Source: Wallemia ichthyophaga EXF-994 (Eukaryota; Fungi; Basidiomycota). Taken from it: a DNA stretch of 32,000 nt. Shown here in pieces: positions 1-32,000 of this stretch. The stretch covers positions 292,592-324,591 of the forward strand of contig NW_008806278.1 in assembly GCF_000400465.1 (NCBI RefSeq), written 5' to 3'. The position numbers and the translations under genes are program-made. Positions within the stretch are counted from its first letter, which is position 1. Each line of letters opens with the position of its first letter. The notes beneath the pieces were generated by a model. It was not told where the DNA came from. It worked only from the letters and a program-made list of their open reading frames with translations, and did not search any database.

Positions 1-125
1 ATTTGATTTGGGTGAATCACTATGACTGCTATGCGACTGCCACTGCAACCACCAGAAGGACCAACACGATTAACTCAACAAAACTAAAAAAACTCGATAA
101 ATCCAATAAATTTGAAGACGATAAA

Positions 126-3100
126 ATGTCTAAAATTGCAAATTGGAGTGCTGAGATTCCTTTGGGCGATGGAGATGGAGACGATCACCAAGTGTTTCTC
201 AACGATGAGGAATTCATAACTCAATTTATAGGTTCTGTCAGATCAGCTAAGCTTAATGTGGCTTTGAATAGCTTATACGAATTTGATTCTCGTTTGAAGC
301 GTTGTACGTTGTGGCTATGGCTATGGCTACGGTGCTGACGATATTTCAGTGGATGGGAATGTCCTTTATGAATGCCTGGATGACCTCCTTGGTCTATACA
401 GCGCTTCCTCTCTTTCTCTTCAAAAATTCAGATACGAATACTTCATCTTCCTGCCAAAGCTGTTTACCCAGTTCAACCAATCTATCGAATACGCCATGAA
501 TTGGCAGTCTGAGGAGCACAACAGACTTTCAAAGACTTCTGCATATGCTACAAACGCTCACACGTTGTTTCATCAGTCTGTTGCACTCATACACGCTCAA
601 ATTGACTCAGACGGCGCTATTTCGTCATCTTCTATCAATCTTTTATCCAGATCACTCGATTTACAGCTCTCTTTTAGGGATAGCCATTTAGTTAAGCCCT
701 CACTATCTCTCTCTGCCTTGGTTTTGACCCGCAGACTCATCCGCCAACATCACTCTACTATTCCCTCAATCTTATCTCTCATTCTGAGCCAGCCCAGCAT
801 CTCCCACGCTCCGCTTCTCGGTACTGCCATTGATGTTGCTTTGCGTCTAAGAGCTAAATCTGAGACTGACAAAGGTCTCAAAGGTGGCGTTGGCTGGTCT
901 TACGTCGATCAAAGGAAGGTTGATATCAAAAACTTCTTTGTCAACATGATTGTTGCATCAAAGACTCAAGTGCCCTGTCGCCATAGAGATGCCCTGCTCG
1001 ATTTCATTGGCAACTTTATAGGAAAAGATGAGTTGGAGAAGGATATTCTCCCAGTTGTTGAGAAGATGCTGTTGCGCTCACCAGACGGTACTCTTCAATT
1101 GATGATCTCCATACTCTCCAAGTACAGCGGTGATCTTGATGGCATCATCACCCGTTTCATTAATGCTTTGGTTTCTGTTACCAAAAACCAAAATCCCGAT
1201 GTTAGATCAATCGGTCCATTGTTCGTACAGACAGTTGTCAAGGCAAACCAAGTCTTCGAGAGGAAATTTGATTGGACACCTTTCGCTAATGAGATCGTCA
1301 ATGTTCCAAAGATGGGTAAAGCGGCATCGGCAGAGCACCGCGCTACCTTATTCACTCTTCTAAGCTACGTTCCTACTGGTGATAATATCTCTCAGTCGAT
1401 CGCGGAAACGCTCCCATCGCTTATCGCAAAAGAAAACAACGACACAGCGATGCAGTCACTAACTAGCGCACTTGCACCTCATTTGGCTTATGCAGTCGCC
1501 CATGGAGGCGTTTCTGCATCCGCACTCACTCCCCTTGTTAGCGGTCTGGGATCAACTAAGCCAGTGGTCAAGCGTGCGACTGGTGTTTGTGTAGGTGATG
1601 TAATTTGGTCTGTCAATGACTTGGGCAAACTCGAGCCATTTGTCAAAACTGTTCTCCCTGCATTCGACGCAGAGCTCAAGACTGTCTCCGCAAGCGCTCT
1701 TACTGCACCAGCTGGAGCTCTCGTGGGATACATTGTTGTCGCCACCATGTCCCATGTAGCCGGTCTTGAAGGTAGATCGGCAGTCGTTGAAGAGTTCATT
1801 CAGAGTCAAAACATGAGGTCTGTTACGGCTCTCGGCAGCAAGCCATCCTTCCTTCTCAACGACAAGATTTACAGGAAATTAACAACGTATCATGAGGAAT
1901 TGTGGTTCAGAAGGTCACTTGAAGCTGTTGCAGCAGATGACACTGTGTCTTTCAATAAGGAGCTGTCAACTTCTATTGGTCAAGCGTTGTTACATCTCAT
2001 AATAAGTTCATCCAACAGCGAGACTCGTAGGGAGACGCAAGAAAGCATTCGCACACTTTCTGAGAAATCTACTCCACGTACTTCTGACTTTATGATCAAT
2101 GCGATCACAGCTTGTATCGAATCTGGAGCAGCTACGAATAGAGTTGCGGGTCCGGCGCTTGTCTCATCAGTATCAAGTTCTGCTGACCTCTCTGACCGTC
2201 AAGAGGCTGTTGCCAAGTCAATCTTGATAGCACACCACACCTTTGTCGATGGCGTCAATCGCGGTACCTGGATCGAGTTGGCTCAACATGCTCAAGTTGA
2301 TGCGCGTGGACTTGTCAGCGAACGCGCTCAGGCATTGTTTGACGTTGTCAAGTCTAGCTCGGCATCACCAAAGACTGCCCAAGCTGCTTCTAGAGCTCTC
2401 ACTACACTCACCTTTGTCGCACCTTCGCTCATTGTGCCAATGGCTGTTGAGCAAATTAAGCATGATCTAGATCCAAAATCTTTGCACTTTATTGATAATC
2501 TTTCCATCGGTATGTGGAGAATGCCGGAGGGAGTACCATTTGTGGACGTCCTTGCATCAAAGTCTACCCAATCTCAAGATAAGAATAGAAAGGGTTACGC
2601 TATTGAGCAATGGGAGAATGAAATAAGAGAGTCAATAGCAGCTAAAAAGAAGACCACTCAGAAGCTTTCACCAAAGGATAAAGCTGCTGTTGATGCCCAA
2701 CTTGAGAAGGAGAAGGGCGTCAGAAATCACGTTCAAGATGTCTACGAAAAACTTCGCATTGGTCTTATGTCTGTTAAAGCCATTTCTGCCGCTCGTGTTG
2801 ATGAGTTGAAGCCATTTGTCTATGAGTTGGTTCTCGTACTGCTCAAAGGTGCACTTCTCAAAGGCGGTATGCTTGTTGAACATGACGCTGTGGACGCTTA
2901 CTTGGTGAGTCTGTCGCTTTGCTCTCATCTCATCTAACATGAAAGCAGACTCTTGCTGATTGTTGTGCTGAAAGACTAGGTGTCACAAAACATTCAATCG
3001 CCTACGCCACACTGCGCGCATACAACATCCCATTTATTCCTCAAGAATACTTGGTTGAGAATTTGGGTGAATTGGTAGCTCGCATCCTTCTGCGTGTCAA

Positions 3101-6100
3101 GAGCATTAGCGACAATAGCCTACTAGACGCCACTACATTGGGTTTCCTGATGCCATTGATCGACAAGGTCGTTTTCGAAACAGGCGTTGGTATTTCTAGA
3201 GAAGATCACGATGGTCTAGAAGAGCAGCTGACTTTGTCATTGGGACTGCTTTCGACCCATAGTGCTGTAATGAGTGATGTGAACTATCCTCGCTCAGCTA
3301 TCATTAGAGTCCTCCTCAAAGCTATTGGATCATACACCAAACATTCCAAAGACGCATCTAGCACGCTCGTAAATCTTGGCGAATCTCTCCGCGATAATGC
3401 TACGTATGATGAGTCTACTAAATTGATTCAAGGCACTCTCGCGGATGAAATTTATGTTCGCTCATCATGCTTACAGGCTTTACAGGTAAGTTGGTAGAGA
3501 GGTTTTATTGATGCTTGCTAACAACTTCACAGCCAATCGATATCACTGATATTGAATTCCCATCTGAGCTTTGGCTCGCTTGTCATGATGATGATGAGCA
3601 AAATGCAGCACTAGCTAACCATCTCTGGGACGATAATGGTTTAGATGTTCCTGAAACATTCCTTGCAACACTTATCCCTTACCTCGATCACGAGAATATA
3701 TACGTCAGATTCTCATCTGCTAAGGCACTCACTGGGGCTGTAGAAAACTACCCTGCTCAGGTTTCTTCAACGCAGCAGGCATTGCAGGAGCTATACTACG
3801 AGAGAGCTAAGCCGCTCGCTCCAGAATATGATGAATATGGCATGATTATTCCTGAAACTATTGATAGGACGGACCCTTGGGAAACGAGAAACGCAATTGC
3901 TGGGTCTTTACTCAGTCTCTCATCGTCTTTCGACGAGAAGGAGATCGTTGGTCTCTTCGACTTTATGACTAAAGGGGAAGCTCTCGGAGATGCCCATCCT
4001 AGTGTTCGTCGAGAGATGCTAGAAGCTGGTATCACAGTTATTGATATCAAGGGCAAGGAAGCTCTTCAACCACTCATTGAGATGTTTGAAAGTACCCTTA
4101 AGCAAACATCTACAACTGAAACGCAAGATATGGTATTCGAGGCAGTTGTAATTTTCTTCGGTAGATTGGCTAGACATCTTGAACCAAGTGATGAGCGAGT
4201 TCCAATTGTTATTGATAGACTGATTGAAGCTTTGAAAACACCATCTGAACTGGTTCAATCTGCAGTAGCAGATTGTTTACCACCGCTGGTGCAGGCTAGA
4301 ACGGAGCAGAGAGACTCATTGGTGAAATATCTCCTTGATGAACTCATCGATGCTGATAAATACGCTGCAAGAAGAGGTGCTGCTTATGGTTTGGCTGGTG
4401 TTGTTAAAGGCGTTGGCCTGAGCTCGTTCAAGCAATTCGATATTATGCGCACTCTGAAGAAGTCTGCTGAAGATAAGAAAAATATGCAAGCGAGACAAGG
4501 TGCTTTGTTTGCATTTGAAACTCTCTCAGCAACTCTTGATCGCCTATTTGAACCTTGGATTCCAACTTTGATGCCTATCTTGCTTACATCGTTTGGTGAC
4601 TCAATTCCAGACGTTCGTGAAGCTACTCAGGATGCTGCCAAAGTTATCATGAGTAAGCTTAGCGTAAGTTAGCCTTAATATAACACTTGCACGTAATTGA
4701 CAATAATCAGGGTTACTGCGTCAAGGTCATCTTACCATCACTTCTTGAAGGTTTGGAAGAGAAACAATGGAGGACAAAGAAGGGATCGATTGAACTGCTT
4801 GGTGCTATGGCTTTCATGTCTGCAAAGCAACTATCGGTGTCTCTCCCAACAATTATCCCTCAGATAGCCGAAGTACTCACTGATACTCACTCGCAAGTAC
4901 GCTCAGCGGCCAATGCAGCATTAAAGCAATTCGGTGAGGTCATCAACAACCCAGAAATCAAGGCTATGTCCTCAGTATTGATCAAGGCACTTGTCGATCC
5001 AACTGCCAAGACGGCAACTGCTTTGACTACGCTTCTCAACACGGACTTTGTTCACTACATTGACGGACCTTCCCTTGCTCTTATCATACCAATCATTGAA
5101 AGAGGTTTACGCGAACGTTCTACTGAAATGAAGAGAAAATCTACTCAAATTATTGGTAACTTGGCCTCATTGACTGAAACAAAGGACTTCTTGCCATATA
5201 TGAAGGTTCTTCTTGAACATGTACACAACGTTCTCGTCGATCCTGTCCCAGAGGCTCGCGCAACTGCTGCTAAAACTTTGGGTAGCTTGATTGAAAGATT
5301 AGGAGAGAAAAACTTCCCTAATATGATTCCAAGCTTGATTAGCATGGTCAGATCAGATACTTCAGGTGTAGATAGACAAGGTGCTGCTCAAGGTTTGGCA
5401 GAAGTCTTGAGTGGTCTCGGTATGGAGAAGATGGAGTCACTGTTGCCTTCATTCCTCGAAGACACCAAGCACGCACGTCCATATGTCAGAGAAGGTGCAA
5501 TCAGTTTGCTCATCTATTTACCAACAACGTTTGGCCACAGATTCACTGTTCATCTCGGCAGAATTGTTCAGCCAATTTTGAGTGGTATTGCTGATGAGTC
5601 GGAGTATGTTAGAGAAGCGTCTATGAGAGCTACCAGAATGATTATCGCCAACTACTCTAACAAGGCTGTTGATCTTCTCTTGCCAGAACTTGAACGTGGA
5701 TTGTTCGATGAGAGTTGGAGAATCAGACTCTCTTCTGCACAACTCATGGGTGATCTCCTGTTCAGAATCACAGGTATCTCTAGCAAGATTGAAGTTGATG
5801 ATGGCGAAGGTGAAGGCGGAGAAGACGAAGAAGGTGGAGATGATACATATGGTCGGACTGAAACAGCCAAGAATCAATTGGTTGAGATTCTTGGCGTTGA
5901 AAGACGTAACCAGATTCTTTCAGCTATCTATCTCTCGCGTTCTGATCAAGCACACCCTGTCAGAGTTGCTACAGTGCAAATCTGGAAGGCGTTGGTACCA
6001 AACACTCCAAGAACTGTCAGAGAAATTATGCCAACACTTATCGAAAAGATTGTCACAATTCTTGCTAGTGATTCAATTGAGATGCGGGAAACTGCTGCAA

Positions 6101-7519
6101 GAACATTGGGTGAAATTGGTAGAAAACTCGGTGAAAAGATCTTGCAAGATGTTATTCCAACGTTGCACTCAGGAGTGGATGCAGCTTCTGCTCAACATAG
6201 ACAGGGTGTGTGTATTGCGTTCGCCGAATTGCTCAAGAATGTCGAAAGCGAAAAGATTGAAGGTCATCACAATATCATCATTTCATCCGTGCGCAAGTGT
6301 CTCGTTGACGACGACAAGAGAGTTAGAGGAGCAGCTGCCAGAGCCTTTGATGCTATGCAGCTTCATATTGGTGGTGCTGCTATTGATGAGACTATTCCAA
6401 CGCTTGTTGATGCCCTTTCATCAAACACTCAGTCAGCAGTCGCTGCATTGGAGGCATTGAAGGAAGTTATGACAGTCAGAGCAGCCGCTGTGTTCCCAAT
6501 ACTGGTACCTAAACTCATATCGAACCCAATCACAACCTTCAAAGCCGATGCTTTGGAGCAACTCGTTAAGGTCGCTGGTGATGCTGTCAATGAACAAATT
6601 ACCGATATTTTGCGCGCCTACGTCGTGGCATTAGAAGGAAAGCCTGATGATGAGACAAGAGAGTCAATCGAAAAGGCGTTGTTTAGTCTATTTAACGTCG
6701 TGGAAGGTATAGAAGGTCTCAATGTGATCATGATGACTTTGATTGGATGGGCCAAGGATGTCGAGCCAACGAGAAGAGTATCGGGTAACAAGATGTTTAC
6801 GATGTTCGCCCAATCTACAGAGGAGGACTTTGAATATTACAGATATGATTGGCTCAGACAATTAATTGGCGCCATGGACGATCCAGTTGAAGAGGTAATT
6901 GAGAGCGCAAGAGAATCTCTCGATGCTCTCGTCAAATCAATACCAAAGGATGAACTTGATGAAACTGCTGTTCCACTTAGATCATCACTTGAAAGTCTTG
7001 GTTCATTTGGAAAGATTGTGGCAGGATTTAGCCGTCCAAAGGGTATTGCGCCACTTGTTCCAATGCTCTTGGCAGGTTTGCTTACTGGAAATGTTGAGGT
7101 AAGAGTTGGCTACTTAAACCACACACGTACTTACAAAATAAAAGCAACGTGAAAATGCTGCGTATGCAATCGGACATGTGATTGAAAGGACAGATGAGGT
7201 TAACATCAAACCATTTGTTATTCAATTGACCGGACCTCTTATTAGAATACAGGTGAGTCTAGCCATAAGTTTTTAAAAGAAATACGCTTACATTTGAGCA
7301 AAGGGTGAGAAGGTTGCTTCAACAATCAAATCAGCAATTCTTGATACTCTTACCATATTCCTGCAACGTATTCCTCAACACGTCAAGCCATTCTTTCCAC
7401 AGCTTGGTAGAATATTTGACAAGGCTAAAGCTGAAGCCGACATGCGTATCGTTTCGATCAGGGCTGATAAAGCAATCGAAGCATTGGCACAAGCCAGAGC
7501 AACGATCAGTGCCAAGTAG
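126..7519 (+). CDS. GCN1: eIF2-alpha kinase activator GCN1 (HEAT-repeat protein), 7 exons, ~2370 aa
   Basis: Exons 126-303, 350-2904, 2949-3485, 3533-4663, 4711-7098, 7145-7252, 7304-7519 join in frame (7113 nt) across GT-AG introns of 44-51 nt. Recognisable Gcn1 segments: ARRGAAYGLAGVVKG, LEEKQWRTKKGSIELLGAMA, DPVPEARATAAKTLG, ESWRIRLSSAQLMGDLLF, LTGPLIRIQGEK. Confidence 0.95.
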
Positions 7520-7666
7520 GGAATAATAGGACAGACTGCATTTGTAATAGAAAATTAATTTTAATTCTCAATCTAAACAACTTAATCGTAAAGCTGTAGC
7601 CGAAGATTGGGCTAACCGATGTTTGATAATGTGAGTGGGCTGATTGGGCAAGGTGTGTTCTAAACT

Positions 7667-9517
7667 ATGAGGTGTACAAGACTGCTTCGACAATTTCAAA
7701 CTCTCAAGCCGGAGATTAAAACAGCATCGTTTCCAGGGCCATTATCTCAGTCCATTTCCAAGGGTATTTCTCAATATCAAGAGGATAGGTCACATCAATT
7801 TGCAGTTGGTGAGTGTTTTGGCGGTTCTTTTCATTGCTGACGCTGTAAAGACTACAGCAAAAGCTCTGGAAATTATATCGTCGACGCTGACGGCAATACG
7901 CTTCTCGACGCATTTGCTCAGGTGAGTTGGTAGACTGATGTCATTCGAGTACTAATATCCGAACAGATAGGTGTGCTTTATGGGATATTACTGCCTCATT
8001 CTAACAAACCCAGCGTCAATTGCAATTGGATACAACAATCCTTCTTTGATCGAGCTTGCTAAATCGGTAAGCAGACCACAGCAAGTTTAGTCCACTTTTA
8101 AATCTTCTAGGATGAATTCATTACAGCTGCAATTAATAGACCGGCCTTGGGCAACTTCCCTCCTTCAAATTGGAAGCAGATCCTCGAAGATGGATTACTC
8201 AAGAAGACTCCTAAGGGTTTAGAGCAGGTATGTTAAGCTACTTGAAAACAAAGCAGTGGAATAACCCTTTGAAAGCTTTTCACTGCCATGTGCGGCTCAT
8301 GTGCTAATGAATCAGCATACAAGGCAGCATTTATGGCATACCGCGATAGACATCATGGATCTGGATTTAGCGAGGAAGATTTGAAGAGCTGCATGCAGAA
8401 TGCTGCACCAGGATCACCTGATTACTGCATTCTGTCCTTCGAGTCGGCTTTCCACGGCAGATTGTTTGGTTCCTTATCAACAACACGCTCGAAAGCAATT
8501 CATAAGGTGGGACATATGCTAATCACGTATTCCACCCTCACATGCAGTAGGTTGGTGTTCCTGCATTCGACTGGCCGCAAGTCGCTTGGCCGAGCGTCAA
8601 ATATCCTTACGAAGATCACATCGACCACAACAAAGCAGCGGAGGCAAAGTCTCTCGATCTGGTCAAACAGACGATCCGTGAACAGTGAGTGCATTGATTG
8701 GAAACATAACACTCTTTAATGTTTCACCAGCAAGCACAAGAAGCCAGTGGCAGCCTTAGTTGTCGAGCCAATACAGTCAGAGGGCGGCGACAATCATGCT
8801 TCCGCCAATTTCTTTAAGGGATTGAGAGAGATTACCAAGGAGGAAGGCGTTTACATGATCGTCGATGAAGTGCAAACAGGATTTGGTAGGTGCGAGGTGA
8901 TGTTCATTCACTATCTAATCCGAAGCAGGTGCTACTGGCTCGTTCTGGGCTCACGATAAATGGCAACTCGAAACGCCGCCAGACATGGTCACATTCTCCA
9001 AAAAGGTGGGTGTCAGATTGCGCATAATGACTAGCTGACATCGATACCAGGCTCAGGCTGCTGGATTTTATCACAACTTTGAAATGAGACCATCTCTTCC
9101 ATATAGAAGTGAGTGTGGCTCTGATAATGTGCGTGACTGACTCGAAAAGATTTCAATACCTGGATGGGTGATCCAATCAGGGCTTTGCAAGCACGCGAAA
9201 TGATTTCATATATAGACAAGCACGGATTGGTCAAGCATACTGAAGACGTTGGCGATTATATTTACAAATCGCTCAAGACATTGAGTGAGAATACACTAAT
9301 TGAAAACACAAGAGGATTCAAACAAGGCACATTTATCTCGTTCGATATGCCCACACCAGCACAAAGGGACTTGGTTGTGTCACAGATGAGAGCCAGAGGT
9401 GTAAACATTGGCGGCTGCGGTGAACGCGCTGTCAGACTTCGTCCTATGCTCATTTTCGGTAAAGCAGAGGCTGACATTTTGCTGAATACACTCCACTCTG
9501 TGATACACAGACTTTAA
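7667..9517 (+). CDS. UGA1: 4-aminobutyrate aminotransferase (GABA-T, class III PLP enzyme), 11 exons, ~469 aa; start codon uncertain
   Basis: Exons 7667-7808, 7851-7921, 7967-7970, 8014-8066, 8111-8227, 8276-8506, 8551-8684, 8731-8885, 8929-9005, 9051-9108, 9150-9517 total 1410 nt in frame. Motifs: [72 protein letters not shown] (PLP lysine), [20 protein letters not shown]. Confidence 0.95.
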
Positions 9518-9799
9518 TGGAATTATGCACGTGATTTTAAGTGATATTCTTATGTCTCAATTGGAGTGTGCGTTGAACATTCAATGTTGTTATGTATAAT
9601 CTGTACAATCATGATGGTGAGGCTGTAATAAAACAAGTTGGAGTGAATCAATAAACCTAGTGAGCGTGAAACAGACATGCTGCCTGCAGATTTTTGAGTG
9701 ACAGTGTGATAAAAGAACGACGAGCAGTAATGCTATAAATAAATGTTGAGATAATAACTGGTATTGCGCTGCATGCTTGTACTATCGACTCTTAACTAT

Positions 9800-10336
9800 T
9801 TATTCCTTAAAGAAATTCCGTATCCTCGTTGAGAAGACCTTCGATTTACGCTTGGAGAATCTAGAGAAAGATTGTCTCGATTCTCTGCCTTCATGCGTGC
9901 TTTCATTACTGCTAAGGTGTCCACTCATGTTGCTCATGTTTGAGAGTTGGTGACTCTTCATCGACCATTCGTCAAAGTTGGGCATGTAAAAGATGGATTG
10001 CGCAGACGACACGCTCGGTGCGCCTAGCGTGTGCGAGTGATGATCAGGTCTTGGTGAAGAAGCAGGTGAGGAGCCTGCGAATGAATTGCTCGTGGTTGAG
10101 TTGGCATATGGATGCGATGGTATGGGTGGAACAGGACAAGTTGGTATTGGTTTCTGTGGAGGTAAGACACGTCCTGCGCGTCTCCTACGTAGTATCTCCG
10201 ACGTTCTTGAGTTGATGCTGAAATTGGTCGATGTCGTCGAATGCGGTGGTGTTATCATTTCCTGGTGTATCAGGCTCCGTTCAACATCAATGGAGATTCT
10301 GTTGGAAAGTGCATGAGCTATTGTAATTTCATCCAT
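9800..10336 (-). CDS. Hypothetical Ser/Pro-rich low-complexity protein, 178 aa
   Basis: ATG-initiated 537-nt ORF with an AT-rich upstream region. Contains a basic patch (RRRRAGR) and a PxxP-rich segment. No recognisable domain; additional 5' exons cannot be excluded. Confidence 0.5.
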   Translation of the reverse strand: MDEITIAHALSNRISIDVERSLIHQEMITPPHSTTSTNFSINSRTSEILRRRRAGRVLPPQKPIPTCPVPPIPSHPYANSTTSNSFAGSSPASSPRPDHHSHTLGAPSVSSAQSIFYMPNFDEWSMKSHQLSNMSNMSGHLSSNESTHEGRESRQSFSRFSKRKSKVFSTRIRNFFKE

Positions 10337-10650
10337 CCTCGTGTTCGCTGATCAAGGTTCTTGATTAATATTTAAATGACAGGCATGCGACGTTGCCCTT
10401 CAAATGTCGATGCACGGCGGCTAACATTCCAGTGCCCGGAAGCGGTGGGCCTTGAAAATACAGAACCTTCAAAACATATTTAAAAATACCAATTTTCTAT
10501 TATGCATTACAAGATATTGAAATGTTATCCAAGAATATTAATGTTTCTGGTGTGATTTTATATTGAAAATTTGATTAGTTGCTTTAATATTAGTGTAGAT
10601 GATAAATAATCTCAAGAAATTTGGTTGGTCGTTACTTTCGTTCCTAATGC

Positions 10651-12616
10651 TCAGCATTTGAGCTTGCTGCTCATTTTGTTACACTCATAAGCTACGCTCT
10701 GCGCACCCTTAAGTGCCCCATCTATTAGTCCACGCGCCAATGCAGTTTCAGGAGTATGTTTTGACAGGTCTAGAACATGTCAATACTACAATGTAATGTC
10801 TGTATGATTCTTAACTTACCTTTCAACAGCAAGACATATCGTGTAACCCTCTGAGATGGCATCACCGCTACGTCATTTAGCCTCAAACGCTGATGTACTT
10901 GACTCTCATTCATCGTCAGTTTTTCCAAACTTTCCTCAATAGCTTTCTGCTTTTTCTTCTTGGTTAAGGCTTTCTCATTAGTAGCCCTGGTAGGTTCTGT
11001 CTTTACCCTTCCTTTCTTGTTGGTTGTATAGCTCTCGACTGTTTCATGTGGTGATTGGAGGATATGTTCAGAGCTGGAAGTTTTGGATGTCTCAACAAAT
11101 GACATTGATTTGCCCCTCTTATTTCTCTTCTCCATTTGCTCCCGCAATGACTTGTTCTTCATAATGGAATTTAAGACGTGAGGATATACCCTGCTCCAGT
11201 TGACAAAGACTGATTCTAGATCTGTTTTCAAACTAATGAAAGCCACAGCAACACCATAGGCTGAAGGGTCATCATCCATCCTCTGAGAAAGTTGATTCGA
11301 AAGTGCGATTAGCTCGGGTAAGTGTTTTGCTAAAAGTTTTATATGCTTGAAAGATTCTTCTGGATTTTTACTTCCATTCTCGTCTATGATTTGAATTGAC
11401 GTTGTTGGTTGGGTTTGGAATGATGGATATGATGTCTTGATGAGCTGATTGAATTAGTTAGGAGGTGTGCAGGTATGTAGGTGTGCACTGAAAACTCACA
11501 TCGAGTAACTGAGTGAGATACTTGGCGTATGACCTCTCTGTACTTGCAATCTCGCGTATAATGAAAAGCCTCTTCACCTCACTCTTCCACGCAGGATCGG
11601 ACATTATCTGGTCTTCACGAGCTGAAACTTCATCGAAAGTCGAGGCTGTGGGCGAAGGTGTGGGTGAAACTACCGACTTCTCATCACCTTTACCACACAA
11701 ACTTGCAACGACGTCACTATCGGCAGTACCAAAGACGATAGATCTTTTCCTGAAGTCTTTCAAAGCTTCGTAGAAGAGATTATCGTCTGCGATCATGTGA
11801 AGTGTTTGTGGAGAAGCAACTGGATGATTGAAGTAACTTTGGGTAGGGGTGGAGGGGCTCGAGCATGGTAATGTCGTCGGACTTTCAGTAGCGACTTTCA
11901 AGCCAAGCATCTCAGCAGGAGATTTGTAAGGATCTTTTCTTTGCGTTGTGCGGACGTCGAATGCCTCCGACTGATCCCAATTTTGGTTTGGTGGTACGAA
12001 TTCTAACGTTTTTGAGAAAGGTGAAACGGTGGGTATTTCAATCTTGGGTGGATAACTATGACGATGAGTAGTGTCTTGAGCTTTTTCAGAGGGGTGTGAA
12101 ATTGTGGTGAAGCTATGTGTAATATCATGAGAGGAATGAGTGCTTTGGGGAATTTGGGGGACGGGCGGAGCAGGTGAAGAAGAAGTTCTACTTGAAAGAA
12201 GCCGGCTAACACGATCTTTAGACCTGCTGCGCGTGGCAGAACTTGAAGAGTACTTTTCTCGATCGTATCGCGTGTCTTGGTCTTGTTCAACGTGCTCTTT
12301 TGGAGACTTGCGTAGCCTATTTCGAACTCTAGATTGAGTAGACATAACTTTATTCTTTTTTGCTTGATTCGAGTCGAGCGATTTCGCTCTTCTAAGATGA
12401 TCTGGGTATAACGCTTTGGATTGATTGGATTGAGCAAACACGTCGATTTGTTGATGAGTATTTGAATCGAAGATGTTTGAAAGCTTTTTAAAAGATTTCA
12501 GAGCTAAATTAAGGGCAAAGTCAGAAGACACTTGATAATGATTTGGCTATCGGCTTACGGGATTTATATTTTTTATCCATAGAATCACTAGGGCAATTTG
12601 GAGTGATATTGTGCAT
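10651..12616 (-). CDS. Rho guanine-nucleotide exchange factor, DH (Dbl-homology) domain only, ~590-600 aa
   Basis: Exons (minus) 12616 or 12580-12559, 12503-11500, 11444-10820, 10769-10651 join in frame across 55, 55 and 50 nt introns. DH signature blocks: KRLFIIREIASTERSYAKYL, LNDVAVMPSQRVTRYVLLLKDLSKHTP, A..CN. The N-terminal half is Ser/Pro/Thr-rich. The 5' end is uncertain. Confidence 0.8.
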
Positions 12617-13460
12617 CCTTTTAGGTACATATATCTTAATACTACTCTGTCTGTTGATAGTTAGATACAGGACCCAGGCTGAAGGTATGAACACATTGCA
12701 GCATCAGGAATTCCATGACAGGCTGAGTAACTGGTAATGCTGGTAATGCTCAAACGCGACTTACGAGGACGTAGGAGTTGATTGATGGTATCTATAAGAA
12801 TCTGCAGATGCATATGCCATAATTGAACCAAGACTTGGGCAGTATAACTGGGCTGGGTTGGGCTGGGCTATTGGATTGGCGCTGCTTCTGACTGATTTGA
12901 AGCGCCAGAGGATATAGCTCAACCAAACAAGCTATCAAAGCTGTTTATATTCAAGTTGTACTTGTCAGATATAAGGCAGTTCCCTTGAATTGTGACTGTG
13001 CAGTTTAAGTGACAGAAAAGTTTTCAAGGACTTTCGAAACTGTCTCCAAGTAAAATACTAGTCACCGCTGAAAAATACGCTTGGTACGAGGACGTGCACA
13101 CACAAAGGGTGACGTGATAAGAGATGTTACAAGGGGTGCAAGCGGTGCAAGGGATATAAAATGTGCCAAATAAACAGTGAACAGTACACAGGGATTCGAA
13201 AGTCTCTTATCTTTTATTCCTCTCTCTCTCTTCAATACACCCACCACCGCGTAATGAGATGAACGAATTTGCGATAAACGAGGCTTTTGAAAAACTATGG
13301 CAGGGTACTGCATACGGAAAGGTGTGTTTAACTATCAATTATCTTTAAATTGCCTTTGAATTCTTATTTTCCATCAAAGAGCCACGACGCGAAGCTTATC
13401 AATAAATATCAAGATGATACAGCGAATACTTCAAATGCAATCTCAAATTCCGCTAATATT

Positions 13461-16400
13461 ATGCCACCGCCGTCGTCTAAACCACTTAATCGATTATCAT
13501 ATAAGCCAATCACACCTGCAACAACTCCAACGAACGGTTCAGATCATCAACACCACCACCAACAACAACAACAACAGCAGCAGCAGCATCTATCACAGCT
13601 AGTACCACCACCACCTCAAACAGTTTACGTGATAAATCAAGTCAATCTCACTAACTGGTACATCTTACGTAGTCTCTCCCCTAATCACCAAGTTCAAATT
13701 ATTGTCTGTGGCTATGAAGTCAATTACTCATCCCAATCTCCAAAACTCCTTCGTTTCTTTGTTCTACATCGTGTTTCTGATAATGTCTTGATTGGAAATC
13801 GTGATGATGAGATTTTCAAGATTCAACTTATCGGTATGCTCGTACAGAAAGAGTGTAGAGGTTTTCCTGATTCCGTTGACGAATTCTTCATTAGTGGGTT
13901 TCCGGCGCTATGGGAGTTTATCCTGAGTAAAGCTGATGATGATAATGCTATCGAATCACTTCTGAGAGAGAAAAGAAGCAATACAGCTGTTAGCAATCCG
14001 TTACAACTCAACTCTTACCCAAAAAGTCTATCAACCCCAGAAGATATGGAAGATGTGAAGCCAATCATTTCCCCTCGCAAGTCCAGTGCTAGCAGTCAAG
14101 ATAAGCATGTTAATAAGAAATGGTTGAATGCTTTGCTCGAGAAGGAAAAAGAAAAGCGAAGGAGGCGAGATAAAGAGAAAATCAAGGAGGAAGAAAGAGC
14201 CAGAGAGGAAGATAGAGCTAGAGCGAAAGAAAAAGCTAAAGCGAAAGAAAAAGAGGAAACTAGGCGAAGGGAAATAGAAGAAACTTGGGAGAAAGAGAAA
14301 GAGGAAGTTAAGGAGAAGGAAAGAGAGGAAGCTAAAGAGAAAGAAAAAGAGAAGGCGCGAAAGAGGATTGAGAAAGAGAAAGCTAAGGAGGAAAAAGAAC
14401 GAAGGCGCGCAAAAAAGCGTGAGAAAGAAGAGAAGCGATCAGCTGAAGCATTAGAACGTCAAACACTTGAAGAGAAGCAAAAGCAAAAGCCGAACGAAGA
14501 AAAGCAAATGCGAAAACTCAATGAAGACAAAAGTATGCGACAAGAACGAATTGGATTGTTATTTGAAAAAAGCAAAAAATCAGAGGACAAATTGCAGGAA
14601 GATGTCGATAAACGTGCTGATAAGGAGAGAAGACGGCGTACGCTTCATGATGTACTGTCTAATGATAGAGTCCCACTAGCCAGTCAATCAAGACGAAGCC
14701 TTCTTCCTGCGAAGCTAAATGACAACGCAGATGATGAAACCAAACAGACGCTATCGAAACGCGAAGCAGCAAAAACAAGAAAGAGCGAGCCAACAAAGCG
14801 CATTGATTCGGAAAGAAAGGCTAGACGGAGTGACTTGAAAGATGGTGAGTATTGTCTTAGCGCTTCATACTATTAATGTTCACTGTTTTTAGAAGCAAAA
14901 CAAAATTCCAAAGTACAGGATCCCAAACAAGCTGAATCGTTTGAACAGATACCAGCCGACCTAATGGCCAGTCAGCATCAAATTCAGTCTGTGCATCCCG
15001 ACAAAGCTAACAACAACTCGAGTCACCACGACAAGAAATCTTTAAAGCGTAGAAAGAGACGTACAGATGACAGTGATAATCTATTCGCACTCAAGCGCAA
15101 GAGGACTACAGAGGATTTACAGCTTAACGAGGATGAAGAGTATCAGCGCAAACTTAAAGAATACGAAAAGAAAGTCGAGCTAGCGTGGACAGAGGAAGAG
15201 AATCGGCGAGAGAAAGAATATGAAGCTGAAAGACAGCGTTACTTGGAGACAGAGAGGAAAAAAGCAGAAGAGGAGCGTCGCGAAAAGGAATTTGAAGCAG
15301 AAAGGCAGCGCAAGTTGGAGGTTGAGAAACAAAAAGTGGAGGAAAGAGAACGTGAAAATGAACTTAAAGCCGCAAGAAGGATGTATTTGAATGAAAGAAA
15401 GATGTATCTGGATATTGAAAGCGAGAAGTGGAGAGTAGAAGAGATTAAGCGCGTACAGCAGATTCAAGCCGATATACAGCGCGCTCAGGAGAATGATGCA
15501 TTGACAAAGGAGGAACAAAGAGAGATACAAGACGTTTATATCAAGAAGGAAATTGAGAGAAATCTGCAGCTAAGAACAGAAAGAGTAAAGGAGAGTATGG
15601 CAAGATGGTTATGGGGTCAAGGCGCAAACAAAAGAAGGGCCCATCATAACAATTACTTTAGAGGGATCTTGAATGGTGAGAAGAGGTTGGAATCAGTGGA
15701 AGCCGTCTGACAGTATACTTTAGGTATGACAAAGTCTTCAACTCGAATGGTATTGCCATCGAAGACTTTTGCACATGCTCCTGGTCAAACTATGGCTAGG
15801 CATGAAGAGACTGCGGAAGGAATGAGAAGAGTATCATGGAAACAAGTATTTAAGCCAGCTCAATATAAATATCAATTAGATAAACAGACAAACGGCGAGC
15901 AAGAGGTGTACGAGGAAAATGGTGAACACAGCGAGCACGTAGATGATGAGAGAGTTAACGAAGCGATAGAGCACCATTCGAATGGGCATGAAATTAGTTT
16001 AACTCTCATTGGAGCTGATGCAGGAGCGCAAGCTGAAGGTTCAGAGCGGGAAGTGCGAGTAGAAAGACTGGATTCAGCAGAAGATGTCCAAGTGGAGCAA
16101 GATGACGCGGTTGAAGAGCACGTTGAATTGAATCAGCAGAGTCACAAGAGTCAGAAGAGTCATAAGAGCCGGAAGAGTCGTGCGAGTCATAAGAGTCAGC
16201 AACTCGAGGAAGGCCAATATGACAAACAAGATGAAGACGACCAATCACATAAGAAAAAGACTCTCGACAGCATTGTCATTAGTGAAAGTGAGGAAGATAG
16301 CAAAGACGGAAAGTCGGGAGCAGACGCAAACTTGTTGGCGTTTTCTAGTGATGATCCATTGGAAGAAAGCACAAACAGCAGAAATGATGAAGGCTTTCGA

Positions 16401-16469
16401 GCGCAAAGTCGTGCGGAGAAATGGGCCAATTACCCAAGAAGGAGTGCACGTCATGCAAAGAGGTCGTGA
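13461..16469 (+). CDS. Large Glu/Lys/Arg-rich coiled-coil and disordered protein of unknown function, 3 exons, ~970 aa
   Basis: Three ORFs of the track (13350, 14964, 15726) join in frame through two 48-nt introns: 14845-14892 (GTGAGT..TTTAG) and 15676-15723 (GTGAGA..CTGAC..TTTAG). First ATG is at 13461; the ORF-track start at 13350 is a TTG. Confidence 0.75.
13560..13586 (+). repeat. (CAA)5(CAG)4 microsatellite encoding polyQ9
   Basis: Read directly; preceded by (CAC)3. Confidence 0.9.
16140..16199 (+). repeat. Degenerate 9-nt coding tandem repeat (AGTCAyAAG-like, about 6.5 copies) encoding S-x-K tripeptides
   Basis: agtcacaag agtcagaag agtcataag agccggaag agtcgtgcg agtcataag agtcag = SHKSQKSHKSRKSRASHKSQ. 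Confidence 0.8.
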
Positions 16470-16627
16470 CTGACGCAGACCTGCATACACAAGCTAAACA
16501 ATTGTATAAAGTATATTTATATTGCATTGAACAAATTATGGTCATAGAATAAACTAAAGAGAGGTATTATAGAATGATCTGAAGTGAGTTGTTAATAAAT
16601 GAAGAAGGAATGCACTAGAGCAGTGAA

Positions 16628-16728
16628 GCAGGTATCAGAGGGGTTTGCCCGAAGATTGCGTTGGTTGGTACGGGCCATTTCCTCAAGCTGTATCGGAAGA
16701 CCGTCGTGATAAGACATCATGTAGCTGC
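16628..16728 (-). ncRNA. snR73: Box C/D snoRNA snR73/SNORD35 (25S Cm2959 guide)
   Basis: C box ATGATGT (16720-16714). The 12-nt guide TCACGACGGTCT (16709-16698) is exactly complementary to LSU rRNA AGACCGUCGUGA and is followed by T + D' CCGA (16696-16693). The +5 rule hits the first C of AGACC. D box CTGA at 16638-16635; GCAG/CTGC terminal stem. Confidence 0.88.
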
Positions 16729-16837
16729 CGAGACTGCTCTAGAGGCAAGAAGACTTACCGAAAGCGTAAGAAAAGCGTTTGCTAGGTCTAACAGATTAAT
16801 GTTAGTAGGAATTTTAACCAATCAGTCAAATCTTCCT

Positions 16838-16922
16838 CTATTCAGAAATCCACAATAACCTCAAGGCACTTGGCTCAGAGACTCTAGTTTGATATCGCGT
16901 AGATGTAGAGTCATCCACGAGG
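16838..16922 (-). ncRNA. snR78: Box C/D snoRNA snR78 (25S Um2421 guide)
   Basis: C box TGGATGA (16917-16911). The 13-nt guide TCAAACTAGAGTC (16892-16880) is exactly complementary to LSU rRNA GACUCUAGUUUGA and is followed by T + D' CTGA (16878-16875). The +5 rule hits the U of GACU. D box CTGA at 16845-16842; short CCTC/GAGG terminal stem. Confidence 0.88.
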
Positions 16923-16992
16923 GGGACGTGACTGATGAGTGAGTGTTGCTTACACTAGCAATTGTGTTAGTATGGGTGCTTGAGATATCTCA

Positions 16993-17072
16993 GGCGACTC
17001 AGTGTATTAAAAATACAGCCTTATTAGTATCGTCATGGTGATACGCCGGTAATTAATGTCATCTTTGTCGCC
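16993..17072 (-). ncRNA. snR77: Box C/D snoRNA, probable snR77/SNORD65 homolog (18S Um578 guide, shortened)
   Basis: Terminal stem GGCGAC/GTCGCC flanks a C-like box AAGATGA (17065-17059) and a D box CTGA (17002-16999). AATTACCG (17054-17047) is complementary to the conserved 18S CGGUAAUU, and the +5 rule from a degenerate D' (CGTA) points to the U of GGU. Only 8 bp of pairing, so the family call is tentative while the snoRNA call itself is stronger. Confidence 0.55.
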
Positions 17073-17086
17073 CTCATTAAACTCAC

Positions 17087-17202
17087 TTGATTGTTAAGAA
17101 TAGAGAAAATATTCTTCAAAAAACCGTTTTATACCCAAATAAAAAATAAAAAATGTGACAAGTGAAAATATTCATCGTTGCACACAAACAATCAACTTGT
17201 AA
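17087..17202. promoter_or_regulatory. Very short divergent promoter shared by the snoRNA host (minus) and homoserine dehydrogenase (plus)
   Basis: Only 116 bp lie between the host's first donor and the HOM6 ATG. The interval contains a minus-strand TATAAAA (17133-17127) and the A-tract AAATAAAAAATAAAAAA. Confidence 0.55.
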
Positions 17203-18364
17203 ATGGTTTTATTCAACGCAGCACAATCAACTCAGAAGACAGTCAACGTCGCTTTGATTGGCCCTGGCGGTGTTGGTAGTTGTGTGCTTGAGCAGCTGTC
17301 CAAGCTCAGTCAATTCAAGCTTATAAGTATTTCAAATTCAAAGGCAACTTACTTCAATCCATCTGGCATTCCTTTTCACTCCGCCAAAGCTGATTTGTCC
17401 AAAGCCACGCCTAAATCTATCGAGAAGGAGTTAATTCCTCAGTTATCGCAGCACCAGCCATGTATTTTCATCGACAACACCTCATCCGATGCTGTAGCCA
17501 GTCTCTACCCCGTTGCTCTATCCCACGGCGTGCACGTTGTTACACCCAACAAAGTCGGTTTCAGCGCGTCCCTCAGTCTCTTCAACCACATTAGAGACGC
17601 CAGCGCTGCTAGTGGTGCGTACGCATACAAAGAGAGCACAGTGGGCGCTGGATTGCCAGTTATTTCCACTCTCGAGACACTCCTCAAGACAGGCGACAAA
17701 GTAACCAAAATCGAAGGTGTCCTCTCAGGCACCATGTCATATCTTTTCAACACCTTCTCGAAACCAGGCACCAACGACGATATCCTCTTCTCCAAGCTTG
17801 TTTCTGATGCTCGCGACCAGGGATACACTGAACCCCACCCGGCATCTGATTTGAGTGGGAGTGACGTAGCGCGCAAACTCGCTATCCTCTCGCGTCTCGT
17901 ACCAGGTCTGGAAAACCGTCTCGAGGAGGGTGTGCACAGTGTGGATGTCGAGTCACTCATTCCGCCTGGCCTCGATGGTGACACAACCCCGGAACAGTTC
18001 TTATCCGGCCTCAAGCACCACGACGCTCATTACGAGTCTCTTAGGAAGACAGCCAGCGATGCCAATAGCGTGCTGAGGTATGTGGGCGTTGTCGACACCG
18101 CTGATGGCACCGTCAAGTGTGGTTTGGAAACGTGAGTCTGGTCTTTTTGATTGAATCTCGTCACACTGCTCTCATCTCACTCTCTTCTACAGTTACCCCG
18201 CTTCTCACCCCCTCGCTTCCCTCTCGGGCTCTGACAACATCTTCCTCTTTCACACTCAACGTTACGGCGCTCGCCCTCTTATTGTCCAGGGCGCTGGCGC
18301 TGGCTCGGACGTTACAGCCATGGGTGTTGTTGGAGATTGCATCTCTATTGCCGAGAGAGTCTGA
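17203..18364 (+). CDS. HOM6: Homoserine dehydrogenase, 2 exons, 366 aa
   Basis: Exons 17203-18131 and 18193-18364 (61-nt intron). Motifs: VALIGPGGVG (NAD binding), FIDNTSS, VVTPNK, ESTVGAGLP, GVLSGTMSY, GYTEPHPASDLSGSDVARK, QGAGAGSDVTAMGV. Confidence 0.95.
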
Positions 18365-18396
18365 TTGTAGAGCGAATAAAGTTAAATAAATAATGT

Positions 18397-20188
18397 CTAG
18401 AACTCGAACAACTGAGCAACAATATCACCTTGAATACTACCAATGGCGTTTTTCTCATCGACATCAGCAATGCTATCCAATTTCCGTTTGTGTCCTCCAA
18501 ACACACCTACACTCTTACCGTCGTAAGTTGCGGGGGTGGTCTTAATCTTACGGCGAATCTCCGTATCGAACATGGTTTTATAGGCATGATCGAGAAAGTC
18601 TTCGAGAGCGAAATTAGGTTTAGAGAAGACCTGTGAAAGAATGAGAGCTAATCTGTTAACGCTGCTATGGTAGTGAGATTGGTGCGATGCGAGTTCCCAT
18701 AAGGAGCTATCTAGAGCATTCGACTGCATAGGGTCAGGTTCATCGAAGGTGTACATGTCCGCATCTACACCCTGCACTGCGCGATCTGAGTGTATGAGGT
18801 GCATGCACCCCGGATGTCTTTTGAGGAGGTTGTAAGTGAATGGGATGAGCATCACTATGGCAGCTGGGCTGGCAGAAATGGATAGGCGACTGAGACGCTT
18901 GATGAAAGCTGCAACCAGTAACGCGGGAAGGTGCGTCGAACTCAGGAACAGATCTAACATACGGAAGAATCGCGCCCTGTATAGCACATGCAACACATTT
19001 CTGTCGCATAATGCATACAACCTTTTGTAGAAATCGGGGTAGTCGCTGAGTGCAAGTTTAGTAATGATTATTTGATTATAATCACATCACTCACAGATTG
19101 TGGTCGCGCATTAATCTCCATAGCGAATTGAGGGCGAGGAGAGCATTGACACCGCCAGCATCGCAGCAATCACTCAGCCAGTCTGCCAAACTAGCTCTTT
19201 CGGATGGCTTTAGGAATGGAATGACGAGCTGGTGGAGTACTATCAACGCCCTTCTGTTCTCATTCACATCTAACCCGGTCGGACACTTTAGCATCGTCAG
19301 CCAGACACCAGAGTACATGGCTCTGTGTGCACTGAGACTTATGGTGTCGCGCACTTTGTTTTTCTTGGAGTTCTTGTCAGTTGCTTTGCTCTCCTTCTCC
19401 TCCTCCTCGTCAGCGATCATCTGGTCAAAGTACGCAGTCCAGTCTTGGTTGTCTTGTTTAGACTGCTCGAGATTTGATTCCTTGACTTGCTCCTTCTCCT
19501 GTCTAGCTATCTCAGGGACCCAAAACTCGTCGATTTCAGATTGATGTGTAGGCATAGAGTGAAGATTTTCAAGCAAAGTCAGGACATTGGAAGTGAGGTG
19601 TTTTGGACGTGGGGAGGAGACCGCATCGAACTCTCTAAAGAGGTGTATTGTTTCCTTGAAGAAGAAGTAGCGGATGTCGTCGCACTTACCAATCCACTTG
19701 TCGAGCCACTCGCTGCGTACATCGTCGAACATGGGCTTCTTATTGATGAGCAAGGGTCTAACTATTCTGCGGAAGGAATCAATAGCGAATTGTGGAGAAG
19801 GTGGGACTGTCTTGTTTGAAATGTAGGATGATTCTGTGCGTAGTAGAGACATGGAAATGTGTAGAGAGGTAATTCTCAGGCTGTGTTCTGTGGAATGAAA
19901 GAGAGTGCCTAGAGTGTTGAAAAACCTCGTGTACTTGTCCAGCAACCATTTCTTAGTGAGAGTGATGGCTTCGTTGTCGGAGGTGGATTTCAGGCCGAGG
20001 ATTCTGCCATTGACGAGGAGCGTGCTGAATACCCTCTGCAGTACAAACAGCGTCTTGTGCTTCACTCTCCCGTCGACGCCATCGGCGTTGAGATAACCCA
20101 GCAAATCTTGTATAGGGTTGAGATCACTGAGAGAAGACAGCGATCTTTCAATTTCCAGTATTTTATCTGAATTTACCCTAAAACCCAT
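18397..20188 (-). CDS. NOC4: Nucleolar complex protein 4 (CBF/Mak21 domain; 40S biogenesis), 2 exons, ~580 aa
   Basis: Exons 20188-19095 and 19045-18397 (49-nt intron) give NLDYPDFYKRLYAL, YRARFFRMLDLFLSSTHLPALLVAAFIKRLSRL, NLLKRHP and SSLWEL. ATG 20188 has A-rich context; an in-frame alternative ATG sits at 20236. Confidence 0.9.
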
Positions 20189-20234
20189 TTTGTTTAAATT
20201 TATTTGGGTTGTTGGTGGTTGGGAGAAGACACTC

Positions 20235-20869
20235 ATGTTCGCATCCACGATCAGAGCAGGCGCGAGACGCACGCAGCTGACGACAAAGGGCGGAAACAAG
20301 GATTACTACAAGGGTGGGGCGGCTTAAAGTGTGTAGATAGACTGATTCTCATTAGAGCAGGCACAAGAACGGGATATATCGATGGGTACAGGACAGGGCC
20401 AGCGGGGAGGCACGCCGGGAAATCAAACAACACGTTCATCCTCGATGATTCAAAGGCTAGAGTGTTTGTAGCACCAGCGAATTTCCACAGCGGAGAAGCA
20501 CCTCTAAAGCCCTATGTCGAACGCAGTGCACAGATCGATAAGCCTTGGTCGACGCTCGTCACTGAAAATCTCTTCAAGCAGCACAACCCCAGCGCTGATG
20601 CAGAAGATGAAGCCAGGCGGTGTCTCGAGCCTGCAACGGAATCCCTCTCGCAGTACAAAGCACTCAAGGGCGGGCTGAACAAGAAGGATGCAAGTGAAGT
20701 ACGCCTCCTTCAACGCGCTTTCGGCGCCAAGAGAGTTTCCAAACTTCTCGAAAATAGGGTGAAGGGACCTTCGAAGCACTCGAGGAAGACATACGCATCC
20801 GCCATGGATAAAATCAAGTATAGGAGGATATTGGAGAGTGTACACAGTGTACAACAGGTATCTAACTAA
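20235..20869 (+). CDS. MRPL27: Mitochondrial ribosomal protein mL41, 2 exons, 195 aa
   Basis: Exons 20235-20313 and 20361-20869 (47-nt intron) give LTTKGGNKDYYKGTRTG..GRH..FILDDSKARVFVAP..LKPYV. The N-terminus is Arg-rich and presequence-like. Confidence 0.85.
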
Positions 20870-21238
20870 TCATCATCCATTTCGAACGTTGTTTCTTGGC
20901 TGTGGTTGTTTGTGTTGCCATCCGGCTTGTTTGCTTGCGCTTGCTTGTGCTGTGGCTTCTGCTGGGGCTTGTGCTTCTGCTTAAGCTCACCCTCACCGTC
21001 ACGCGACATAGCTGCAGGGAAGTTGCTTAGCCCTAAGACGCGTTAGCTGGCAGCCATATACACCACGCCCACGCCACGTACCAGTCGGTGGTGTCTTGGA
21101 TAGTGGACTGCTCGCCAGCGACAGTAGGTCTGCCTTGGAATAGACTGTCCGCGTGCCGCCCGGTGTAGACGCGTAGAAGTTACTCCCGCGCGGTGTGTTT
21201 GCGAGGTTCAATTTGGCTTGCTTTTGTGGTATGTCCAT
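20866..21238 (-). CDS. eIF4E-binding protein of the metazoan 4E-BP family, 2 exons, 107 aa
   Basis: Exons 21238-21082 and 21032-20866 (49-nt intron GTACGT..GCTAAC..TAG). STPGGTRTVYSKADLLSLASSPLSKTPP carries the YxxxxL-phi eIF4E motif, and the C-terminus FEMDDD resembles the TOS motif. Confidence 0.88.
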
Positions 21239-21260
21239 GGGATGATGTGGATGATGTGAT

Positions 21261-21281
21261 GATGCGTGATGCGTGATGCGT
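21261..21281. repeat. (GATGCGT)3 perfect tandem 7-mer within a GAT-rich tract of the 4E-BP/dehydratase divergent promoter
   Basis: Read directly, 23-43 bp upstream of the 4E-BP ATG. Confidence 0.75.
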
Positions 21282-21482
21282 GGTGACAGCCCAAATGAAA
21301 TATAAAATAAGGGCTTTGATGTAATTGAAATTGAAATCCCAGCGTGTATTGCTTGTTTATCGTTTGCCTGGGCATTTACTATCTACTAGCGGCTACTATC
21401 TGCCTCCACCAACCAGCCGCGAATAAGGTATCTTTGGCCTATTTGAAGGTGTTTCGAAAACGACCAACGAAACGCGTAAAAT

Positions 21483-22878
21483 ATGGGCATGGCTAGGCGT
21501 ATACAACAGTCACTCAAGATGGATGCAACTGCAGCTGCGCACGCCAACCACCCCAAACACCTCAAACACCGGGTGAACCTTGAAGCAGAACAAATACACG
21601 CTGCAGGCACGTCACAGCCGACATCGGCGACTTCGTCATCATCGTCGACTGGCTACTACGGTAGCGTGGCCAAGCCTGATTTTGGTATTTCAAGTCTGTC
21701 GCTGGGCACGCTCGCGCACCACACTCTACCTGACAAGATTCGCACTGCTGCCCGACACGGCTACAGTGGCATAGAGATATTTATACCGGATTTCGAAGAT
21801 TTCATTAGGCAGTGTGGATTGGGTATGCATCCGGAGGTATTGAAGGGACATGTCCATTCGCATCTGCACCAAGAGAAGGAGGTAGACGGTGTACGCGTTG
21901 CATACAGCGCACAAAGCGCAAATATTGCCCAATCCTTCGAGCAGAGCTGTGCAGCTGCTATATCAACTCTCTGTCGACAGAATTCACTCAAAATTCATTG
22001 CCTGCAACCGTTGCGAGATTTCGAGAACATCGGGGATTGCCATGTGAAGCTGGGGTACGCGCTGAAAAAGGCGGAGCGCTACCTACAACTGATGCGCAGT
22101 CTCGACACGGATCTGCTGCTCATCTGCTCGAACAACCTCGCACCACTCGATCCGCTAGCAGCGGCTGGTGCTTCGTATCGCAAATACAGAGATGCACAGG
22201 TGAACGCATTGCAAGCCCTGGGCAGACGAGCGGAGCAACTCCACCTCCGCATCGGCTACGAGCCCCTCGCGTGGGGCACTGTCGTCAATTCGTGGTCTCA
22301 GGTCTGGGATATCGTTCAGCGCGTTGATTTGGCCAGCGTAGGCGTCGTATTGGATACTTTCAATTCTCTGTGAGTAACGGAGTGGTGTGTGCTCAGCGCA
22401 GCTACGCCTCGTCTTGTTTGCTCACCGCTCAACACTCACACATAACTCCAGGGCATCCTTCTACGCCGATCCCTCCAGTCCAACGGGCGTAAAGGAGGGA
22501 ATGACTGTCGATATGCTGTACGACTATCTGGGGGAGATATTCGACACCATCCCCCCACATAAACTGTTCCTGCTGCAGATCGCAGACGCTGAGAGAGCCC
22601 GAGAGGGAAGGATGTGGCACGCGTCGCGTAACGCGCCTGCACGCATGAAGTGGTCGCGCTCAGCCCGACTTTTCCCGTGCGAGGAAGGCAGAGGCGCTTA
22701 TCTCCCGCTCGAGGATTTCGTGCGCACGATCATGCATGCCGGCTACGTAGGGCCGTGGTCGACAGAGGTGTATTCCAGCTGCCTCGAGAGCGATGAGGTG
22801 AATGCGCCGTCTGTCCTCGCCAAGCGGGGAATCGATGGTCTGCAGAAGCTGTATATGCGTGTAGCGCGTAGCATGTAA
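21483..22878 (+). CDS. 3-dehydroshikimate dehydratase-like (qa-4/QutC family; xylose-isomerase-like TIM barrel), 2 exons, ~437 aa; exact start uncertain
   Basis: Exons 21483-22369 and 22452-22878 (82-nt intron). Family motifs: ISSLSLG, GYSGIEIF, LQPLRDFE, IGYEPLAWG, LDTFN, YADPSSPTG, LQIAD, RMKWSRSARLFP, WSTEVY. TATA-like TATAAAA at 21301. Confidence 0.75.
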
Positions 22879-22961
22879 CGTATGAGGCGACGGACACTGC
22901 CATTTATGAAAAATTAAATTTCTTTTACCTAGTTTTCTTCTTTGTTTACTTCAACCATCAC

Positions 22962-25201
22962 ATGGACACAGCCGCGGCCCGGCGGATCAACAAGAACCCA
23001 AACGCACTAAAGCGTGGATTGGCATGCTTTACATGCCGACGGAGGAAGATGGTGGGTTCTGTCGTGCCTGTGCAATTCATCGACATCTCACGCGCATCGA
23101 TCGATTAGAAATGTGACGCAGGTGAATTTGCTCCTTCATTGGCAACCATCACTCTCTTACGCTAACGCTCACGCTTCCAGCCAAGCCCGCCTGTGGCCCT
23201 TGCGCGAAAAGCCGCCAGAAATGCATCTACCCCGAGCCCGGTAGCGACGACAGGGATAGGCACGAGCAGGGGATTAAGCGTAAGAACAAAGTCAAGGACC
23301 TGGAAGATAAGATACAGACGCTCGAAAAAGATGTGTTGAAGTGGAGTACTGTGGGTGTGGCAGGTATAGCGGGTATAGCGGGTACAGCGGGTGCAACCAG
23401 CACAGCCAACGCATACAACCACCAGCTCTACGACACATCCCTTGGCATTCCAAACTGGAATCCTTACTACCCTCCACTTGACCTAACGCTGCACCTCCTC
23501 AACACCTTCTTCAACGCCTGTCCGATAGTCGCGGGTTTCTTACACAGACCCAGCTTCATGCAGCGCGCGATGCTGCCTTGCTCACACCCAGATGCTCCCC
23601 CTTCAGCCTTGATGCACGCCATCTTCTGCTCAGCTAGCAGACACTCCCCTAGGACCACTAATCCCGTTGCTATCCCGCGCCACAGCGAATGCAATCCGTT
23701 TACTACCTTCAACCCACCCAGCACTTTCTTGGAGGTGCACGCCCGCCTCGCCAGTGACGCTATTGAGACTGAGACAGTGTCTAACAGCACCCTTACTCAA
23801 AAGGCAGAGGCTTTACAAGCTTTGATTATCATGTCCCACTTTTTTCACATTGAAGATCGATGGGTAGGTAGGTAGATTAGAGGTGAACCATTCTAACATG
23901 CACACTCATGCACACAGGCTGACCATTATCGCATCAATGTCATGTGTATTCGCGGCACGGTCGTTCTTCGTTTGCATCTGGATATGGAGATGACCCCAAA
24001 CCGCGCACTTCTAGCACCACCCCGGAATGACATTGAGAGGGAGTGCCGCAAATTCACTTTCTTTCTCGCGTACATTTTTGATACACTCTACTCAAGCATA
24101 TCAAGTACATATCCATCCAACATTGCCGACGACGAGATACTTACAAAGCTACCAATCAAAACGTCCGACTATGATAGTCTGTCGCCTAGTCAGTCTATCC
24201 CCGAATACAACCAGCACATCGACGACCAAGACTTCTTCACCGAGCATGAAGCCGATGGATTCCACTTTGTCATTAAATCCTCAGTGCTCCTCGCGCGCGT
24301 GAACAGGTTCAAGCACGTATGCGAGCGAGATGTACTTAAGCAGGGCTTGCAATCAGCCAACCAGTTGGGGTCATTCAGTGAACTCGACAGGCTGATCTTG
24401 CGCTACAGGACATCAGTGCCTGACAGCTGGGTAGATTCTGTGCAAATAGTCGACGGTGGGCTAGACATTGGTATCTACCTGGCTCACTTGGTCGGTATCA
24501 AGGCTATGATGAGTCTGCATAGTGGCTTTATCCATGATAGTTTTTCGAGGAAGAGGTTAATGACGTGCGCGCGTATCATCATGAGTACCATTTACAGACT
24601 CCTCGGGACGAGTTGGGATCTGTGCAAGCTGCCTAGTTACGTAGTGTCTATCTATAATGACGCAAGCGATATCCTGATCGCTGCCTATCTTCACGCTGCT
24701 AAAACTCGCGATAATGACGCTGCACAGTTGGTCATGTCTGAGTTGGCTACTATTGCTGAAGTTTATCGGAGGATGTCTGAGCGTATCCCTGTAGCTCTCT
24801 CTGCGCTGAGCAAGTTGCACAACAAGTTGGACATGAATGGCATCGAGAAAGGTATGGGTGGTATGGGTGGTGTGGGTAGTGTAAGTACTGCCGCTACCAC
24901 TACTTCCGCTAGCCATACTGTCTCTTCATCCGCTTCCCAACCCACATCGCAATTTGATCATACTCATTTCAACGACGCTCTCCTTGAGCAGCTGGCATTC
25001 GAGACGATTGCGCCTTCACCTAACGCTTACTCCGCCTTCAACCACGAGTATATCGCCCAGAATCACTTCCATGAATTTGGTATCGCTCCAGGCACAGCTT
25101 TCACGGCAAAAGATGAATGGAGATGGATGAACATGGAAGGGGATATTAGGGATGGTGATCCTTTCAGCAGCTCATTCCATTCAATAGATGGATTTTTATA
25201 G
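22962..25201 (+). CDS. Zn(II)2Cys6 transcription factor with fungal-specific TF middle domain, 4 exons, 689 aa
   Basis: Exons 22962-23051, 23109-23121, 23181-23863, 23918-25201 (2070 nt) reconstitute LKRGLACFTCRRRKMKCDAAKPACGPCAKSRQKC, a KVKDLEDKIQTLE coiled coil, FLHRPSF and ERECRKFTFFLAYIFD. The ORF track missed the DNA-binding domain because it is split by introns. Confidence 0.9.
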
Positions 25202-25251
25202 ATGATTCCCTTTCTTATGTATACATTGTATTTCTATGATAAATTTTTATG

Positions 25252-26292
25252 TTACAGTGATGGCTTTGTGAAGTTGACAATATTCAGCCCATGTCTGTGT
25301 CCATTCCACCATTCATGCGCACTGATTGCGTGCTTACCGGGCGGTTTGAGCGAGTGGACACGGAGGTAAGAAGAGCGAGCGCATTTGACGACGAGGTGGC
25401 TATCAATGAGGGAAGCTGAGCCTTCCACCGCGTTTGAGAAGGTGTCTGCAACAAGGCCATCACCACCCACCACCTCCACGCTGAGTAGCTGGTGCGTAGT
25501 GTTGGACTGTACCAGTGTAGCTGATAGTGGGCGCTGATGGCTGAAAGCGCGGTGTCTGCTGTCGATAGTCTCTGCCGCCATGCAAGCAAAGTCGACAAAG
25601 CCGACAGTTCTGCCTACTTTTGGTGCGTGTGTTATACGCGCTGTGTCCTGAGCGTACGAGTGTCGGATATAATGGTCGAGATTCTCCACCACCTCGGCCG
25701 CCATCTCGCCCGCCACCAGCCCGAGCTCCTTGGCGAGAGAGGGCGTAGTAGGTCTGTGCGAGGTGGACGACGAAAGCGGGTGAGTTCTCTGCAGGAGTAT
25801 TTCTCCGCTATCGAAGACGTCGTCCTGCATTGTTTGGATGCTTACGCCTGTCTCGCGCAGCTGGCGCGCAATGGCCCACTGGATCGGCGCTGCGCCTCTC
25901 AGTGCCGGCAGGAGGGACGGGTGGACATTGATGGCGTGTTGCGGGCGCACGGCGCGCAGCAGCTCGGTGGGCAGCAGGTGTCCGTATGAGGCTGTCAGTA
26001 TGACGTCGAGTGCGGGCAGGTGGCTGGCCATATGCGGTAGCTCACCGGCAGTGGGTGTGTATGTAGGGAGTTGCAGCTGTTGCGATTGCTCCAGTAGCGG
26101 CGGCACGCGTAGTTGCTTCTTTCCTCGCCCCGTTCTAGCTGGTGCTGGTGTGATGACTGATAGTTTGTCTACGTCTCCTCTGCCGTCGCTTTCTTGCTTA
26201 AGTCCACTACACCGCCTCCGCCATACCGCTCGCAGCACATCCACAGAAAAATCGTCACTCCCTAGGAAGAGTATGTGCAGTGGACGTCGCAT
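25252..26292 (-). CDS. FMT1: Methionyl-tRNA formyltransferase (mitochondrial type), ~346 aa
   Basis: ILFLGSDDFS, TASYGHLLP, INVHPSLLPALRGAAPIQWAI, ETGVSIQTM, FDSGEIL. First ATG is at 26292; the ORF-track start at 26304 is a TTG. Confidence 0.92.
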   Translation of the reverse strand: MRRPLHILFLGSDDFSVDVLRAVWRRRCSGLKQESDGRGDVDKLSVITPAPARTGRGKKQLRVPPLLEQSQQLQLPTYTPTAGELPHMASHLPALDVILTASYGHLLPTELLRAVRPQHAINVHPSLLPALRGAAPIQWAIARQLRETGVSIQTMQDDVFDSGEILLQRTHPLSSSTSHRPTTPSLAKELGLVAGEMAAEVVENLDHYIRHSYAQDTARITHAPKVGRTVGFVDFACMAAETIDSRHRAFSHQRPLSATLVQSNTTHQLLSVEVVGGDGLVADTFSNAVEGSASLIDSHLVVKCARSSYLRVHSLKPPGKHAISAHEWWNGHRHGLNIVNFTKPSL

Positions 26293-26846
26293 GTAGACGG
26301 TCAACCAACAAGACCCATCATACCACAGCTACCAACGCTTTCTCAACAATTGATCAATATATTCATTTTTATGGACAAGAAAGCTGTGAAAATAAAAAGA
26401 TACTTGCGTTTATTGGTGAAAGAGAAATCCGTGAAAAGGTTAAGTGGCTTGTCTAAACATACTTTACCCAATTGCCTGCTCAAGGTGACTATAACGTCAG
26501 CCACTGTCTAATAAAAACAAATCGTTGTAGCCACGGGCAGGGGGGAGGGTTTTAAGAAAGAAGAAAAAGATGAGACCAATAGTGAATGAGAGTGTTGCTT
26601 TTGAAAGATACTTCATTTCCCATATCAATCGACTCGACGCGTCTTAGAAAGAGTGAAGGGATTGACAGAGCAAATTGGGAGTTCCTTTAAAAACTATCAG
26701 AGATTTCTCTCTGGCGTTGCGTTGGCGTTTATAGGTTGAGCCATCACAGTGTCTGTGAGATTTGAGATTGTCTGGTAAAATTGCGTTAGTTTAGTGTGTT
26801 AGCCAACTAGCCACTCACTTGAATAGCGCCAGCGTAAGCTAGACCC

Positions 26847-27593
26847 TTAAGCTACTTTGTTTCTAGCTTTTTGCCTTCTAGCTATCATTTCAGCGATCGC
26901 TTGAGGAGATTGTTTCCTGGATGCTTTGGTGGGTGGACCAGCCACACCGTGAATCGACTGTGCGTGTCTAACGAGATCGTGCTTCCTGGAGAATCTCCTA
27001 CCACAACCTTCATAAGTGCACTCATGCGGCTTGACTCTGTCTGGATTATGAGTCTGAATGTGCTGCTTCAAGTTGAACTGCCTGGCGAACGCCCTAGGAC
27101 ATAGGGAGCACTTGTACTTTCTCATCGGTCCTGAGTGCGATTCATCTGAGCTGGAGGAGCTACTGGTCGAGCCAGCGCTTGAGCCCAGCCTATCCCTAGG
27201 CAGTGGTGCACTCAAGTCGAAGGATGAGCTCTCGGCCAATTCCATTTTTGCCTCCATTTCCATCCCCATTTCGAGTGGAAGTGCCGATGGCTGTGACTGC
27301 GGCGATAGCGAAGGCAGTGACGCTAGAGTAGTAAACGACGACGGAATACTGGCTGCTGTTGAAGGGTCGACACAGAAATCATCTGAAGCTCCTGTCGTTG
27401 CAGTCGTAGCTGTGCTGGGTGGTGCATGTGCATATCCGTATGGTTGATGTGATTGCTGCAAGATCCAGTCGAAGCAGAATGGGTTTTGTGTTAGATCAAA
27501 TGCTGGCGCAGCCGTGCCAAAGCCCTCACACGGGTCTAAAGAATGTATATCGAATGAGAAGACATTGTCATCGAGGTAGTCGTCGAATAACAT
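26847..27593 (-). CDS. C2H2 zinc-finger transcription factor (two C-terminal fingers), 248 aa
   Basis: CSLCPRAFARQFNLKQHIQTH and CTYEGCGRRFSRKHDLVRHAQSIH; acidic, Phe-rich N-terminus resembles an activation domain. The fingers are Crz1-like but orthology is not established. Confidence 0.88.
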   Translation of the reverse strand: MLFDDYLDDNVFSFDIHSLDPCEGFGTAAPAFDLTQNPFCFDWILQQSHQPYGYAHAPPSTATTATTGASDDFCVDPSTAASIPSSFTTLASLPSLSPQSQPSALPLEMGMEMEAKMELAESSSFDLSAPLPRDRLGSSAGSTSSSSSSDESHSGPMRKYKCSLCPRAFARQFNLKQHIQTHNPDRVKPHECTYEGCGRRFSRKHDLVRHAQSIHGVAGPPTKASRKQSPQAIAEMIARRQKARNKVA

Positions 27594-28186
27594 TCTAGTC
27601 TGTGGTGTATTGTGTTGGTAGTGCTGGAAGAAGCAAAATGTCTTTGTGATCTTTGGCCAAGGATGTTCCAGTCAAAGAATTTTAAGCTTGATCGAGCCAT
27701 TAAGGGTGGTGTGGAGCATTAGAACAGGCCCATGCAACCAAAACAAGGGAAATTCTACACAATGCTGGCTCTATTAACAGCCCTAAAACAGCCCTCTCCA
27801 TCCCCTCCTCCTTCTCTGCTCCTTCTCTGCTCCTATGCACAGCCACATTCCTGCCCACTAAAATTTTGCAGTGACTTGGAAAGGCTGATGTCATAAAGAT
27901 CGTTCCATAGACTTATCGTGAGACTTGCGAGACTTACAGCTGTGTACTGGCCTGCTGCGCAAGGCACTAGCCGATTAATGCAGCCTACACCTCAAGATGG
28001 GTGCGGAAATATAAATCACAGGAAACTGACAGCGCGGAGCATACGTCAATTTACATAAGTAATTGAAATACACAAAGCTAAAGTTTAATTCACTTGCACA
28101 GCTCATTCTTTGCTTGCCCACTTGCGCACTGATCTGCTTATACTCATACATCTCCTCAGGATATACTAAAATACCCTGAATCTTGT

Positions 28187-28196
28187 ATTACGTAAT
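28187..28196. promoter_or_regulatory. Perfect palindrome ATTACGTAAT, candidate bZIP (Yap/Atf/PAR-type) site
   Basis: Read directly in the divergent C2H2/lipase intergenic region; function is inferred from the motif only. Confidence 0.35.
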
Positions 28197-28558
28197 TATC
28201 AATTTCGCGATTTGTTATCGGGATTCCGAGACAAGTGTGTGCTCGAATTATTTGTTTTGTCTCTGAGCTCCGATAGATCGGTGGATGCGACTGGAGTGGC
28301 TGGTTCACGAAATTGTTTCTCTATATTAACATACTGCACTGCGTCCTTGTGTAAAACTAGTAACGTCAAAGCTGTTCCTAGTCGAACTTTCTCTCTTAGA
28401 TTAGCTTAGATTCCTTATCATGTATATCTTATGGCTTATGAGTGCTTTACAGACTGCGAAACTTATGGCTTTTATGTAAAACTTGTGGTATTATAAGCCA
28501 TGACACGCGTGACCTCCACCTTCCTTCCAATCGCACTCATTCTCACTCTCACTCTCGA

Positions 28559-29509
28559 ATGGGCGATATTCAAATTCACACTAGCTGGGTTTGTGTCGAT
28601 GATGGCGTAGAGCTCTACAGTAAGACGTACACGCCTACCCACCCCAAAGCACTCATTTTCTTCGTCCACGGCTTTGTTGAGCATATCGACAGATACACCC
28701 ACATCTTCCCGCAATTCGCTGGTGCTGGATATAAGGTATTTGCTTTCGACCAGAGAGGCTTTGGACGCTCAACCCACGAGAAAATCGGCAACCCCAAGCC
28801 TGGCCTCACCAACTGGAAACTCGCACTTGGAGACATCCAAAACCTTATATTCAAATTCTCCGAACAAAATGTGGGGTTGCCGCTGTTTTTAATGGGCCAC
28901 TCAATGGTATGATAATGTAATTCACAGCGAGCTTTTCTTACACTGCGACAGGGCGGTGGCCTTACGCTTGGTGCTCTGACTCGCAATCCTCACCTCAAAT
29001 TGCCAGAATTGAAGGGCGCGATCGCCATGTCGCCCCTGATAAGACTCACTAAACCACCGCCAAACTTCCTGATTAGTCTCGTGAACAAGTGCAAAGGTAT
29101 CGTCGGCAGTTTTACAATTTCTCCAATGATCAATCCTGAGGACAGAACACACGACAAGGTGGTACAGAATGCGATTGAGGAGGATGCTTTGGCTGCTAAG
29201 ACAGCTACGCTTGGTGGTGTCTGTGATATGCTGCGTTATGGCTCGCTTTTAATTTCGCAGGACTACAAATTCTACCCTTCTAATGTACCACTACTTATCT
29301 CGCATGGTGATAGTGATAATCTCAACTCATTCGAGGCTTCCAAACTGTTTATTGACTCGGTCATGGCTAGATCGAAGCAACTCAAGATATACCCCAACGC
29401 CAGACACGAGCTCTTCATGGAAGCAGGTGATCTCAAGTACGAGGTTGTCAGAGATGTAATTACATGGCTCGATGGCGTCCTCGGTGTGCCTGAAGCATCT
29501 AAATTGTAA
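28559..29509 (+). CDS. Monoglyceride lipase / lysophospholipase-like alpha/beta hydrolase (Hydrolase_4, Yju3-like), 2 exons, 301 aa, C-terminal PTS1
   Basis: Exons 28559-28906 and 28952-29509 (45-nt intron). FVHGFVEH, FDQRGFG, nucleophile GHSMGG, HGDSD (Asp), ARHEL (His); ends in SKL. Confidence 0.9.
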
Positions 29510-29651
29510 CAAGCAGTAATTGTAATATTCTTGGAAGGCGTGATCGTATATGAACACTACTCTAAATACCCTCGATGTAACAATTTCCAGCCAATAATTG
29601 ATACTTTTGAAATCCTTCTCGTCCATACCTTTATTACATCCATCACCGGCT

Positions 29652-30482
29652 ATGTCACATAAGCGAAACCTCAATCTGGCAGAGCTATACAGCATCCAAG
29701 GATCAGCTTGTATAGTCACAGGAGGTGCATCGGGCCTGGGCTATATCGTCTCGCAAACACTCGTCCAGAACGGCGCGAAAACACTTTACATTACGTCACG
29801 CAAGGTAGATCAGCTGAAGCAAGCCACTCACGAGCTACAGAAGCTGAGCCCCTCGTGTGCTGTCAAGTACATCCCTGCAGACCTCTCCTCGAAAGCTGGC
29901 GTTGATGTCGTCGTGGACCATGTCAAAGCGAGGGAAGAGCGGATCGACATTCTAGTGAATAACTCAGGCGCGACATGGGGCGCAAAGCTTGAAGATTTCC
30001 CCGAAAAGAAAGGCTTTGACAATATAATGGCACTTAATGTGAAAGCAACGTTTTACATGATTGTCGGTTTGGCAGACCTGTTGGCTAAGGGGAAGAGCAA
30101 CATCGAGCCAGCGCACGTTGTGAACGTGTCATCTGTGGCCGGAGTGGTTACGAGTGCTCAATCTGGTGGACTTGTATCGCCAGATGCGGGCTCGTGGTCT
30201 TACGGCGCTAGCAAGGCAGCTCTCAATCATCTCACCAAGACGCTCGCACAGACTCTGAGCAGGAAACATATCATGATCAATGCTGTGCTGCCTTCTGTGT
30301 TTGAAACGCGTATGACTCGCCACGCCGTCGCGGATCACATGGACGAACTCCTGTCTAGTCAGCCCACAGGCCGCCTAGGACAGGACAGCGACATTGCTGC
30401 AACCCTTCTCTTCTTGGTGAGCAGGGGCAGCTCGCATGTCACTGGTAATCTTATCGTGCTCGATGGCGGCTCGACATTGTAG
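29652..30482 (+). CDS. Classical short-chain dehydrogenase/reductase (RhlG-like fungal subgroup), 276 aa
   Basis: TGGASGLG, ILVNNSGATWG, VVNVSS, YGASK, INAVLPS, TGNLIVLDGG. First ATG is at 29652. Confidence 0.9.
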   Translation: MSHKRNLNLAELYSIQGSACIVTGGASGLGYIVSQTLVQNGAKTLYITSRKVDQLKQATHELQKLSPSCAVKYIPADLSSKAGVDVVVDHVKAREERIDILVNNSGATWGAKLEDFPEKKGFDNIMALNVKATFYMIVGLADLLAKGKSNIEPAHVVNVSSVAGVVTSAQSGGLVSPDAGSWSYGASKAALNHLTKTLAQTLSRKHIMINAVLPSVFETRMTRHAVADHMDELLSSQPTGRLGQDSDIAATLLFLVSRGSSHVTGNLIVLDGGSTL

Positions 30483-31831
30483 ATCACCAATGCAAATACC
30501 GAAGAAGTAAGTGTATTCTTGAATTAATGTATATCATTCTCGAAATTCGGGTGTAATTTTCACCTATGACGTATTCGTCATAGCACCGCAACGACTGGAA
30601 ACCTGAGAAATCTGGATATCGTTTGTAGCAGGTTTCTTCACGAGCCATTCAAGAGTGCGCCTATAGTATGTAGCATTGTATAGCGCTCGGTGCTCGTCAA
30701 ACCAGATGTGGCATGTCGCAGGGAGCGTAATTTGGTTGCTTGAAAAGCTCTTTAGACAATATCCTGCCTTCCACTACTCCAACGTGGCCTAAATCACCTT
30801 CACACCCGCATTATTTGAAATCTCGAAATGCATCAGGTGAAAAGCCAAACCCCAATTTCAGAGTTGGCCTGACCCCCTCGTTTCTTTAAATTAAGTGTAC
30901 CCAATAGGCGTGGGATGATCCGGTATGACAGTACTTTTTCCCTGGAGCCATATTTGAGTCCTGTAGACGCTACTTGTCGGAAACGTAAATCGCGTCGACA
31001 AGGTTGATCACTCAATCTTTCTGGGTTCTTGGGGTCTCTATAAGTCCGAGAAATTTTATGCATCAATTCCTTGCCTAGAATCCTCCATACACATCCTATG
31101 CGTAGTAAAGAGTGATGTCGGATTGCAACTTTTGAACATCCTACAGTGCGCGATTGAATCCTCAGGGATATAAATCTGGCATTATCTTATAAAAAGTATT
31201 CGGGGCTGTTTGTGAAGTAATTTTATTCGGAGATCATTAAAACTCGTAAATCAGTCATCTGAGATTAGATAGTTGATATGGGCGAGATCCAACTCGTTGA
31301 ATATCTAGCGGAGAGTCGAGAAAAGATTTATTTGGAATGCTAAAGGCTGTATGAAAACGATGATTATTCTGAAATGTTCAAACTGCCAGTATACGGCTTC
31401 GCTGAGTTCAACCTTGCACTTTTTTGGCCATTTGCAGAGTGATCTGAATATATCTATTTTGATAAGTTCTTACGCCTTATTAAAATTGTTTATGGACTGT
31501 TAAACCCCTCTGCTATCTCTTAGACTCGTTTTGAGGTATGTGATGCGAATCCGAATTGCAACTTAATGATAGAAGAATAAGATAAAACAAAAAGGACGAA
31601 ATTCAGCAGAAAATCGAAGCGTTTGCTTTATTACTCATCCCTGTCTGCTCAAACGCGTGGGCAACGCACCTGCAAACATTTCACACCACGCGGGGAAAGC
31701 AATGCTATGGAAACCTCATTTTACACTTTTAACACGGTGAAAGATGAATTTTCTACGTTACAAGTTACACCTATCTATTTTATCAACTGCTTTCGTCAAT
31801 CCGGACGTTATTTTAGTCGTTATAAGTTTGA

Positions 31832-32000
31832 TTACCTGGCAACGCCAACTAATTCGGCCTTAGAGAATTCACCGGTTGGCTTTTGTTCCCATCGGTGCTT
31901 AGTTGGAGTTTTTTCTATCGTAACTGGAGATGGGACTTCTTCTGGTGCCTTCTTAGAGTTGAGGTTGCTGAGGTATAATGTCCACAAGACACCACATGAA
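31832..32000 (-). CDS. 3' end of a probable Mpv17/PMP22-family membrane protein (gene continues beyond the window)
   Basis: Minus frame from 31999 reads SCGVLWTLYLSNLNSKK..VGVAR*. The W..YLS..NS pattern matches the last helix of Mpv17/PMP22/Sym1 proteins. A possible 49-nt intron at 31835-31787 would instead end the protein VAS* at 31783. Only 55 codons are visible. Confidence 0.5.
   Translation of the reverse strand, partial: SCGVLWTLYLSNLNSKKAPEEVPSPVTIEKTPTKHRWEQKPTGEFSKAELVGVAR

Follow-up and report, generated by a model that had tools for sequence, protein, structure and literature searches.

A probable non-coding gene of Wallemia ichthyophaga with three introns and one box C/D snoRNA in each

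In the genome of the halophilic basidiomycete Wallemia ichthyophaga, a SANTA-domain gene on the plus strand ends at position 16469 and a homoserine dehydrogenase gene on the same strand starts at 17203, the product of the latter being 100% identical to a W. ichthyophaga homoserine dehydrogenase. Between them lies an intergenic region of 733 nt (16470-17202). Does this gap house a gene of its own, and if so, what are its products? A first-pass annotation of the window, as the whole 32-kb stretch of DNA analyzed is called here, had proposed that the minus strand of the gap is tiled by three introns, each with a donor, a branch point, an acceptor and one C/D cassette, and its coordinates proved exact. 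The analysis confirmed that the gap holds an unannotated non-coding gene, real and conserved, whose three predicted introns carry one box C/D snoRNA each. Such an arrangement of intron-encoded snoRNAs in a non-coding host is already well documented in fungi. No feature is recorded in the gap by the protein-based gene calls of W. mellicola (NCBI) or of the Logan and ENA assemblies, so host gene and snoRNAs alike have apparently gone unannotated, as had been expected of protein-centered annotation.

Gene model and splice signals

The host gene is divergent to the homoserine dehydrogenase gene and its terminal exon is convergent with the SANTA-domain gene. The sequence TATAAAA at 17127..17133 (minus strand) is a candidate TATA box, which lies in a 116-nt divergent promoter region common to the host gene and the homoserine dehydrogenase gene. 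W. mellicola and the W6 lineage likewise have TATA-like elements, located approximately 45-50 nt upstream of their donor 1. The transcription start was placed from the TATA position alone, and the short exon 1 (17087..17105, minus strand), which ends at the donor GTGAGT (17086), thus has a guessed 5′ end at 17105. Exon 2 is a single T (16954) between the acceptor TAG (16955) and the donor GTAAGC (16953). Exon 3 (16759..16787), unconserved in sequence, measures 29 nt in W. ichthyophaga and is longer in W. mellicola (34 nt) and W6 (43 nt). The terminal exon, which probably extends over 16480..16578, is A/T-rich with TATATA/AATAAA-like elements. An ORF check of the spliced model found none of note, in agreement with the earlier description of the host as non-coding.

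All introns are on the minus strand. Intron 1 (16955..17086, 132 nt) has the donor GTGAGT at 17086, the branch site TACTAAC at 16972-16966 and a TAG ending at 16955. Intron 2 (16788..16953, 166 nt) has GTAAGC at 16953, TACTAAC at 16807-16801 and a TAG ending at 16788, and intron 3 (16579..16758, 180 nt) has GTAAGT at 16758, TTAAC/CTCAC as branch site and a CAG ending at 16579. GTRAGY hexamers occur exactly three times on the minus strand of the intergenic region, at 17086, 16953, and 16758 (approximately 1.1 expected), and downstream of each come a single box C/D cassette, a branch site and, last, a YAG acceptor. By sequence, every intron accordingly holds a single snoRNA between a canonical 5′ splice site, a branch site and a 3′ splice site, with distances from the snoRNA 3′ end to the 3′ splice site of about 38, 47, and 49 nt in introns 1, 2, and 3, respectively. 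The comparison drew on the orthologous gap in W. mellicola, in a fourth lineage (L009) and in the more distant Wallemia-like W6 (L006-L008). W. mellicola, L009, and W6 all share the donor, branch site and acceptor of intron 1, the signals of intron 2 have equivalents in W. mellicola and W6, and those of intron 3 in W. mellicola (TATTGAC...TTAG) and W6 (TACTAAT...CAG). Splice signals bracket every cassette in all four lineages examined.

At exon 2 the 3′ splice site of intron 1 adjoins the 5′ splice site of intron 2 (TAG-T-GTAAGC, 16957-16948). The 10-nt junction CTAG-T-GTAAG (CTAGTGTAAG) is shared without change by W. ichthyophaga and W. mellicola; it corresponds to CAG-TT-GTAAGC in L009 and to TTTTAG-TTGT-GTAAGT in W6, with exon 2 ranging from 1 to 4 nt across the Wallemia lineages. 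Juxtaposed or 'complex' introns with zero-length exons are known in the Candida clade, Yarrowia lipolytica, Euascomycetes, and Schizosaccharomyces (PMC3596301; S. pombe SPNCRNA.445, bioRxiv 10.1101/226894). Like those cases, Wallemia has a 3′ splice site beside the next 5′ splice site between snoRNA-bearing introns, at a junction conserved among relatives; unlike the zero-length exons, which retain no nucleotide, it retains one (1-4 nt across lineages). Exon loss has been counted in Hemiascomycetes, Euascomycetes, and Archiascomycetes, while Basidiomycota are not listed for it (PMC3596301). An exon of 1 nt means that introns 1 and 2 cannot hold spliceosomes simultaneously. Since fungal snoRNA host genes with juxtaposed introns splice these from 5′ to 3′ (PMC3596301; PMC2780460; bioRxiv 10.1101/226894), stepwise removal of introns 1 and 2 in the same direction is, by analogy, most likely in Wallemia as well. 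A 1-nt exon is unusual, and joining of donor 1 to acceptor 2 is possible as an alternative splice. The single-nucleotide exon had been implied by the coordinates of the first-pass annotation and was passed over there.

Identity and predicted targets of the three snoRNAs

Conservation of the three cassettes extends to as many as four Wallemia lineages, whereas the surrounding intron and exon sequence has diverged and is largely unalignable. The cassettes, boxes and guides are nearly invariant across the compared regions, wherever the cassette was available. The three D boxes all read CUGA, the terminal stems have 4-6 bp, and the C boxes read AGAUGA, GGAUGA, and UGAUGU. SnoRNAs 1 and 2 retain both GA dinucleotides of the C box but have another base in place of the U at position 2, and snoRNA 3 retains the first GA. 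The terminal stems covary, as scored for snoRNA 1 and seen by inspection for snoRNAs 2 and 3. An antisense element of at least 10 nt that stops 1-2 nt short of a D or D′ box, with the target opposite position 5, is present in snoRNA 2 (13 bp) and snoRNA 3 (12 bp); in snoRNA 1 the element pairs over 12 bp in W6, but over 8 bp in W. ichthyophaga. For the target assignments, metagenomic rDNA of S. cerevisiae type and of other eukaryotes stood in for Wallemia rRNA. The LSU numbering of L049 is shifted by 50 against that of S. cerevisiae, which places the snoRNA 2 target at U2421, and 18S numbering was taken from an S. cerevisiae-type rDNA contig that has the right base at 39/39 known Nm sites.

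SnoRNA 2 (16835..16922, minus strand, 88 nt, intron 2) belongs to the snR78/SNORD52 family, which forms part of Rfam clan CL00063. Its terminal stem CCUC/GAGG is replaced in W6 by GCACUA/UAGUGC, a different sequence with the pairing kept. The C box GGAUGA (16916-16911), the conserved block CUCUACAUCUACGCGAU, the D′ guide UCAAACUAGAGUC(U) at 16892-16879, the D′ box CUGA (16878-16875), the C′ box UGAGGU, an invariant D guide UGUGGAUUU and the D box CUGA (16845-16842) complete the cassette. The D′ guide, which agrees at every position with the SNORD52 consensus ACUAGAGUCUCUGA, forms 13 Watson-Crick pairs with LSU GACUCUAGUUUGA, and the +5 rule leads to the U of GAC-U-CUAG, the equivalent of yeast U2421 and of the human U52 site. 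For the D guide, the sole exact complement was AAAUCCACA at about position 1802 of the S. cerevisiae 25S rRNA, in a stretch variable among fungi, and it was rejected as a reliable target; none of the A876, G908, A817, and U898 sites matches UGUGGAUUU, which is neither the snR72 (A876) nor the snR60 (G908) guide.

SnoRNA 3 (16628..16728, minus strand, 101 nt, intron 3) is a member of the snR73/SNORD35 family, of Rfam clan CL00056. Its terminal stem is GCAG/CUGC, with GCAAA/UUUGC in W. mellicola and an A/U-rich stem in W6, so that complementarity is kept. It contains the C box AUGAUGU (16720-16714), the D′ guide UCACGACGGUCU (16709-16698), the D′ box CCGA (16696-16693), the C′ box UGAGGA, an internal hairpin GCCCG...CGGGC and the D box CUGA (16638-16635); in yeast snR73 the D′ box is likewise divergent, yet conserved (PMC3116282). 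The guide forms 12 Watson-Crick pairs with LSU AGACCGUCGUGA, and the +5 rule leads to the first C of AGA-C-CGUCG, equivalent to yeast C2959. The bases at -11, -13, -37, and -38 from this target match Cm2948, Am2946, Gm2922, and Um2921 (sites from PMC8307265). Both LSU complements and the positions to which the +5 rule had been predicted to lead, Um2421 and Cm2959, thus hold. Guide identity and the best Rfam match agree for each cassette, and support the predicted identities of snoRNA 2 as snR78 and snoRNA 3 as snR73, the names given in the first-pass annotation.

The Rfam check that had been suggested for the cassettes gave a divided answer. At gathering score there is no match in the whole window, and none in any lineage scored; in E-value mode the best sub-threshold matches are SNORD35, SNORD52, and snoR77Y, the expected families. 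On snoRNA 3, where 36 is the gathering score, SNORD35 scores 26.7 bits, with E values of 0.0012 (local search) and 0.046 (whole window). The SNORD52 matches in three lineages, which for snoRNA 2 rest on guide and boxes only, score 21.4-26.7 bits against 45 (W. ichthyophaga 21.4, E 0.064). A lack of Rfam C/D hits had been named among the grounds for abandoning the proposal; read literally, half of this came about. Because E-value mode recovers the right families, the blank at gathering score is not counter-evidence, and Rfam is insensitive for these Wallemia snoRNAs.

SnoRNA 1 (16993..17072, minus strand, 80 nt, intron 1) is an snR77/snoR77Y-like box C/D snoRNA; snR77, snoR77Y and SNORD65 belong to Rfam clan CL00057. 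It has a terminal stem of 6 pairs (GGCGAC/GUCGCC), in which 3/6 pairs are changed on both sides among the lineages and 100% of cells pair, a C box AGAUGA (17064-17059), the D′ guide AAUUACCG (17054-17047), a D′ box CGUA, a C′ box AUGACGA, a conserved block UAAGGCUGU (17023-17015) and a D box CUGA (17002-16999). The guide pairs over 8 bp with 18S CGGUAAUU, and the +5 rule leads to U578. The W6 ortholog, with a guide of 12 bp (11 Watson-Crick and one G-U), a D′ box CUGA and its target exactly at U578 in the 530-loop region of 18S, shows the same register and matches snoR77Y with 37.6 bits (E 2e-5; gathering score 52). This supports the first-pass label, snoRNA 1 being a predicted snR77/snoR77Y relative aimed at U578. 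Its D side gave only G-U-rich matches, at sites differing between lineages, and a D-side target was rejected.

Proposed processing and rival explanations

As a whole, the locus is best explained, with a probability of roughly 85%, by a non-coding host gene transcribed by RNA polymerase II, from whose three spliced introns snoRNAs are released that guide rRNA methylation; transcription, splicing order, processing and the methylations are here inferred from the observed anatomy, guide complementarity, conservation and covariation. RNA polymerase II would transcribe the short gene on the minus strand from the TATA-containing divergent promoter, giving a primary transcript of about 0.6 kb that is nearly all intron. 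After splicing, the lariats would be debranched, and exonucleases would trim each intron down to the snoRNP, where the terminal stem and C/D kink-turn give protection. The spliced exons (approximately 15 + 1 + 29 + 100 nt), without coding potential, would presumably be discarded. The snoRNPs of snoRNAs 2 and 3 are predicted to direct 2′-O-methylation at LSU U2421, like snR78/U52, and at LSU C2959, like snR73/U35 (yeast numbering), and that of snoRNA 1 may act at 18S U578, like snR77, with a pairing that is weak in W. ichthyophaga.

The region sits close to the promoter of the homoserine dehydrogenase gene, in intergenic space, and its conserved blocks could in principle be promoter or regulatory elements of the flanking genes with coincidental C/D-like motifs. 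That reading is effectively refuted: it does not account for 12-13-nt complements to two known methylation sites, rightly spaced from D′ boxes, nor for the C/D boxes, the compensatory terminal stems and the matching Rfam families. By our own estimate, approximately 0.1-0.4 correctly placed 12-13-mer rRNA complements before a D′ box are expected per window, and chance does not account for the combination of two neighboring complements on known methylation sites with C/D boxes, terminal stems and conservation in Wallemia. The snoRNAs might be real and yet not be spliced out, the precursor being a polycistronic or independent unit processed by RNase III/Rnt1-type cleavage and exonucleases, with the splice-like signals as unused relics. 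This mode is used by the homologous S. cerevisiae snR72-78 cluster (PMC3596301; PMC3116282), and a 1-nt exon is awkward for a spliceosome. We nevertheless consider it improbable, as donor, branch site and acceptor are retained round every cassette in four lineages whose surroundings have diverged past alignment, the juxtaposed junction is unchanged between W. ichthyophaga and W. mellicola, the only donor-like hexamers of the region are the three named above, and the clusters outside Saccharomyces and close relatives are reported to be all or mostly intronic, those of Basidiomycota all so (PMC3596301).

More serious is the question of whether snoRNA 1 has kept its function. In W. ichthyophaga, L009, and W. 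mellicola the guide is 8 bp (AAUUACCG), 6 nt being missing in comparison with W6, CGUA/CAAA takes the place of CUGA as D′ box, and the C box, AGAUGA in W. ichthyophaga and GGAAGA in W. mellicola, is non-canonical. The snoR77Y score falls to 19.3 bits in W. mellicola, and the family is not among the listed Rfam matches for the W. ichthyophaga window. With such a guide, D′ box and C box the activity of snoRNA 1 in W. ichthyophaga is uncertain, and U578 methylation may be absent. SnoRNAs 2 and 3 would then be functional, while snoRNA 1 of the W. ichthyophaga/W. mellicola clade would have lost the snR77 function and become an orphan with another target or an RNA with a non-methylation role. Also in favor of this loss, no alternative rRNA target of at least 10 bp was found on the rDNA tested. 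We regard such a loss as possible but the less probable outcome, because GACAUUAAUUACCGGC, the block UAAGGCUGU and the compensated terminal stem are conserved in three species of the clade, which argues for continued selection on snoRNA 1. In addition, GGCUGU can pair with GCAGCC directly 5′ of the U578 duplex, a pairing not significant in a shuffle test; accessory pairing supports methylation in yeast (PMC3116282). Near the methylation sites, accessory pairing reached significance in one case, the W6 snoRNA 3 loop (12 bp to GGUAAGCGUUGG; 4/500 shuffles did as well); neither the W. ichthyophaga sequences nor the blocks of snoRNAs 1 and 2 gave a significant result, so that accessory pairing is put forward as a hypothesis only. 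Tentatively, the 8-bp guide with its non-consensus D′ box could still direct Um578 through the GGCUGU:GCAGCC pairing, and the 1-nt exon could force introns 1 and 2 to be removed in order, in a recursive-type manner, a combined proposal that we think doubtful. If true, it would be the first such basidiomycete case described, and informative on minimal natural guide length and exon length.

Relation to known snoRNA host genes

The fungal snoRNA gene cluster I (snR78-77-76-75-74-73-72) is intron-encoded in N. crassa, C. albicans, Y. lipolytica, Euascomycetes, and Basidiomycota (PMC3596301; PMC2780460; PMC5824354). As intron-encoded clusters of the snR72-78 type are documented for most fungi, Basidiomycota included, the novelty claimed for the locus in the first-pass annotation was overstated. 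The Wallemia gene resembles intronic cluster I in that the host is non-coding, each intron contains a single box C/D snoRNA, the splice signals are canonical for fungi, the exons are short, poorly conserved and lack an ORF, and members of the snR77, snR78, and snR73 families are present with the same D′ guides, that of the snR77-like member being shortened in W. ichthyophaga. It differs in having three members only, as had been noted earlier, in the order snR77-like, snR78, snR73, whereas in ascomycetes snR78 comes first. A snoscan-like scan of the window for complements of at least 11 nt before NTGA returned snoRNA 2 and a few chance-level matches (about 6 expected), and no guide candidate for A28, A876, C2197, or G2288; at this sensitivity snR72, snR74, snR75, and snR76 are therefore absent from the locus and from the 32-kb window. 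The S. cerevisiae snR72-78 polycistron shares the families and the predicted targets Um2421, Cm2959, and Um578 with Wallemia (PMC8307265), but is intron-less, with an unspliced precursor and seven snoRNAs instead of three.

The cluster has been traced to the root of Ascomycota, its genes being dispersed in the dikaryan ancestor (PMC5824354), and has also been treated as present in Basidiomycota (PMC3596301), two accounts that disagree on the time of its formation. An early-branching basidiomycete class in which snR77, snR78, and snR73 are linked in one host is a useful datum on this origin. The locus also offers two small natural experiments, an internal exon shrunk to one nucleotide and a methylation guide of which 8 bp remain, apparently still under selection, and leaves the general picture of snoRNA biology unchanged. 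Like the vertebrate UHG and GAS5 genes, the Wallemia gene is a non-coding spliced host whose useful products are intronic snoRNAs, and it is far more compact, with about 0.6 kb in total and internal exons of 1 and 29 nt. SnoRNA 3, with its 101 nt, has the same length as CD31 of N. crassa (PMC2780460).

The predicted host gene and its surroundings

The proposed non-coding host gene is housed on the minus strand in a 733-nt gap (16470-17202), convergent with a SANTA-domain gene upstream of the gap (13350-16469, +, ending at 16469) and divergent from the gene for homoserine dehydrogenase. The first exon of the latter (ORF 17203-18135, +) is 100% identical to a W. ichthyophaga protein, which assigns the window to this halophilic basidiomycete and not to a budding yeast, and is followed by a 61-nt GTGAGT...CAG intron. 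Residue 264 (around 17990, +) lies in PEQFL in the window and in PEEFL in the NCBI W. ichthyophaga protein, a one-residue strain difference. The SANTA region comprises three successive ORFs of 508, 248, and 247 aa, with a Pfam match (SANTA) in the first only, and is annotated in W. mellicola as one 1021-aa gene; its composition is heavily biased toward purines and toward A over T (AT skew as high as 0.46, GC skew as high as 0.31), consistent with a long, low-complexity acidic/lysine-serine tail. Beyond homoserine dehydrogenase lies a NOC4 homolog with TPR_NOC4 and CBF/Mak21 domains, presumably split by an intron into two ORFs (19091-20299 and 18397-19020, -), which places a ribosome-biogenesis gene (18397-20299, -) near the snoRNA host gene. 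All Wallemia loci fetched share the order SANTA gene, gap, homoserine dehydrogenase, NOC4.

Reading of the minus strand bears out each intron coordinate proposed in the first-pass annotation. Intron 1 runs from GTGAGT at 17086 through TACTAAC to TAG ending at 16955, intron 2 from GTAAGC at 16953 through TACTAAC to TAG ending at 16788, and intron 3 from GTAAGT at 16758 through TTAAC/CTCAC to CAG ending at 16579. GTRAGY hexamers occur on this strand of the gap only at the three donors (~1.1 expected), and the GTGAGT form of donor 1 is also that of the neighboring protein-gene intron. A candidate TATA box (TATAAAA, 17133-17127, -) lies ~45 nt upstream of donor 1, and comparable elements are present in other lineages. 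Only one T (16954) stands between acceptor 1 and donor 2, a point unremarked in the first-pass annotation, so that exon 2 is predicted to be 1 nt long. The junction CTAG-T-GTAAG is the same in W. mellicola, while the spacing is 2 nt in L009, a further lineage, and 2-4 nt in W6, a more distant Wallemia-like lineage (L006-L008, ENA metagenomes). Exon 3 (16759-16787) measures 29, 34, or 43 nt across lineages and is unconserved in sequence.

Box C/D cassettes, conservation, and rRNA targets

As had been claimed, every intron carries one box C/D cassette, and each has a terminal stem: snoRNA 1 (17072-16993, -; 80 nt; stem GGCGAC/GUCGCC, C box AGAUGA), snoRNA 2 (16922-16835, -; 88 nt; CCUC/GAGG, GGAUGA), and snoRNA 3 (16728-16628, -; 101 nt; GCAG/CUGC, UGAUGU), all with D box CUGA. 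In the Rfam check suggested earlier, no match was obtained at gathering scores in the whole 32-kb window. E-value mode, applied to the gap, placed SNORD35 on snoRNA 3 (26.7 bits, E 0.0012; also the only match at E <0.1 in a window-wide search) and SNORD52 on snoRNA 2 (21.4 bits, E 0.064); for the W. ichthyophaga snoRNA 1 it gave nothing but generic C/D matches. Guides and boxes supply the SNORD35 and SNORD52 alignment scores: the guide of snoRNA 3, UCACGACGGUCUUCCGA, is close to the SNORD35 consensus UCACGAUGGUCUUCaGA, and that of snoRNA 2, ACUAGAGUCUCUGA, is identical to the SNORD52 consensus.

Orthologous intergenic regions were fetched from three sources with homoserine dehydrogenase as anchor (83% identical in W. 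mellicola, 85% in L009, which covers the first 275 nt upstream only, and 74% in W6). In the aligned gaps the cassettes form three near-invariant islands separated by barely alignable sequence; donor, branch site, and acceptor are kept around each cassette in every lineage, and the terminal stems are kept through compensatory change. The snoRNA 1 stem reads GGCGAC/GUCGCC, AACGAC/GUCGUU, and GGUGAC/GUCACC in three species, with both sides changed in three of six pairs and 100% of cells paired; 18 of 500 shuffles do as well, and no slid register does. For snoRNA 2, CCUC/GAGG in W. ichthyophaga stands against GCACUA/UAGUGC in W6, and for snoRNA 3 the GCAG/CUGC stem is replaced by GCAAA/UUUGC in W. 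mellicola and by an A/U stem in W6. Functional snoRNAs within functional introns would be expected to leave just such a pattern of conservation.

Targets were sought in 120 rDNA-containing metagenome contigs (search pattern: ITS3 primer sequence), all non-Wallemia rDNA. The ITS2 of one, L066, is recognizably that of S. cerevisiae. L066 and L103 (JGI/ENA metagenome contigs), whose ITS2 and 18S/25S numbering are of S. cerevisiae type, served as yeast reference, and the S. cerevisiae-type rDNA of L066 has the right base at 39 of 39 known 2'-O-methylated positions within it (sites: PMC8307265); L049 is a complete rDNA unit of an unidentified eukaryote. The D' guide of snoRNA 2 forms 13 Watson-Crick bp with LSU GACUCUAGUUUGA, position 5 from the box lying opposite the U of GAC-U-CUAG; since L049 numbering equals yeast + 50 at a nearby shared 12-mer, the target is U2421, the snR78 site. 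The D' guide of snoRNA 3 forms 12 bp with LSU AGACCGUCGUGA, position 5 opposite the first C. The bases 11, 13, 37, and 38 nt upstream of this target are C, A, G, and U, fitting Cm2948, Am2946, Gm2922, and Um2921, and the target is therefore C2959, the snR73 site. Both assignments, Um2421 and Cm2959, agree with those first made by the +5 rule. The D' box of snoRNA 3 is CCGA, and that of yeast snR73 is divergent yet conserved (PMC3116282). Neurospora crassa CD5 (D' = snR78/U52) and the 101-nt CD31 (snR73/U35) have the same assignments as snoRNAs 2 and 3 (PMC2780460).

Other elements are conserved besides these guides. In snoRNA 2, two stretches are invariant: the D guide UGUGGAUUU, which precedes CUGA, and a block 3' of the C box, CUYUACAUCUACGCGAU; a scan of the rDNA panel gave no convincing target for either. 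Ascomycete double-guide RNAs join the snR78 guide with that of snR72 or snR60 (PMC2780460, PMC5824354), and comparison of guide sites ruled out both for the D guide of snoRNA 2. snoRNA 3 contains a conserved internal hairpin, GCCCG...CGGGC, whose loop in W6 forms 12 bp with LSU GGUAAGCGUUGG (reached by 4 of 500 shuffles), beginning 49 nt upstream of where the guide-target duplex starts; 7 bp of this pairing are left in W. ichthyophaga. Elsewhere in the window (25250-25325, +), a perfect 12-nt complement of LSU GCGCAUGAAUGG, CCAUUCAUGCGC, is separated by one A from a CUGA (box at 25322) and would target C2308 in yeast numbering, where there is no known yeast Nm site. Neither a convincing C box nor a convincing terminal stem was seen, and the stretch runs into the 3' end of an ORF on the minus strand (25252-26304). 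With ~0.4 such matches expected by chance, this complementarity is probably a coincidence.

A shortened guide in the snR77-like RNA

The identity of snoRNA 1 is clearest in W6, where the D' guide UUGGAAUUACCGA precedes CUGA and forms 12 bp with 18S CGGUAAUUCCAG and position 5 lies opposite U578, the snR77 site (PMC8307265). The W6 RNA also matches Rfam snoR77Y, the plant snR77 homolog (37.6 bits, E 2e-5; W. mellicola ortholog 19.3 bits), so that the label snR77-like was correct. In W. ichthyophaga, L009, and W. mellicola the guide is CAUUAAUUACCGG, six nt shorter than in W6 (AAUUGGAAUU to AAUU), with just 8 bp (AAUUACCG) remaining in unchanged register and a D' box of CGUA or CAAA. The deletion falls between direct AAUU repeats (L006 2016-2107, -, versus window 17047-17058, -). 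From the sequences, the shortening looks like replication slippage that was then fixed in the clade of these three. The identity of the altered guide in three species, together with the covarying stem, indicates that the RNA is still under selection. Between C' and D, at variable distance from D, lies a second invariant block, UAAGGCUGU, whose GGCUGU could pair with 18S GCAGCC directly 5' of the U578 duplex. A comparable CUGGCU element occurs in the snoR77Y consensus, and accessory pairing near the target stimulates yeast rRNA methylation (PMC3116282). A shuffle test of the GGCUGU pairing gave no significance, and it is therefore put forward here as a hypothesis.

Proposed expression and relation to known clusters

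In the most likely pathway, as read from the locus, a host transcript of ~0.6 kb would be made and its three introns spliced out, debranched, and trimmed down to snoRNPs, while the spliced remainder (~150 nt, lacking any notable ORF) would be discarded. With an exon 2 of one nucleotide, introns 1 and 2 would have to leave one after the other; if intron 1 went first, donor 2 would remain intact, with a new 5' exon in front of it. Such stepwise removal resembles that reported for juxtaposed introns in the snoRNA clusters of Debaryomyces hansenii, Yarrowia lipolytica, and Euascomycetes (PMC3596301, section 8), and like behavior is reported for a Schizosaccharomyces pombe snoRNA host gene with a zero-length exon (bioRxiv 10.1101/226894).

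Intron-encoded snR72-78 clusters in non-coding UHG/GAS5-like host genes are described for most fungi other than the Saccharomyces group, three basidiomycetes among them (PMC3596301, PMC2780460), so that this kind of host gene, like juxtaposed introns, is already known. Particular to this locus are a reduced set arranged as snR77-like, snR78, snR73, an snR77 guide that has been shortened, an orphan D guide in snoRNA 2, the predicted 1-nt exon, and the physical linkage of three families in an early-branching basidiomycete class. A fungal-wide survey has Wallemia sebi among its species and places the origin of the cluster at the root of Ascomycota (PMC5824354), whereas the cluster is present in Basidiomycota according to PMC3596301; the linkage of snR77-like, snR78, and snR73 RNAs in Wallemia bears on this disagreement.

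Follow-up and report, generated by a model that had tools for sequence, protein, structure and literature searches.

We propose, at a probability of about 0.8, that a single T at position 16954 (minus strand) serves constitutively as an internal exon, one nucleotide long, in a non-coding, UHG-like snoRNA host gene of the halophilic fungus Wallemia ichthyophaga. All positions given without a handle refer to the window, the whole stretch of 32,000 nucleotides that was analysed. Read directly, the minus strand from 16972..16948 is TACTAAC ACAATTGC TAG T GTAAGC, identical in its letters to the ACTAAC-acaattgc-TAG-T-GTAAGC from which an earlier, sequence-only reading had suggested such an exon. The branch-point heptamer TACTAAC of intron 1 occupies 16966..16972, with the branch A at 16967 and 12 nt from there to the G of the acceptor. 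The acceptor TAG (16955..16957), 8 nt downstream of the heptamer, holds the first AG past the branch point, and the donor GTAAGC of intron 2 lies at 16948..16953. An acceptor and a donor that both look functional therefore stand exactly 1 nt apart (TAG/T/GTAAGC, 16957-16948), and the T between them, exon 2, would be retained in the mature RNA. We refer to this arrangement as the node.

The branch sites of the snoRNA introns seem unusually strong for the W. ichthyophaga genome. Only two TACTAAC heptamers occur on both strands of the window, at 16972-16966 and 16807-16801, and they form the branch sites of introns 1 and 2 of the host. At the node, 10-13 nt separate the branch A from the acceptor in the different lineages, much as in introns 2 and 3 of the window (13-14 nt). 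The intron of the neighbouring HOM6 mRNA (18133-18190, plus strand) is without any CTRAC motif.

Layout of the host gene and its snoRNAs

Based on its signals, the locus is best described as a non-coding, UHG-like host gene on the minus strand, with three introns that each carry one box C/D snoRNA. Transcription would start from a TATA box at about 17133; this TATA-like element, TATAAAA at 17127..17133 (minus strand), is a putative promoter, and every lineage whose contig includes the region has a TATA-like box 40-47 nt ahead of the first donor. Exon 1, probably some 10-20 nt long, falls within the interval between the box and the first donor (17087..17126). Intron 1 (17086-16955, 132 nt) has the donor GTGAGT, the branch site TACTAAC and the acceptor TAG, a layout that is the same in all lineages with contigs spanning the region. 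Intron 2 (16953-16788, 166 nt) has the donor GTAAGC, the branch site TACTAAC at 16807-16801 and the acceptor TTAG. Both outer sites of the earlier reading, a donor GTGAGT from 17086 and an acceptor TTAG ending at 16788, are thus present. Exon 3 (16787-16759) measures 29 nt and is not conserved in sequence; its length elsewhere is 35 nt in W. mellicola and 44 nt in the metagenomic lineage L006. Intron 3 (16758-16579, 180 nt) combines the donor GTAAGT, the branch site ATTAAC at 16596-16591 and the acceptor CAG, and is followed by the exon 4 region (16470..16578), which extends from intron 3 to the stop codon of a convergent SANTA-domain gene. All of these features are on the minus strand.

Counted from the TATA box, the spliced host RNA would be at most 179 nt long. 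Its longest open reading frame is 25 aa, lies wholly in the last exon and is unchanged with or without the T. Since there is no reading frame longer than 25 aa and the longest one is confined to the last exon, a coding role for the T is ruled out. That the host is non-coding, as the sequence-only reading had assumed, is borne out both by this short reading frame and by exons 1 and 3, whose identity between lineages is at the level of shuffled sequence. Without conserved sequence or reading frame, the exons would be mere punctuation between introns.

The host gene lies between two protein-coding neighbours. HOM6, encoding homoserine dehydrogenase, diverges from it on the plus strand, with its ATG at 17203 and a first exon 100% identical to a W. 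ichthyophaga protein. The 116-nt interval between HOM6 and the host gene is common to both and holds the TATA-like box, and the SANTA-domain gene converges on the locus from the side opposite HOM6. The NCBI annotations of W. ichthyophaga, W. hederae and W. mellicola contain nothing in the host-gene interval (window 16470-17202; L001 3294-4001; L018 2267-3001; L021 upstream of 2501).

Each of the three snoRNAs sits between the donor and the branch site of its own intron, with C and D boxes present. SnoRNA A in intron 1 (16994..17071, minus strand) belongs to the snR77 / snoR77Y family and has a C box AAGATGA at 17065-17059, a D box CTGA at 17002-16999, a terminal stem GCGAC/GTCGC and the 5' guide AATTACCG, the target of which we take to be U578 of the 18S rRNA. 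It is 0.84 identical to its W. mellicola counterpart, compared with 0.59 for shuffled sequence. SnoRNA B in intron 2, snR78 / SNORD52-like, spans 16842..16917 (minus strand) from the C box TGGATGA to the D box CTGA, contains the D' guide TCAAACTAGAGTCT followed by CTGA, and is 0.97 identical to the W. mellicola and 0.82 to the L006 copy. SnoRNA C in intron 3, snR73 / SNORD35-like, spans 16635..16720 (minus strand) from the C box ATGATGT to the D box CTGA, with the D' guide TCACGACGGTCTTC and an identity of 0.91 to W. mellicola.

At Rfam gathering thresholds the whole window yields zero matches, so that all three snoRNAs are missed, and the family matches come from permissive Rfam searches of the window and its relatives. 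In these, the window copy of snoRNA A gave merely weak generic C/D matches, and its L006 orthologue matches snoR77Y with E = 2.5e-5, a match below the gathering score. SnoRNA B matches SNORD52 with E = 0.12 in the window and 0.0027 and 0.0036 in relatives, all below the gathering score. For snoRNA C, the match to SNORD35 has E = 0.0022 and 26.7 bits and does not reach the gathering score of 36.

The 5' guide of snoRNA A may be decaying in W. ichthyophaga and W. mellicola. In L006 (2016-2107), the D' box is a canonical CUGA and the guide agrees with the snoR77Y consensus guide over 11 nt. W. ichthyophaga (window 17060-17030, minus strand) and W. mellicola have degenerate D' boxes, CGUA and CAAA respectively, and these two species keep only about 8 nt (AATTACCG) of the consensus guide. 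A separate scan for outgroups with the snR78 guide TCAAACTAGAGTCTCTGA matched five contigs, none of them Wallemia-like. Four of the five were rejected as coding-like or without snoRNA features, and the fifth as unrelated and marine, with tandem SNORD52-like copies. This marine metagenome contig (L017, about 900-1250) carries two SNORD52-like guide copies (TCAAACTAGAGTCTC[TC]GA) some 270 nt apart, probably a tandem snoRNA cluster of an unrelated eukaryote.

Conservation of the node among Wallemia lineages

Orthologous intervals from five further lineages were located by synteny with the homoserine dehydrogenase gene, and the node is found in all six Wallemia lineages examined. It reads TACTAAC-N8-TAG/T/GTAAGC in the window, TACTGAC-N8-CAG/T/GTAAGC in W. 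hederae, TACTGAC-N8-CAG/TT/GTAAGC in L005, a close relative of W. hederae, TGCTAAC-N6-TAG/T/GTAAGA in W. mellicola, TACTAAC-N6-CAG/T/GTAAGA in L012/L022/L023, and TACTGAC-N9-TAG/TTGT/GTAAGT in L006-L011, the most distant lineage, which comes from metagenomes and has a HOM6 only 74% identical. Exon 2 is accordingly 1 nt long in four of the six lineages, 2 nt in one and 4 nt in one; in the L006 lineage it can alternatively be read as 2 nt with the donor GTGTAA rather than 4 nt with the donor GTAAGT. Among the relatives, the intron 1 acceptor is TAG or CAG throughout, and the intron 2 donor is GTAAGC, GTAAGA or GTAAGT throughout.

The conservation of these signals has to be seen against their surroundings. 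MAFFT alignment of the inter-snoRNA spacer misplaced the node and found nothing alignable outside the motifs; a motif-anchored comparison and segment identities were used in its place. Among W. ichthyophaga, W. mellicola and L006, the snoRNAs are 0.69-0.97 identical, and exons 1 and 3 and nearly all intron spacers show an identity no higher than that of shuffled sequence. For the TATA-to-donor interval with exon 1, identity between lineages is 0.54-0.63, compared with 0.53-0.57 after shuffling. The nine splice signals of the three introns are all kept in the same three lineages and, by inspection, in W. hederae. The sequence-only reading had held that a lack of conservation of the internal sites in related species would refute it; every relative instead retains the branch site, the acceptor and the donor. 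Because the splice elements are kept while the sequence around them is randomised, we infer that the three elements of the node are held by selection, and an acceptor-donor distance that varies only from 1 to 4 nt is as expected if two adjoining splice sites are both used and under selection.

The same data bear on the possibility that the snoRNAs are cut from an unspliced polycistronic precursor, as in the snR72-78 cluster of Saccharomyces cerevisiae, with the splice motifs persisting as fossils. According to work cited in PMC5033589, S. cerevisiae indeed processes the homologous cluster with Rnt1 and Rat1/Xrn1 and without splicing. Fossil motifs are hard to reconcile with nine splice signals that are all kept despite saturated divergence around them, the spacers are without significant structure, and clusters of this type have been reported as intronic in Basidiomycota (PMC3596301). 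We regard an unspliced precursor as barely credible.

Could the node have arisen by chance? The composite motif CTRAC-N4-20-YAG-N0-4-GTRAG, scanned for on both strands of the 32-kb window, occurs once, at the node, compared with 0.44 occurrences expected. When the inter-snoRNA spacers (76-107 nt) are shuffled, a node with a GTAAG donor appears at a frequency of approximately 0.6-1.7 x 10^-4, so that a random spacer of matching length and composition would contain one in about 1 of 10,000 cases, per lineage. Judged by these frequencies, the node is not a product of chance.

Conservation also distinguishes between two ways of placing the donor of intron 2. In the window, W. hederae, W. mellicola and L012, the letters AG-T-GTAAG would also permit a donor GTGTAA that starts from the G of the TAG (16955) and overlaps the acceptor. 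[quoted passage not shown] However, the GTAAGY or GTAAGA that comes next makes a better donor than GTGTAA, the overlapping hexamer becomes GTTGTA in L005 and GTTGTG in L006, so that only GTAAG is conserved, and neither intron needs the removal of the other to complete its signals. Shared-G nested splicing with a negative exon was rejected on these grounds, the overlapping GTGTAA not being conserved and the non-overlapping GTAAG being so, and we consider it very improbable. As far as the sites can be read, the Wallemia node would represent classical splicing around a one-base exon rather than obligatory recursive or nested splicing.

Within W. ichthyophaga, three further assemblies (L018-L020) equal the window over all 733 nt (16470-17202), which suggests that diversity within this species is very low. 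An AT indel inside intron 2, some 10 nt past its donor, distinguishes two W. mellicola strains (L001 and L002; GTAAGAGATATAT[AT]TCCC); indels hence occur beside the node, not within it. In the neighbouring gene, the L006-L011 lineage has a single continuous homoserine dehydrogenase reading frame of 369 aa, and the HOM6 intron of W. ichthyophaga, W. hederae and W. mellicola is absent from it.

Probable splicing and release of the snoRNAs

What is the relevance of two splice sites that enclose a single base? Intronic snoRNAs of the box C/D type normally become free when the lariat is debranched and exonucleases trim it up to the snoRNP, a route that gives one snoRNA per intron (PMC5033589, PMC2780460). 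Release from an own, debranched lariat needs one snoRNA per intron, which would place the splice signals under selection. Two snoRNAs in one lariat would require an additional endonucleolytic cut. A search of the inter-snoRNA spacer for an RNase III stem-loop found none that is significant or conserved (folding z = -1.2, -1.8 and +0.7). Given the extra cut that would otherwise be required and a spacer without such a stem-loop, both internal splice sites would be needed, while the exon between them would not. The earlier suggestion that a 1-nt exon allows each snoRNA to leave in its own lariat is supported by the conservation of the sites amid randomised surroundings. Splicing that includes the T would yield the junction ..AATCAA-T-ACCTAG.. 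(k-mer TTAACAATCAATACCTAGCAAACG).

Alternatively, the internal sites may mostly be skipped, leaving a single intron of 299 nt (17086 to 16788) with both snoRNAs, which would then be parted by an endonuclease or left joined as a sno-lncRNA-like species. The junction would in this case lack the T and read ..AACAATCAA-ACCTAGCAAACG.. (k-mer TTAACAATCAAACCTAGCAAACG). The outer donor and acceptor are good sites, and skipping is a minor pattern in snoRNA host genes of Neurospora crassa and Candida parapsilosis. Very short exons are moreover prone to skipping where splicing relies on exon definition. Against skipping as the main route, all six lineages retain the internal branch site, acceptor and donor amid randomised surroundings, the internal branch site is a perfect TACTAAC, the spacer offers no significant or conserved RNase III stem-loop, and the individually spliced pattern is the major one in C. 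parapsilosis. We therefore consider predominant skipping decidedly unlikely, and some 17086-to-16788 skipping may occur in W. ichthyophaga. JGI metagenome contigs were scanned for the junction that splicing would create in W. mellicola, exon 1 joined to exon 3 through 0-2 nt, and gave no match.

If the T is indeed a constitutive exon, the two introns around it probably do not leave together. With only 14 nt between the branch A of intron 1 and the donor of intron 2, two spliceosomes are unlikely to sit there together, and introns 1 and 2 are thus probably removed sequentially. Sequential removal of the flanking introns has also been proposed for a 1-nt exon in Arabidopsis (PMC4674806). Either order would work, in that the remaining intron keeps its complete signals. 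Removal of intron 1 first would give an intermediate ..AATCAA-T/GTAAGC (k-mer AACAATCAATGTAAGCAACAC), and removal of intron 2 first an intermediate ..GCTAG/T-ACCTAG.. (k-mer ATTGCTAGTACCTAGCAAACG).

Some base pairing around the node is possible. In W. mellicola (L001, about 3760-3790, minus strand) and likewise in L012, the donor of intron 2 could form a 7-bp stem (CUCUUAC/GUAAGAG) with letters that lie upstream of the branch site of intron 1, and in W. ichthyophaga (window 16973-16952) AUACUA pairs with UAGUGU. The fold z-scores of these donor-pairing stems range from -1.2 to -1.8 and are not significant. Removal of intron 1 would free the intron 2 donor from such a stem.

As to the origin of the exon, neutral deletion plausibly shrank exon 2 until the acceptor of intron 1 nearly touched the donor of intron 2. 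Such a state would be sticky, as the loss of more sequence would ruin a splice site and insertions would find hardly any target in an exon of 1 nt. One may instead speculate that Basidiomycota (Wallemia) and Saccharomycotina (the Candida clade) acquired near-zero exons independently, and that selection, not neutral shrinkage, kept them small, an idea we regard as unlikely. Selection could then act through overlapping footprints that force an ordered, 5'-to-3' removal of the introns and hence an ordered assembly of the snoRNPs, or through a spliced host RNA that, at well under 200 nt, cannot be exported or translated. Stems that pair the branch and acceptor region of intron 1 with the donor of intron 2 could in that case belong to the ordering device.

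Relation to known one-nucleotide exons and adjoining introns

The closest parallels are found in the Candida clade. In C. parapsilosis, C. orthopsilosis and Lodderomyces elongisporus, RNA-seq revealed single-base exons between snoRNA-bearing introns in the host clusters II (snR57-55-61) and III (snR41-70-51), and the same clusters show nested splicing, with a negative exon size, and recursive splicing, with an exon size of zero (Donovan et al. 2016, PMC5033589). As related cases, these authors cite ordered splicing in C. albicans, described by Mitrovich et al. 2010, and an exon of zero length in Debaryomyces hansenii, which they credit to Luo et al. 2013. The Candida clusters and the Wallemia locus have in common a non-coding host, one box C/D snoRNA per intron, branch sites of the TACTAAC type and two snoRNA introns one nucleotide apart. 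Classical splicing removes both introns in Candida cluster III, as we read it for Wallemia. Cluster II, in contrast, shows shared-G nested splicing, for which Wallemia has no need. The systems further differ in that the Candida clade belongs to the Saccharomycotina and involves other clusters, whereas the Wallemia locus is basidiomycete and carries snR77-, snR78- and snR73-like snoRNAs, members of the yeast cluster I. The Candida exons are known from RNA-seq, the Wallemia exon from its sequence.

The layout of a single-base exon between snoRNA introns is thus already known from the Candida clade, and we propose no new mechanism in Wallemia. The view of the sequence-only reading that 1 nt is at the physical limit of exon size stands, but such an exon is not unprecedented, given its documentation by RNA-seq in Candida hosts (PMC5033589). 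Our search of the literature found no description of the Wallemia locus, nor of micro-exons in basidiomycete snoRNA host genes. New are the basidiomycete example of a near-zero exon in a snoRNA host, the different junction, snR77-like to snR78-like, within a three-snoRNA gene, and the comparative series of exon lengths of 1, 1, 1, 1, 2 and 4 nt. This series suggests that the length of the exon is itself free while both splice sites are held, which supports the constraint of one snoRNA per intron as the selective force. Exon 2 would accordingly be a clean natural case of an exon that is informative solely as a separator of two introns, and a fungal spliceosome that works by intron definition appears able to accommodate, for long stretches of evolution, an acceptor and a donor that enclose a single base. 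On the practical side, the whole locus is missed by gene finders and by Rfam gathering thresholds. Large losses of snoRNAs have been reported for Wallemia sebi in a study of the fungal snoRNAome (PMC5824354). Since annotation and Rfam gathering thresholds miss the host locus, some of the reported Wallemia losses may be failures of detection.

One-nucleotide exons also occur in protein-coding genes, as described for Arabidopsis (PMC4674806) and for CYP621A of Fusarium (PMC12940212), and long reads identified 13 of them in the basidiomycete Coprinopsis cinerea (PMC12230235). Here, as in Wallemia, an acceptor and a donor lie one base apart, and the Coprinopsis exons show that a basidiomycete spliceosome copes with exons of one nucleotide. 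In the protein-coding genes, the base is held by the reading frame, whereas the Wallemia exon has no frame to keep, and its length drifts among relatives (1 to 4 nt).

Long introns of Drosophila contain zero-nucleotide recursive splice sites (Duff et al. 2015; preprint 10.1101/006163). These ratchet points resemble the Wallemia node in that a juxtaposed and conserved acceptor and donor subdivide a stretch of intron, with stepwise removal. At ratchet points, however, no nucleotide is left, the donor is regenerated from the upstream exon and the introns are very long, while in Wallemia 1-4 nt remain, the donor is complete before splicing and the introns measure 132-166 nt. A zero-nucleotide ratchet point was rejected for the node, given the 1-4 nt between AG and GT in every lineage and a donor GTAAG that is complete beforehand. 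The alternative of the earlier reading, a two-step removal like that of stwintrons, does not fit either. The stwintrons of filamentous fungi (e.g. PMC8469720) and the Wallemia introns are both pairs of adjoining U2-type introns in a fungus that are, or in Wallemia would be, removed consecutively. In a stwintron, a signal of the external intron (donor, branch site or acceptor) is split by the internal one, whereas no signal is split in Wallemia; the donor, branch site and acceptor of intron 1 are all intact, as are those of intron 2, and a stwintron was rejected.

In its general organisation, the Wallemia gene is akin to the UHG and GAS5 hosts and the snoRNA clusters of N. crassa (PMC2780460), in which the introns are the products, the exons are unconserved and have little coding potential, and each intron carries one snoRNA. 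The exons of those hosts are normally tens of nucleotides long or more, unlike exon 2 of Wallemia, which would have been reduced to a single base between two complete introns.
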